A stretch of DNA of 64,000 bases from Oculina patagonica (lineage: Eukaryota). The stretch spans positions 38,812,001 through 38,876,000 of the forward strand of contig NC_135761.1 in the NCBI RefSeq assembly GCF_052425735.1, given 5' to 3'. A program made the translations under genes and the position numbers. The notes below the pieces were generated by a model. That model was not told the DNA's origin. It did no database searches and worked only from the letters and a program-made list of their open reading frames with translations. Below are positions 1 through 64,000 of this stretch, in pieces (the first letter of the stretch is position 1; each line of letters starts with the position of its first letter).

Positions 1-177
1 GGGACCATTTTTCGTTCCGTGGACGACACGACCCGTCACCCTGTCTCTCAGCGTGCTTTTGGGGACGTTGAACATACTCGCGCACTTCCGAAAAGATATA
101 TCGCCTTTCTGAAAAGTCTCTACTGCCGCCAGCATATCTTCTTCTCTCCAAGTGATGAATTTTTTGGGGCGAGGCAT
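1..177 (-). CDS. N-terminus of a pogo/Tigger-like (Tc1/mariner) transposase with psq-type HTH; runs off the left edge of the window
   Basis: Manual translation from ATG at 177: MPRPKKFITWREEDMLAAVETFQKGDISFRKCASMFNVPKSTLRDRVTGRVVHGTKNGP, matching the W..EDM..A....G.S.R.A..FNVP.STL.DR psq-HTH pattern. Open to base 1; not in the ORF track. Confidence 0.8.
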   Translation of the reverse strand, partial: MPRPKKFITWREEDMLAAVETFQKGDISFRKCASMFNVPKSTLRDRVTGRVVHGTKNGP

Positions 178-586
178 ATTTGCCTAACAAAAGCAATAAT
201 AAAAGCCTTGTTACAGGTATGTCCCCGGAAACTTAGGATGTTTTTCAATTGGCGAACGGGAGTGGGGGTGGGGTGGGATAGGAGGGCTAAAAGGTTTTAA
301 TTTTTTCGAATGGCTGATGGCCCAGAAACAACTGATTGTGGATGCTAGATTAAAGCGAGTGATGTTTTTTACCGTGGGTAGCCGTGTGTTCTTTTATTTT
401 TTTTGAAATAAAAACATGCGTTTAAAGGGACGGCGTGCGATCTGGGTAGCAGACCCAGCACCCACCCCCTATAAGCTTATATGCTGAAATAGATGGATTT
501 ATACAGGGAAGACCCACAGCAAATAATTATCTTTCATCTGAAGCAAGCTTATCGAAAGCAATAATCAGAATCGTAAACCGATTATC

Positions 587-1576
587 TTTTTTTTTTTTTT
601 TTTTTTTTCTTTTTTTTTTTTTTTAATATCTTTATTGCCATTTTAACATTGTACAAATGTTACAGTGTAAGAAAAAAAAAAGAGCAGACGTAAGTTACAA
701 TTAAGTTACGTAGTTTATAAACTGTTACAATTTACATATGAAAATAAAGGTACAGGTACATAGGAAAATAAAGTAAATGAAAAAATATAAAATAAATAAA
801 CAAGGAAATAAGCTTACATAAAGTCTTTCCACTTTAATTCGAAATTGTTAATAGTTTTATTTCTAACTGCAATATGTTGTAGAGTATCCAATCTGTTTTT
901 TAGAAAAGGAGGAAAGCCGTCAAAAGGTACATCATCGCAGTCTTGGGTCGTACAAAAGATATAATACTTAGCTACAAGTGATATGTAATTTAAAATATCT
1001 TTTGTTTGTATGGCGTTGTCATGCCAGCCGTAAAGGATATCGCGTTCTGAAAGAGTAATTGTATTTTGTTGTTTTTCGGACCACCACTTTTGAAATGCAG
1101 TCCAGAAATTAGAAATTTTTGGACATCGGTAGAGTAGATGAGGCAATGTTTGCGGCTGCGTTTTACATAAATGACAAGTTTCAGAGTCGCATAAATTCAT
1201 ACGAAAAAGCGAATACCTGGTAGGAAGTATATTATGGATGATTTTATATTGAAAGATTTGAAGCTTTGTTTCGATCGTAATTGCAAAAGGGAAGTTGTAA
1301 ACATTTTTTAGGCTTTCTTGGGAGAAACCATACCGTAGAAGTCTTTGTTCAGCAGTTGGAGGTTGGAAGTAATGATCCGTAATAGCTGCATAAACAGAAC
1401 GGGTGTTAATAATATTGCGTAAAGGGGATTCTTGCGACGCATTTTCGTTTTCAAATTGGTCTTTTGCTGCTTTGATTTCGCATCTCCAGCTTGGTGGAAT
1501 TGCGTTTATTAGACCATAATAAGTTGTGAACGGGATTTTCAGCTGAAAAGTTTGTTGAAATGTGGTATGCGATAAG
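587..1576 (-). mobile_element. 5'-truncated Tx1/L1-clade LINE with poly(A) tail and 14-bp target-site duplication
   Basis: Poly(T) 587-624 and minus-strand AATAAA at 631-636. ORF 814-1695 carries a zf-RVT-like C-terminus (FQYKIIHNILPT..CHLCK..TLPHLLYRC..FW). TSD AAACCGATTATCTT at 575-588 and 1577-1590. Confidence 0.9.
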
Positions 1577-2224
1577 AAACCGATTATCTTATTACGTAGT
1601 GATGACGATGTTAAAAGTTGCGTAACATCTAAGCTTTTTTGTGAATGAAGAAATAAAATATCCCCACCCTCCCCTCCCCCACCACCGACACACATTTCGA
1701 GCCGATTAAATTTGATTTAAGACAATTAAAAATACAAAAAGAAAACAATATACTTACTTGATATTCAAAAACAAAAAAATTCCCGCCGCAAAAAACCGTT
1801 ATACTGCACTCGCATTTTTTTTGTCAGAACAGCTGACTGTACGACATTAGATCAGAAGGCTCATTGACGCGAAGTCATTACTGGACAGCGGGGGTAACTC
1901 AAAATACGCCAATTTGCCTTCTGGGATACAAAATGGTGGAGAAAGTTTACAGTAGACGAGTTTCGTTGAAATCGGAGCGATTTTGTCGTGTTTGTGGAGC
2001 TTTTTTCGCTCGCGCACAGGATAAATTTGAAAGGTAAACAAGACGCGGACAACGGCTTTTGGTGAGAAATGTTCTTTTATTTCTTTTTCGTACCTGTAAG
2101 ACAAATTAAAGCTCGTTAGATCAACTCCTTGCAACATGTTTTCATCTCTGATCTTCGTATTTGGACGACCTTTCCTTCAATTTTCCCAGGATAGACGTTT
2201 CTTTTCGGATGTACGACATTATAT

Positions 2225-2745
2225 ACCAATACCTTATATGACAGGTGTATCGCTGTATTTGACGATGATGGCGTTAGCCCCATAGTTAAAGATGTAGCAC
2301 ACTTAAGAAGAGGATCAACCAACGCTGTAGCTGTGCACTGTGATCTTCTTCTAAGCAGACTTACTGTCAAAAAGACGTTTTCCTGAATATGCTAAATGAT
2401 GAGTTAAAGGACACAGGGTGTTACACCATTCATGCTGCAGGCGATGCTGATTCCTTGATAGCTCAGTCTGGGGTCTCAGTATCTGCCACCAGAGCAGTGA
2501 CGTTATCACAGATGACACAGCAGACATTTTAATTGCACTCTGCCACCATGGAAACAACTGCAAAAAGAAAATTTTCTTCGAACCGAGCCGAAAGGAGGTT
2601 CCCCAGAAGGCAAGGTTTGGGACATCTAGGCTACTTGTTCTGTGCTCGGGTCAAACCTCTGCAGACATCTCCCATTTTCACATGCATTCTCGAGACGTGA
2701 TACCATGCCAGGCTTGTTTGGTTTGGAAGGCTTTGGAAGCGGGCA
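2225..2745 (+). pseudogene. Frameshifted PIN/FEN1-fold nuclease-like fragment of a TE-associated PIN + tesmin/TCR CxC protein (part 1)
   Basis: Motifs across frames: GCYTIHAAGDADSLI, VITDDTADILIALCHH, LCRHLPFSHAFSRRDTMPGLFGLEG (degenerate HAxxGCDTTS..GxGK). Confidence 0.6.
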
Positions 2746-2780
2746 TCGTGGTTGCAAAAAGAAATTGAAAAAAAGCTGAA

Positions 2781-3975
2781 GTGGCTGACAAGGTGCTTGT
2801 ACAGGCATTCGCGGTCTTCTATTTCATCACCAAAGAGGAAGTTTCTAACAAGAAGGTTTTACCACTGATAGATTGTCTAACTCGATATGGAATAGAAGAT
2901 ATGAAGTATTTCACACATCCGTCAGAAAGGTGTAAACAAGACATTTTTCTGGCAATTGGCGAGGTCTTAAAAGCTCAGGTAGTCAAAGCAGTTAGAGGTG
3001 GTCGTTACTTTTCCTTGCTTTGTGATGAAGTAACAACTGGTTACTTTTGTGCAATATGTAGCTGATCTTCTGGAGAACCACGAAAGCGGGAACGCAGATG
3101 CTATTGTGAACATGGTAACCCAAGAGATCGAAAAAAACAACCTACAGTGGGAATCGTTAGCAGGGTTAGCATCTGATGGGGCTTCTGTTTTCACAGGGAA
3201 CAAGAATGGGGTTAGTGTTAAGCTGAAGCAAAGGCAAGAGGAACATATGAAGGAAGGTAGTACTGGAATTATGCAGCAGTTATGGTGTGTTTGTCATCGG
3301 TTAGCTTTGGCTTGTTCAAGTGCAAATAACTCCGTGAAATTCATGTTGGTGGTTGAAACAAATTTGCGACAGCTATGGTCTTTGTTCGAACACTCTAACA
3401 GGAAGACCGCTTTGTGTGTAAAGGTGCAGATGAACTTGACCAGTTTAAATCTAAATGAAAACACCAAAAAAGGAGTGGTTCGCAAAATCCAGAAGGCATG
3501 TCGTACAAGGTGGTTGTCATTAGGAAAAGCAGTGAAGAGCTTAAAGCAAGATTATCCAGCAGTTCTTCAACACTCAGGTTACTCGATGGTGAGCATCATG
3601 ATGCTGCAGCAAAGGGGTTATTCATGCGCTCGAACTCCTTCAAGTTCATTGGCACGATCTATATATTGAGCCAAGTCATCCCAATCCTTGACACAATGTC
3701 CAAGACCTTTCAGAAAGGATCTGTCACCTTTTCCCACATCGCACCTAATCTAGCCTATGCAAAGATGAAACTTTAAGAAGAAGCCTTGAGCCATAGAGCC
3801 ATCACTGATGCTGTCAGAGAACTTCAACCAAATGGGCGTCTTGCTGTCCAAGGGGTAGACATACGAGTGACAAACCAAGACATGGTTCAGGTTGATAATC
3901 TGCTTCATACCTATGTTGATGCCCTTGTTCAGCATCTCGATGAGCGCTTCCAAAACAGCCTTCCGCTATTCTCCC
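2781..3975 (+). pseudogene. Degenerate hAT transposase fragment (ZNF862-like)
   Basis: Motifs FSLLCDEVT, LASDGASVFTG, WCVCHRLALAC (CxxH) and CRTRWLS, spread over ORFs 2781-3065, 3049-3669, 3498-3776 and 3786-4013 with frameshifts. Confidence 0.85.
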
Positions 3976-4194
3976 ACCTGAAAAGATCATCACGTTTGTA
4001 CACGGCATTGTAGAAATAAATGAAAAGCATGTGTGTGAAACCTATATTATTACTTATATATAAGGACCGGACAAAACTCACGTGAGATCAACCGATATGG
4101 CGCAGAAGTGAAAAAAAAAAACCGCTACTATCCAGCAAATGCTCTACCGGTTTGAAAAATCCCCTTACCTGTTGTTCAGAAAACTAGTGGTGGC

Positions 4195-4545
4195 CTTGCC
4201 ACATCGACAATTTTGCAAAAAGACAGCTGAAAGCACAACCGCAGTTGAAGTGAACTCCTTGCCTCTCACATCGTCTTCAGTGAAATTCTATTACCTTTGT
4301 GTGTACTACCAGGTGCAACTTTGGACTGGAAATCAGAAGCTTCAACCGTGTGACTGGGGATGGAAAAAAAAACAGATTATTCTCTAATTCAGGTAATGAC
4401 CGACAAACAGACTGCACCAGAACCTCTCTTCCAAGGTATTTGATGTACATTGTAACCGCAAGGTGGACTGTAGCCCGCATAGATGCAGTTGTAGAAAACG
4501 TGGACTTGACTGTTCACTTGCCTGTGGAAAGTGTCGTAGAAGTGC
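4195..4545 (+). pseudogene. C-terminal part of the PIN + tesmin/TCR CxC protein (part 2)
   Basis: LPLTSSSVKFYYLCVYYQVQLW..LQPCDWGW, followed after a frameshift by HCNRKVDCSPHRCSCRKRGLDCSLACGKC (CxC cluster). Confidence 0.65.
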
Positions 4546-5341
4546 TCTAGATAGCAACTTGCTTAAATGAAAATAAGATAGTGTCAAAGGAAGCAACAGA
4601 TGAAGAAAGAATCGTTGAATTTTTTTTTTCTTTGGAGTTGTGTACACCACTATTTTTTCGTGAACTTTCCAAAATTGATTGGAAATTATTGAGCAAAACA
4701 AGCTGGACTCTAGAAACGCTATGAGGTAAGAAACGTTTTTTAGCCACAATCTGAAAACAGAACATTTCACTTTTGTTCTTTTCAAGTCGAAATTAGAGGC
4801 GAATTTGAATGAAATTGAAGTGAAATTGAAGTAGGCTTGAATGCATAAATATTTCAACTTGATTCGTTAGCTTTGTGAGAATCCTTTGGTATTCGGAGAA
4901 AAGACTATAAATAGGAAATATGGATGAAATGGTATCTTGGTTTTAAGAAGCCGCCAAAGAAAAGAATAAACTAATCTTTCACTTAAACCGATGTTGCATG
5001 CGTGAGTCTTGTAAGTTCTGTACTCTTTTTAATGCTGTATTCTAAACCCGTACGGACAACTGCAATCACACTGTGTATGACTCGTGTGTTCCAGCTCGAC
5101 ACATGATGAGCATTTTTGGCCATGCAAATGAGCAGAGATTAGCAAGTTACAACAAGACAACCCTGAAGAATTGCTCTGATATTTTGTCACATGCTCTTCA
5201 GAAAGGTCAAGCTCCAGTTGCCAGAAGCAAACAAACAGCGACCGCCTGCTTCCCGATGGCATCAAGTACTACAACAACAGTAGCTGCTGTGGATCAAATT
5301 CCTGCAGAGTGTTCTGTCCACAGAATTTTCAGCAACGGCAA

Positions 5342-5480
5342 TACCATATTTTCTCTAATACGCCCCGCCTCCAAATAAACGCAGCCCTTGATTAAGTGCC
5401 GTATTTGGGACAAAAAGTTAATAAGCACCACCCCCAATTAAGCACCGCAGTCCTGATGCGACACTTATTGGAGGAATTCA
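5342..5480. mobile_element. Degenerate Tc1/mariner-type MITE remnant
   Basis: Starts TA|CCATATTTTCTCTAATACGCCCCG with internal AATAAGCACC/TAAGCACCGC repeats. Right end is poorly defined. Confidence 0.3.
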
Positions 5481-7504
5481 GTTACACTAAAAATCAATAC
5501 AAAGCTAAACTATTAAACGGCATTGAAAATTTCTTTACATCAAAAGTGATTTTATTTTACTGCTCACCCTTAAATATGCTATTCAAAATTCTTGCAATAC
5601 GTAGTTCTGTTGTAAAGGCTGTGAAAGACTCGTCGCACTAAATATGTGGTTCTAAACTATTTAAATAGCTTTGGCTATGGCAGTTCAACTTAGAAATGCA
5701 AAGGCATAAAAGCCAAAGGTCATCACGCTCAAAACTGACTGCATTTAGTGATTTAAACTTGATTTAGTTGCTGGCAATTTCATCCCCAGAAGCCAAAAAC
5801 AAGCGGTTCTTGACCTTTAAAATTTATTCACACCAGGTGAAAGTCAAGAAGATAGAGAAGAAACAGACAAGATGGCAAGCGAGGAAACTAACAGACAAAG
5901 GAAAGAAAAAAGGACAAGCGAACAACAGCAAAAAGAAGGAAGATTCCAGAAACATAAATAACAAAGGCCCATGTCTTTAATTCACAGACTTTAATTTATC
6001 TCATGCTTGTGACAGGTTATCCATTTATCCTAATTGTTTTTGTCGTCGTAAAGTTTACTGTAACTTGAATCAGTAACAGTTTAGCTAGTTGAATGAGGTG
6101 TCAAACAACAGCTTTTATTGAACAAACAGAAAATCATTGACATGGTGACCTTTGAATGCTGAGCAGGTTTATAATTCAAGAAGCTGACTCAGCTCCTTTT
6201 GTTGGTCACTTAGATTTTGATCCTATGTTGATTGCTGGAGTGGGGGTAAAAAAGTTTAATTGATGATAAAGGGTAAGCTTAAAAAATTTATTGGGCCTAT
6301 AAGAGGAGTTGCCTTCTCCACCTCCCCCTCAAAAAGAATGACCACCCTCTACCAGTGAAACCGTAGAAGGATGTAGATCTTTAATACATTAGGAGAAATG
6401 TCATATTTTTAGGTAGTTTGGGCAGCATTTGCTCATACTCTTTTAGTAAAGTTGTGCAGTATGCTTCATTTCTTCTAAATAAAGTGCGTTTTATGCTGAT
6501 TTTGTTTATTTATTAATTTATTGCTCTCAAGCGTGACGAGTACCAGGGGTGGGATGGGGGACTCTGGTTTTTGGTGGTGTCTATGTCTCAAACATTCTCC
6601 AAATTACAAATGGAATGTAAATGAGAAGGCTAATTTGTCTTCTCACTGAAATTTTCCTGGGAAAACGGTATTTCTTGAAAGGTAAAATTCCCAAAGAGCA
6701 TTTCCAATTGGAAAGTGCGTTTACCACTTGCTTCATCCATTAGCTCAGTTCTAGACGTGCCAAGGAAATTGCAGTAAATGGAACACCCAAATCTCATTTG
6801 GGATACCCCTTCACGGTTTTTGCTTACCATTTGCCTTAACTGTGAACCAAACGGTCTTAAGTGTAAATGATAAGCAACCTACATCTGCTCTAGAAATTAC
6901 ACCCCGTTCTAGAAATATTTAATTAGGATGAATTTATATTATATATTATGTACACTTAATTATTATGTACACCAAGGAACTTAGGGCTATTTACACTGAA
7001 GATGTGAGTGCTGCCATTTCATCGGGAAGCATCACTTCTAATTTCAATAGCACAATCTGTATTCAGTGCGCTTTTTACTGCTAGGATTTTCTTCATAATG
7101 TCAACTACATGAATTATTTTAAAAGCAAACATCAAGACTATAACTCTGTCATTTTCGTTTGGCTAATCTGCTCTACTAATGGAACTGTCTGGCGACGTCA
7201 GTCCATAATTCTTGTACTTATACACTATGCCCTTCTGTAAATGTTTAAATGAACAACTGAACCTTGAAACAGAAACTGGTTTTCAGGTTCTGACTGGTAA
7301 AGACTGTGTCTGTCGAGCAGCTGGGTTGAATTTTGCCTTCAATCAGATATTTCAACATCAGTAGAGACAGTTTGCCTGTGTAATATATTACAAAGAGACA
7401 AAGAGAAATATCTCCGAAAGAGGAAAACAGTGCATTCGAAAGAACCATCAAAGCTGTTGCCATTTCTTTGGCAAAAGATGGATTCACTCTTAAGCCTGAA
7501 TTTC

Positions 7505-7725
7505 AAGCACGTCTTTTTCACTTGAGGCATTGCGCACATCTCTACGTAGTCAGTTTTGTTTACTAAACACAAAATTGCGTCTTCATCACTTGAGGCATCG
7601 CGCGTGACTCTACAGAGTCATTTTTGTTTAATAAACACAAGAGCGCGTCTTTTTCACTTGAGGCACTGCGCGGGTCTCTATAAGGTCATCTTTGTTTAAT
7701 AATACAAGAACGCTTTTTCACTTTA
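7505..7725 (+). repeat. Minisatellite, ~65-bp unit, 3-4 copies (also at 14965-15195)
   Basis: Repeated ..gcgtctttttcacttgaggca..gcgc..ctcta..gtca..tttgtttaataaacac. Confidence 0.8.
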
Positions 7726-8112
7726 GTTCGTCGATAATTAAAACTATGTAGTGAGAAATTTAAGGTAACATTTTTTTTTCATACACTCACAACACAACAG
7801 AGAAACCCGAAAGCATGAGTATCGTTTATTAGTTTTAATATTTCATGGGTAGATTTTTCTTTTGTATCGAAATAAATAACGGGATATCTTTGTTGTAGGA
7901 AAGCTCCCTAACAAGTGCGACGCCATTAATGTTCTTAGAGACTGGGAGGAGTCTTGTTGTAAAGATAACTGCATACAGTAACTTCCATTGAGTTTGCTTG
8001 TTGAAAAAAGAAAGATTTATTGCGGGAAAACGCCATGCGCACGGAAAGTGTTTCTCACAAACAGCATATCGGCATTCAGGGTAAGTTACTCAGTATTGGT
8101 ATACAAAGTCTG

Positions 8113-8140
8113 ATAGACAGACAGACAGACAGATAGACAA

Positions 8141-8171
<31 letters not shown>

Positions 8172-8172
8172 T
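8113..8172 (+). repeat. (GACA)n microsatellite
   Basis: Direct reading of the sequence. Confidence 0.95.
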
Positions 8173-8206
8173 AGATATTCCTTCCTTCCTTAGATATTCC
8201 TTCCAT

Positions 8207-8582
8207 AGTGTGAATAGTGTTTTGTGTTGTAAGCTATTAGGGACGAAGTGTCAGTAATCAAAGATGTAAAATAATAAAGAAACCGTTGTACAAATAAGCT
8301 ATGTATTTCAAGTTAGTAAGTAATTATTTAAATGTGTCTTGTTGTATTAATGTAATTAGCGTAATGTATTGTACTCTAGCGTTGTATTGTATTGTATTTT
8401 AGAAGTAGTCATAATTAGTTATCCTTATAATTACCAATTTTTTTTTCCTTTTGAAAGTGTACATCTAAAAATTACGTCTCTTGTAAATAGCCCGTTGTAA
8501 ATATGTATTTATCTTTCATCTGTAGTACCTATGTAATTAGTGTTGCGTGTAAATAAAGTTGCATAATTTTAAAAAAAAAAAG
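8207..8582 (+). mobile_element. Short poly(A)-tailed retroposed fragment (LINE 3'UTR)
   Basis: TGTA-rich sequence, AATAAA at ~8552 and A-run 8571-8582, flanked by repeated TATTCCTTCC. Absent from paralog B. Confidence 0.6.
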
Positions 8583-8900
8583 GTATTCCTTCCTTTCTAG
8601 CTTCCTTCCATGTATTTATAATGAGCGTGTTCAATTACTACCTCTCAACTTGTTATAAAATGCCGCGCCTTAGGTCTTGGACGCTGATATACTGTACTCT
8701 GGAAGAGGCCCGTCACAAAAAGAACATTTCGTGAATGGGGTGAATCTTTGCACTCAAGCCTGGTGTAAACTTGATGGCATTAGTAAATCGAGGTACGTTC
8801 CTTAAGCTTGATGGCTTTGTGGTACAATCGCCACTTATGTTTGGTACCGGTAATTAGCTAATTTTCTTTCCTTTTTCCAGTCTTGACCTTCAGTTACTTC

Positions 8901-11417
8901 AATCATTGTTTTTTTGCCCTATTAAATATTTTTACAACAGTGTAAATTAATATCTAATATATAATAAGGAGCAAGAGTTCTCAACAAACCCTTTTGGGCT
9001 TACAAGGAGAACCCCTGTTACAAATTTGTTGATAATCTCATATATCTTTACATGGCTATATTTTCGAATCATACTCTTAATCATTTTATAGAAATTCATT
9101 CATTGAGAAGATATATTTTGATTTTTTTCTTAAAAATATAAATTGATTTTGCAGTTTTAATAGTCTTGGGAAGGTTGTTCCATAGCTGACTTCCTTTATA
9201 CTTAATTGAGTGTTTGTTGCAATTTATATGAATTTTCGTTGAAGACCTTGTATGATGGCTGTGGAGATCTCTATTAAGGGTAAAAAATGAATCGAATGTT
9301 GCTGGCAGCATTTTGTTAAAGTATCGAAACATAAATAAAGCTGTTTTCTCTTCATTTATTTGGCCAAATGGAAGAATTGATAGTTTTTTAAAAATAGGAG
9401 GAGTATGGTCTTTATAGCCTGCAAATGATATTATTCTAATAAGTTTCTTTTGTAACTTTATTAATGGATCTAAACTTGATTGAAATGTATTTGCCTAAAC
9501 AATATTTCCATAATGGAAATAAGGGTAAATTAGTGCATAATAGAGCATTCTTAATATTTTCAGTGAGACATAGTGTCTTGTTTTGCAAAGAATTCCAGCT
9601 ATTTTCGATATTTTATTTTGAATATAAGCAATGTGCTGCTTCCAATTTAACTTTGAGTAATGTTTATTCCCAAGAACTTTGTAGAATTTACTTGTTTGAT
9701 TTCTTCGCCATTAATTCTTAACTTTAATGGCTCCTTGTTTTGTTTTTTTTGCCTTAAATAGAATAACTTGAGTTTTCTTGATGTTTAAAGTGAGTTTGTT
9801 TGCTTGTAGCCATTCGGTTACTTTTATAAGTTCATTGTTTAGTACCTGGTTAAGAGATTTCACATTAGTATCTAAGTAGAATACGTTTGTATCGTCTGCA
9901 AAAAGAATAAATGATAATATTTCTGAACACTTATGTATATCGTTCATATAAATTAGAAATAGTAAGGGACCTAAAACTGAGCCTTGCGGAACACCACAAG
10001 TTATCTTTTCTCTACTCGATACAGTGTTATTAAATTTTACCACTTGATTTCTGTTTGTTAGGTAATTTTTAAACCATTCGAGAGCTACTCCCCTTATCCC
10101 GCAATGCTGAAGTTTAGCAATAATAATCGAGTGGTCGACAGTATCAAATGCTTTTGATAAATCTAAAAATATCCCAGCAGTAAACTTTTTTTTACCGATT
10201 GCATCAGTCAGTTTTGTTACTAATTCTATGATTGCTGTCTCAGTGGAGTGATTTTTCCTAAATCCAAACTGTTTGCTATATAGTATGTCATGTTTTTGCA
10301 TAAAACTAATTAATATGTTGTACATATTTTTTTTCTAAAATTTTTGAGAAACATCGAAGAACAGCTACAGGTCTATAATTTGAAAATAAACATTCATCTT
10401 CGCTCTTATACACTGGTGTTATAAGCGACGTCTTTAATTTGTCAGGAATTATGCCTGTTGTAAATGATTTATTGAATATTGACACGAGAGGCTTTATTAT
10501 TAGAGGTGCTATTTGACGAATTACTTTTGGACTTAATTCGTTGATTCCCGTACTTTTTGTTGGGTCTATTTTTAATAATTCTCGCTCAACCTCATCTTCC
10601 GTTACAGGGGCAACGAAAAAACTTTCGTAGTGGTTTTAATTATTCAAAAAGGATTTAAAAATTAAGGAAGATGATGGCACTTTTTCTGCAAGTTTAGGGC
10701 CTACATTAGCAAAATATTCATTAAATTTATTGGCTACTTCATATGGATCAGTTATCTCATTTTCATTATAAGAAAATGTGCTTGGACAATTTTTATAACT
10801 TTTGTTTTTATTCATTATTTCATTTATTAAACTCCATGTTTTCTTGACATTGCCTTGTGTTTGCTCGAATTTTTCTTTATAATAACTCTTTTTGAGATTC
10901 TTATCAAATGATGAAGCTTATTTCGATATTGCTTATATTTAAGTTTATTTTCTGGTGTGGGCCGTTTTATTAATTTTTTATACAGTTTGTTTTTAGTTTT
11001 GAGAGACCTCTGAATTCCTTTTGTCAACCAAGGTTTTTGGTGTGACTTAAGAATTCCACTTGCAATTTTTTTAATTGGAAATGCCTTATTGTATAAACTA
11101 TATAGTTTATTATAAAAAATGTTATATGATTAATTTGGATCATCGTTGTCAAGTACTTCTGTCCACAAATCTTCTTTTGATAGCTCATCCATTAGGTTAT
11201 CAATGTTATTAGGTGTTATTTGCCTCATTTGAGTTACTTTTTGAGCATTATGTAGCTTAGTATTTCGTTTGATTGTAAATACAGGGAAGTGATCTGAAAT
11301 ATCTGTAATCAATATACCATTCATGTTACTATCATCTAGACTGTTTGTTAATATGTTATCGATCAGTGTTGCACTTTTATCCATTATCCTAGTTGGTTTT
11401 GTTATAAGTGGATATTA
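8901..11417 (-). mobile_element. 5'-truncated, frameshifted L2/CR1-group LINE ORF2 (end of APE endonuclease + reverse transcriptase)
   Basis: Motifs SATLIDNILTN..ISDHFPVF, QFGFRKNHST, FLDLSKAFDTVDH, GVPQGSVLGPLLFLIYMND, LFADDT. The empty site (tacttc|gaaag) is visible in paralog B at ~16037. Confidence 0.92.
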
Positions 11418-11426
11418 TTCGAAAGT

Positions 11427-11635
11427 TTAAAACAACTAAAGAATAGAGGGAGTGTAGAAAAAAAGCCAGGCCGCCAGAAAAGTTTTGCATTCCACCATTG
11501 GTTTAATCGTTTTGTAAGGAATGCTGAGCCAATGCCTAACTTGGACACAAGCCAGTTTTAAGCGAGGTCGAACGCAAAACTTTTCTGGCGGCCTGGCTTT
11601 TCTTCTACACTCCCTCTATTCTTGCGTTGTTTTAA
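11427..11635. repeat. Fold-back (inverted) duplication
   Basis: 11560-11635 is the reverse complement of 11427-11489 (and of 16045-16119 in paralog B). Confidence 0.85.
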
Positions 11636-11769
11636 TGGTTTTAATATTTTTACTCTTTTTAGGTGCCTATTATTATATTATACATATTATATTAGTATAT
11701 TAGTATACATATTTATTATATTATACATATTTACATAGATAATTATATAATTTTTTTCCCTTTTATACA

Positions 11770-11857
11770 GTTTTACGTTCACGCACACGTTTTAACAAGC
11801 GCTTGCGCTCCTAGGTGTCGCGTGGGTAAATAAAGTATTGTTGTTGTTGTTGTTGTT
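11770..11857 (+). mobile_element. SINE 3' remnant ending in (TTG)n
   Basis: ..gctcctaggtgtcgcgtgggtaaataaa + (TTG)n, resembling the 3' end of the SINE at 27341-27604 (gtgtcacgtgggtaaataaa). Confidence 0.55.
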
Positions 11858-13296
11858 CCCTTTGTGTTTGTCAAAACATGCTGTTTACAGAATTTACAGG
11901 GAAGAGATGGGTACCAGACCAACAATATGCAAGTTGACGTTCTTGTACGACTTATGGAAAAAATAATTTCCCAATGTCGTCATCCCTCCAGTAAGTACAA
12001 TGATCTTTATTGTTTTTTTTTTCACCTTGTTCATTATCAATATAAATTATGAAAATTATCAGGATTAAAATCAAGGTCCACAACATTTTCAACATCAGAT
12101 AAACTGCTTTTGACATCCGCATAAGATCATTGAATCCATTTTGTACCATGACAGTTTGCCTTTTTCCTTTCCTTTCTTATGGCTTTAATAGCTTTAAGAT
12201 GAAAGAGCATTTTCAAGGCATAACTTGCATTGCTCCAGTTCTTCCAAGCTCCTTTGAAAAAATCAGTGATGTACGCAAGAGAATAGGTTTCAAGTCCACC
12301 TACCACAATCAGTTGTCAAATTGCATGGGGATACCACCATGAGGGTCACCACCATGAAAGTTAGATTTTCACATTATCAACAGTCAGCACATGAAGACAC
12401 TTAGTGTGCATCCAGTTCTAGGGTAAAAAAAGTGAAAGTCCTCTTCGGCGATAGTGGGAGCCGTAAAACTCCTTCCAGTTGGGGAAGACACTCCAAGTTG
12501 CTATAAGCTGCAGGAGAAGTCAAGTAATCATCTGGAGGAAATGGGATATGTCTGTTGAGGAGACGTCGAATTGGACTCATCCACCTCTGAGGCAGTAGTT
12601 GAAGACCATGTTGATGAAACTTAACTTCCCTATGATTTTTATGAAATAGAAGATGTGCTGGAAAAACGTCTTTGCCATAAAACCCCTGCATATGAATTCA
12701 AAGGTTATTCATCAGAAGATGACATGTGGCTTCAAGCTTCGTACTGTACTTTAACAGGGCAATCAAAAGAAAAGAACCCTTTTGAAGAAGAAGTGACACA
12801 TGCCCTTTTGGACAGGTGGAATCTTGAAAGTAGCTTCCTTCATCCTATGGCAATTACAGAATCACATCACAAGAACTTTCACTTTTGGTGGGGAAAGATA
12901 CCTATCAGAAGGTTTTACCGTCCTTTCGAATGCTTAGGAAATTCATTTTGTTCCGACCAGGATGACGAGAATGAAGACAGCAGCTGTTTACCCACCTCTG
13001 GAGGTCCAGCGATTTCAGGTAAGGCAACAATTTATCAGTATTAACAAGTGCTAGATCTAAACAGGTTTGTTAGTACTTTCTGCATGGAAACATTCTATCC
13101 CACGTGTTAATTATAATCTTTCTACTGCACTGTTTTCAGATGAATTGCTGCCAATTTGTCAGGATCTAGGGATTGAGCAACCCCTCATTCAGGAATTGGC
13201 AGACCTTGATTATGATGAACGGCAAAATGTGGAAGCGCCTTTGCCCAACTCCGGGACAAACCTATCACGATTGCCCAAAAGTTACCATGCCTGGAA

Positions 13297-13489
13297 GGTC
13301 TCAGTATCTGCTACCAGAGCAGCATTGTTATCACAGATGACACAGCACTCTGCCACCATGGAAACAACTGCAAAAAGAAAATTTTCTTCAAACCAGAGCC
13401 AAAGGGAGGTTCCCTGGAAGGAAAGGTTTGGGAAATTTCAGGTTACTTGTTCTGTACTTGGATCAAACCTCTGCAGACATCTCCCATTT
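13297..13489 (+). repeat. Second copy of part of the PIN-like nuclease relic (paralog of 2472-2678)
   Basis: Direct sequence match with small indels. Confidence 0.85.
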
Positions 13490-13853
13490 CGGTATTACTA
13501 ACAATAAAAGTTAAATTTACATTGGGCAAAAAAGCTCACTTGTTTCAAAACTAAATTCCCCCAACATTTATGGTGGACGTGAATCTAGGATTTTGTTGAA
13601 GTTCGGAATAAAGGGTAAATGAAATCTTTTTTTGACATACACAGTAAATCATGTTTGGATTTATTTAAACATTGTGTGGTTAACACAAAGACATACCAGA
13701 ATTTCTATGAAATCTGCTCTAGGTGAAGCTAACCTAGTCAGTTTATCCCAAAATGAGGCTGATGATGACATTATGATAATGAACTGTAGTCTGGTCATTA
13801 CCCTACATCTTGTTTATCTATGTCAAATATATGTAAAATGTTTTTCAAGTTCT

Positions 13854-16630
13854 GTTGTGCAGTATGCTTCATTTCGTCTGAATAAAGTGCGTTTTATGCT
13901 GATTTTGTTTGTTTATTAATTTATTGCTCTCAAGCGTGACGAGTACCAGAGGTGGGATGGGGGACTCTGGTTTTTGGTGGTGACTATGTCTCAAACATTC
14001 TCCAAATTACAAATGGAATGTAAACGAGAAGGCTAATTTGTCTTCTCACTGAAATTTTCCTGGGAAAACGGTATTTCTTGAAAGGTAAAATTCCCAAAGA
14101 GAATTTCCAATTGGAAAGTGCGTTTACCATTTGCTTCATCCACCACTTCCAAGTTACTCAGCTCAGTTTCAGACGTGCCAAGGAAATTGCAGTAAATGGA
14201 ACAGCCAAAATCTTATTTGGGATACCCCTTCATGGTTTTTGCTTACCATTTGCCTTAACTGTGAACCAAACGGTCTTAAGTGTAAATGATAAGCAACCTA
14301 CATCTGCTCTAGAACTAACACCACTTCTAGAAATATTTAAATAGGATGAATTTAAATTTTAGTTAAAATGGGGTGGCGACCAGGATGGTATCACATTGAG
14401 GTAAGATAATGATTCCATAGATATTATGTACACCAAGGAACCTAGGGCTATTTACACTGAAGATGTGAGTGCTGCCATTTCATCTGGAAGCATCACTCTT
14501 CTAATTTCAATAGCACAATCTGTATTCAGTGCGCTTTTTACTGCTAGGATTTTCATCATAATGTCAGCTACATGAACTATTTTAAAGGCAAACATCAAGA
14601 CTATAACTCTGTCATTTTCGTTTGGTTAATCTGCTTTACTAATGGAACTGACTGGCGACGTCAGTCCATAATTCTTGTACTTAGACACTATGACCTTCTG
14701 TAAATGTTAAAATGAACAACTGAACCTTGAAACAGAGACTGGTTTTCAGGTTCTGACTGGTAAAGACTGTGTCTGTCGAGCAGCTGGGTTGAATTTTGCC
14801 TTCAATCAGATATTTCAACATCAGTAGAGACAGTTTGCCTGTGTAATATATTACAAAGAGACAAAGAGAAATATCTCCGAAAGAGGAAAACAGTGCTTTC
14901 AAAAGAACCATCAAAGTTGTTGCCATTTCTTTGGCAAAAGATGGATTCACTCTTAAGCCTGAATTTCAAGCACGTCTTTTTCACTTGAGGCATTGCGTGC
15001 ATCTCTATGTAGTCAGTTTTGCTTACTAAACACAAAAGTGCGTCTTAATCACTTGAGGCATTGCGCGTGACTCTACAGAGTAATTTTTGTTTAATAAACA
15101 CGAAAGCACGTCTTTTCCACTTGAGGCATAGCGCCGGCCTCTATAAGGTCATCTTTGTTTAATAATACAAGAGCGCGCCTTTTTCACTTTAGTTCGTCAA
15201 CAATTAATTAAAACTATGTAGTGAGAAATTTAATGTCACATGTTTTTTCGTAGACTCATAACACAACAGAGAAACTCGAAAGCATGAGTATCGTTTATTA
15301 GTTTTGATATTTTATGGGTAGATTTTTCTTTTGTATCGAAATAAATAACGGCATATCTTTTTTGTAGGAAAGCTACCTAACAAGTGCGACACCGATAATG
15401 TTCTAAGAGACTGGGAGGAGTCTTGTTGTAAAGATAACTGCATACAGCAACTTCCATTGAGTTTGCTTGTTGAAAAAAGAAAGATTTATTGGGGAAAAAT
15501 GCCAAGCGCATGGAACGAGTTCCTCACAAACAGCATATCGGCATTCAGGGTAAGTTACTCAGTATTGGTATNNNNNNNNNNNNNNNNNNNNNNNNNNNNN
15601 NNNNNNNNNNNNNNNNNNNNNNNNNNNNNNNNNNNNNNNNNNNNNNNNNNNNNNNNNNNNNNNNNNNNNNNNNNNNNNNNNNNNNNNNNNNNNNNNNNNN
15701 NNNNNNNNNNNNNNNNNNNNNNNNACGGATAGATAGATATTCCTTCCATGTATTTATAACAAGCATGTTCAATTACTTCCTCTCAATTTGTTATTCAATG
15801 CCGCGCCAGGTCTTGGACGCTGATATACTGTACTCTGGAAGAAGCCCGTCACAAAAAGAACATTTCGTGAATGGGGTGAATCTTTGCACTTAAGCCTGGT
15901 GTAAACTTTATGGCATAAGTAAATCGAGGTACGTTCCTTTAACTTGATGGCTTTGTGGTACAATCGCCACTTATGTTTGGTACCGGTAACTAGCTAATTT
16001 TCTTTCCTTTTTCCACTCTTGACCTTCAGTTACTTCGAAAGCTTAAAACAACTCAAGAATGGAGAGAGAGTAGAAGAAAAGCCAGGCCACCGGAAAAGTT
16101 TTGTGTTCGACCGCGCTTTCCATTGGTTTAATCGTTTTGTAAGGAATGCCGAGCCAATGCCTAACTTGGACACAAGGCAGCTGCCTTTGTGTTTGTCAAA
16201 ACATGCTGTACAGAATTTAAAGGGAAGAGATGGGTACCAGACCAACAATATGCAAGTTGACGTTCTTGTACGACTTATGGAAAAAAGAATTTCCCAATGT
16301 CGTCATCCTTCCAGTAAGTACAATGATCTTTATTGTGTGTTTTTTTCAGCTTGTTCATTATCAATATAAATTATGAAAATTATCAGGATCAAAATCAAGG
16401 TCCACAACATTGTCAACATCAGATAAACTGCTTTTTTTGACATCCGCATAGGATCATTGAATCCATTTTGTACCATGACAGTTTGCCTTTTTTTCTTTCC
16501 TTTCTTAAGGCTTTAATAGCTTTAAGATGAAAGAACATTTAAAGGTTTTTTTTCCCATCAATCCACGAATTAGTAACAACGCTTTAATCACGCTCAAGGC
16601 ATAACTTGCATTGCTCCAGTTCTACCAAGC
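13854..16630 (+). repeat. Segmental duplication copy B, containing degenerate exons of an uncharacterised TE-like protein
   Basis: See copy A. Relic peptides ..CCKDNC.., HWFNRFVRNAEPMPNLDTRQLPLCLSKHAV and LYDLWKKEFPNVVI, followed by a GTAAGT donor. Confidence 0.8.
15572..15724. other. Assembly gap (N run), positionally matching the (GACA)n microsatellite of copy A
   Basis: N bases; flanks align to ~8100 and ~8170. Confidence 0.95.
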
Positions 16631-17278
16631 CCTTAAATGTGTTTCTAAAATTGGCAAGCGTAAAATAAAAGAAAAAAGTAAAGAACAACTCCATCAGGCT
16701 TAGAGCAGTTTTTTTTAGTTATGTATAAGTAATGATGTAAGTGCAAAGGCTGTTGAACTCAGCAAGCGATACTTGATACTTGCAGCCAACTATGATAAAT
16801 ACCACCCGTTTACTAACTGCTTAAAAACAAGTTCCTTAAAGCCTGAATGCGAATTTTACTGTTTTACTTTTGTTTTTTACTGTTATTTTGCATTTCAGAC
16901 CAAGCAGCTTTTTCTCCCAAAGGCATCAATGAAATCTTTACTTCCTGAAATCTTTACTTTATGTTTGGATTTTAAGTCAGCGAGGCCCTCCAGTTCATTG
17001 GATTATCCTAGTAAGAACAAGGGCTCAGAAGATTTGTTTCTTCACAGAAGAAAGGATGTATTGAGAGATACACCTTTCCAGGTGCTGGGCGAATTTCAGT
17101 TTGCATTCATATTCCATGGATGCAGTTTCCTCCCAAAATGCTTCAGAGCATGGATCAAGGTAAGTATAAGACAATAAGTATAATTATTACGCTTTAAAAC
17201 TCAGGTATTATCTATTCTGTGAGCTGAAACTAATTAAGAATATTCTGTCATATGTATAGCGTGATAGCTGAACAGCCT

Positions 17279-17880
17279 GGGCCTGGTTGTTCAAACGGCG
17301 GATAACTTTATCCACTGGATAAGCCTATAGCTATCCAGCGGATAAAAAGTTGTTGCACAAACCCTGGATAGCGCTGCGGATAACTATCCGACGGATAAAT
17401 CGCTATCCAACACGTTGCTTTGGTGATTCTAGGCTTGCATGAACTGCTCACGCATTGTTTGCGGGAAAAACCAACAAAATGGCTGAAAACGTTGATCCCT
17501 CTCCCACAAAACGGCCAAGAATGCCGAATTTCAAGGCCGCAGAGTGTACATTACTGCATGAGGTGGCGGAGCAGCACCTTAACGTTATAAAAAGCAAATT
17601 TTCGTCCACCATTACAAACAAAAACAAAACAAAGGTGTGGGAAGAAATGACAGAGCAGGTTAATTCACTTGGCGTGTGTAAGCGGACCGCACAAGAAGTC
17701 AAGGAAAAGGGGAGAGGAATGGTTAGCACGGCAAAAAAAGAGCACAACAATTGTGCTGCTGCAAAGAAGAAGACCGGTGGGGGCAAACAGCCCAACTCTC
17801 CGAAGGGTACCACTGAAACTCATTGAAATATTTGGCGAGGACCCGTCATTTTCCGCTATCTCTGGGGGTATTGACTGTTT
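17279..17880 (+). mobile_element. PIF/Harbinger element 5' end with Myb/SANT-like accessory ORF
   Basis: Terminus GGGCCTGGTTGTTCAAA followed by multiple GGATAA/TATCC subterminal motifs (17299-17410) and a Myb/SANT-like ORF. Confidence 0.7.
17479..17826 (+). pseudogene. Myb/SANT-like DNA-binding protein (NAIF1/MSANTD4-like, Harbinger ORF2), truncated
   Basis: KRPRMPNFKAAECTLL..HLNVIKSKFSSTITNKNKTKVWEEMTEQVNSLGVCKRTAQEVKEK; the conserved second W is replaced by G and a frameshift follows near 17815. Confidence 0.8.
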
Positions 17881-18489
17881 ACAATACTGCTTTTTGGTAC
17901 AGAACATTAATGACCTTATACTTGTTGAATAGAGTTTTAAATGATCAGTTTCTTCTTTAAAAAAAAATTATAACCCAATTGCAGACTTGACCATGTAAAG
18001 AACGATTTGGAGATTGAAAGTTCTTATTGATCTTAATGGATCAACACGAAATTAAGAAACAATAGCCATTGTTTGTTTGGTTAAGTGATTGGCAAAAAAC
18101 CAAAATCTCCTAGCAACAGTAAAGTTTTTTCTATCCAGTGATATTAATATTTCGCTGTAACACCAAATGCAAATTAAATTACCATCCAGGACTTCTCGTT
18201 TCAACAAAAGCTTGGTTACCCATGTGCTGTAAACTGATTCGAACAACGAAAGTAAAAAACATGAAGTTTTAGCCAATCCAGGGCAGCACATAAATGGCAG
18301 TCAATATTGGCCATTTCCTGCAACAAGCACCTCGTTTATCATTCATCTGAGCAGCAATTAAGCCAACCAGGAGGTACACAGCCTGCACTCAATACAAATC
18401 ACTTTACTAACACGGTACCACAGCGCACATAATCACCAATTTCACATGCAACAGGCATGCCATCTCCTCAGTTTCCAGCCGTGAGTGAT

Positions 18490-20330
18490 TCCGATGTGCT
18501 TTCCACGGGAAATAAAAAAGGAAAAAAGCTTGTGTTAAGTCTGCTGACTGGACGGAAAGAAAAAACAAAGATCTTTTAGAAGCTTGGGGATCAAGATACA
18601 GTAAGCTACGCTTCTATAAGAGAGAAAATCAAAATCTGGAACAACGTCTATTATTTGTACAAAGAATGTTACCCAGAAAGCCAAACCCTTCAGCAGGTCA
18701 AGAAGTACCAACAGAATTTAGAGTATGAATATAAGCAGTCAAAACAGCCATCTTGTTCAACTGGAGAAGCTGAAATTAAGAGAATCAAAGATGGCTTCCT
18801 ATATTTTGACATTTTTGATGAAGTGATGGGACTATGTATTGCATGAAGGAAATAAGGATAATATATTTATTTCTGGGTCTGCACATTATGAATTATGTAA
18901 AAGCTATCTCATCCTATAAGTAGTACAATGTATACAATGTGAGATAGAATGTTCATTACAGAAAGGAGGTATAGTGATTATTTCTTTTTTTCAAGGAGTT
19001 ACTGATGAAACAGCATCTGAAAGCATAAATGAAGAAGTATTGAATATTGGAGGATCTAGTGATCCAGATACAAGTATGCATTTTGATTATATTTTGCGTA
19101 TTTTGGAAATTTATAAATGTCAAAATGACTTGAAATTTAATGTTATGCACCTATCAATGTTAAGCCCGAGGGGGGGGGGGGTGTCGGGCTAACCATGGGA
19201 ATTTGATCGTGAGGTAGGTCCCCAGGGTAGGGATTTTGATCGTACATGATGGCCCCAGGGTAGGGATTTTGGTCATTTATAGAAGGTTTGAAGGACATCT
19301 GACCACCTTCATGGGGATTTTGACCAATTATTTTGTCCCGGGGGTGGGGAATTTGACATTTTTTTATAGAAAATGTCAAAATCCCCACCCCTTGCCCGAC
19401 CCCCCCCCCCTCGGGCTTAACATTGATAGGTGCATTATTTTTTCAGAAAGTACTGTGAAAGAGTCATCTAATTCTGGGGCTGGAAGTAGTACAATGGAAA
19501 CTGGCATGTATGAGTAAGTTTACTGGTTGAAATGAAAATGTTCAAAATGTATATATGGACCATAGTAAAACTTTTATCATAGTAATCGTAGCTTTAAGTT
19601 AACCGTGGAAAGTAAATCATGCTCACTTTGGGTTTGTGTATTCAACCTATACCAAGCGGAACCAGAGATTCCAGGTACCATTTTAAACATTACTTTTTAA
19701 GCCATAATACTTAAATCAAGGCATCACTGGTGGCAACATGCACGTAGGGCTCAACCAGTGGTACCAATTACATTAAAACATGTGGTTTAATAACTTTTTC
19801 TGCCCTTGCTTGTTTGCCATTTTTAATTTGAACTACAAACTGCCCCAGCTCCTCTCGGCTTAGCATTAAAGCACTGGGCTCAGTGCACTTTTTTAACCCC
19901 AATTTTGTTTTTTTTTACTCTCTACTTGTTATCCTTGCATACCTTATGAGTCCCTGATAAGACACAGTACGCAAATGTTGACACATTTCATGATTGTCTT
20001 GATTGTGAGCTCACTTGGTTGGGTAAATAAGCTAGTTAGTATAAATAGAGGAGATCCTGATACGAGCATACACTGATCAATTCATCCATGCAGCTCACAC
20101 TAGTGCAGGAAAGGAACTGCAGGCAAGCTTTGGCTCTTATATTTGAAGAAAAAGAAGACGCCCTACTTGTGTCTGCCTCGATGAGCATTGAGAAAGAAGA
20201 AGAAGAGGGGAGAAGACGACAAAAAATAATCAATATCAAAAGACGCCGAGCACATACCAATAGACTCCGAGCAGAAGTTAAAAGACTTGAAAAGAAAAAT
20301 TGAAAAAGAACTCAAAGAACTAATGTAAAG
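18490..20330 (+). pseudogene. Degenerate multi-exon trihelix (Myb/SANT-like) gene with acidic and coiled-coil exons, probably Harbinger-derived
   Basis: WT..K.KDLLEAWG, KIKIWNNVY..YKECYPE..TLQQVKKYQQNLEYEYKQ..STGE..F.YFDIFDEVMG. Downstream exon-like stretches at ~18995-19072, ~19447-19512 and ~20040-20303. Confidence 0.55.
19146..19434. mobile_element. MITE with ~38-bp TIRs and TTA TSD (PIF/Harbinger-like)
   Basis: TTA|TGCACCTATCAATGTTAAGCCCGAGGGGG ... CCCCCTCGGGCTTAACATTGATAGGTGCA|TTA. Confidence 0.88.
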
Positions 20331-22310
20331 AGTTTTATTTCTATTTTTTCATGGTTAAAATTTTTTTTTATCTACTCCCCTACAATGTGTAACAAGTACC
20401 ATTTCTGATTCCAGCTTGTATAATTTTCAAAGAACAAAACTTGTAAAGTAAACCGAATTATTTTTGCTTTTACTCAACAGTTGAATAGCATGAGTCTCTA
20501 CAATTCTAAATTTCAAATGCATTTGTATCAGTCAAAACGAACTTTTTTCTAGATGTGTCCATTTTAACCCGAACTTGAAAAGTTCCCAATGTACTTGTAC
20601 TGACTTCATGAAGCCACTCCATTTTCAGTACACATTACGAGTCTTGTTTCTCGCTATTTGCTGAGATCCTTCAGAGTATGCATTTCCATAGAAATAAATA
20701 AAGAATAATAATAAACTAAAACATTTTTAACCTTTCTCTCCCTAACCCAATTTTTATTTTTTTTTTTCCCCCTCTTCTTTTACCACCTAAAGATAAATAA
20801 AAAATTTTTGCTCCGGAACAACTTCAGAACTTCACAACAATCAGCCATTAATAGAAAGCGAAGGCTCACAACTGGAAAAGAGGGCAATTCAGGAAAGAAA
20901 GCTTGTAACAACATTTTAAACTATTTTTCAGCCAACGTTGATTTGTATTTGTTGCTCACTGAAAGCAGTCATGTTAAATAAAATTAATTGATACTTGTGT
21001 AAACCTTAGGCAAAGGGACGTTAAACTCTTCAAACAGTGCATTGCAATGTAGTTGTCATTTATTTAAAACAATCTTTCCCCTTGTATGTAATTTCAACTC
21101 GTACTGCATAGGACAGTTTCACATAAAGGTAGCAAAGTTCTTTGGTAGGTGCAGAGAAAATTTGAGTCCAGCCCTTTTCTTCAGAGAATACACCATATTT
21201 TCTTTTTGAAATTTGAAATCAGATTATCTCAAAATGGCCGTCCACTGTCCATATCTGTGTTCTTTTTTGGTGAAAAGTGTACGTCAAGAAATGGAGGAGG
21301 AATTTAATAATTCGGATATTAGTTAAAATATTGAGAAAGAGATACGAGGTGTCAACCTTAAACAGTCAAGGTTTTTTTATTATTTACAGTAGGTGGAGCA
21401 AAAATGATATCTCTGTGTGAATATCAAATGATATCTTTAGATGTGAAGATAACAAATTTTTGCACAAAAGCTTACCTCACATTTCAATGTTATTGATATA
21501 AACAGATGAGTTATCAAATTTTCATTTGCAGATAATAGAAGACGAAAAAACAGCAGGCAAAACAGCAGTAGGGGTGAGTGTCTAATTAAACAGGCAGCCA
21601 GTGTTTCGCCAGATGTTGGTCTTTTCGCGTTGATTGCAAAATTTGGTATGGCATTAACTACAGAAGTAGTTAATGTTGCATCGTTGCTTTTACTGCTGCC
21701 ATTGGAGGTCGCTTTGTAGGTCTTGCTTGCGGCCAAGAAGTTGATACCATTTTCCAGTGCCTCGAAAGACTCTCAGCTGCCTTTCTGTTCGATCTGGGCA
21801 GTGAGTTCTACATGTTCACACCTCCGTGTGGCACATGCCCTTTAGGTAAAAAATGATCTAACAATCCTGTGATGTACTTTTTTCATCTTTGTGGCCACAG
21901 CAGAGGAGTTAGATTGAGTTCAAAATGCAACAGGTGTGGCATTTTATATGGATACAGCAAATATGGCAACTTGGGTTCAGGTTGGAAACTTTACCCAATG
22001 CTGAGAGATGCTGTAGAAGCAAGGGATGTTTGCTTTGTCCAACGATCTCTCCTGAGGTGGCAGATTTCTTTGGCATGAGTATTATTTAAAATGTTGTTGT
22101 TGTTTTTTCTCGATATAATTTTTATTCGTGAGAGTATGTTCATGACTGTCTTCTCATTATTTTTTATATTCTTCTCTAGGTGTCATTGTTGGGTTTCCTT
22201 TAGTGGGTTCTCAGTTTGTAGACTTGGCAAGGACTCGTAAAGTAAAGAGCAACCCTGTCAGTCTTAGAGCAGATTTTTGGAGTTGAATGCAAGTATCAAG
22301 TGTTGTTTGC

Positions 22311-22755
22311 TACTAATCAAAACTATAACAAAATTCTCGATCGGTGATTGGTTATCAGCAGCCCGATTTGAGCACTAATAGGACAGTGTACGCGTCATGC
22401 TTGTAATTGGACAGTGTAATAGGACAGTTTACGCGTCATGCCTGTGTAATTGGACAGTACGCGTCATTTTGCGTGCGCTGTTGTTGTGCATTTTGTTGAG
22501 TAAACTGTTATGTTTTTCAATATTTTTAAAGGCGTTACCATTTAACCATTTAACCGAAGATAAGTTTAATGTGTTTCTCAAATTTTGTCATAGTTTTGAT
22601 TAATTGGTAACTGAACTTTGTGTCATCCAATTCTGTCTGTAATCGTACTCGTGATTAAACAAGTCGGACTCCTGCTTCGCGGTCGTCCGATTTTGTTAAT
22701 CACTCATATGATTACATACGAATTGGACTCCACTCAGTCCTATTACCATTATTAA
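22311..22755 (+). mobile_element. Non-autonomous hairpin-ended element with the same architecture as the Crypton-like element at 30133-32184
   Basis: Left 22-bp IR (22314-22335) pairs 21/22 with subterminal 22581-22602. TGATTGGTT motif at ~22345. A ~150-nt terminal hairpin 22603-22750 has a TTC loop at 22676-22678 and TC/TC internal loops. Ends are TACTAA and TATTAA. Confidence 0.8.
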
Positions 22756-24879
22756 CAACAAGGTTTACTAACTGCTAAAAAACAAGTGCCTTGAGCCTGA
22801 ATGTGAATTTTCTGAAACCCATGAGCTACCAAATGAGCGTAAAGAGGATGATCCCAGACTACCGCCAAGTTATGTTGCTGATGCTTCATGTGAAGAGCAC
22901 CTGAGATTACATCTATGTTGCCTGTGATTACACCAGCTGAACAGTGTAAATCGTCCAATGAAATAGGCCTCAGATCAAAATTTTACAACATCCTGGCTGG
23001 AGAAATTTGTAGCTAGATTTACAAATAACTAAGGCCCAGTTCATAGATCTCAGATCCCAAGTTGCAGCTTTAAAGCTTTGTTAATTTAGTTTCAAACAAT
23101 GAAATGAAAGCACCAAATGTTATACTCATGGTTTCCCAAGTTACAATATCTTGTAACATTTTAAATGTACGAGCTTTGATTGGACAACATGATGTATTTA
23201 GACCAATCCCGTGCAAGAAAAATATTAGCCGTGGATAGATTACAGATACCAAAACTTTGTAGTCATAATCCCGCCAAGAAAATTAATATTTATAACAAAT
23301 TTAAAAAGTCTATTGCTATTACAATCACAAGCTGCGCTTATGACACTCATTATTAAACAATAACACTTTATTCATCCAATGGAATTAGTGGAATTTGGAT
23401 ACGTGTGATTTGAAGTGCCACATATAAAAGAAACTACAGCAAAAATTTTCACAATTTTCAGACAACTGTGCAAAAACAAACAAATCTTTTTCCAAAGCAC
23501 TATGTTCCCGAAAGAAAAAAGAACTGGTATCGCGCCAACTCTTTTGCTAATTGGAAAGGAGCTCATTTTCAACAAGAAACAACTTGTCCATGTCAACTGG
23601 GAAGGAAAAATAGTTCTAGCAGAGATCCTTGCCTTACTAGAAAGTTTTAATCGTGTGTTTTAAATGATGTTTAGAGTCAGTGTTATTTTCTTATGCACAA
23701 CTGTAGAAAGTTACATTTATTACGATTTCTTTTTATCCCTCACAAGTTTTGTACATGATAAACAAGCACTGTCCCAAAAAGACCTGGCGTGCGTTTCTCA
23801 AAGTCCCTTAAACTTCTTGGACTCGAAACTTTTCGGTGCTGTTTTTGGGCACGTTTTTTGGGTTGGAAAAGCATTTCTCAAAGGATCCAAAAGTGTCCAG
23901 TATTTTTCGGGTCGGTCTTGCTGTGGTCACATGCTCTAGAACATTGAAGCTCAATGTTCGCAAGCAATAATGCTGTAGTTATTTAAGGTTGTTCTAGCAC
24001 AGTTTACTGAAGAGATGAATGAAGCCCTGATCCAATAATATCAAAAATACCAAGTATGTGCAGGTCCTTAAACAGCCATTCTGAATGCTCAGGCTTATAA
24101 CAACTTGATTATTTCCCTCTGTCCATAAAGAGTAAGGAGCCAACAATGTGCCAAGGCCAGAGATAAATGCGAAATCAGCAATAATTTTATTTTCTTTCAA
24201 CAAATTTGGCATTTTTTGGCAAAATTTACAATGAAAAATTCTTTATTAAAAGACTACTGTGATAATTATCTATAGGTCAAAACTATTTACAATAAACGGT
24301 TCTATGATACAGTCATTAAAATATATAGAAAATGAATAAAAGCTGAGAAGCGTTTAAAATTGGAACAAGAATCTAACACAAATAAACCAGCCAAATTTCC
24401 ATAATCTAAACTTCTTTTGTTTGATCCACGATCCACGAACTTCAAAATTAGGCAGAGTCCAGAATCCGAGCTAAGAATGAATCCTGGTAATTTTCCACGG
24501 AAGCCCAAAATCCATGTGATATTAGAAACCTTATCCGACTATCTCTGAACCTGTTCAACACCACCGTAATTAACAATGCAGGCATCTTCTTTCTAATCTA
24601 ATCATTGATAGGTTGCGTTTTTTTGTTACTCTTTCAGCATGGGAAGACACGAGAGTATTGTCATACAAGTGTTTGAACCCATTTACGGATTTAAGGTAGA
24701 TATGTATGTGCGTTGTTTCCTTTCAACTTGTTTCTTCCATACTAAAAATACATCATAAGTGCAAATCCAAGTTAATAAAAAATAAAAATTAGCTTTAAAA
24801 TGCCTTCCAAAACAAATGAGTCTTTTATAGATACTTTTAAGCATGCTTAAATATTTAAATTTATTTGCACTACATTCCA

Positions 24880-25870
24880 TTCCGACATCTCGCCCTTATT
24901 TTCTGCTGTTTTTGAACATGCCGGCTGTAAAAAAAAAATCCCTAAAACATAAAAGAGGTTTAATAGAGGAAATAAATCTGAAAAGGAAATGTAAGAACGT
25001 CAATGTGGAAAGTAATAAAGAAAGTAGTAAGACTTGTCAAAGAGGATACACGTATTTAAAACAGCTACTTGAATACAGGAAGAGACATTCAACAACCCTC
25101 AGAAGAAAGCCGTGGGAGGCACCGACAAAGCCTTCTCACAATTTCAAGTTGGAGATGGTCCTGTGCTCCACTCCAAGGTTCTGAATGAAAATTACATTGT
25201 AAATTTGATGCTATTACGCGATGGTTTATGCCAGTGCGTACAAAACAGAGGGCCCTCTCTTTCTCTATGATGTTTCTAAGCCACCAATACGAGTTGGTCT
25301 AGGAGTGGTTCACTGATTGGCCCTTCAGGGTAAATAAAGTGTTTTATTTTTTTTATTTATTTTATTTTTGGTTTTGCAGGTAAGGTACAGGAGCTGTAAC
25401 AAAAAAGCAGAATCAAAACATTTCACTCGCATAGAACTAGAACGCATGGGCCACAGGCAATGACCTTAAATTCTAAAACAGAACTAGCAATGCTCCATAC
25501 TGGTCAAGGATATACTCATCTGAACACAGATTTATGTATTTTGGGCTGTCAAGTGCGACATACATGTACAAAAAATGTGAGCGGGATGTTGGTTCAGCAG
25601 TAGAATCTGTTTGTAAAGAAAGCTGTACACGCTTCAAGGAAAAGAAAAGAGCAGCGTGTTCCAAAGTTGACATGTTCTTACAACCTACGTGATCTTTAAA
25701 TCGATGGCTGCACAAACCTTTAACTCCCTGCTGGACAATATAGACACTATACAGATTATTTTTCTTTCTAACGGCCAGAAGAAAAATTTTACTTCAGAGA
25801 GCAAAGTTCTTAATGTAATCACATTCTTTATATGCATATAGTTTTTGTTTTATTTTTACTACTGTTCTTA
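24880..25870 (+). pseudogene. Degenerate Mutator-like/Kolobok-type transposase N-terminal region (paralogous to 44450-45445)
   Basis: NSKTELAMLHTGQGYTHLN..LG..YKKCERDVGSAVESVCKESC. Nucleotide matches 24900-25165 with 44470-44745 and 25560-25890 with 45100-45445. Confidence 0.6.
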
Positions 25871-26256
25871 TGTTTAATTGTAACATTTTTTAGTAATACT
25901 TTAGGTAAGGGCTCAAATTTTATACTTAGATACTTTAGCCTTACAATAATTAAAGAGAGAAACTTCACAGACAGTTACTCAGAGTTTCACACACGAAGTG
26001 ATCATCAGACTGTGCCGTTAGATGCGGTGAAATACAACTTAAACTACGTTCGTGGAGGACGGTTGGAACGATCCTGTCTCTGATTGGCCGCGTAGTACTT
26101 GTTTTCGTGCCTGCACTTGGTAACAAGCTCAGATCTTTTGTTCAAGAGGGTGGATCTGTCAGCTGATGGTATGCAGAGCTTCTCCGTCAGACACAAATTG
26201 CAGCGTGACGGGTTTCCCCTGTAAGCGCTTGCTCTCGTGACAATGGACCACTTGAT

Positions 26257-27098
26257 CGAAATACGAGAAGCTCCTAAGAGAAAACATCACCAAGAGCTAC
26301 CGTAAATCGGACGAGCAATCCGTTAGCAACATAAACCAGGAGCTGAATGTCATCACTTCCAAGCTTGACATTGGTGATAGGATCGAATCAACTGCAAGAA
26401 GGCAAGCATTTATCTCTATTAAAGACCACAAGGAGAACTTTCAGAATAATCCAAAATGCAGGCTGCTCAACCCAGCGAAGAATAACCTAGGGCTGATCAG
26501 CAAGCAAATTCTTGACAGAGTTAACAACAGCATCAGATCCCAAACTAACGCCAACCAATGGAGAAACACACACTCTGTTATCGATTGGTTCTCTGGTATA
26601 GAAGACAAAAGCCGACACAGCTTCCTAATTTTTGATATAGTTGATTTCTACACGTCCATTTCTGAAGCCCTTCTGAAGTTGTTGCTAAACTACGCGAGGC
26701 AATTTACTACCGTTTCGGATGAAGATGTAGAGATTATCATGCACTCCAGGAAAACCCTTCTATTCAACAACAACGAACCATGGGTCAAAAAAGGTGATTC
26801 GCCTATGTTGGATGTTGTGATGGGCAGTTACGATGGCGCTGAGGTGTGCGAGTTGGTAGGTCTTTATATCCTGCACAAGCTTACATCCACCTACCCGAGT
26901 GGGAACATTGGCCTGAACAGGGATGATGACCTAGCAGAGTTTAAGAATATGAGCGCAAGATCTCTTGACAAGGCAAGGAAAGATTTTTAAAAAGTAATTG
27001 GAGAACTAGGCCTTCAAATAACAGTCCAATCGAATTTGAAAATTGTCAACTACCTGGACGTGACATTGAACCTCTCCACCGGAAAGTTTTGCCCGTAT
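26257..27098 (+). mobile_element. Penelope-like element (Naiad/Chlamys-type) reverse transcriptase fragment
   Basis: LLRENITKSY, IKDHKENFQNNPKCRLLNP, QWRNTHSVIDWF, FDIVDFY, MGSYDGAEVCELVGLYIL, GLNRDD (degenerate YRDD), VNYLDVTLNL. In-frame TAA at 26988. Confidence 0.88.
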
Positions 27099-27109
27099 AT
27101 CACTGGCTA

Positions 27110-27328
27110 AGTGCTCACGCACCCATGTGGCAAAAGGCCTCACACATTTTCAAACACCTTCAGAATTCTGAACGTTGTCACTCCTTGTGTTCAATAGATT
27201 GCTTTTATATTTTAGATCACGCCTCTACCAGCTTTCAACTTAAGATAAAGGAGGCTATCCATATTCAAAAGGAACTACCTTGCCTCAATCAGCAATTACA
27301 CCATGTAAATCTAAAATTATCCTTCTAA
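27110..27328 (+). mobile_element. C-terminal tail of a different Penelope-like GIY-YIG element
   Basis: SHIFKHL...C...CFYILDHASTSFQLKIKEAIHIQKELPCLNQQ. Confidence 0.75.
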
Positions 27329-27340
27329 TTCACACAGTTT

Positions 27341-27604
27341 GGGGAGCAGGGGTGGCGCAGTGGTGAGAGCGCTCGCCTCCCACCAATGTGGACCGGGTTC
27401 GATTCCGGCCTGGTGCCATATGTGGGTTGAGTTTGTTGTTGGTTTTCGTTTCTGCCTCGAAGGTTTTTCTCCGGGTTCTCCGGTTTTCCTCCCTCCACAA
27501 AAACCAACACTCCAAATTCCAATTCGATCTTGGATGTACGTACACGTCTTTACGAGCTCCTGAGCTCTTCCGTGTCACGTGGGTAAATAAATTACATTTT
27601 TTTT
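27341..27604 (+). mobile_element. Full-length tRNA-derived SINE
   Basis: A box TGGCGCAGTGG, B box GGTTCGATTCC, core GGTTTTTCTCCGGGTTCTCCGGTTTTCCTCCCTCC, 3' GGGTAAATAAA and T-rich tail. Confidence 0.9.
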
Positions 27605-27824
27605 CACATTCTGTTGTTACTACTTGTCTTAATTAGCAAAAAGAAGAGTGCCCATGCCACATGATATGGTACGCCGTTTGTTTGAAAATTATTTATACTG
27701 GTGGAACACAATATTAGGTAATTTGTTAAGAAATATATTCAACCTTGATGTCATTCAACTGTTGTAATGGGACAAATCTTACCATTATAAATAATGCCTT
27801 AACTTACATGTAAGTTTACTTCTG

Positions 27825-28068
27825 TGATGAAATAGATTCATCCTTCATATCAATTTACTACCGTGATGAAATAAATTCATCCTTGATATCAATTTTCTAC
27901 CGCGATGAAATAAATTTATCCTTGATGTCAATTTTCTACCGTGATGAAATAAATTCATCCTTGATATCAATTTACTACCACGATGAAATAAATTCATACT
28001 TCATGTCAATTTACTACCGTGATGAAATAAATTCATCCTTGATATCAATTTTCTACTGCGATGAAATT
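27825..28068 (+). repeat. 39-bp minisatellite, ~6 copies
   Basis: Unit GATGAAATAAATTCATCCTTGATATCAATTTTCTACCGT, which gives the 13-aa periodic ORF 27883-28098. Confidence 0.95.
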
Positions 28069-28171
28069 GAGATAAATAACTATTCAAAGTGGCTATGAGC
28101 CACTGAACTCAGAAAATTAATCATGAAAGGGTGAAAATGGTAAGGCTACTGCCACTGGGTGGTCGTCAGTA

Positions 28172-28369
28172 CAGTTGAACCTCTTTAACGAGCACTTCCT
28201 GGGGGGGGGGGAGTCCACAAGTTCTTCAAGACCTCCCAGGGGTTTCAGATAACAAGAGAACATGGCCATAAAATAATTGGGAACTCATGAACAAAAGGTA
28301 TGTTTTGGATATTTTAGGGAACAGGGATCATCACAATTGACAAAATGCTCCGTTAAAGGGGTTCAACTG
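28172..28369. mobile_element. Tc1/mariner-type MITE with TA TSD
   Basis: TA|CAGTTGAACCTCTTTAACGAGCA ... TGCTCCGTTAAAGGGGTTCAACTG|TA. Confidence 0.85.
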
Positions 28370-30164
28370 TACTGCCAATGACCCAGTGACAAGTGAATAA
28401 ATGGAAACTCTGTTCTCAGTGGCCTCAACATTAAGAGGCTGTGAGTTGACATAGCCCATTACCTGGAACATAATTTGTTGTTAATTATTAGGCGTGGACA
28501 TAATGAATTAGTGTTCTTGTAGCTTTTTGCAATCTTGTCCCCAGAGTCCATAACTAAATGATTCTTGGTTCTGAAGAATAACATTGTTGCCTCTGGGGAC
28601 AAGGAAAGAGCATTATATATAAAATGAACAAGTTTCACCCTAATAGGTGCAACAAATATTTATTATTTATTATTTAATATTTAGTTAAAATACTGTACAA
28701 ATAATAATTTACTAAATTAAATGGATTGGTGTCATATCGTCTGGGTGAGTGAAAAGGGACAAAAATTGACATTGACATTGTAATGAACACTGTATTGTCT
28801 TATCAATTCCATTGGAATAATGTAAATGTCGCACGTGCAGACAAAATAATCAAGCCAACATGTACTGTATAATACAATTTGTAAAAATTTATCAATGACA
28901 TTTTTGTCAGGAGCAGGACACATGATAACAGTACTTGGCAAGAAAAATAATTTAACAGCCACAACTTGGACTGTAAACTGTATAACAGTGTGACCTTGAC
29001 TGTCATTTTACTTCAAAGAATAAGTTCATTTCAGTTGTTTAGTTATTATGACTGATTACTCTCTATGTGGCATCAATTAATATATAGATTTAGGCAAGCC
29101 TAAAAGCGGAGCTCCCAGTTATTTCCCCTTAATAATTTTTTAGACTGTTTTTTATTCATGTTATTTTCTTTATATGCGATACGTATCCCTTTTCACCATG
29201 AACAACAGCACCAAATAAGAGTTAAAAAATCGATCAATCAAAAATATCATTAGTAGTCTATGCATAACCTTGGTTCTAAAGATACACTCGCAACTCTCAA
29301 AGTTAAACAAGAACAAAGAAAGGGTTGCTCTAGAACATATCCATACCCCCATCATAACTGGTATGTTACAGCTGTACATAACACAACTGGAACGTTTTGC
29401 ATGTAGCTTCCCCCTCCCCCAAATGGGGGCCCTATACGATGGAATGGTGACAATGACAGTCTTATTATTGCCTAAGGGACCGGTCATTATTTATGTAGAG
29501 GGGGGGAGGGGGAGGGAAAAAATATGTTGGAAAGATCAAAATTTCGGTAAGGCCCCCCCTCCAGGCCATGTAAGTAGCAAGTGACCCCTGCTTCTTTATT
29601 ATATTTACGTGATGACCCCCCCCCCTTCACCTCATATCTCCCTTTATATGCCTTAAGTAATTATTAAATGCATGTTACATACAATCTTAATTGCACACTT
29701 GTTCTGGATACTCTTTCAGCAATAGGGCAAATTTTGGATGAGTTATGTGTATAGCAAAAATACCTCAATTATTAACTCCTTAACTTTGGAAGTGATAGTT
29801 TTTACAAATTATGCTCTCATGGTGAACACAAATGTAATACCGGTAACCATGCAAAATATAATTCTTTTCCAATGATTTTCCTTAAGTGTAAAAGAACTAC
29901 TTTCTTGTTGTTATATCATGTGTTATTACTTCTTGGGCTATTGCAGTGATAATCATTTTGTAAAAAGAAATAATTGCAGTCAAACCAGATATTAAAGCAG
30001 ATAGGTCTGGATTCTTTATTTAACTAAAACTTGAGATAACAATGGAGTTTAGAGTGCAAACAGTATTTCTGTAAAATACAAATCACTAAAGTTGTACATA
30101 ATAGTGGAGTTTAAACAAAAGAAAACAATAGAAATTAGAAAATAGTCCAAAGGAAATACGTGCG

Positions 30165-30173
30165 CTGATTGGT
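30165..30173 (-). promoter_or_regulatory. CCAAT-box-like motif (TGATTGGTT) ~100 bp upstream of the YR start codon
   Basis: The same motif lies at the same ~30-bp offset from the left end in the non-autonomous element (~22345). Confidence 0.4.
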
Positions 30174-30272
30174 TAATAATCGTATCTCCATAACTCGATA
30201 GAAACACAGAAAAGTTGTTGTCGTCAGAGCAGTTAGTCACGGCATTACCGTGAAAGCCAGACGAGGATAAAA

Positions 30273-31702
30273 ATGTTAAATGCCAATGCCAGAGGCGACG
30301 ACGAACCGGTTAAGAAAAAACAAAGATTTGCAAGCTTAGAAGCAAACGAGTTGGACGTTTTATTAGACTCAGCACAGTCTCAAAGTACAAAGTATAACAC
30401 ATCGTTTGCAGTTTCTGTTTACAAAGGTAAGCAACGAAAAAATGTTTATTACAATAAAAAGCTCGGTTTGAAGTCAACAATTTTCAATTAAATTCTATTA
30501 AATTAACTGAAAATAACAAACGTTACTTGTTTTTAGAATGGGCCCAGCACAAAAATGTTGAAAAACCACTACACGAACAAACTGACGAGGAACTCGACAA
30601 CAACTTGAGAGCCTTTTATGCCGAGGCAAGAAACAAGGAAGGCAATGAATACGGAAAATCTACCCTATTGTGTTTGAGAAGCGGAATTGAACGATATCTT
30701 AACTTCCCCCCTTACAACCGAGGTGTAAGGTTTTCCCAAAATCCTGTCTTCAAAAATTCAAACATGATGCTGAACGCCAAAATCAAAGATTTGAAACAAC
30801 AGGGCAAGCAAAACATTGAACACAAACCTGACATTTCCGTACAAGACCTTCAGAAGCTAAAATGTCATCAAGCATTGTCTCCTTCGACTCCTCTCGGCTT
30901 GTTAAGAAATGTTTGGTTTAATACAACGCTGTACTGGTGCCGTAGGGGCCGTGAAGGTCAAAGAAATTTGACCTCCTCGAGTTTTAAGTTCCTCCGAGAC
31001 GAAAACAACCGTCCATACGCCACAATGACACACGATGAGTCGACGAAGAACCACCCAGGCGGCGTTGGTGACATAGAAAGCTTCGAAAAAGAAGGAAGGC
31101 TGTACAAAACAACAGATGATCCCAGCGACGGTTTCAATGCGCTGCAGTTCTACATCTCAAAGCTGAATCCAGAATGTACAGCCTTCTTCCAGTACCCGAA
31201 ACGAAAGTGGTCTCCTTCCGACCCCATCTGGTACGAAAATCGCCCGCTCGGCATTCACAAGTTGGGCACGATGATGAAAGAGATAAGCGAAGTGGCCGGC
31301 CTTTCGATGAAGTATACAAATCATTCAGTGAGGGCAACGGCAATTACCATCTGGTTCAATGCTGGCCTATCCAATCGTCACATAATGGCTATATCCGGCC
31401 ACCGAAATGAGCAGTCATTTAGGAGCTACAACGCACGTCCTTCGTCTGCACAACTCCAACAGAGCAGCGATGTGTTATCGACAGCACTTGGCGCGACTTC
31501 ACAACCTTCAACAGCGCTTCAGATCCAACCACAAGCTCCACAACAGGCCCAGCTATTCTCCCAGATGAGTGCCCAGTCAAATTCGTTCAACAGAAATGCC
31601 ACCTTCACCAACATGTTCTCGGGTTGCTCGATCGGCAGCGTTCAAGTGGTGGTCAAACCATGCGGCGGAATAGATGAGCCGAACGCAAACTACAATCCCT
31701 GA
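30273..31702 (+). CDS. Crypton-type tyrosine recombinase (DUF3504-like; KCTD1/ZMYM/QRICH1-related domain); exons 30273-30426 and 30537-31702, 439 aa
   Basis: GT-AG intron 30427-30536 joins the two ORFs in frame (VYK-E-WAQ). Catalytic residues present: R (CRRGREGQR), K (STKNHPGG), HxxR (TNHSVRAT), H (SGHRN), Y (FRSY). No internal stops. Confidence 0.92.
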
Positions 31703-32011
31703 CTTCTACCAGTTTAAGCATCGGCTTAGTTATTTTGCATTATTTTGTCAAGTTTAAGGCCAAATTTCTTTGATTCCATGACAGAAAACGCTGACTTTTA
31801 GCGTTCTTGCCTACACGTCGAACAGCCTCGAAGAATTGATTTATTTCAGTCGATTGATTCCTTTAGCATGATTGGTTGAGCTTGTTTATGACGTGGTTTT
31901 TGCGAGGTGTAGAGAATCTACGTTTTGAAGACAAATAAAATGGCAATTTTACTTGCGTTCTTCGTTATTTCCTTTGGGCTATTTTCTAAAAGAGATAGAA
32001 AACATTTTTTC

Positions 32012-32045
<34 letters not shown>

Positions 32046-34837
32046 AGTTTGGGAGAACTCGAAAAAGCTGTGGAAACACTCGCCTTCGGCTCGTGTTCCC
32101 AGAGCATTTCTCGTTCTCCCAAACTTCCACTCGTGTTTCTATAACTCGATAGAAACACGGAAAATGTTTTCTATTTCTTAATTATAGCATAAAATTGTAC
32201 AATTTAGCGTCACTGTTTGACTTATAGTGTTTGCACTCTTCTATTTAACTGTTTTACCCAACTCAAACTGCTGATCCCCCTAAATCTTTATAAAATATTT
32301 TAGCCCCCCCCCTCTTGCCACTCTGAAATAGCCTTGACCCCCCCCCCCCTCTACATAAATAATGACTGGTCCCTAACACCAAAAATAACAGCTTCCTGCT
32401 AGCAAACTCAGTAAAAGGTAGTGGCAAGCAAAATATTGACATTCCAGATGTCATTCTGCCAAATAGGGTCCCCAAAACGATAACACCTTTTTCCTTTACG
32501 AGTCCCTTTGCCCTTAGCTTTATTACATGTAAACTTAGCAAAAATTCTGGAGAGGCATAAATACTGTTTGTTACATGTAGTTCTAAACTCAGGTATAGTT
32601 TGCTTGGCAAAAATTTTACCATGCCATTTTACCATTTTACCAGGCATTAAGAGATTGATGAAATGTGTATCTCATTATCATAATTATTGTTCTTTGCAGT
32701 GTGGGCACTGGGAATTAAATGTTTAGGTAGCATGATGATTTTTTTATGTACATGATTGTACCTTATCTGGCTTTATTTCATCAACTTTAAAATTACACCT
32801 GTCCTTATAAATAAATTGTATTCTACAGACAGTACATTTGTACATGCAATGAAGAATAAAATATAATAATCTGATTGTTCATTTATCTCTTTCTGTGTCT
32901 GCAACTCTGTGGAAATTCTGCTACCCGTGTTAACCCTGAAAAAGGCAAAAAAGACATAAGATTTGTTGATGATCATTGGCATCAAATGAATGTTTATAAT
33001 TTTAAATTAGCTTAAATTGTTCAGAACACTCTGCAGATGCATAAAAAAGAGATATATTTTTCCAATTTTTGCCTGGGCCAGGGACTGTGTTGGGGGATAT
33101 GTTCAGAAACAAAAAAATCCTTTGACCTACTGAAGGCATAAATAGTGCTATCAAAAAGACCTGGCATATAACTAAGCTTTGGTGGGTGTTTTCCTATGTT
33201 TTCCCTATTAAATGAGGTGTCTTAAGACTCTTACATGTATATTGCTCTCTGACAGGTGCTGTTGAAAGCACTGTGATTAATTCCACGAAAGCTTACATAT
33301 TCTCCCCTTTCTTAGTGATGTAGCTAAGAAAACACTACGCTGGCTCATCAACAAGCCTAACTGTGAAATTTCAGCTGAGTTAAAATTCTATTTCTTTATT
33401 CGCCTAGTACCACAACAAGACAATTTATGTTAGGTTAGGGCTTAAGCTTACATGTAGATATTAAGATTAGCTGTTAACAAGCGGAATTTGAACAGGTCAA
33501 TTTGCACTTCTCCCACAAAATAATTACAAGTATTTCAGTAATTTGTCGGGTCAGGTAGCAGATCTTGTTGGGTTTTTTTGCCCTCCTACCCCTCCCCCCA
33601 TCCCCTCTTTTCTTGAACAATGAAAACATTACATTTTGTATGTATATTTACATGTGCAGTTACATGTAAATTGTGTATATTAAATTCCAAAAAAGGAACC
33701 ATGATTTTAAGGAAACATAAACTTACCAAGCAGTTAAAACACTTATCATTTTTCAAACCCCAAAATTTTACACTTAAAAAACAAGTTTCATGCTCTAATG
33801 TAGATTCACATAAACTAAACTCTGTCATAGAGCATTTAGAGAAACAAAGGTATAAACTGACACTAATGTTATACTTACCTTCATCATCACAGACATTAAC
33901 TGCACCCCTTGAATTCCTGTTTTCCCTCACTAAAAACAAAATGTACACAATATCAAAAACCCATAAAAGGTATGGAAATCCTAATATAGCAAGTTTTAAA
34001 AATGAAACAGATTTGCTTATATGAAATTAATGATAAACTCAAACTGCCTCTTACAACCTCCATAAATACCGGTCACTCAATTAACCTCGCAAACCTTGAT
34101 GTACATTTGAATGTAAATGTATTTTAAATTTGCTTTAAATGATATTTTCCTCATTGCAGACAGGCACATTTTAAACTTTTTTTTTATTTCAGGATCGAAA
34201 ACTAACCTGCTACTCTTGTAGAAAAAATAATTCAGGCAAAAATATCTGATTAGTCACTGCTTTAGGCTGGAAAACTTTGAAAGGATTAAAAAATTGTACC
34301 AGTCACAACCATCAAGATAGCAATGCTAATAGCCACAATTCCCCTCTGGTTGTCCGGGGCAAGTAGATTTTCCTGTCAAGCAATTAATTTTTCATGCCTG
34401 CTTGCATAATGGGTAAAGGCCCAGGCATATCATGATCATCTGACTACAAGTTAATTATACAGTCACAAGTTTGCTAATACATAGTGTCACATGCACTGTC
34501 CTAGGCCAACAAAATTTGAGAGCTGCTTGTTGACCACAGGGCAAACTCGATTTTTTTTCCAAGTCCTTATCCTATATTATAACTGATCAATTTGGTTGTT
34601 ATAACATAAAAAAGTTCATGATCTTACACATAACATATTAGTGCTTTTTTCTCTATTGTAATTTACAAGAATCCAGGCGTAGTCAATCGATAGAAGTTGA
34701 TATCTCAAATCTGTCGATACAATCGATATCTATTGATATGAATCACAAATTGATAATCGGTAATCGATAACAATAGAACTCACAGAAAAAAATATTATCA
34801 ATTGTTATTAATTGAGAAAATCGATGAAAATCGATAC

Positions 34838-35495
34838 TACCGAAACAGGTAGAGCGCAAATTCAAAAACATGCGTAACGGTTGTTTTCGGCGACAAACGG
34901 CAACGATCTGCGTCACGTGGCTTTGCTTGTCAAATGAAAAAGGTAAACGCACATGGTTACATTCCTTTGCGTTCTGACTTCGTTGTTTGTGCCAAAAACA
35001 ACCATTACGAATGTTTTGGAATTTGCGCTATACCTGTTTCGGTAGTATGTGGTCCTCGGGCCGCCATCAGCAATAATCATGTCGATTATACTGCCTCTTA
35101 GGCTGTCATCGATTGGTTTTCCTGATATAAATGTCCTGCCTTTGCTGTTTACAGAGAACACCATCATCGAAAGCTTCATTAAATGTTGAATGAAACGTTC
35201 AGGAATGTGACTGTGTATGTTGTGGTTTAATTTTGTTTTTGGTTTAAAATTTTTCAAACCAGTTTGGTTTTTATTTTCCATTGTCTCCTATTCATTATCA
35301 TAATCTGAAACAAAGGGAAATAAAAATCAAACTGGTTTGAAAAATTTTAAACCAAAGATAAAATTAAACCACAACATGTACGTTCACCTTTTTTCATTTG
35401 ACAAGCACAGCCACGTGACACAGATCGTTGCCGTTTGGCGCCAAAAACAACCGTTACGAATGTTTTTGAATTCGCGTTCTACCTGTTTTGGTAGT
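34838..35495. mobile_element. Fold-back element with ~115-bp IRs, enclosing a paired-box-like transposase N-terminal fragment (~35060-35167, minus strand)
   Basis: 34838-34952 is inverted relative to 35378-35495, with a partial third arm at 34975-35045. Peptide MMVFSVNSKGRTFISGKPIDDSLRGSIIDMIIADGG resembles the paired-domain start (VNQLGGVFVNGRPLP..R..I). Confidence 0.6.
35216..35378. mobile_element. AT-rich MITE with ~50-bp TIRs
   Basis: ATGTTGTGGTTTAATTTT..GGTTTAAAATTTTTCAAACCAGTTTG ... CAAACTGGTTTGAAAAATTTTAAACC..AAAATTAAACCACAACAT. Confidence 0.85.
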
Positions 35496-35569
35496 AGCAA
35501 TCGACAGTAATCAATAACAATCACTTATACCAAGGAGCCCCTGGAGGTGTAAATGTATATTCATTTTAA

Positions 35570-36020
35570 GGTGATTCCCTAGTATAACATTGCGCATCCT
35601 TGCTTACTGCGCAGAATTTTACGCGTAATAAGCACGCACAGATAAACAAAATGGTGGCTTTTTTCTATGCGGCTTGGCTCGCGCGAGAGAGAAATCATCA
35701 TTTTCTCGTAAACGAGTTCGGTGACCTAGATCATTTTTTCTGTTAGTTCGAAAGTAGCGATCAAATTCTTTCTATAAAAAAAAAAAAACAGATCAATTTC
35801 TATGGCAGAATAATACATTATCACCGAAAAGATGCACTTTCAGCAGTATTCGCAAAAAAAATATAAAGGAATTATATGGTAAATACAAGGTCTTCCTGCT
35901 CCTAAACGAATACGGTGACCCCCCTTTTTTAATTCAAAATTTAACTTCCCTTAAGGTAAACAAACAACTGGCAAAGTTTAGTTGGAAATCTATGAGCAGT
36001 TCTATTTCTAGGGAATTACC
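35570..36020. mobile_element. Kolobok-like non-autonomous DNA transposon with TTAA TSD
   Basis: TTAA|GGTGATTCCCTAG ... CTAGGGAATTACC|TTAA (RR...YY termini). Confidence 0.8.
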
Positions 36021-38785
36021 TTAAAGATATTAGATGGCGTTAGTATTAAGTAAAACAATACAAAGATTGATATTGATTGCTATGGATTGTTATCGATTAT
36101 TGGTTTATCGATTGTCTATGCCTGGAAAAATATGAATAAAATTATCAATTTATTCCCAGAACGGCTGTTATCAGATTACATGTATAAATACAAAACTTTC
36201 ACAAAACATTTTCACTCACTAAAATAAGGAAAACTAAGCAAAGTTCTGAGTAAAAAATAGTATAGGTCATTGAGAAAACTATATTTCGCTAAGGCTAAGC
36301 AATGTCCCCTATTGTGTCTGACTCGAACACATTCTTACAAATTTGCAAATACACTTGTAAATTTTGATCTTGTAGTGTAACCGGAAATTTGCTGCGTGCT
36401 GTCTTCCTCCTACTTCGGTGATTCAATTACAGGATAAACAAATTTATCGCAGTAGAAGCTGTCTGCTTTGAATACAACTCGTGTTTAAGACAAAACGAAT
36501 TTCAATAAGGTTGTATGCCCTTGTTCTGACATACAGGTTACACGAACGAGTGCTATTAGATGGAAAGCTTGTTATCTAAATAACAAAAACTTTTCTAATC
36601 TGTTAAAAAAGGAACATCAATAATAAGCTTAGCTTACCTTGTTTTCGTAACGGGATTTTGTCTTTGATCGTCTTTGCTTTAAACTCAACAAGTAGCTTGG
36701 AAGATTTACGTCCATTTCGATCGCTCACAATCTGTTTTCTTTGGCTGCTATCCCGGGATAAACGAGGAATACATCCAGAAATAATTTATCGGTAATAAAC
36801 TGTCGTGTGCTTTATAATCGCGGATCCCTCTCGGTGAACTCATTCGTACGCTTGGTAAATCGGCATGTTGTGAGTTTGTTTCCTGACTTTTAACTCTGAA
36901 CCATATTCAAAATTCTGCTGTTATTAAACCTTGCCGTTTCACGAAAGTTTAGGTAGAAACCAGAATGGCCATAAGTTCAAATGATAGTTCAAATAAGCGT
37001 ATCATGAAATTTTATTTAGCCGTGCGAACAGCAACCAGCGGACCTCCCCAATTTCACTTTCCACTTCATGTAATTCCACACAGAAAAGTATTTGTGCCCG
37101 CGATTCAATGGTAAAATGTCACTTGATCAGCGATCAACTTTAAAAAAACATTCAACCTCGATGTTCTACATCTGAGCCCGCGATATGATCATGTGATACT
37201 GGTCAGCGGAAACCTTGTTTTGACAGCTGTCAATTTGACATAACAAAGACGTCCAATCATGTCTATTAGTAATGATTTTTCCCGCCAAAAGACGCGGGTT
37301 GCCACCGGAGCCTAGCTCGTTCCCAGGCCTAATCCGTGCGTACGTACTATCGTACGGACGTACGCGACAACCAAAATTTCTCGGTTCGATAGAATACCAT
37401 TTGCCTGCCTATGGGGCTACGCACAAGGCGCCTTCGGCGCCTTTTGAGCTCCGCTATTAGGTGGTGACATGTAGAATGCCAGAATTTTTCTGAAGCAATG
37501 CATCTTCTTTGTAGGCATCCTTGACTTTTAGTGATGTACATGGCCGAAAGTGAATGGACCGAGTTCAAATTGAAGTGTTTCTGAATTCTGTAATTACTCA
37601 TAAATGTAGTCCAAGGAAGTCAAAATACTTGTACTTGATGCCTTTCTTTTTCAGACCCATGTAATTCTCAGTTTTATTCCGTGAAGTTTACCATATGACT
37701 TGTCCTGCAGGCAATGTCCAAAAAGGCTTCCAAGGTGTTGCAGCTTATAAGTATCTCAGCAGGTGTCAAAGTTGTTAACATTTCTCTTTTACTTGGATAT
37801 ATGCAGTGTTCGTTTGGTTCCATACATGTTGAACAAAGAATAAACTGTTGCACCTGAAATAAGAAAAATCATGTACAGCTGTAGGTTAAAGAGGAAATAG
37901 TATAAAGGTGTATTACTATAAATGTAGTCAAAATGCTTATCAGTGTTTGTATAAAATCCCCACCCCCACCCCAGTAACACCCTAAACGTTAGCAACTTAC
38001 CTAAAGTTGGATTCCTTCATTAAGGAAGGGCATGTCAGTTGACATGCCTGATCCTCACCCTCCAAAATAATGAGGTTGATTACTTTTTCACTCCAAAAGT
38101 TTATGCTTATAAATGCAAGTTGTGGCAGTCCAAGAATTTTGCAACATGAAAATAACAAGCAAGTCAAAATATCCTTTGTTTGAAACAAAATTTCTGTTTT
38201 GTATATTAGTCGTTCAGATTGTTGTCTGATACGTATAAGAATCCATATGAATGTAGAAAATTTGGTTATTTATGGGCACAAGTGATGCTTTAAAGGCGAA
38301 TCGCTGAGTTCAGCAAGGTTTAGTACACGTCATTTGTCAGGTGACTTTTACGAGCGCTTCCGACCATACCCGAAGGAAAATCTATCAAATGTTTCGTATA
38401 CAAACAGCAAATATTTTAAAATGTTCATGCTTTGCTTACCTATGATGGTTCCCAAAGCAACAGCCATGAATAATTCCACCCTCAGTCACTCTCCACAATG
38501 ATGTGAGTCCATTCGTAACTTGTAGTGTACGTATGTTCAGTTCGAGTGAAGCAGCGAAATCGAGCTCTTCAACAAACACTACTGAGACCACTCTCGAATT
38601 GAACGTCCATGCACTTTACAGATGCTCAAATGTGAAATGCTGTCACCAAAGCAAATCACTAGGCAAGTAAACCGTAGGTTTTTGCCGGTTTCGACACAGA
38701 AACCTCGACACTTAGTTGAGCCCGCTTTTCCAGGGAATGACTCAGCGGTTCAAATCCGATTTTTCTCACATCAACTTCCGGTTGT

Positions 38786-38874
38786 GGCGTCGTGGCACAA
38801 CTGGAAGTGGCAGTGAACTGTAAACTGAAGCTCGGAATTGTTGAGTTCGAATCCTGAACTAACAGAATTTTTTT
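38786..38874 (+). pseudogene. tRNA-like (Tyr, GTA anticodon) degenerate Pol III unit
   Basis: A box TGGCACAACTGG, CTGTAAA anticodon-like loop, B box GAGTTCGAATCC and oligo-T terminator. The acceptor stem does not pair. Confidence 0.4.
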
Positions 38875-39263
38875 CTCTTTTTTTTTCTATTGGTTTTTTA
38901 ATATTTTTTAACGCGCGTATTTATATGATTTCTCTATAAGCTATCATTTATTTAATTATTGTACCAATTTACCGGAACGAAAAATCATGTCAAGTTTTAC
39001 GTGTATTCGAGAAATCGTATATTGTTCATTTCTTTTTGTATTTCTTTTTAGCGAACGAGTATTGTGTTTCCAACTAAAATCAAGTGTTGAAGCTCATACC
39101 GAAGCTAAAAGCTTATACAAAATGCATTATGATGATAGAAGAAAGGGCTAAATGCGGCTCGATTGTTACAAATTGTCGCCTTGTCAAAGAACTTGATTTC
39201 CCATCAGTTTCTGCCTCTCCTTTTCACTTTTGAGACTACAAAGACGTATTTCGATCTTGGATG

Positions 39264-39482
39264 GTACGACTTTTAGTCATCTCGGCGTTTACCATTGGAC
39301 CGCATTTTAGAATTATGTAGATTTGTTGTGATCGAGCCAATATTTGTCACCTCGAGTCTTATGCGCATGCGTGTGTACGACGTTTAGTCATCTCGGTGTT
39401 TACCATATTGGATGGCATTTTAGAAACGTAGATTTCTTGTGATCGAGCCAATATTGTCACCTCGAGTCTTATGCGCATGCGT
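39264..39482 (+). repeat. Tandem duplication of ~110 bp
   Basis: 39264-39372 matches 39376-39482; both end in CTCGAGTCTTATGCGCATGCGT. Confidence 0.9.
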
Positions 39483-40099
39483 TTAACGCAAAGTTCCCTG
39501 TGCTTGGGTTTATGGCTGGAAGAATACGTACCACAAGGAGAGCATTGGGGCTTCAGAAACAAATATATAGCCTTTGTGTGCTTCATATAAAGTAACAGAG
39601 TAAAGCTCGCGTTTTAGCCAACCCCCTACCCGCTTCACAAGATTAATTGATTAATTCAATTTGATATTAATTAATGAAATTCAATTAAAATGTTTAACAG
39701 GAATCGATGGAAGGAGTGAAATCGGCCCTCTCACCAAAACTCGGAATTTTCCAAGTTAAAAATCGTGTTGATAAGAAGTATGCAGGAACAAAGACTGGTG
39801 AGTTAAAAAACTCAGGGTTTCGCACCGTTAAAAAATGTACAATTGCGTCAAGTGGTTTTGTAATCATTACAAATAATTAGGTAATCGACTTTGACATGTG
39901 ACAAGGGAATTTCCTGGTACTTTAACACCTTCATGTAAACTCGCCTGGCATAAACAATCTATATATCTGCTATTTAGAGTTACAATCCTTTGTAAAATGC
40001 ATTTCCGCGAGCCCTGATATGACAAACCGTTCAAGGAAAACGAAAATCCTGGTTTAATGAACAATATTCTTGGCACAGGGAAAGGAATATTAACCAAAG

Positions 40100-41467
40100 C
40101 TGGATATAATAAACCATCGACAGCAAACATTTTCTGCGTCTTTTTGGACGTACTGCTGGTCATAATTAGTTGTCAGTAACGCCTTGTAGCGTAAACTAAA
40201 AAATCACTCTGAAATCCCTTACTTTACGTAAATAATATTTCGTAAGAAGTAGGTATAAATGAATGTGAATTATCATAATAAAGTTGTCTTTAATCCAGAA
40301 CAGTTGAGTACACTACTATTTTCTTGTACTTTACATCTGCAATATCGTTATGGCTGATCGACAGAGCTCACTAGTGCAAGACCTTTTAAACGTGTTACAG
40401 ACATACCAGTCTGGAAACTCACCGAGGCCGACGGCAAGTGCTTCTGCAATTGCACGTTCTCTCCAAGAGGGCAGTGCACTTGCACAAAATATTGGTCACG
40501 TTCTAGGTTCCTCATCCTTCAAGTGCTCAAGTGGCAGTCATCCACTCATGCCGTCTTTTCATCAACCTTCTTCGGCCTCTGGACGGTTTAACCCATATGG
40601 CAGGAGAAAGAAGAAGGACCAAAAAACCTATGACATGAAGCTAGTCATAGTTGATTTTATCGACGAAGTCAACGACACCGGGCAAACAAAGCGATTTAAC
40701 GGAAACACTCTGATGGATTGTCCGTTTCAAGTACAAAGCAAAGGGCCGAATTCTGCAGTTCGCGCTAGAATAGAATATCTTATAAAACCAAGATTCCCTT
40801 CTTATGACGAAAGTTATTTCTATGCTTCAAGGCAGGGAAGGACCGTTCTAAATTAGAGTCCTTACCAAACTTAAGATGGTAAGGCCGTGCACACTCTTAA
40901 GTCGAAGTCCACCAACAATGTATACGTTATGTTATCACACTAATGTGTAATCACGTCAAGCAAGCGCAATTTTTTCAGTGAAAAGTTTTTTGCGGGATCT
41001 TCATGGACTTTTTCACTCTCCACTAAAACACTCCCAGGATTGGAGGATTTCAATACAAGTATGAGTAACAAGAACTCTACGAGTGGGGTAAGTGGAAAAT
41101 TCTTGATCGTTGCTTGCTCAAACTAGAAAACTTAAGTATGCATCAAAACTTTCATGCACTTTTTTGGTTTACCAAAACGCTTGCGTAGCGCAATGGCATT
41201 CAACAAATTTTTGTTGTATCAATCTCTTTCAGAACTTTGATCACTGTTGTCACAACGTCTTCCTTTTTTTATAAGTTTCTTGCCTTTATCTTCTGAACTG
41301 GTTCAGTGATAAACAAGCATAAAGTGGCATTATTGTACTTTTGTGTGTAAGGGAATGGATTCGATCCACTGTATGTAAAAAAAACCTGGTATACCCAGTT
41401 CACCCCAATTTCTAATTCTACCAAAAACTACCTTCAAACACCCCACCCCAAACCAAACTCCACCGAT
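40100..41467 (+). repeat. Segmental duplication copy 1 (paralog 45645-48188)
   Basis: Colinear high-identity match; copy 2 carries a LINE at 46701-47889. Confidence 0.9.
40350..40930 (+). pseudogene. Uncharacterised protein N-terminus, possibly the ubiquitin-like N-domain seen ahead of G2E3-like HECT ligases; premature stops
   Basis: 168-aa ORF MADRQSSLVQDLL..RFNPYGRRKKK..KLVIVDF... The paralog (45889-46470) shows the frame continued LSPYQTLDGKAVHTIK..NNV, with different lesions in each copy. Confidence 0.45.
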
Positions 41468-41474
41468 ATAGCTC

Positions 41475-42378
41475 AGGCCAGAGGTCCTGGAGAGTTGTAA
41501 ACAAGCTCTTTTCAGAATAGAGAAGAGGAAAATCTGATGCAAGGCATTGGTAGTAGAACGCAGCGGCACCTTCCAATCCAACAGCACCAGTCACAACCAC
41601 CAGCCAGCTACCGGGGCAGCCACTGCTGCAGAGATCATGGTTGAAGTAAAGGCAGAGGCCATAAAAGACTTGTTCAAACCTGCACCAGCTATTGTTAATG
41701 AGGTAATATAAATTAAATATTTTGATAATTCTTCTTTATTTTTTGTGGCACAGCATAAGATTGTACCTCATACCTTATATGTGACTTGATTGGACCACCT
41801 TTATATGTACAGAGATAAACACCTTTCTAAAATATTTTTCTTTTTCTTCTTACTTTTGTTTTCATTAATGTTGAAAAAAAGACCATTTGCCTTTAGGGTA
41901 TTACGGTGTTCTTTGTGTTTCCCGAGAATTATCCAATTCTCAATTTGACATCCGCTTATAGAATTTTGTCCCCTCATTTTTATATAGGTCCTTCTTAAGA
42001 AACTTGATGGACCAAGCCCAAGCCTTTCAAAACCGAAGTTATTGGCGCAAGCTGCAAACCGTCTTAGACAAAACACCAGGCCCAAAGACCCAGTAGACAT
42101 GGATTTCAGTTTGGAAGAAGATCACATTCCTGATGGCTTCTTACAAGCAGATGTGACAGTTAACAGTAGACGCCATCGTGTCTTTGCCACCCAAAAACAA
42201 CTTGAGTTCCTCAGCAAAGCCAAGACCTGGTTTATGGATGGTATTTTCAAGTTGTTCCGCCACCCCTTCACTTAACTCTGGACCATCAACGCATATGTTA
42301 GATGTGAGGACAACGTGAAACAGGTACCATTGGTCTTTGTCTTGATGTCGGGCAAGAAGACAAAGGATTATCGAAAGG
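41475..42378 (+). pseudogene. FLYWCH-type MULE transposase fragment (2 exons)
   Basis: CKALVV..HNH, KDLFKPAPAIVNE, intron 41704-41988, then AANRLRQNTRPKDP.D.DF.L..HIPDGFL..FAT..QL..L..AKTWFMDGIFK..PF..QVPLVFVLMSGK..DY. Confidence 0.85.
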
Positions 42379-42394
42379 TAACTATGCAATGTCC

Positions 42395-42900
42395 GAATAT
42401 CCGAAGGCGAAACCATGCATAGCTTCAGAAGCGGTTGTTCGATTACCTACGTTGTCTATGTTAGAAGTCCCTTTGGCTGACATTGCAAGGCATGTGGGAT
42501 GGAAGTCTACTTAAATGGCCCAGTATTACTGTCAAACGGACAAGGTTTTGGGTCTAACTAAACCTGCTGATACTCTGGCAGCTGCCACAGCATCTTCAAA
42601 GTACAATTATCCTCCTGCCTTTTCTTCAGGACGCGTTTTTAGTTCCGTTAACAACCTGGACGGGTTTAAGATGGCTTTTGTGTAATCTTGTCAATAAAAT
42701 GTTTTCACTTTGCCATAGCTTGGTTTTGGATTTTCTGAGTTTTGGGAGAAAGAGATTCGTTTTCAAATAGGTTATGCCTTTTCCTTTCCTTTCTTACTTC
42801 CATTCAGGAGGAGTAAAATTTTTCCCTCCCATATCTTAACTTATTCCTGTCACGCATGGCGATTTACCGGTCCTTTTGGACCGGTAATGCGAAAATTCCA
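42395..42900 (+). mobile_element. DIRS/Ngaro-like retrotransposon 3' remnant (YR C-terminus)
   Basis: GETMHSFRSGCSIT..DIARHVGWKST*MAQYY (HxxR..H..Y), followed by AATAAA and a putative terminal-repeat region. Confidence 0.7.
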
Positions 42901-44449
42901 AAAAGGATTGCATTACATCCGGTTGATGTCATACTTTGCACAAAGTAAGTAGATAAAATTAGCCAATCACTGGCTGAGTTTCATAGCGATCGGTTAAATA
43001 AATTATGCGTACCGAATTTTTTATTTGCATAATCAATTTTGAGCGTAATGGACAACCGACCGAGAAGAAGACACAGCCTTCAACTACGATGAAGATAGCG
43101 ATCATGAAGGAATGTCAAGTGTGGAGGAAAGTGAGTTGGACCATCTTATCGCCAATGAAAGCGAAAATGAGAGGTAAGCAAGGACAAAGCGTTTACGTAC
43201 AACGCTACACAGTTCAAAAACAAAAGAACATGTAGGCAAATATGCTTTGTATGCGCTTGTTACGCTTGAATTTTTATTTATTACATACAAAGATCTTTGT
43301 AAGTTAACATTTAGGCGAAAATAGACATAATCTGAAACATACCGAAACATTCCTTTTTGTGATGGCATAATACTACATTTTCCTGACTTGCGTCTGGTGT
43401 AATATCCAGGTCGTTCACAACCATATGAAAGTCATCAGTAATTAAGTATTGCGACAGTAATTGAAGAAAGGAGATCGTGGGAATGAAAGCGATTGATAGT
43501 GGTCAACAAGCACCACCCTGGGCCTTAAAATTAAAAAATGACAAATTTTTGGCAGATTTATCATTTGACTTAGCAATCTCTTACACACAGGCTCCAAGTA
43601 GCAAAAAAAATGTGTTCTTAATTTCTTTGGCCAGCTGATAGCTTGGTTCTAGATCTGTTCCCTGCAATTTTAAGAACTATTATAATGTAATGTAATTAAT
43701 ACACAATTACATTTCATGGTATTTCTTTGGTAAAAGCATGTTTTTTTCACCTCCCAAAAAAATGAAAATATGAAAATAAATGACTTTATCCATACAAATC
43801 GACGGCAATTAAAAAACAAGTTTTTGGCCATCAATTGGTCATAGATTTCGATATCAGTTGATTAAATTGTTATCTATTGGCATGAATTGTTATCAATTAT
43901 CTATTTCATCCATTGATAACGCCAGGTATTCATGCAACCGGATCAAACTGGTCCAAAACTGTACGTTAAATAGAGCCCTCATATCTAAATAACAATATAT
44001 ATGCTATCTTTTTAACAACATACAGTGCAAAAAACGTCCTTGCACAGGCAAATAAATAACATCTGAAAGGTACTGAGCATGTACAACTTGTCATTTACCT
44101 TTGTGATAAAATGCTGGCTGTTCAGTGTAATAATTAAATCAATACCAAAAATCAAAATTGCAGTCACTGACCTTTCAAACTCTTCAATGGCAGTTGGCGA
44201 GAGAGAGAGAGAGAGCTTTTTGTCACTGATGATTGCAATGATACTGTTGTTGGATGTTTGCTCAAGCTGGAATGGGAAACCAATTTTGTTCTTTATAGCT
44301 TTAGTGTAAGATTGTTTTTTAAGCTTTGCAGTCGTCTGATTTTCTTTATAGTCAATCCTATAATAACAGACTGAACCGTATTAGACTCAATTTTCCAGGA
44401 CACTTTTTTTACAAGCACTTTCAGATATGTTTCTGTGACGTTTGATGGT

Positions 44450-45445
44450 TTACTCACATTATACTTGTTTTTCCAGTGCCGCAAGAAATATTGGGTGATA
44501 TTGCAGGCTTAAAACAAAAAATACAAATGTAAAAGAGGTTTAATAAAGGAAATAAATCTGAAAAGGAAATGTCAGGACGTGAATGAGGAAAGTAATAAAG
44601 AAAGTAGCAAGGCTTGTCAAAGAGAATACATGTATTTAAAACAGCTACTTGAATACAGGAGGAGACATTTAACAACCCTCAGAAGAAAGCAGAGGGAGGC
44701 ACCGACAAAGCCTTCTCAAAAATGTCAAGTTGGAGATGGTCCTGTGTATATCATAGTTGCATAATTCTTTAGTATGCATATCAGACGTACTGAGGGGAAA
44801 ATAAGGAAACATAGGTGAAAGTCGTTCCCTTTAAGCGCAGCACATGTGTTTAAATCTCTCAAACCAACAGCACGTCAGCTGCTTCAGTCTTGGCAACAAG
44901 TCCCTTAGCAATATTAAAATTAATGGACTTTCCGAGTTCAGAAATGATTTTAGCTAAATTATTCTTTTATATTTTATTTCAGATCGTTGGAAAGGACTTC
45001 ACTGATTTTATTTGAAAAGATATAATGACAGAGCATCGGATTAACTTCATGGAAGAAAAGACAAAGGTGCCAACCTTCAAGATCATGTGTCTTTTTTGGG
45101 ACATACAAAAAATGTGAGCGGGGTGTTGGTTTAGCAGTAGAATCTGTTTGCAAAAAGCTGTACACATTTCAAGGAAAAGAAAAGAGCACAGTGTTCTAAA
45201 GTTGACATGTTCTTACAACCTGCGTTCATCAGTGGCAGCTCTTTCCAAAAGAATTGGACCCTTTTAATCGAACCTTTAACTTCCTGCTGGACAGTATGAC
45301 ACTCTACAGATTTTTTTCTTTTGTAACGGCCACAAGAATGTTTTTACTTCAGAGAGCAAAATCCTCATTTTAATCACGTTCTATATTTATAGTTTTTATT
45401 TTATTTTTACTACTGTTCTTATTTTTAATTGTAACATTTTTAGTA
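44450..45445 (+). repeat. Paralog of the Mutator-like relic at 24880-25890
   Basis: Nucleotide similarity in two blocks with a different middle segment. Confidence 0.75.
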
Positions 45446-45510
45446 GCATATTACATTTTTAGTAGCATATTACATTTTAGTAGCATATTACAATGTTACA
45501 TTAGCATATT
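45441..45510 (+). repeat. Short tandem repeat (TAGTAGCATATTACATTTT) x3-4
   Basis: Direct reading of the sequence. Confidence 0.85.
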
Positions 45511-46700
45511 TTTTGGTCACGTTTTGTATTTTATAGTTTAGGTAGCTTCTTATAGTTTTGATTTTACAAGCGAAGAGCCACAATACATCCTTTATTATTA
45601 CTATTATTATTTAATTATTAGAAGAATTCGCCTTCAGCAGTCTTGCCGGATATAATAAATTATCGACAGCAAACATTTTCTGCGTCTTTTTGGACGTTCT
45701 GCTGGTCATAATTAGTTGTTAGTAACGCCTTGTTGCGTAAACTAAAAAATCTCTCTGAGATCCCTTACTTTACGTAAATAATATTTCGTAAGAAGTAGGT
45801 ATAAATGAATGTGAATTATCATAATAAAGTTGTCTTTAATCCAGAACAGTTGAGTACACTACTACTACTTTACATCTGCAATATCGTTATGGCTGATCGA
45901 CAGAGCTCACTAGTGCAAGACCTTTTAAACGTGTTACAGACATACCAGTCTGGAAACTGACCAAGGCGGACAGCAAGTGCTTCTGCAATTGCACGTTCTC
46001 TCCAAAAAGACAATGCACTTGCACAAAGTACTGGTCACGTTCTAGGTTCCTCTCTTCTCCTTCAAGTGCTTCAAGTGGCAGTCATCCACTCATGCCGTCT
46101 TTTCATCAACCTTCTTTGGCCTCTGGACGGTTTAACCCATATGGCAGGAGAAAGAAGAAGGACCAAAAAACCTATGACATGAAGCTAGTCATAGTTGATT
46201 TTATCGACGAAGTCAACGATACCGGGCAAACAAAGCGATTTAACGGAAACACTCTGATGGATTGTCCGTTTCGAGTACAAAGCAAAGGGCCGGATTCTCC
46301 AGTTCACGCTAGAATAGAAGATCTTATAAAACCAAGATTCCCTTCTTATGACGGAAGTTATTTCTATGCTTCGAGGCAGGGAAGGACAGTTCTAAACTTG
46401 AGTCCTTACCAAACTTTAGATGGTAAGGCCGTGCACACTATCAAGTCAAAGTCCACCAACAATGTATGTGTAATCACGTCAAGCGAGCGCAATTTTTTCA
46501 GTGAAAAGTTTTTTGCGGGATCTTCATGGACTTTTTCATTCTCCACTGAAACACTCCCAGGATTGAAGGATTTCAATACAAGTATGAGTAACAAGAACTC
46601 TACGTGTGGGGTAAGTGGAAAATTCTCAATCATTGCTTGCTCAAACTAGAAAACTAAGTATGCATCTAAAACATTACAACTTTCATGCACTATTTTGGTT

Positions 46701-47889
46701 AGATGTCTTTAGACTTGTTACACTAATAGACGCTCTACCAGTAGAATGGCGTGAATCATTAAAAACGTTTGTATATAAAGGTGATGAACCTTTTTACATG
46801 CACGATGAGATAAAAGGGATCAATTTAGGTTTCTGGGAAACTGCTCACCTACCCCTCCCCAAACCTAACATTTTGCCCAAAGCGATAAGTAAGGGTTAAT
46901 GTTAGGTTTGGGGAGGGGTAGGTGAGCAGTTTCCCAGAAACCTAAATTGATCCGATAAAAGTAATTTTAAATGGACAAAGCATTTTAATCAAAACAGTGG
47001 TTTCCAAATCTGTCTATAAGGAACTTCGGGATAGAATCATCACCCCACCAACTGCTCAACTGAATTTTAATGCGCGATTTATAAATGATGTCTTAGAATG
47101 GAAAGAAATCTACGCCTTGCCTTTTCGCGTTGCATTGGATACAAAACTGCGTGAATTTCAGTATAAATTGTTTTTTACTTAATAGGTGTCTTGTGACAAA
47201 TAACCTTCTATACAAAATTAACGTCGTACAATCTCAAGCCTGCTCCCTTTGCGGTGAAATGGACGAGTCCCTAGAGCATTTTTTTGTGTCTTGCCATTAT
47301 TCAAAGAATTTCTGGGCTGAGGTTATCAAATGGCTTGAAAATCTTGACGTAAAGATTAAACAGCTCTCTGACAAAGATATAATGTTAGGCATTCTAAAGT
47401 GCGAGGATGAGTTATTTGTTAACCACATTTTATTAGTCGCCAAACAATATCTGTATTCTTGTAGACAAAGTAAATCTCTACCTTCAATAAGGGTATTAAA
47501 CTCAAAGATTACATTGATTTACCAAATAGAGGCAATGATATCAAAATCAAACAATAAGTTGTCAGCTCACAATAAGAAATGGAGCAAATATAAAAATAAA
47601 TTAGTATGCAATCCTGCACTGTTAGCCGCAAATTAATAATAGCATTGTAGAATAACATTTAAAACTGATAAATGAACTGAGGACTCTGTGTCAACTCCGA
47701 TTAATTTTGTAATATTTGTAGTGTCTGTTATAATTTAGTAATTTAAAGAAGTTTATAGTGTGGTAATTAAAATATTGTATTTTATTTTATTATATTTTTT
47801 GTAGTGTTTGTAATAGTGTTGTAACTTAAACATTGTATGTAGTTTTTGGAAACTAATAAAAATAATTAAAATACAAAAAAAAAAAAAAA
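46701..47889 (+). mobile_element. 5'-truncated Tx1/L1-clade LINE with poly(A) tail
   Basis: LIDALPVEWR..DTKLREFQYK..TNNLLYKI..CSLCGEMDESLEHFFVSC..FW..AKQYLY, then AATAAA and A-run 47875-47889. Absent from copy 1. Confidence 0.9.
46817..46953. mobile_element. Palindromic MITE with 8-bp TSD (GATAAAAG), Merlin- or hAT-like
   Basis: Near-perfect TIRs GGATCAATTTAGGTTTCTGGGAAACTGCTCACC. TSD at 46809-46816 and 46954-46961. Excising it restores the LINE frame (HDEIKVILNGQS). Confidence 0.92.
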
Positions 47890-47982
47890 GGCTTGCGTGG
47901 CGCAATGGCATTCAACAAATTTTTGTTGTATCAATCTCTTTCAGAACTTTGATCACTGTTGTCACAACGTCTTCCTTCTTTT

Positions 47983-50900
47983 TCTGGGGACTATAAGTTT
48001 CTTGCCTTTATCTTTTGGACTGGTTCAGTGATAAACAAGCATAAAGTGGCATTATTGTACCTTTGTGTGTAAGGGAATGGATTCGATCCACTGTATGTAA
48101 AAAAAAACCTGGTATACCCAGTTCACCCCAATTTCTAATTCTACCAAAAACTACCTTCAAACACGCCACCCCAAACCAAACTCCACCGACTCTACTCCAG
48201 AACCTTAAGTGATTCACTTTTGATCATGTGCCATGATTCGCGAGTCATGTGAGCATGTGCAAGTGACTCGCAAGATGCGTGTTACCCACCAAATATCTGC
48301 ATAAGTTACACTTGACAAGACTGTACTAGCCTGTGTAATAAGCACCTGTGTAAGTCTTAGCGCATATTAAAAAGGGCATTTGATAAGTTGATGGCCATGC
48401 GCTTTTCTTTCTTTTTTGCACCCTTTGCATTTCCAACCCGAAACTACATGACTACAGGCGAGCTAAAAACTACTGTTCTGAGTGTAGACAACGGCGATAA
48501 CTCTTTTTTAGATTTAGCTTTCCCACAAAAGATTTAAGAGCTACTGTATTTCAGTGTACTACACTATGGGAAAAATTAAAACACTCACAGCTTGACAAAT
48601 CAAGGCCAGGGTGCAAGCAAATAGATACAGCATAAAAATGTTCAAATATGAAAAGGTAACTCATCAGATACAGCACTTGAAACAGCCATCTGGAGATCAT
48701 ATAAACAGAACATGGCTGTTGACTTGTGCACAGAATATTATCGTAATTCTCTTGCTATCTATGTCCGTTTGCATATTGACAACATTTTAAGAACAGCCTG
48801 AAGAAGATCAGTGAAACTTCAGCTGTTAGTTATATACAGCATCAAAGTGAAGAGTATTGACTTTCCATAAAAACTGAATGATCTCTTTTTCTTAACGGCA
48901 GGTGCATCAAACCTTCCATCATTGTCCACATGCACATCTACACCATGCATACCTAAAGCATCACTGACCGCATCTGCCATAACAGTTCCTGGTAATTAAC
49001 CTGACATAAAATATTAGGCAGAAGAAGCGGCAGGCATCTACAGAGGATAAAGTTTACAACAAAAATGTTATTTGCCTCTCTCCTGTGGAAGATATTTGTA
49101 AACCAATTCCCATACCACGAGGAGAAAAACGCGCTCAGCTAACAGAAGCTGGCCTAACTGAAAAAATAGCGCTGCATTCCACATGGAATGAAAATGAAGT
49201 ACGGCGTGAGGTCACCAGTCTCTTTGCCCCATCATTCTTGCTGCAACACGACAACCTACTCCCGTACGAGTATCTAAAATACGATTGCTATCTCTCAGGA
49301 TGCATTTTTTGTGGTAAGAAAAAAAATTATGCCACTTTTCCTCTTTGCAGCACTCCCCGAACATCATCATCATTCAAGTGGAACGCCTCAGAGGTTGCTT
49401 CCCTGGTGTCACAAGGGTCGTTATACATAATGGCAAAAATGGCACCCAGTCAGAGGTGTTGGAAAAAGTTCTAGTAAAAGCTCTAGTACAAAATCAGCCA
49501 AACACAAAAACTTAGGCAGAATCTTGAAGCTCCAAAGTTTGTTTACTCATATATGTATATTTTCCATTTCTCCACGACCATCACATTTTGCAGCTTTTAT
49601 TTTACCTACATAGAATCTCAAAACCAAACTTACTTGTCTTATAGATTCACACAAACAAAATTGACAATGGCAGTATGAAAAGTATCTGTTTACAATTCTC
49701 AGTGTACCCAAAAGCTGTTGACTGACAAGAGCCTATTTCTCAAAAGTACTGCCAACTTCCCAGCACATAGTTATCATATTATTTCCTGTATTTCTGATGT
49801 ATGCTGACACACAAAATGCAAGGCTCAAAAATTGCATTGGTCAAACTATTTAACAAGATGTCATACACCACTGATTTACCAGGCACTGGTAAATATGTAC
49901 AGTCTTTTTTCACTGCCCACGTCATTACCAGCTCATAAAAACCTTTTTTTGTTTTATTTATAGAACACGAAACAGATTCAATTTTTGCTGTACAATTGTA
50001 TTCTACCTAAATGTAGACTAATAATAAGAAAATACGAAGAAAAAGTTCTAACTCTAAATCAAGTCACATGTAATGAGCACAAATTCCCACTGCTACAGAA
50101 GTTTAATTTTTTTCTTACACTCGTCAGGTTAATTTAAGGTAATATGAAATTTTTGAAAAAGAAAGTAGTTTTGAACAGCAAGAAATAGCTACAGTATCTA
50201 CGTCTAAAGAAGAAACAAAAAGAAAAAGAAATGGTGGAAAAAGAAAAAGAAGAAAAGAGGAAAGAAGGTGTTAAAAGTGATAAGGTATAGTAAAGGATGG
50301 AGAGAAGAGAATAAATAATAAAATTAAGAGGAGAAATGGAAAAAAGAGGTGAGAAGAAGAAGGTGTGTAAGTGATAATGTAGTTATAAAGTCAAAGATAT
50401 AGAGATAGAATAATAGTTTAGGATAGATGTAGTAAGATGGTTTTAAAAAAGGTACATTTTACTATAACTGCCAAAATAAGTAATTTATGGGGGGAAAAGG
50501 GAGAAGAAAAAGCAGAGGAGAGGAACACGACCAATGAACACTAGCCTCAACAAGGAAGTTGTATCACAGCTAAAAGGGAAACAGGGCAGCTATAAGGAGG
50601 ATGGTGGATTGAGGAAAAGCACAATACCGAGATGGAATAGTTGTAAAATGATGAGGAAAGCAGAGAAGCAAGGGCTATCTGTTTCCTTTTGTGTAAGAAT
50701 GGCAGCTCAACGCCTCGCAAAATGATCCATGTTTAGGAGTTTCGTGTATGTGGACGCATTACTACGTGCAGCCATGATCAAGAAGCTGATCGTAGCTGGA
50801 GAAAGGTCAAGTTTACAAGGAAAATACAGTAGCAGAAATGAAAGCAAAATAATTTGAAAGATTTTTCACAGTAAGTAACGTACTACTTCACGTAGCTCAT

Positions 50901-51918
50901 AGAGTTAAGTTAAATATAAATGTTGTCGATTATTCCAGTTATCAAGCTACGAATAAAAAGGGCTTTTTAGAAGAAAATAGTTTAGTGACTCTAGAATGAT
51001 GGTACCAGAGAAGTCAGTGTATTGATTAAGCTTATAAAGATGAGAGTGTTATTTTTTAGCGTAATGGATTCGTTCTTTCTTTCATCTGCAGCACATGAAT
51101 TGCAGCATCAAATACGCAAGGCCACACAATGGCTGTTGTGTTGCACGAATGCCTAGTGGGGATAATCTTATGCAACACTTTGCAGGATCTGCTATGAAGT
51201 TCTTCTTCCATTTTTAGGCATCACCAGGACATATGTTGAAAATGGTGGCCCTTTTTCAGTTTTTTTTAAATGTTTTTGCGTTTTTCCGAGGTTTAAGAAT
51301 CTATAAATGACGTTTCAATCAGTTTTACTGATCTTCTTAAGGCTGTTCTTAAAGTGTTGTAGACAGGAGATCATTTTTCATGTTCGTCTGCCATATTGAC
51401 AACATTTTAAGAACAGCCTGAAGAAGATCAGTGAAACTTCAGCTTTAGTTATATACAGCATAAAGTGAAAATATACTTTTTATAAAAACTAATGATCTCT
51501 TTTTCTTAAAGGCAGGTGCATTAAACCTTTCATCATGACCACATCTGCAACATCACAGACCACATTAGCCATAACAAATCCTTTAATTAATTTCCAACCA
51601 AAATGTTGGTAATGACAAAAACCTTGGTATAATGTTAAATATGAAGTGACTCTTTAATATCATTTTTGATCACTTTGTTTTAATCCATTAAGGAGGGTTT
51701 TGAAACAGCTGAGAGTTGGCTTAAAAGGCATAAAAATGTTGCAAAACATAGCCCAGAGTACTGTATTGCTCTACTCATAAACAGGTTAAAAAGCAATATA
51801 TTTGCCAAATATGATAAGGTAGTTTTGATATAGTGTGACTGAACCACAATAATAATTAGAACTTATGGTAATCAGTTTTTTAGTCCCGAAATTGAGCACA
51901 AATCCATCATCATCATCA
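47983..51918 (+). repeat. Tandem copy of 51919-58245, riddled with small deletions (probable assembly artefact)
   Basis: Near-identical to 51919-53500 at first, then progressive single-base deletions. ~2.8 kb (54000-56800) is collapsed into ~0.5 kb of AG-rich sequence. Confidence 0.8.
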
Positions 51919-52946
51919 TCTGGGGACTATAAGTTTCTTGCCTTTTTTTGACTGGTTAGTGATAAAAAATAAGTGGCATTATTGTACCTTTGTGTGTAAG
52001 GGAATGGATTCGATCCACTGTATGTAAAAAAAAAACCTGGTATACCCAGTTCACCCCAATTTCTAATTCTACCAAAAACTACCTTCAAACACCCCACCCC
52101 AAACCAAACTCCACCGACTCTACTCCAGAACCTTAAGCGATTCACTTTTGATCATGTGCCATGATTCGCGAGTCAGTGAATTGCAAGTGACTCGCAAGAT
52201 GCGTGTTACCCACCAAATATCTGCATAAGTTACACTTGACAAGACTGTACTAGCCTGTGTAATAAGCACCTGTGTAGGTCTTAGCGCATATTAAAAAGGG
52301 CATTTGATAAGTTGATGGCCATGCGCTTTTCTTTCTTTTTTGCACCCTTTGCATTTCCAACCCGAAATTACATGACTACAGGCGAGCTAAAAACAACTGT
52401 TCTGAGTGTGGACAATGGCGATAACTCTTTTTTAGATTTAGCTTTCCCATAAAAGATTTAAGAGCTACTGTATTTCAGTGTACTACACGATGGGAAAAAT
52501 TAAAACACTCACAGCTTGACAAATCAAGGCCAGGGTGCAAGCAAATAGATACAGCATAAAAATGTTCAAATATGAAAAGGTAACTCATCAGATACAGCAC
52601 TTGAAACAGTCATCTGAAGTTCATATAAACAGAACATGGCTGTTGACTTGTGCACAGAATATTATCGTAATTCTCTTGCTATCTATGTCCGTTTGGGGCC
52701 ATATTGACAACATTTTAAGAACAGCCTGAAGAAGATCAGTGAAACTTCAGCTGTTAGTTATATACAGCATCAAAGTGAAGAGTATTGACTTTCCATGAAA
52801 AACTGAATGATCTCTTTTTCTTAACGGCAGGTGCATCAAACCTTCCATTATTGTCCACATGCACATCTACACCATGCATACCTAAAGCATCACTGACCGC
52901 ATCTGCCATAACAGTTCCTGGTAATTAACCTGACATAAAATATTAG

Positions 52947-53403
52947 GCAGAAGAAGCGGCAGGCATCTACAGAGGATAAAGTTTACAACAAAAATGTTAT
53001 TTGCCTCTCTCCTGTGGAAGATATTTGTAAACCAATTCCCATACCACGAGGAGAAAAACGCGCTCAGCTAACACAAGCTGGCCTAACTTAAAAAATAGCG
53101 CTGCATTCCACATGGAACGAAAATGAAGTACGGCGTGAGGTCACCAGTCTCTTTGCCCCATCATTCTTGCTGCAACACGACAACCTACTCCCGTACGAGT
53201 ATCTAAAATACGACTGCTATCTCTCAGGATGCATTTTTTGTGGTAAGAAAAAAAATTATGCCACTTTTCCTCTTTGCAGCACTCCCCGAACATCATCATC
53301 ATTCAAGTGGAACGCCTCAGAGGTTGCTTCCCTGGTGTCACAAGGGTCGTTATACATAATGGCAAAAATGGCACCCAGTCAGAGGTGTTGGAAAAAGTTC
53401 TAG
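52947..53403 (+). pseudogene. Exon-like relic resembling the N-terminal domain of G2E3-like HECT proteins (copy at 49017-49474)
   Basis: KVYNKNVICL..IPIPRGEKRAQL..AGL..KIAL.STW...EV..EV.SLF..F.W.ASEVASL.SQGSLYIMA. No HECT domain is visible. Confidence 0.45.
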
Positions 53404-55859
53404 TAAAAGCTCTAGTACAAAATCAGCCAAACACAAAAACTTAGGCAGAATCTTGAAGCTCCAAAGTTTGTTTACTCATATATGTATATTTTCCATTTCT
53501 CCACTGACCATGCACATTTTGCAGCTTTTATTTTACCTACATAGAATCTCAAAACCAAACTTACTTGTCTTATAGATTCACACAAACAAAATTTGACAAT
53601 GGCAGTATGAAAAGTATCTGTTTACAATTCTCAGTGTACCCAAAAGCTGTTGACTGACAAGAGCCTATTTCTCAAAAGTACTGCCAACTTCCCAGCTACA
53701 TAGTTATCATGATTATTTCCTGTATTTCTGATGTATGCTGACACACAAAATTGCAAGGCTCAAAAATTGCATTGGTCAAACTATTGTAACAAGATGTCAT
53801 ACACCACTGATTTACCAGGCACTGGTAAATATGTACAGTCTTTTTTTCACTGCCCACGTCATTACCAGCTCATTAAAAACCTTTTTTTGTTTTATTTATA
53901 GAACACGAAACAGATTCCAATTTTTGCTGTTACAATGTGGCATGTTCTACCTTAAATGTAGACTTTATTCATAATTAAGAAATATACGAATGAAAGTTCA
54001 AGCAGATATTTCCCAAATATCGTTAGTCTTAACTCCTAAATCAAGCCACATGTATCACAACTGAGCACTTAAGTCATGTCCCAACTGCGTAATACATTCA
54101 AAGCAAAGTGTTAATGTTTTCGATATCTTTTAACACTCGTCAGGTTTACAATGTCTTTAAGTGTAAGTATGAATATTGTTTTGGAAATAAGAAAGTAGGT
54201 GTGTCCTTGAACAGCCAAGAAATAGCTAATTTCAGTATGTCTACGTTCTAACAGAAGAAATCAAAACACGAAGAAGAGAACATGGTTGTGTGTGAAAATA
54301 GAAAAAGAAGAAAAGAGGAAAAGGTAATCAACATGAATAATATCAGGGTAATCATCGCATTTAATTAAAAGTGCTTGCAATTAAAGGTGATTAGTTTTTA
54401 ACAAGAGGAATAACACCTGGAGCAAGAAACGAGATATGTTACAATATTATTTGTAAAGGTTAAGTTATTGATATATTATATTTCAGTGTCACGGGAACAG
54501 ATTCTACCATTTGGAATGTTTAAACCTGAATGAGGTGCCAGAAGAAGATCCATGGTAAGTGTGAAACTTAATTGACGATAGCTGACCTAATGTAGTTACA
54601 ATATTACAAGCCACATTTTTAATGTTCTATTCAATAGCAAACAAGTTCTAATGTAGTACTTTTGAATACAGAAAACTAATAATAATAGAAGCACCACGTT
54701 ATGCACAGCCACATACCACTTAGGAATGAGGTCATGAAAGGAAAAGTCATTGATCTCAAACAACTTTTTAATTAGCTGTTGGCATCATTGGTGAAAGATT
54801 ATGCTTTAAATCATGGAGGGGTTTGGGTTGAATAGTGAAGCTTACAATTTTCCGTCTTTTTCAGAGAATTGTTTGGTAGAATTCTTTTCAACGTTTGTAA
54901 TGAGTTTGACTTCAGCAGAATAATATCAGACAAGTGATCTGTCACCAATTATGTAAGTCAAGAACATGAAGTAATTCTAAAATCTAAACGTCTCTTGTAC
55001 CTTGCAGGTTCTGTCATCCCTGTACGGCAAGACTGGGGAGCAGTGTTAACCAGAAAGTAAAGCGGGGAATGAAATAACTGTTTGACCAGTACAAACAAAC
55101 TTTTTGTTTTCAATTCATAGTTGAAATTTGAATTATGTCAAGGGCAGTGAATTCTTGAAGATTTATGTGAGACTATCTTAAATGTACACTGTAATGCCAA
55201 TTGTCAATTTTTTCAATTTAAAGCCCATTTTTGGCAGAGAGACTTGAATAAACAAGAAATAATGTGCAAAAGAACACAGTTAGTCTTTGGACCATAGTTA
55301 AACAATACACTCTTATAAAATCCAGCAAGCATTCTCTATGTACTTTATCTACAGAACACAATGCAATGACTAGCCCACCTAAAAAGAAGTGATGCTATTT
55401 CCCTTAAGTTCAATCAAGCAATATTTGACACTTGGCTACAAAAAATATCACTTTAACAGTGGACATCCTTTTCTCAAGGCAGCTTTGTTTATGATTAAAC
55501 TTCACTTTAGACTATTAAGCTTAACAACAACCTCGAAACTTTGTTAATGATCCCACAAAACCTAATGAAATAGACAGTAGATTCTCATTGATAAATCGTT
55601 ATGGACAACAGATAAAAGAGACTATCCAAAGTGTAACCCACAAAGACCATGTTAGGGTTTGCTATGGCAGCTGCATGCAGAAAAATGTCTGAACTGTACA
55701 CATTTATATAGTACTCCATCTGCTGGTTGCAGTTTTATCTCAAATGCCGCACTTTCTGGACTCAGGTTTGAACAGATACAAGGGTTGATGCATTTGTTAC
55801 ATGAAGGGAAAATTCACAACCTGTTTGCACCAGTCAGTACCGCAGCTCACCAAGGTTTA

Positions 55860-56345
55860 AAAGAGAGACTGCATACGGATTTCATTGACATGGCTCCAGA
55901 AAAAAAAAGCAATGTTTATGACCAAAAACAGGGCCATTATCAATACATCTCGGTCATCAAAGACTGCTTTTCGAAGTATTGCTGCCTCTTTCAACTAATA
56001 CTAAATCGGCAAATGAAATTCATTCCATTCTGCACAATTTTTTTTACTTTGATGATGGCGCCCCAAAATATTAACAGACGGACAACGGCACAGAATATAT
56101 CGCTGAAGTCATCAAAAACCTATGCGAGTCACTGGGCATTATTGTAATACATGGTAGACCATACCACCAGAAAAGTCAAGGGCAAGTAGAAAATCTCAAT
56201 AAACGTGTAAAGAAGAGCATTTCGAAGCTTGCTTGCCACAGACCAGCTGACGAACAGGCTTAACTGTGGCCAAATACTCTTCCTCTGGTTGCGAGAAAAA
56301 TTAACACCACATGCCACCACACAATTCAAGATGTCCCCTTTAGGG
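55860..56345 (+). pseudogene. Frameshifted retroviral-type integrase core (Ginger/KRBA2-like)
   Basis: ERLHTDFIDM..YQYISVIKDCFSKY..KSANEI..GAPKIL..DNGTEY..IHGRPYHQKSQGQVENLNKRVK. Confidence 0.85.
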
Positions 56346-56990
56346 TTCTCTTAAAGGTCGCTTGTTGGGATATTTTTAACATCCAAATGATCAAGACTTT
56401 TGTGAGGATCAGGCTGGTAAGTTAGTGGATGACGAAGTATTATCGGAGTCAGACAATCCAGCCGAAACCCAGACAGGTTTTGAAACACTTGTTGATGACT
56501 GTGAATACGAAGAAGGCACAACCGTTTCACCAGAACCGGAGCAAAAATTTGCAGACTGCCTGAATATGATTTCCAGAATTTTTACATGCTTACTGTCTTC
56601 CCATAATAGTTTTAGGATTAGATACCATGGTCAAGCATGGCTTTTTCTCTTAAAAAAGGTTACATTTTACCTATAATCTTTACTTAACTGCAACACACAT
56701 AAGCTTACATTGTATTTGATTTATGGCTTCAGGGTTTGGACAAATGGAATGCCGTACTGGAGAAGAACAAAATTCTGATGCAGAGCCAGCAGAGGAACAC
56801 ACTTGAACCCCACCATGCAACACTAGCCTCAACAAGGAAGTTGCTATTACACAGCTACAAAGGGAAACAGGGCAGCTTATAAGGAGGATGGCTGGACTTG
56901 AGGAAAAGCACAATACCGAGATGGACATAGTTGTAAAATGACTGAGGAAAGCAGAAGAAGCAAGGGCTATCTGTTTCCTTTTGTGTAAGA

Positions 56991-57165
56991 ATGGCAGCTC
57001 AACGCCTCGCAAAATGATCCATGTTTAGGAGTTTTGTGTATGTGGACGCATTACTACGTGCAGCCATGATCAAGAAGCTGATCGTAGCTGGAGGAAGGTC
57101 GAGTTTACAAGGAAAACTACAGTAGCAGAAATGAAAGCAAAACTAATTTGAAAGATTTTTCACAG
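56991..57165 (+). pseudogene. Degenerate paralog of the exon at 62290-62496 (also at 50699-50870)
   Basis: TGTAAGAATGGCAGCTC start context shared with 62290; MAAQRLAK*SMFRSFVYVDALL; ends at a GTGAGT donor. Confidence 0.65.
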
Positions 57166-58529
57166 TGAGTAACGTACTACTTTCAGCGTTTAGCTCATTT
57201 AGAGCGTATATATAAGCTTAAATATTAGAATTAACTCGTGCTGGTCGACTTTAGTTATCTCAGTGTATCAAGCTACTCAATAAAAAGGGCTTTTTAGAAG
57301 AAAATTAGTTTAGTGACTCTTTAGAATCGATCGTACCAGAGAAGTCAGTGTATTGATTAAGCTTATAAAGATGAGAGTGTTATGTTTTTTTAGTGTAATG
57401 GATTCGTTCTTTCTTTCATCTGCAGCACATGAATTGCAGCATCAAATACGCAAGGCCACACAATGGCTGTTGTGTTGCATGAATGCCCTAGTGGGGATAA
57501 TCTTATGCAACACTTTGCAGGATCTGCTAAGAAGTTCTTCTTCCATTTTTAGGCATCACCAGGACATATGTTGAAAATGGTGGCCCTTTTCCAGTTTTTT
57601 TTTAAATGTTTTTGCGATTTTCCGAGGTTTAAGAATCTATAAATGACGTTTCAATCAGTTTTACTGATCTTCTTAAGGCTGTTCTTAAAGTGTTGTAGAC
57701 AGGCAGATCATTTTTCATGTTCGTCTGCCATATTGACAACATTTTAAGAACAGCCTGAAGAAGATCAGTGAAACTTCAGCTGTTAGTATTACAGATCAGT
57801 GAAGAATATTGACTTTTTTATGAAAAACTGAATGATCTCTTTTTCTTAAAGGCAGGTGCATTAAACCTTTCATCATTGACCACATCTGCAACATCACAGA
57901 CCACATTAGCCATAACAGATCCTTGTAATTAATTTCCAACCAAACATGTTGGTAATGACAAAAACCTTGGTATATTGTTAAATATGAAGTGACTCCTGTG
58001 AATATCAGTATATTTGATCACTGATGTTTTAAGTCCAATTGAAGAGGCTTTTGGAACAGCTGAGAGTTGGCTTAAAAGGCATAGAAATGTTGCAAAACAT
58101 AGCCCAGAGTACTGTATTGCAATATATTTGCAAAATATGATAAGGTAGTTTTGATATGGTGCTGACTGAACCACAATTAATAATTAGAACTTATGGTAAT
58201 CAGTTTGTTTAGTCCTGGAATTGAGCACAAATCCATCATCATCATTTATTTTATTGTTCATGTCGGATAGCACGCTATCAAATCACTTTTAATTAATTAA
58301 TCTGACCACTTTTTACTTTAGCTGTGAGACCAAAGAAAGCAAGGGATGCTTTAGTTAATTGCCACACACATAAGCTTTCATTGTATTTTATTTATGGCAT
58401 CAGGGTTTGGACAAATGGAATTCCATACTGGAGAAGAACAAAATTTGAAATAAAATCAAACTGTTTGAATAGTTACCGCAGAAACACTGTTTTGGAACTA
58501 GATGAATAAAATGGAACAATGACAATTTG

Positions 58530-58800
58530 GGCAATCAACAAGAACTGAATCCTACATTGGACTGGCGACAAACTTTAAGAAACGTTACAGAAATCATCAG
58601 ACTTCCTTTCAACACTCAAAGAGAAGAAATGAAACAGATCTGTCAAAACATGTTTGGAATTTGCAAGACACCAACAAACTGTTTCAAATAAAATGGAAAG
58701 TTCTTAAGAGATGTAAACCCTATAGCAACATTAACAAAAAAGAGTTGTGTAGCCTTAAAAGACGAAACGAATTGGCGAGTTTATGCCCCCACAGAAACCG
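58530..58800 (+). mobile_element. Penelope-like (Naiad-type) GIY-YIG endonuclease fragment with internal deletion
   Basis: SYIGLATNFKKRYRNHQTSF..NETDLSKHVWNL..IKWKVL....PYSN..L.RRNELAS.CPH. Confidence 0.85.
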
Positions 58801-58845
58801 TTTGGCGGTTTTCTTTCCCAATTCTTTTTCTTTTGATAATTTTGC

Positions 58846-60369
58846 AAAGGGAATTAACTGCTGTTTGCTCTTTTTAAAAGATTGTACCTCAAAAGTTTTG
58901 CTAAGTGATTTTTCTGGGCAAACTGCCGCCATGGATGCCTCTTGTTGGCTTTACAAGGCGTTTGTTGTAAGCTACCAATGCCACAGAACGTTTAAAAGGT
59001 ATGTAGTTTCTTTCTGATTCTTTAACTTAAAATAGATTTCAACTCACTTAATCTGAATATTGTATTGTTAGGTATCTGGAAGTTTGTACTAGATACCCTG
59101 ACCTTCGAAATCATGCCAGTGTTAGTGTTTGATGGTTGTCCATTGCCAGCGAAACACGATGGAAATGAGCATCATAGAAGGTGAGAAATGTATGCATACA
59201 TGTAAGCTCGTATTATTTCTTTATTTGACTCACTTCAAGCTCCATGTTAAGAATACGTGTTCAGCTTTAAGCGTTTTCTTTTGGTTTTTGCTTGAAATAA
59301 GCTTAGTTCTACTGAGCCGTGTTTTGTGCTTTTTATACACGTTGTTTGATGTTATAACTCTGTTGATTTCTTTGTTGATTTTTTTGGCTGGTTCCACTCA
59401 ATAGGACTAGAGAGGAGAAAGTAAAGTAAAAGGGCAAAATGATGAAGCAGTACGGGTGATGACTCAGTCCGCTCAAATAACGTTCGAAGTTATTAAGGGT
59501 TTGATAAAGGTGACAATAACAATGTGGTTTACTTAAGCTAAGTGTTGTTCCAATGCTGTAATTTAGTTGTTATCTGTGAACTACATCTTTATAGCTGCTG
59601 CCGGCCAATCGTTTTTAACTAATGGATTTTTTGCTTGTTTTTTGTTTGCAGAGAGAGGGGTATAGAGTACACTTTTTCACGATATGAGGCTGATGCACAG
59701 ATTACTCATCTGCTGAAACATCGACTGGCTGCTTTTGGTGTTTCTGAGGATTCTGATTTGCTGGCTTATGGTTGTCTTAAGGAGGGTATAAACTAAGGTT
59801 AAAATTTCATGGAATGCAATTTTATGGGACAATGTTGTAGATTTATTTTCTGTGTAAAAGATTTATCTTTTAAACTACACCTCCCATCAGGGACAGTGGA
59901 GCATTTCCACATTATTTGGGTCCATGGTGTGGGGGGAGGGAGTGACTATTGGTTTTTTATTGACTCTTCTTACTAAGAGTCTCTTCTCTTTGTAAGTCCT
60001 TTATTTTTTCATTTTTTTTTACTCTGCCACCCCTGCATATATCAGCATAAGTGCCTACCGCCATCGGCTTTTCATTGTAGCATGTTAAACTTAAATAATT
60101 TTTCTTTTAACTACCGGTAGGTGTTGTTCAAGTTAAAATCAACTGGGGATGCAGATTTAGTTGAAATTTGTCAAGTACTGGAACATCTGCAGATGACGCA
60201 AGATACCTTTATGCACATGTGCATTGCCGCTGGTTGTGACCACCTAAAAACATCAAAGGCATTGGTATCAAGAGGGCGAAGGATATTGTATCAAAGAGTG
60301 GTTTTGAAGAAAGGTTGGCCAGCGTTGAAAATGCACCTCCAGATTACATCGAAAAGTTTGTCCAAGTAG
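58846..60369 (+). pseudogene. EXO1: Intron-containing EXO1-like (XPG/Rad2 family) 5' nuclease pseudogene, nuclease domain only
   Basis: Exons ~58846-58998 (GI..LL.FLK..DFSGQTAAMDASCWLYKA), 59072-59180 (PVLVFDGCPLPAK), 59405-59509, 59652-59785 (YEADAQI..SEDSDLLAYGC) and 60121-60369 (MCIAAGCD..GIGIKRA, H3TH). Start codon lost; frameshifts present. Confidence 0.85.
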
Positions 60370-61370
60370 AGGGAAAAAAGTTACAAAATTTAATTGTTAA
60401 CTCAGAAAGGCAGATGGAGTGGTCTGATCAGAGAATACCCTGCCAACACCCGCCTTTTTAATGTCACGATAAGGAAGGAAACATGTTAAATTAAGTGCAA
60501 GAACAAAATGTCAGTGAAACAAGCAGAGAAAGTATGCCTTGACAAGGTGTGACTGACAAATGTCAGGGTAGTGTTTCCTCTAGAAGAAACAATTGGCAAT
60601 AGGATGTACCTGACTATGTCTGCAAAGTGTTTAAAGAAATGAACACCAACAACACTGAGATTGATCCTTCAAGCTACAGAGATACAAGATTTTGATATGG
60701 TTTATTAAGGGGTTTGATAAGACAAAAAATACAATGCCTGAAAAAGGTCAATACACACTTAAACAAATTTATCACTGACAGAACATACAAAGATTTTTTA
60801 AGATTTACAGTTAGTATGGTTAATACAGTTCATTCAAGTGGCTGTTAAACGAGAACTTATTACTAACATCTGAATTTGGTGAATTGCACGCGAGCATAGG
60901 TTCTTATGATCCAGTTTGTACACCAAATGTGGTGAAAATCTCAGCTGTTATTTGACTCCAAAGTAAAGTTTGACTTTGTAACTACAACTCTGCAAACCGG
61001 CCACAAATTTAAAAAGTACAGTCTTAACACAGAATTATGTATTTTACTCCCCCCACAACGCGGACCCTCCACCATGGGATTCCTTTTTTTTCTAACGCGA
61101 ATCCATAAACCTTAATCTAAACTTAAATTTAAACCAAAAAGCAATTTTTTGCCCCCTTACCTTAAATTTTCCCCTTAGAGATAGTTTACACTACTCTCAG
61201 CTTAAACCAACCAAGAAAATCCTTTCCCTACCCTCTAACCTAAAGCCTTTCCCCAACCTTAAACCTGTAATATAACATAAAACTGTTTATAGGTTTTCAC
61301 ATACAAGCTAAACCTTAATGATGTTTTAAAATATATTCTTATTAAATGTTTTGTTATAACTACTATTTTA

Positions 61371-61503
61371 NNNNNNNNNNNNNNNNNNNNNNNNNNNNNN
61401 NNNNNNNNNNNNNNNNNNNNNNNNNNNNNNNNNNNNNNNNNNNNNNNNNNNNNNNNNNNNNNNNNNNNNNNNNNNNNNNNNNNNNNNNNNNNNNNNNNNN
61501 NNN
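61371..61503. other. Assembly gap (N run)
   Basis: N bases. Confidence 0.95.
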
Positions 61504-62289
61504 GTTGGACGTGGCTGCATCGCAGTCTGTTGGTCCCTCAACGCTAGTGCAAATTTTATCTTTGTTTTAATTTTACTCAGTTATTTCTGTTACTTTTGCC
61601 ATTTCCTGCACTACCTTGTGGTAGACGTGGCTGCACTGCAGTTTGTTGGTCCCTCAACGCTAGTACATTTATTATTTTATTTGACATGTACATACAACAT
61701 TTCCCCCTTCCACATGCATACTTCTCCCCTCCTTATTCCCACTATTTTTAGTGGAGACTTGGGAACCCATTAGCTTGGGATTCCATACATTAACACCTGG
61801 GATGCCACAAAGGTTGCTAGTGAAACTACTGGTTTTGTTTGCTTGTTTTTTTTTTTTCGACAACAAGTTTATTTAGACTTGATTCAAGAAAATACTTTTC
61901 CCTGGCTTAATAACAAGCCCTACAACTATTGTTTTTACCTTCTTTATCAGACTTGTCGCAGACAACCTCAACTTTACTATCAAGGCAACAAAATAGTTAG
62001 AAAACAAGTCATTCCATTGGTCTATGCAATGCTGTTACAAACAGAGTAAATCCTGACAGTGGCCTCTATTATGACAAGCCTGAAATGAAGTTTTATTTGA
62101 GACTTTGAAACACGACTATTTCTAAACATTTTCACTGACACTTTGAACGCTAATGACCGCGAAACACTCATTTAATATTCTTATACAATACTTGCAAAAA
62201 CTTCGGCCGTTTAATTTTCGGACGCTTTAAATTTTATTTGACACAAATTTTGGACAAAAATTCCGTAAATTGTTTCCTTTCTTGTAAGA

Positions 62290-62496
62290 ATGGCAGCTCC
62301 ACGAATTACAGAGCGAGCCATGTTTCGAAAATTCGTCTATGTTGACGCTTTACTGGTCGCAGCGGCGAACAAAAAAGTATATAAGTTGACAGAAGCGGGA
62401 AGGGTAAAGAAGATTGAGTTTACTCGCAAAACTACAGCCGCCGAAATGAAGGCGAAGCTCATGTGCAAATTTCCGTCCCTGATCGTAAATCTGTAA
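62290..62496 (+). CDS. Probable first exon of an uncharacterised protein (possible ubiquitin-like N-domain)
   Basis: Open frame MAAPRITERAMFRKFVYVDALL..LTEAGRVKKIEFTRKTTAAEMKAKL..KFPSL; degenerate paralogs at 56991 and 50699. Confidence 0.4.
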   Translation: MAAPRITERAMFRKFVYVDALLVAAANKKVYKLTEAGRVKKIEFTRKTTAAEMKAKLMCKFPSLIVNL

Positions 62497-63234
62497 ATTT
62501 TAACGCTGGTAGTAGTGGTGTCAACAGCAATTTATATGACAAGAGTGAAAATTTTATACCACTTGGTGTTGGCAACTCGGATGATGCAGAGAAAATAAAG
62601 ATGATAAATACATATTTTTTTCTTGGGCAAGCACAGACGTTGACCTATTGCACAGCCATTTTCATTGTAGCTGTACAGGATAAATATCCAAACCAAGAAC
62701 ACGAAAACACAAAAAAACATTGCAGAATGTTGCTGAATTTTAGAAGCTCAAGCAAGCAAAGGAAAAAGGGTTAAGGGTACCCTTTAGTAAATCTGAGTCT
62801 GACAAGCTGATAATTAATGGAAAGGTTGTTTCATAAACCCCCATACGGTCACTGTTTTAATATTATGGACATTCCTCAGAATTATGCTTGTAGAAAGCTG
62901 CGTTTAAATAATAGTGTGATAATTTACAATAGGTAAGACAAAAGTAAGTAAGGTATGACAAAGCGTTGCTTATCATGAGGCCAAAAGGTCAAAATTTGCT
63001 TAACTTTCGAAACCAGTTCCATTCTTAATGGCAGCACAAATGAGATCATTTTCTTGTTGTCTTTTAAATTTTGTTTGTCGTAATTCATTTCAAAGATATG
63101 TGGTTTTGTGTACTTTTTTCATTTTTGTTTTTGAAGATGGCTATTTGGCATGTTAGTACTGATCTACACTACACTTCATTAGTGTTTCTTGAGTATAGGC
63201 TTAGGTGAGTATTGTCCAGTCCACTAAAGTCATC

Positions 63235-63530
63235 TTTAGTATAAGACCCCTTATCATTGCTATTATCACCCCACTAATGAAGCCTGTACACAAAGATGTT
63301 CCCCAATCAGGCAATCTAGTTTTTATCGATGCCACATGAACACTTAAGAGTACAATTTGAACATTTTTATTATGTGTACGCACAGTTTTGGAGCTCTGCC
63401 ATTGGGCATTTTGATAACTAGTGATGAAAGGAAGAGTACACTTAAGCAGGGCTTTGAGATGCTGAAGTCCTGTTTGTCAAACTTTGTTGTCCATGGACCC
63501 CAATTTGGTCCTCAGGCGATTGTCAATGGC
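63235..63530 (+). pseudogene. SWIM-type MULE transposase core fragment
   Basis: IAIITPLMK.VH..VPQSG.LVFIDAT*, then FIMCTHSFGALPLGILITSDE..STL..GF..LK..GP..GP. Confidence 0.75.
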
Positions 63531-63569
63531 AATATAGGCAGTATGTATATATTAATATTCTAACTTAGT

Positions 63570-63696
63570 TCCAAAGCAGAGGATACAGAATTGTTGGAAA
63601 TCATTATAGCAAAGAATATTAAATCAAGGACTGAACTGCTAGCATTAGCCCGAGAACAGAAGATGGAGGGGAAAACTGATCTTGCAGATATGATAA
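63570..63696 (+). pseudogene. Short fragment resembling the linker region of invertebrate Rep/NS1-like (HUH + SF3 helicase) TE proteins
   Basis: EIIIAKNIKSRTELLALAREQKMEGKTDLA, recognised from memory of that family. No catalytic motif is present. Confidence 0.35.
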
Positions 63697-63900
63697 TTAA
63701 AACCATCCTTTTGTTCATTGATGAAATAGTTTCGTTTATTAATGCCTTATCTAGGGATTTAATAGTGTTAGCCACACGTAGGGAAAACTCTTCATGTTTC
63801 ATACTTTGTTATTTCTGAGCGCATCTTCACGCAGCACTTCTTTCACAATATGGAAAATGTTTTCAATTGGATTGATGTTGGGACTGCGAGGTGGTACTGC
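63697..63900 (-). pseudogene. Tc1-like DDE transposase C-terminal fragment
   Basis: PPRSPNINPIENIFHIVK (SPDLNPIEN motif), then INETISSMNKRMVLII. Confidence 0.8.
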
Positions 63901-64000
63901 GAGGTGTGGCTGGCAGAAAACCTTTCTTTAACTTTGTATTATTGATTTGTTTTGTTTTTTATTTTATTATTTTTTTATTTTACTTTTTAACATTTTTTGC

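Follow-up and report, generated by a model that had tools for sequence, protein, structure and literature searches.

The 443-base element at positions 22314-22756 of the window (the whole 64,000-nt stretch of Oculina patagonica DNA analyzed here) can with good confidence be regarded as an old, fixed, gene-less (MITE-like) derivative of hairpin-ended Cryptons, elements that encode a DUF3504-type tyrosine recombinase. The ~437-bp non-coding repeat family to which it belongs is labeled MITE-A. A recombinase supplied in trans would bind the AATWGGACAG motifs and the hairpin base and would excise MITE-A as a circle; the circle would then insert through an exchange at one point, directly 5' of TAAT. 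The source is most likely a Crypton of the clade that shares the right end ATTAC-N5-6-TAAT (element M, Crypton C). More speculatively, the bottom strand may fold as single-stranded DNA with one strand being exchanged, by analogy with integron attC. An earlier reading had been made from the letters of the window (the sequence-only reading); added here are the split palindrome, the empty sites, the one-sided flanks, the target motif, the covariation test, and the gene-bearing relatives of the clade. No paper was found that describes a hairpin-ended class of Cryptons.

Table 1 Features of the MITE-A copy and of the comparator Crypton in the window. Positions are those of the window; +, top strand; -, bottom strand.
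Feature	Positions	Strand	Basis or remark
MITE-A copy, 443 bases	22314-22756	+	Boundaries from alignment of 30 genomic copies
Left TAAT, element-type copy of the putative 4-base crossover sequence	22314-22317	+	TAAT in 28/29 genomic copies
Left-terminal 22-nt repeat TAATCAAAACTATAACAAAATT	22314-22335	+	Complementary 21/22 to 22581-22602
TGATTGGTT, inverted CCAAT box	22346-22354	+	32 nt from left end
Four direct copies TAATAGGACAG/TAATTGGACAG	22376-22457 (at 22376, 22404, 22417, 22447)	+	Motif search
Subterminal inverted copy of left end	22581-22602	+	Immediately before hairpin
Terminal imperfect hairpin with strand-specific mismatches	22599-22756	+	DNA fold
Hairpin apex	22674-22680	-	Bottom strand GCGAAGC (GAA loop); top strand GCTTCGC
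Right 4-mer TAAC, target-derived	22753-22756	+	Right copy keeps target letters in empty/filled pairs
Comparator Crypton (window Crypton)	30133-32184	+	DUF3504 + Phage_integrase ORF; same end layout; AATTA flanks

MITE-A is a discrete, high-copy mobile unit, some copies of which are 99.8% identical to the consensus (437 bp, from 24 aligned copies). A genome-wide search for copies, which the sequence-only reading had proposed as a check, gave 841 first-look candidates in the same 529-Mb assembly. All 40 full-length matches that were scored have the same boundaries, at 91-95% identity to the window copy; these boundaries lie at most 3 nt from the span first claimed, 22311-22755 (~445 bp). The 30 genomic copies fetched are 94-99.8% identical to the consensus, and the window copy, at 95%, is a member of an older subfamily. 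The 23-nt left end occurs at least 418 times in the genome with up to two mismatches (control pattern, 0 and 1), and an exact-match scan of public contigs returned at least 120 coral-derived metagenome stretches with the exact left end. By direct reading the window copy opens with TAATCAAAACTATAACAAAATT and closes with ...CCATTAT TAAC. In short form, the end letters of MITE-A are TAATCAAAAC...

Contigs of four coral organisms from separate studies were compared over 21300-23800. The element has ~1000 times the depth of its unique flanks in these corals, contigs from other MITE-A copies break away at 22314 and at 22753/22755, and the right junction of the window insertion is bridged by a contig of a second organism that reaches 69 nt into the element. 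Depth and bridged junction together indicate that the family is abundant across related corals and that the window copy is old and fixed; among the joints listed for the four organisms, none was an empty allele of this insertion. Of the 14 substitutions between window copy and consensus, five change CpG to TpG/CpA (three in the hairpin), in keeping with the CpG decay suspected at first for several deviations. The window element holds no open reading frame of note. An origin as a SINE or from another RNA was dropped, there being no tRNA in 22000-23100 and no Rfam match to the element at E<=1.

The left end has the build that was first described for it. Its 22-bp inverted repeat does pair with a site ahead of the hairpin (Table 1), and repeat and site co-vary between MITE-A and its sister family B, where CAAAAC/GTTTTG becomes CGTATC/GATACG. 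TGATTGGTT, reported at ~30 bp inside the left end, is kept in the consensus and is probably a relic of the parent's promoter or of a recombinase site; MITE-A, family B, the window Crypton (30167), Crypton D, and nested sister elements all have TGATTGG ~30 nt in from the left end. All four left-end copies of the hairpin-arm motif TAATAGGACAG/TAATTGGACAG were located in the window copy. The family consensus likewise holds four AATWGGACAG motifs, and the octamer AATWGGAC recurs in the right hairpin arm in both orientations (consensus 402, +; 418, -). In the ~1 Mb of sequence examined, clusters of AATWGGAC are limited to MITE-A and its sister families, and the repeats are candidate binding sites of the recombinase.

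The same layout is found on elements that carry a gene. The window Crypton was said to be unrelated to MITE-A in sequence and alike in layout, and both statements stand: the end designs match, the best blastn match between the two is 19 nt long (E=0.05, not significant), and their tail-to-tail local alignment score is equaled by 80% of shuffles. At least 309 candidate DUF3504 loci are present in the genome. An imperfect palindrome of 100-190 nt was found at 26 of the 30 that were fetched, a few hundred bases downstream of the gene except in L031 and L032; on the gene-sense strand 19 of 21 distinct hairpins combine TC/TC loops with a C-TNC-G apex, and the two exceptions lie upstream of their gene. 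The layout occurs beside DUF3504 genes of several unrelated families. Crypton D is 1.88 kb long and is present in more than 12 copies that are 97.5-99.3% alike. Its 420-aa ORF has Pfam matches to DUF3504 (100 bits) and Phage_integrase; its left repeat has an inverted counterpart in subterminal position, TGATTGG occurs both ~31 nt in from the left end and ~100 nt ahead of the hairpin, and a repeated GAGTGCAA motif recurs in the hairpin. Crypton C (L064; 400-aa ORF, DUF3504 94 bits, Phage_integrase) and the window Crypton have the same build as Crypton D. The order in MITE-A, left repeat first, hairpin last, and TC/TC on top, is that of the gene-carrying Cryptons in gene-sense orientation, and MITE-A shows every feature of the hairpin-ended class (left repeat, subterminal copy, long hairpin, TC/TC loops, C-TNC-G). 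An apparent head-to-tail array of MITE and Crypton in L052/L064 was discarded: the MITE is inserted within Crypton C, at an internal TAAT 59 bp in, and the true left end of Crypton C lies further upstream of this insertion.

The nearest longer relatives of MITE-A are tyrosine-recombinase elements. Element M (840 bp; metagenome contig L083:395-1235) directly follows a MITE-A copy, has the same design, and carries AATTGGACAG-type motifs. Its last 39 nt match MITE-A in 32 positions (0 of 2000 shuffles score as high), whereas the right-terminal matches of Crypton C, Crypton D, and the window Crypton to MITE-A are not above chance. Element M keeps ~105 codons of the N-terminus of a Crypton recombinase (tblastn E-values against 27 recombinases of the genome are as low as 5e-11, and a 39-aa piece scores 28.6 bits with Pfam QRICH1), in a coding region that is broken by one frameshift and two stops. 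At two loci of the genome (C8:25293030-25295869 and C6:14297575-14300288) the left 635-662 nt of M and its tail stand 2.7-2.8 kb apart on the same strand; by coordinates, QRICH1-like and DUF3504 matches lie between these M-type ends. The matched stretch has an in-frame TAA, so full-length M-type copies may be inactive.

An autonomous element with MITE-A's own ends was not found among the 30 genomic copies and at least 120 metagenome loci. None of the 100 left ends listed lies within 10 kb, in register, of the 150 DUF3504 and 150 QRICH1 matches listed; a BLAST of the consensus against the 30 DUF3504 loci returned inserted copies only (L052, L056); and in the at least 120 coral metagenome contigs no recombinase ORF lies downstream of an A-type left end. 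The apparent longer relatives L140, L096, L082, L085/L093, L098, and L182 were rejected; they share the MITE part only and have no recombinase-like ORF. By coordinates, pairs of left ends at C1:33919286 and 33920977 (same strand, 1691 bp apart) and at C2:18665832 and 18666745 are candidates for longer elements. Rep-helicase or DDE ORFs were absent from every locus examined, and where the sequence-only reading had named autonomous relatives with such enzymes as the outcome that would overturn it, the longer relatives carry tyrosine-recombinase sequence instead. As far as sequence comparison goes, a link between MITE-A and the recombinase is supported by the shared architecture, the shared insertion signature, and the sister family represented by element M; the broader YR-mobilized family with MITE-like derivatives that had been postulated gains support from the same three.

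The insertion signature was read from empty and filled sites and from the flanks of many copies. Three empty/filled pairs, chance finds among the loci, place the insertions at TAAT-like sites. Empty L053 and filled L052 differ by the element plus one TAAT (TAAT to TAAT..TAAT); in the other two pairs MITE-A lies inside an element of sister family B, and comparison with the family-B reference gives TAAT to TAAT..TAAT for L014 and GAAT to TAAT..AAAT for L025. The left 4-mer of genomic copies is almost always TAAT (Table 1). The right 4-mer is TAAT in 14 of 30 copies and another in 16 (AAAT, TTAT, TAAC, ATAT, and similar). Among 38 non-redundant metagenome copies, 22 have TAAT as the right 4-mer and 16 have another; the first base, which is the sole unbiased left position in these copies, is T in 37 on the left and in 30 on the right. 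The copies are 94-99.8% identical to the consensus, so that flanking 4-mers which differ are not decayed duplications; the short repeats at the ends of MITE-A reflect target microhomology. A staggered exchange over a 4-bp overlap predicts target letters equally often on both sides. A 4-mer other than TAAT was found once on the left and 16 times on the right (two-sided binomial ~3e-4, our own estimate), which points to a single crossover point immediately 5' of TAAT. The Cryptons are flanked by TAAT..TAAT (Crypton C), TTAT (Crypton D), and AATTA (window Crypton); Crypton D is one-sided as well, its left 4-mer being TTAT in 13 of 15 copies and its right 4-mer varying (TTAT, GTAT, or TTAA).

The targets carry A-T-T at -10 to -8 from the TAAT-like site, with T at -9 in 24 of 29 genomic and 37 of 38 metagenome sites; this recalls ATTAC at -11 to -7 in MITE-A's own right end. 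An internal TAAT of MITE-A (consensus 62-65) has the target context and is occupied by insertions in five metagenome contigs. In at least three of the five, TGATTGG stands ~30 nt inside the inserted element, which identifies these elements as sister families of the same design.

Brought together in a circle or a tandem, the right and left ends form one imperfect palindrome of ~205 nt, in which the left repeat is the outer continuation of the right hairpin arm. TAAT lies 22 nt from its outer edge, with the inverted ATTA opposite. The integrated layout of left repeat, subterminal repeat, and hairpin is this palindrome opened at TAAT. Tandem MITE-A copies in L022 share one TAAT, and further tandem copies are present by coordinates; the tail and junction of the window Crypton, read by eye, behave alike. 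The shared TAAT and the completed palindrome are indirect evidence that MITE-A may leave as a circle and integrate by site-specific recombination.

The terminal hairpin was described correctly at the outset, with its GC-TTC-GC loop and GCGAAGC on the bottom strand (apex, Table 1). Folded as DNA, the hairpin of the window copy has an energy of -32.5 kcal/mol (z = -7.6; 0 of 200 shuffles as good), and it is ~160 nt long in the family consensus. On the top strand of the consensus the apex is C-TTC-G; counted in stem positions from it, TC/TC loops come after 4, 25, and 56 and TCA/CTC comes after 50. The bottom strand carries four GA/GA loops. The loops first placed at 5-6, 26-27, and 52-53 correspond to those after 4, 25, and 50/56 positions, and a consensus that lacked TC/TC loops, named beforehand as evidence against the reading, is not what was obtained. 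The spacing of 21 between the first two loops, said to be shared with the YR element at 30133-32184, is real for these two elements (loops after 3 and 24 in the window Crypton); as a universal rule it was rejected, since other families have spacings of 31, 56, or 23.

It is possible, as a tentative alternative to a duplex reaction, that a folded single strand moves in the manner of attC: the bottom strand would fold by means of tandem G/A pairs and the GCGAAGC cap, a duplex-like site would be rebuilt around TAAT/ATTA, one strand would be exchanged, and replication would resolve the product. Recognition would then be largely structural, and families unrelated in sequence could be cross-mobilized. 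This reading is favored by a mismatch code that is strand-specific and conserved across families, by the one-sided flanks (1 left against 16 right, and alike in Crypton D), by the subterminal ATTA that pairs with the junction TAAT in the extended palindrome, and by the failure to find a cognate master despite copies that match the consensus at up to 99.8%; the apex, moreover, is a known mini-hairpin, GCGAAGC having been described as an extraordinarily stable one in DNA (PMC13037366). Against it, each family has its own motif in left end and hairpin arm (AATWGGACAG in MITE-A; GAGTGCAA in Crypton D), which suggests sequence-specific binding by a family-specific enzyme, and the asymmetry of the flanks also fits a duplex reaction with TAAT in a binding arm rather than in the overlap. 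The computed difference between the strands is small: with the DNA parameters of ViennaRNA, which may miss sheared G/A pairs and the stability of mini-hairpins, the bottom strand of the consensus, at -52.6 kcal/mol, is favored over the top strand, at -50.1, by ~2.5 kcal/mol. Extended to all animal Cryptons of the hairpin class, the proposal is that they recombine the folded bottom strand of the ~205-nt palindrome (G/A pairs, GNA cap), with the DUF3504 recombinase exchanging one strand 5' of TAAT and replication completing the process; in this general form it seems rather doubtful.

Conservation of the hairpin was examined in 14 aligned tails (mean column identity 75%), which represent families A, A2, B, and a fourth, all diverged from one another. 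In a consensus fold on this alignment 86.9% of cells pair, and double changes occur in 18 of 64 pairs. The covariation score is 0.187; shuffled alignments give 0.095, none of 500 attaining the observed score, and sliding the partners yields no more than 0.078. Covariation inside a palindrome can also come from arm-to-arm copying of duplex DNA. At the three TC/TC loops 39 of 42 cases are pyrimidine/pyrimidine and none is Watson-Crick, and in the four sister families the stems beside these conserved loops change in compensatory fashion. Of the 14 relatives, 12 have TTC, TGC, or TAC as the top-strand apex loop, which is GNA on the bottom strand. Both the pairing of the hairpin and its mismatches are therefore maintained. 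To that extent the selection on the fold claimed by the sequence-only reading is upheld; the folding of single-stranded DNA goes beyond maintained pairing and maintained mismatches.

That palindrome and mismatches have no role in transposition, and are kept by template switching between the arms and by descent from a single source, is improbable. Copies within a family do inherit the consensus passively, and palindromes can homogenize their arms (cf. PMC13100816). Homogenization of the arms would, however, erase the mismatches, yet the TC/TC loops have kept their positions in four families that differ by ~25% in their stems, and loops of the same type occur in unrelated Crypton families, always on the gene-sense strand.

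It is very improbable that MITE-A is a non-autonomous element of the Helitron/Helentron type, or of another HUH rolling-circle type, with the hairpin as its 3' signal. The asymmetric ends and 3' hairpin, the AT-rich insertion beside a fixed tetranucleotide with no true duplication, and the TC directly after 'TAA' would suit such an element, but the features that define Helitrons and Helentrons are not those of MITE-A: the ends read TAATC...CCATTAT plus the 4-mer, with no CTRR 3' end; a 4-base repeat is present at both ends; the hairpin is ~160 nt long, against 16-20 nt in Helitrons; and a Rep/helicase ORF was found in none of the examined loci, whereas the gene-carrying elements with this layout all encode a single DUF3504/Phage_integrase ORF and sister element M keeps a recombinase remnant. 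Scarcely credible is an ordinary cut-and-paste DDE MITE that duplicates 4 bp of its target, of the kind represented by the piggyBac-related CMITEs of Acropora. Small size, abundance, AT targets, and a 4-base repeat in the flanks would agree with such a MITE, and coral MITEs with TTAA duplications have been published (PMC2872659). MITE-A has, however, neither terminal inverted repeats nor a perfect duplication: its right terminus does not repeat the left end, whose inverted copy stands 155 nt further in; the flanking 4-mers differ in 16 of 30 copies; and CMITEs are ~100 bp long, with CCCTTT repeats and TTAA.

No other class of eukaryotic DNA transposons is as poorly understood as the Cryptons, whose ends have been described as featureless and from which the vertebrate genes ZMYM2-4, QRICH1, and KCTD1 arose. 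To our knowledge, no Crypton transposition intermediate has been shown so far. The many young families in a coral genome supply exact ends, a junction palindrome, the target ATT-N6-TAAT, a mismatch code, and one-sided flanks, and these make Crypton movement experimentally addressable. For annotation, their copies number hundreds to thousands, and standard tools would either label these as generic MITEs or fail to classify them. If true, the folded-strand reading would be a eukaryotic counterpart of integron attC recombination, and a shared structural code would let the recombinases of sequence-unrelated elements move gene-less families such as MITE-A.

Among known systems, Cryptons of the CryptonA group (Goodwin 2003; Kojima & Jurka 2011, PMC3212892) have, like the gene-carrying relatives of MITE-A, a single DUF3504/Phage_integrase ORF; as here, their 4-5-base direct repeats represent target microhomology with no duplication, and their non-autonomous derivatives far outnumber the autonomous copies. 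Inverted repeats at both termini are absent from MITE-A, as from Cryptons, the inverted copy lying inside the right end. The Crypton descriptions consulted give animal Cryptons no terminal repeats, direct or inverted, and the words hairpin and palindrome are absent from them. Unlike the published Cryptons, the elements described here have a left repeat, an internal inverted copy, and a coded hairpin of ~160 nt, that is, a split palindrome; MITE-A itself, unlike Cryptons proper, is gene-less and its cognate master was not found. The CMITEs of Acropora (PMC2872659) are, like MITE-A, abundant coral MITEs able to form tandem arrays; they are piggyBac-derived, their CCCTTT repeats are terminal and inverted, and they have no relation to MITE-A in sequence or structure.

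The closest functional analogs appear to be IS200/IS605 elements and integron attC sites, with membership of either not being claimed. IS200/IS605 elements (IS608) share with MITE-A subterminal imperfect hairpins, strand-asymmetric ends, and insertion beside a specific tetranucleotide with no duplication; they have an HUH Y1 transposase and small hairpins at both ends, whereas here a tyrosine recombinase is the only associated enzyme and the hairpin is single and long. The attC sites recombined by IntI are, like MITE-A, imperfect palindromes of variable sequence in which conserved unpaired bases mark one strand; both have one fixed recombination point, with the bases on one side coming from the partner, and the head-to-tail arrays of attC may be compared with the tandem MITE-A copies in L022. 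In contrast to attC, the host here is eukaryotic, the recombinase is of the DUF3504 type, the palindrome is much longer, and the mismatches are tandem G/A pairs where attC has extrahelical bases.

The internal TAAT of MITE-A, the gene-less, hairpin-ended repeat family of ~437 bp, is an insertion hot spot, in agreement with the target motif. This site (consensus 62–65) has ATT at −10 to −8, and five coral metagenome contigs (L075, L079, L149, L179, L181) carry an insertion there. At least three of the inserts start immediately 3′ of the TAAT and carry TGATTGG ~30 nt inside, and are therefore assigned to sister families. Most metagenome copies (L065–L184) are ~41 bp shorter than the genomic MITE-A consensus and contain two AATWGGACAG motif units, as against four in the consensus; this shorter form is a species- or subfamily-level length variant.

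Sister family B is as abundant as MITE-A in the window's own assembly (890 first-look candidates) and, judged by coordinates, forms both head-to-tail and head-to-head pairs. In gene-carrying Cryptons, a second TGATTGG precedes the subterminal repeat by ~100 nt, in addition to the copy near the left end, whereas MITE-A has retained the left one only.

The recombinase remnant of M, the 840-bp sister element, has an in-frame TAA opposite a glutamine codon of other families, and one TAA is present in the same domain match of each of its two full-length genomic relatives. The stops agree at the level of the domain, and the M-type family may owe its spread to a gene copy that was defective from the start. 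One region of contig C4 is unusually rich in Crypton copies, at least seven DUF3504 and several QRICH1-like matches being clustered within ~190 kb.

Coordinates of the elements, motifs and regions discussed (G000, the assembly of the window; L, individual genomic loci or metagenome contigs).
Feature	Location	Remark
Sister family B	L061:4789-5250	~450 bp; 72–79% identity to MITE-A
Family B pair examples	C1:14659259-14660172; C12:33377320-33378102	by coordinates
TGATTGG pair, window Crypton	30167 and 31870	
TGATTGG pair, L035	969 and 2529	
M recombinase remnant	L083:865-1041	in-frame TAA
M full-length relatives, domain match	G000:C8:25293530-25293739; G000:C6:14299597-14299806	one TAA each
Crypton-dense region	G000:C4:47.53-47.72 Mb	
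Tandem Crypton pair (L054, L055)	G000:C6:31025331-31027773	one family

The apical part of the hairpin is inverted between the two members of a tandem Crypton pair (L054 and L055): in one copy the three loops are TC/TC and the apex reads CTCCG, in the other the three loops are GA/GA and the apex reads CGGAG. The same kind of difference separates Crypton loci L053 and L052. In both cases the hairpin tip appears to have undergone a flip/flop of the kind known from parvovirus terminal repeats.

Follow-up and report, generated by a model that had tools for sequence, protein, structure and literature searches.

CryptonA elements are said to go back to Goodwin et al.; the circle model for the movement of Cryptons is an analogy dating from 2003-2011, and we know of no Crypton for which transposition has been demonstrated experimentally. 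The attC sites of bacterial integrons are 57-141 nt long, with R and L boxes and single extrahelical bases, and their recombination as single strands has been shown experimentally. DIRS1-type retrotransposons carry an internal complementary region (ICR) in addition to inverted terminal repeats, and complementarity of the ICR to the joined termini has been proposed to serve circle formation. In the left telomere of minute virus of mice, a TC/GAA mismatch bubble gives polarity to processing. Kojima and Jurka (2011, PMC3212892) already list Cnidaria (Nematostella) among the hosts of CryptonA, report neither direct nor inverted terminal repeats for animal Cryptons, and could not exclude a link between CryptonA and DIRS. 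A hairpin or palindrome is mentioned neither in that study nor in the 2026 Glomhopper paper (PMC13465315).

The element described here lies in a window of 64,000 nt of Oculina patagonica (NC_135761.1, assembly GCF_052425735.1, 38,812,001-38,876,000, forward strand), to which all positions below refer. It resembles CryptonA (PMC3212892) in having a tyrosine recombinase with similarity to DUF3504 only and no reverse transcriptase, in its insertion without a fixed duplication and with few letters common to both ends, and in non-autonomous derivatives that outnumber the autonomous copies. It differs from published animal Cryptons in a 190-nt terminal palindrome, in a flank of this palindrome that is complementary to the 5' terminus, and in a conserved mismatch code. 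Since the family is defined by its recombinase, a terminal palindrome is no ground for exclusion from the Cryptons. No ORF or domain of a reverse transcriptase or RNase H occurs in the element, which sets it apart from DIRS/Ngaro.

Results

An intact 2.05-kb Crypton, coding for a tyrosine recombinase only, occupies 30135-32181, and the hairpin at 31990-32179 is its 3' end. In alignments of related loci, copy-to-copy homology spans 30135 to ~32181, and among the joints listed for four coral read sets, empty-site contigs connect 30133 with 32184 and 30132 with 32180; the unit missing from these sites, in one piece, measures 2,047-2,050 bp. Beyond 32181 the copies lose similarity, with loose ends in 15, 10 and 1 contigs and an agreement of ~0.48. 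The last letters common to the family copies are a terminal AA (32180..32181, + strand), and AA also follows the hairpin on its 3' side in other loci. The initial annotation had placed the hairpin at the terminus of a eukaryotic tyrosine-recombinase element, and this is borne out by the empty-site joints and the copy homology, which stop at 32179-32185. The major empty-site variant requires an element end at 32183-32185, whereas the boundary seen throughout the family is at 32181, with which the minor variant agrees.

Either two (AT) or five (AATTA) letters are common to both sides of the empty-site joints among those listed. No target-site duplication was found at the flanks of 14 other insertions, and insertion thus involves no duplication of fixed length. 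We considered and rejected a 3-bp TTA duplication of the PIF/Harbinger type and a piggyBac TTAA target, the fit being coincidental and confined to the window copy; at other loci the right flank varies and the TTA is constant on the left only. A MITE or foldback of a DDE transposase was also discarded, the combination of terminal inverted repeats with a target-site duplication of fixed length being absent. The element is inserted in a high-copy host repeat, whose left half (29900..30134, word depth 13,000-58,000) is delimited by the empty-site joints and whose right half (32182..32400) is seen in the empty-site contigs. Neither the element nor its host repeat has a further copy within the 64-kb window, which also contains several other long MITE-type palindromes.

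The single gene of the element has two exons, both on the + strand. Exon 1 (30273..30426), read from the ORF list and the sequence, runs from the ATG to a GTAAG donor and is homologous to positions 2846-2978 of locus L002, and exon 2 (30537..31702), which continues through the stop codon, has matches to DUF3504, Phage_integrase and QRICH1; as read from the sequence, the splice maintains the reading frame, and the spliced product is 439 aa long. Pfam matches of the recombinase are to DUF3504 (6.5e-12) and Phage_integrase (1.5e-5). It has 366 homologues, mostly metagenome sequences, the named ones being cnidarian. The catalytic R, HxxR, H, Y set is present, and R139/R140, H266, R269, H292 and Y301 are invariant across 10 family members. 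No second ORF of at least 100 aa was found in the 2,047-bp unit, and related elements measure 2.05-2.75 kb. An AATAAA polyadenylation signal at 31934..31939 (+) lies 56 nt 5' of the hairpin, and AATAAA or ATTAAA is found 46-75 nt 5' of 24 of the 32 related hairpins; the hairpin is thus probably outside the mature recombinase mRNA.

The hairpin itself is a 190-nt imperfect palindrome (z ~ -17 in DNA folding against shuffles). When 31980-32191 is folded with the ViennaRNA DNA parameters, in which sheared G.A pairs are not represented, each strand forms one long hairpin, at -74.1 kcal/mol (z -16.6) for the top strand and -74.9 kcal/mol (z -18.1) for the bottom strand, and none of 200 shuffles matched the hairpin energy. 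According to the folds and self-alignment, the left arm (31990..32084, +) carries TC at 32039-40, 32059-60 and 32080-81 and includes a small palindrome at 32013-32038, and the right arm (32088..32179, +) carries TC at 32091-92, 32111-12 and 32131-32 and includes a small palindrome at 32133-32158. The arms are joined by a C-G-closed TTC loop (32085..32087, +); the location, apex and loop originally obtained by hand folding are thus reproduced by the DNA folds of both strands. The apex, GCC-TTC-GGC, reads CCGAAGG on the bottom strand, which is a GNA mini-hairpin motif. Three identical 2x2 loops, predicted to lie about two helical turns apart, are indeed seen, with 5'-C TC G-3' facing 5'-C TC G-3' at 32080-81/32091-92, 32059-60/32111-12 and 32039-40/32131-32, that is at steps 3-4, 24-25 and 44-45 from the apex with a spacing of 20-21 bp. 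The two additional A.C mismatches that had been anticipated are located at steps 10 and 40 and recur in other families. The remaining irregularities are one A.A, one basal G.T, a 2-nt TT bulge and one G.G, the last of which is specific to the window copy, position 32102 being a paired C in nearly all other genomic copies.

Homologues of the hairpin were located by sliding DNA folds and gapped self-alignment, as a gapless palindrome scan overlooks the window hairpin and most of its relatives because of small indels. Eight of nine assembly loci have such a hairpin, 280-560 nt beyond the 3' end of the recombinase gene. Among 31 coral-metagenome loci with enough 3' sequence (44-87% protein identity), it is intact in 19 and shortened in 3 more, and it is retained among families with recombinases ~47-87% identical. 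Compensatory double changes affect 40 of 70 stem pairs, whereas slid controls give 6-10 and shuffles 17.5 (maximum 25), and 90% of the cells are paired against 38-53% in slid controls; all sampled families share ancestry, so these counts are not independent. Arm-to-arm conversion could likewise maintain the symmetry of a palindrome. The TC dinucleotides are on the coding strand in all conserved hairpins of the assembly and metagenome loci. In the covariation analysis that had been suggested, stem sequences change between families, but TC/TC loops and a T-N-C apex are kept, without switching strands, down to ~47-52% recombinase identity. In the most distant family that has a hairpin (44% identity), the apex is TCG and TC/TC loops are few.

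Across the relatives, C.T mismatches between the arms on the coding strand number 70 against 2 for A.G, and CTCG occurs there 84 times against 13 for CGAG. The 36 tandem loops comprise 25 TC/TC and 5 TT/GC, with others occurring once each, and the TC/TC loops are positioned at steps ~3, 22-27 and 42-45. Five apices (C-TGC-G, C-TAAC-G, C-TTC-G, C-TAC-G and C-TATC-G) account for 24 of the 32 hairpins, and the TATC variant represents ~35% of contig depth among the genomic copies. On the bottom strand, this corresponds to C-G-N(1-2)-A-G over G:C pairs in 24 of 32 apices (CCGAAGG, CCGCAGG, GCGCAGC, GCGATAGC and CCGTTAGG) and to CGAG facing CGAG in 25 of 36 tandem loops. The same code is present in two sequence-unrelated small hairpins near Crypton 5' ends (L002 2031-2137 and L063 69-187).

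As initially proposed, the features of the complementary strand are experimentally characterized stable DNA motifs, namely CGAG blocks and GNA/GNNA mini-hairpins (PMC13037366, PMC10085684). The NMR structure of the CGAG block has been solved (PMC10085684). Among all 64 triloops only GNA yields mini-hairpins, melting occurs at ~70 C for GCGATAGC and GCGTTAGC against 33 C for GCTTTTGC, and the RNA counterparts of the GNA/GNNA mini-hairpins are far weaker than the DNA forms (PMC13037366). The idea that the bottom strand folds far more stably is not reflected in the energy models, which give a difference of ~1 kcal/mol here and of 1-4 kcal/mol overall; the strand asymmetry rests on the oligonucleotide data, because nearest-neighbor models miss GNA loops and CGAG blocks (PMC13037366, PMC10085684). 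The expected bias of wobble-type pairs toward the bottom strand holds for the inner ~45 bp, but it is reversed near the base and vanishes over the whole stem (A.C 28 against G.T 29), so that a whole-stem excess of A.C over G.T was dropped as a sign of bottom-strand selection. In five families the third TC/TC loop is replaced by TT/GC, which favors the top strand. An excess of coding-strand pyrimidine transitions among copies was set aside as evidence, being explained by synonymous-site structure.

The arms of the palindrome might be inverted arrays of recombinase motifs that are recognized as double-stranded DNA, with no need for folding; the TC dinucleotides and the apex would then be marks of arm identity that abolish the two-fold symmetry and restrict use to the arm carrying the joint, much as in the asymmetric loxP/FRT spacer or the TC/GAA bubble of the minute-virus-of-mice origin. 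Such a duplex site would fit the ATAGAAA(A)C motifs, of which there are about 10 with alternating orientations, the small palindromes, which with 10-11 bp arms and a 4-6 bp spacer are similar to the classical core sites of tyrosine recombinases, the near-equal computed stability of both strands, and the wobble-type differences, which have no overall strand bias and show near the joint a bias opposite to that of the inner part. However, compensatory changes occur all along the stem, even where there is no repeated motif, and a duplex reader of CAC-NN-G would not require NN to be TC in one arm but GA in the opposite one at all three sites. The constant C-G-closed T-N(1-2)-C apex would also be left unexplained, and the same code is used in sequence-unrelated hairpins. 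We thus regard a site read solely as duplex as unlikely, and prefer a site that is used in its folded form.

A function at the RNA level, either as a transcribed terminator or as a long hairpin RNA processed into small RNAs that regulate the element, is very improbable. The hairpin does share the strand of the gene, lies on its 3' side and is covered by contigs of runs labelled 'RNA?', but the polyadenylation signal precedes it by 46-75 nt in 24 of 32 loci, and its conserved features would be U.C mismatches in the sense RNA. The loops are moreover GNA/GNNA, including GTTA and GATA, and not GNRA, their RNA versions are far less stable, and there is no Rfam match, the comparison with known RNA families having returned only a chance-level miRNA match (E 0.84).

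At the other end, the 5' terminus (30135..30158, +), defined by the start of copy homology and by the empty-site joints, begins with TTAGAAAATAG and is the reverse complement of a pre-hairpin segment at 31966..31989 (+), which together with the outer left arm is ICR-like. This inverted repeat of 24 nt is 96% complementary (p ~0.003 against shuffles), and across loci the 12-26 nt ahead of the hairpin match the element 5' terminus in reverse complement. In the window copy, 31966-32008 is complementary to 32161-32179 followed by 30135-30158, and the same arrangement is seen in at least 13 other loci. Because the pre-hairpin segment is complementary to the 5' terminus, joining of the two ends, in a circle or in a head-to-tail tandem, gives a palindrome of ~240 nt with the joint within its stem. 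The fold of the joined ends has a longer stem (-97.4 kcal/mol, against -74 kcal/mol for the hairpin alone), in which the terminal AA (32180-32181) forms a 2-nt bulge at the joint. Both the complementarity of the pre-hairpin segment to the 5' terminus and the ~240-nt palindrome of the joined ends are new. Real head-to-tail junctions exist in L009 and L020; among the joints listed for the assembled contigs, which consist of empty sites and deletion derivatives, there are no circle junctions.

Just inside the 5' terminus is a conserved GCGCTGATTGGTT motif (30162..30174, +), a CCAAT box on the other strand, which is also found after the 5' terminus in L002, L004, L005, L007, L009, L016, L017, L020, L022, L025, L055 and L072 and is likely to be the promoter of the recombinase gene. 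It is followed by a segment (30180..30213, +; 88% identical to 32131-32164) that repeats, partially and in direct orientation, the small palindrome of the right arm together with the sequence on its outer side; this segment is conserved in L001 and L003.

The terminal hairpin might alternatively be a replication signal, and not a recombination site, with the bottom-strand mini-hairpin priming the second strand of a single-stranded copy of the element or, in a variant, with a self-priming hairpin end as in parvoviruses. GNA mini-hairpins are known at the origins of phage G4 and of RSF1010 ssiA and are frequent at single-strand replication origins (PMC13037366). The window bottom-strand apex, CCGAAGG, is the ssiA mini-hairpin (PMC13037366), and the hairpin is terminal in the element. 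This possibility is nevertheless quite improbable, as the element has no replication protein, the hairpin has a single orientation relative to the gene, meaning that there is no flip-flop, and the complementarity that spans the joint suggests recombination or joining over priming.

Hairpin words have a depth of 8,000-209,000 against 16-200 for the gene. This ~1000-fold excess is due to miniature derivatives, which retain the hairpin and ~80-115 nt of the 5' end and are about a thousand-fold more numerous than the gene; among the joints listed in the contigs, deletions fuse 30208-30211 to 31974-32028, and miniature elements are observed in L009 and L055. On its own, the fact that the hairpin is far commoner than the gene could point to an unrelated foldback or MITE inserted by chance beside a recombinase gene, as could the other MITE-type palindromes of the window. 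This explanation is refuted for practical purposes: the position and orientation are repeated in ~30 loci of different species and families, the hairpin flank is complementary to the element 5' terminus, the unit of 2,047-2,050 bp is absent as a whole from empty sites, and there is no target-site duplication.

Discussion

The terminal hairpin is almost certainly a conserved cis-acting site of the Crypton, and it probably functions in folded form. Combined in a single statement, in which a CryptonA-type family of corals and sea anemones has this hairpin as its conserved cis-acting 3' end and uses it in folded form, this is the interpretation that we favor with moderate confidence. In the corresponding scheme, the terminal site would act, at least briefly, as folded DNA, either as an extruded cruciform or as a single-stranded hairpin. 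The three CGAG blocks of the non-coding strand, with their tandem sheared G.A pairs, and its GNA/GNNA mini-hairpin would nucleate folding and provide a phased, shape-coded surface. The fold would restore duplex recombinase-binding motifs (ATAGAAAC repeats and the small palindrome) and may offer the joint to the recombinase for strand exchange, akin to IntI acting on attC or XerCD on the CTX-phage hairpin. A more specific version, close to the initial suggestion of a single-stranded intermediate, in which the recombinase would cut the bottom strand in its single-stranded form, is rather doubtful.

The likeness to integron attC lies in an imperfect palindrome of variable sequence, with a conserved structure and few unpaired positions, that is polar to one strand, is associated with a tyrosine recombinase and needs little sequence identity at the crossover. 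The two sites have no sequence relation; the window site has a code of tandem G.A and a GNA apex on a stem of ~90-115 bp, and neither R/L boxes nor a dif-like core are seen in the sequence of its hairpin. The recombinase is a DUF3504-type eukaryotic enzyme, and not IntI or XerCD, so that the window site is at most an analogue of the attC and CTX sites. As in the forked attP(+) hairpin of the CTX phage, a folded single strand would rebuild a duplex site with inverted half-sites ~90 nt apart and a mismatched center; however, the CTX phage is a bacterial filamentous phage that uses host recombinases and has a known single-stranded genome, whereas such a stage is only hypothesized for the window element.

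Among eukaryotic elements, DIRS1-type elements, also mobilized by a tyrosine recombinase, are reminiscent of the window copy, in which an internal segment (31966-~32008) is complementary to the joined termini. The window element is smaller (2 kb), lacks reverse transcriptase, RNase H and methyltransferase alike, and differs in the contiguity of the complementary parts, which form one long hairpin. In HUH elements (IS200/IS605, Helitrons, Replitrons), strand-specific subterminal hairpins likewise mark the ends and give polarity, but these elements rely on HUH/Rep nickases and on rolling-circle or rolling-hairpin replication, while the window element has a tyrosine recombinase only. At the level of motifs, the bottom strands of the window hairpin and its relatives exactly match the GCGNAGC and GCGNNAGC mini-hairpins and the CGAG blocks, including the C-G closing pair (PMC13037366, PMC3201870, PMC10085684). 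Whereas these motifs are known from oligonucleotides or from promoter and origin elements, a phased and repeated code at a transposon end was not found described within the papers that could be searched.

A broader hypothesis, which we put forward as possible though not probable, is that cnidarian, and perhaps all animal, Cryptons use a shape-coded site, the non-coding strand of the joined ends folding into a hairpin of ~115 bp, composed of a GNA mini-hairpin, three phased CGAG blocks and restored duplex binding motifs, and the tyrosine recombinase exchanging one strand at the bulge in its stem. If true, it would give eukaryotes a first counterpart to integron attC and CTX-phage recombination and would account for the mobilization of sequence-unrelated miniature hairpin elements by one class of enzyme.

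With a conserved cis element, exact ends, an intact recombinase, a structural code and miniatures that reveal the cis requirements, transposition of this family can be tested at the bench. Should the folded-strand reading be false, the locus would still provide a well-documented case of a new terminal architecture in a major repeat family of coral genomes. Should it be true, structure-specific tyrosine recombination would extend from bacteria to animals, with a bearing on how the domesticated DUF3504 genes (ZMYM, QRICH1, KCTD1) arose.

The element and its recombinase

Judged from its sequence, the two-exon gene at 30273-31702 (exon 1, 30273-30426; GT..AG intron, 30427-30536; exon 2, 30537-31702) encodes a Crypton-type tyrosine recombinase: the product has matches to DUF3504, Phage_integrase and QRICH1, and all ten members of an alignment share the catalytic R, HxxR, H and Y. 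Most of its 366 homologues are unnamed metagenome sequences, the named ones coming from sea anemones and corals. A 520-nt contig from a run labelled 'RNA?' covers 30268-30399 and 30432-30819; the 32 nt that it lacks (30400-30431) take out the exon-1 splice donor while most of the intron is retained, and the contig stems from a deletion variant, not from a spliced transcript.

Two related copies (L001 and L003, 83-86% protein identity) are homologous to the window from ~30127-30135 to ~32181-32190 and no further. The empty site was found in Logan contigs of four coral read sets, with joints 30133 -> 32184 (2,050 nt skipped, 2 shared letters; depths 4862, 605, 8050 and 85) and 30132 -> 32180 (2,047 nt skipped, 5 shared letters, AATTA), and contigs traversing the hairpin diverge from one another past 32181. 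The element is therefore delimited to 30135-32181 (+/- three letters) and the hairpin is its final 190 nt, confirming the initial annotation, which had placed it at the terminus of a tyrosine-recombinase element.

The element lies within a different high-copy repeat (29900-30134 and 32182-32400; word depth 10,000-58,000). This host repeat has two empty-site variants, 3 nt apart at the insertion point (slash): a major ...GAAAAT/AGCAT... and a minor ...GAAAATTA/TAGCAT..., a difference that could be a target polymorphism or a footprint. Runs of 9-12 C flank the insertion (32300-32352, 29617-29625) and vary in length between copies. Neither the window insertion nor 14 related insertions display a target duplication of fixed length, which is a misfit for a DDE transposase as the mover and agrees with conservative recombination.

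A conserved, co-varying terminal palindrome

On DNA folding of 31980-32191, each strand gives one long hairpin (top, coding strand, -74.1 kcal/mol, z -16.6; bottom strand, -74.9 kcal/mol, z -18.1; none of 200 dinucleotide shuffles came close). The palindrome, its GCC-TTC-GGC apex (top-strand reading; loop 32085-32087) and three 2x2 internal loops are present as first described, whereas the proposal that the bottom strand folds far more stably is not borne out by these energies in the window copy. The loops, at 32080-81/32091-92 (steps 3-4 from the apex), 32059-60/32111-12 (steps 24-25) and 32039-40/32131-32 (steps 44-45), are identical, each being 5'-C TC G-3' opposite 5'-C TC G-3' (TC/TC), and are spaced by two helical turns. 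Elsewhere the stem contains A.C mismatches at steps 10 and 40, single G.G and A.A mismatches, a G.T close to its base and a TT bulge. Only the window copy has the G.G, nearly all other genomic copies having C at 32102, which pairs.

Exact-protein contig look-ups gave nine related loci (52-86% recombinase identity, including Actinostola and Actinia tenebrosa), eight of which carry a hairpin of 130-190 nt located 300-560 nt past the stop codon; the L008 hairpin has decayed. Scanning metagenome contigs with the family alignment added 80 coral-associated loci (39-87% identity). In the 31 of these with at least 800 nt of sequence past the protein match, the palindrome is intact in 19 (145-215 nt long, 280-500 nt downstream), present as truncated remnants in three and absent from nine, several of the latter being partial or very distant matches.

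Covariation was assessed on eight hairpins from six families. Compensatory double changes occur at 40 of 70 consensus pairs, against 6-10 when the partner columns are shifted by 1-3 and 17.5 (maximum 25) in 500 shuffles, and 90% of cells are paired versus 38-53% in the shifted controls. The stem thus varies with compensation while the TC/TC mismatches and the form of the apex are retained. Such stem-wide covariation is left unexplained by the main rival reading, a site recognized only as duplex, in which the TC dinucleotides would simply flag arm identity; this reading does account for the repeated ATAGAAAC motifs.

A strand-specific mismatch code

Across 14 hairpin clusters, arm-versus-arm differences on the coding strand comprise 70 C.T and 2 A.G, and the tandem 2x2 loops, at steps ~3, 22-27 and 42-45, are TC/TC in 25 cases, TT/GC in five and six further kinds once each; CTCG is found 84 times on this strand versus 13 for CGAG. 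The persistence of TC/TC loops on one strand is hence upheld. The exact TTC triloop is not conserved, but a T-N(1-2)-C form closed by C-G is found in 24 of 32 apices (C-TGC-G 9, C-TAAC-G 7, C-TTC-G 5, C-TAC-G 2, C-TATC-G 1), the remainder being mostly from visibly decayed copies; by sequence comparison it is the form of the apex that is conserved. The TATC variant makes up ~1/3 of contig depth among genomic copies of the window family, and the most distant hairpin family (44% identity) alone departs clearly, with a TCG apex and few TC/TC loops. A duplex-only site explains neither the TC/GA identity fixed at all three sites nor the G-N-A form of the apex.

Read on the bottom strand, the internal loops are 5'-CGAG-3' opposite 5'-CGAG-3' and the apices CCGAAGG, CCGCAGG, GCGCAGC, GCGATAGC and CCGTTAGG. 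The CGAG block, solved by NMR and thermally stable, consists of two cross-strand-stacked sheared G:A pairs between G:C pairs (PMC10085684). Among all 64 GCNNNGC sequences, GNA alone forms a mini-hairpin; this fold requires a C-G closing pair and tolerates GNNA loops such as GATA and GTTA (Tm ~70 C versus 33 C for GCTTTTGC; PMC13037366). An RNA-level function of the hairpin is less likely than a DNA-level one, because the bottom-strand motifs match these stable DNA structures, because an AATAAA-type polyadenylation signal precedes the hairpin by 46-75 nt in 24 of 32 loci (56 nt in the window) and because an Rfam search returned no match to it.

With ViennaRNA DNA parameters the bottom strand is more stable by 1-7 kcal/mol in 10 of 11 hairpins, and over the inner ~100 nt by a mean of 2.4 kcal/mol (11 of 12 hairpins); the difference is small since the asymmetry rests on the CGAG-block and mini-hairpin motifs, to which these parameters are blind. 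The wobble asymmetry initially proposed stands for part of the stem only. From the apex to the third TC/TC loop, 13 family representatives have 14 A.C (G.T wobbles on the bottom strand) and 5 G.T, but over the whole stem the two are equally common (28 versus 29), and from the small palindrome (32013-32038 and 32133-32158, one copy per hairpin arm) to the base the ratio is reversed (6 versus 15; Fisher p 0.01 for the split, 0.002 without a degenerate family). The window's two A.C sites, and a G.T lying 4-8 nt above the base of the stem, each recur in at least six families; wobble-type differences in the window copy lie at steps 10, 40 and 90. The top strand is also favoured by TT/GC, a common third-loop variant (five families), and it is therefore only in the inner module that the bottom strand is the better built of the two. 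The missing uniform wobble bias is accounted for by a duplex-only site.

Two sequence-unrelated small hairpins of 107-119 nt (L002:2031-2137, L063:69-187) follow the same grammar: they share the ends AACAATTAG...CTAATTGTT, carry two or three TC/TC loops each, all on one strand, below a C-TTC-G/C-GAA-G apex, and lie near a Crypton 5' end in opposite orientations; the former seems to interrupt a 5' small-palindrome copy. In the window, an unrelated hairpin at 22600-22760 (-31.4 kcal/mol, z -8; C-TTC-G apex, TC-containing loops on one strand), with a GGTGATTGGTT motif ~300 nt upstream (22344-22354), is a weaker example of this grammar and may be a miniature element. Five other long near-perfect palindromes (11427-11635, 34820-35040, 35211-35390, 46817-46953 and 57657-57770; -49 to -80 kcal/mol per 240-nt window) lack the TC/TC-GNA grammar and are probably foldback or MITE-type repeats of different families.

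Joined termini and proposed mode of action

The element begins with 24 nt (30135-30158) to which the 24 nt directly ahead of the hairpin (31966-31989) show 96% complementarity. Equivalent complementarity of 12-26 nt (p 0.003-0.09 versus shuffles) is found in L002, L004-L007, L009, L016, L017, L020, L022, L025, L055 and L072. Behind the 5' terminus there is always a CCAAT-type motif, GCGC(T)CTGATTGG, as well as a partial copy of the small palindrome. When the window's right end is joined to its left end, the stem extends to ~115 bp (-97.4 versus -74 kcal/mol) and the terminal AA forms a two-nt bulge precisely at the joint. The region from 31966 to ~32008 is therefore complementary to the joined termini, the same logic as the internal complementary region of DIRS1 retrotransposons, in this case within a DNA element of 2 kb that has no reverse transcriptase. 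Such junctions exist: in L020 a hairpin end is followed directly by a 5' terminus, a real head-to-tail junction, and in L009 a miniature element of 300 nt (5' end and hairpin) runs into a full one via ...GTT AA TTATAAC....

Hairpin-bearing elements tend to adjoin (L007:4802-4850 and 5796-5980; L021:2357-2588; L055:4132-4477), with 5'-end-like sequence right behind the hairpin, a further hairpin, tandem or inverted, or an abutting hairpin of another family. Over its first 8 nt, the right flank agrees with the 5' terminus of the element itself at ~4 positions on average (hand-counted; rough expectation 2.5-2.8), suggesting a preference for targets like the element's own joint. In families of 73-78% identity (L011:13-72, L012:2133-2192), the 5' region has the small palindrome (GTTTCTATAACGTTATAGAAAC) twice, as perfect neighbouring copies that look like a tandem classical recombinase core site.

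The data show a palindrome that is terminal, conserved, retained in cis and co-varying, whose mismatches follow a strand-specific code and whose extension spans the joint; the recombinase is intact and there is no target duplication. We infer that folded DNA is the working form of the site. On the bottom strand, the CGAG blocks and the mini-hairpin would nucleate and phase the fold, which would reconstitute duplex binding motifs and offer the joint to the recombinase; folding could take place in a single-stranded intermediate or through cruciform formation in supercoiled duplex. The original interpretation is partly supported: its structure-coded, strand-polar and terminal aspects are all upheld, and the single-stranded substrate is its hypothetical part.

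A new Crypton architecture amplified in corals

Kojima and Jurka found no terminal repeats in animal Cryptons (PMC3212892), in contrast to the 190-nt terminal palindrome described here. The words hairpin and palindrome are absent from that article and from the 2026 Glomhopper paper, and full-text literature, Repbase aside, yielded nothing relevant on a Crypton with a hairpin, palindrome, cruciform or stem-loop. The element is of a known kind; its terminal hairpin architecture is a new variant.

Deletion joints fuse 30208-30211 directly to 31974-32028, and miniature elements in L009 and L055 retain the hairpin, the segment ahead of it and 115 nt of the 5' end; both termini are therefore cis requirements. 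In three DNA read sets, the summed k-mer depth of the hairpin (32000-32167) is 52,000-95,000, 8,400-11,000 and 189,000-209,000, and that of the recombinase gene 23-94, 16-83 and 68-206, respectively. The hairpin family thus counts among the major repeats in these corals.
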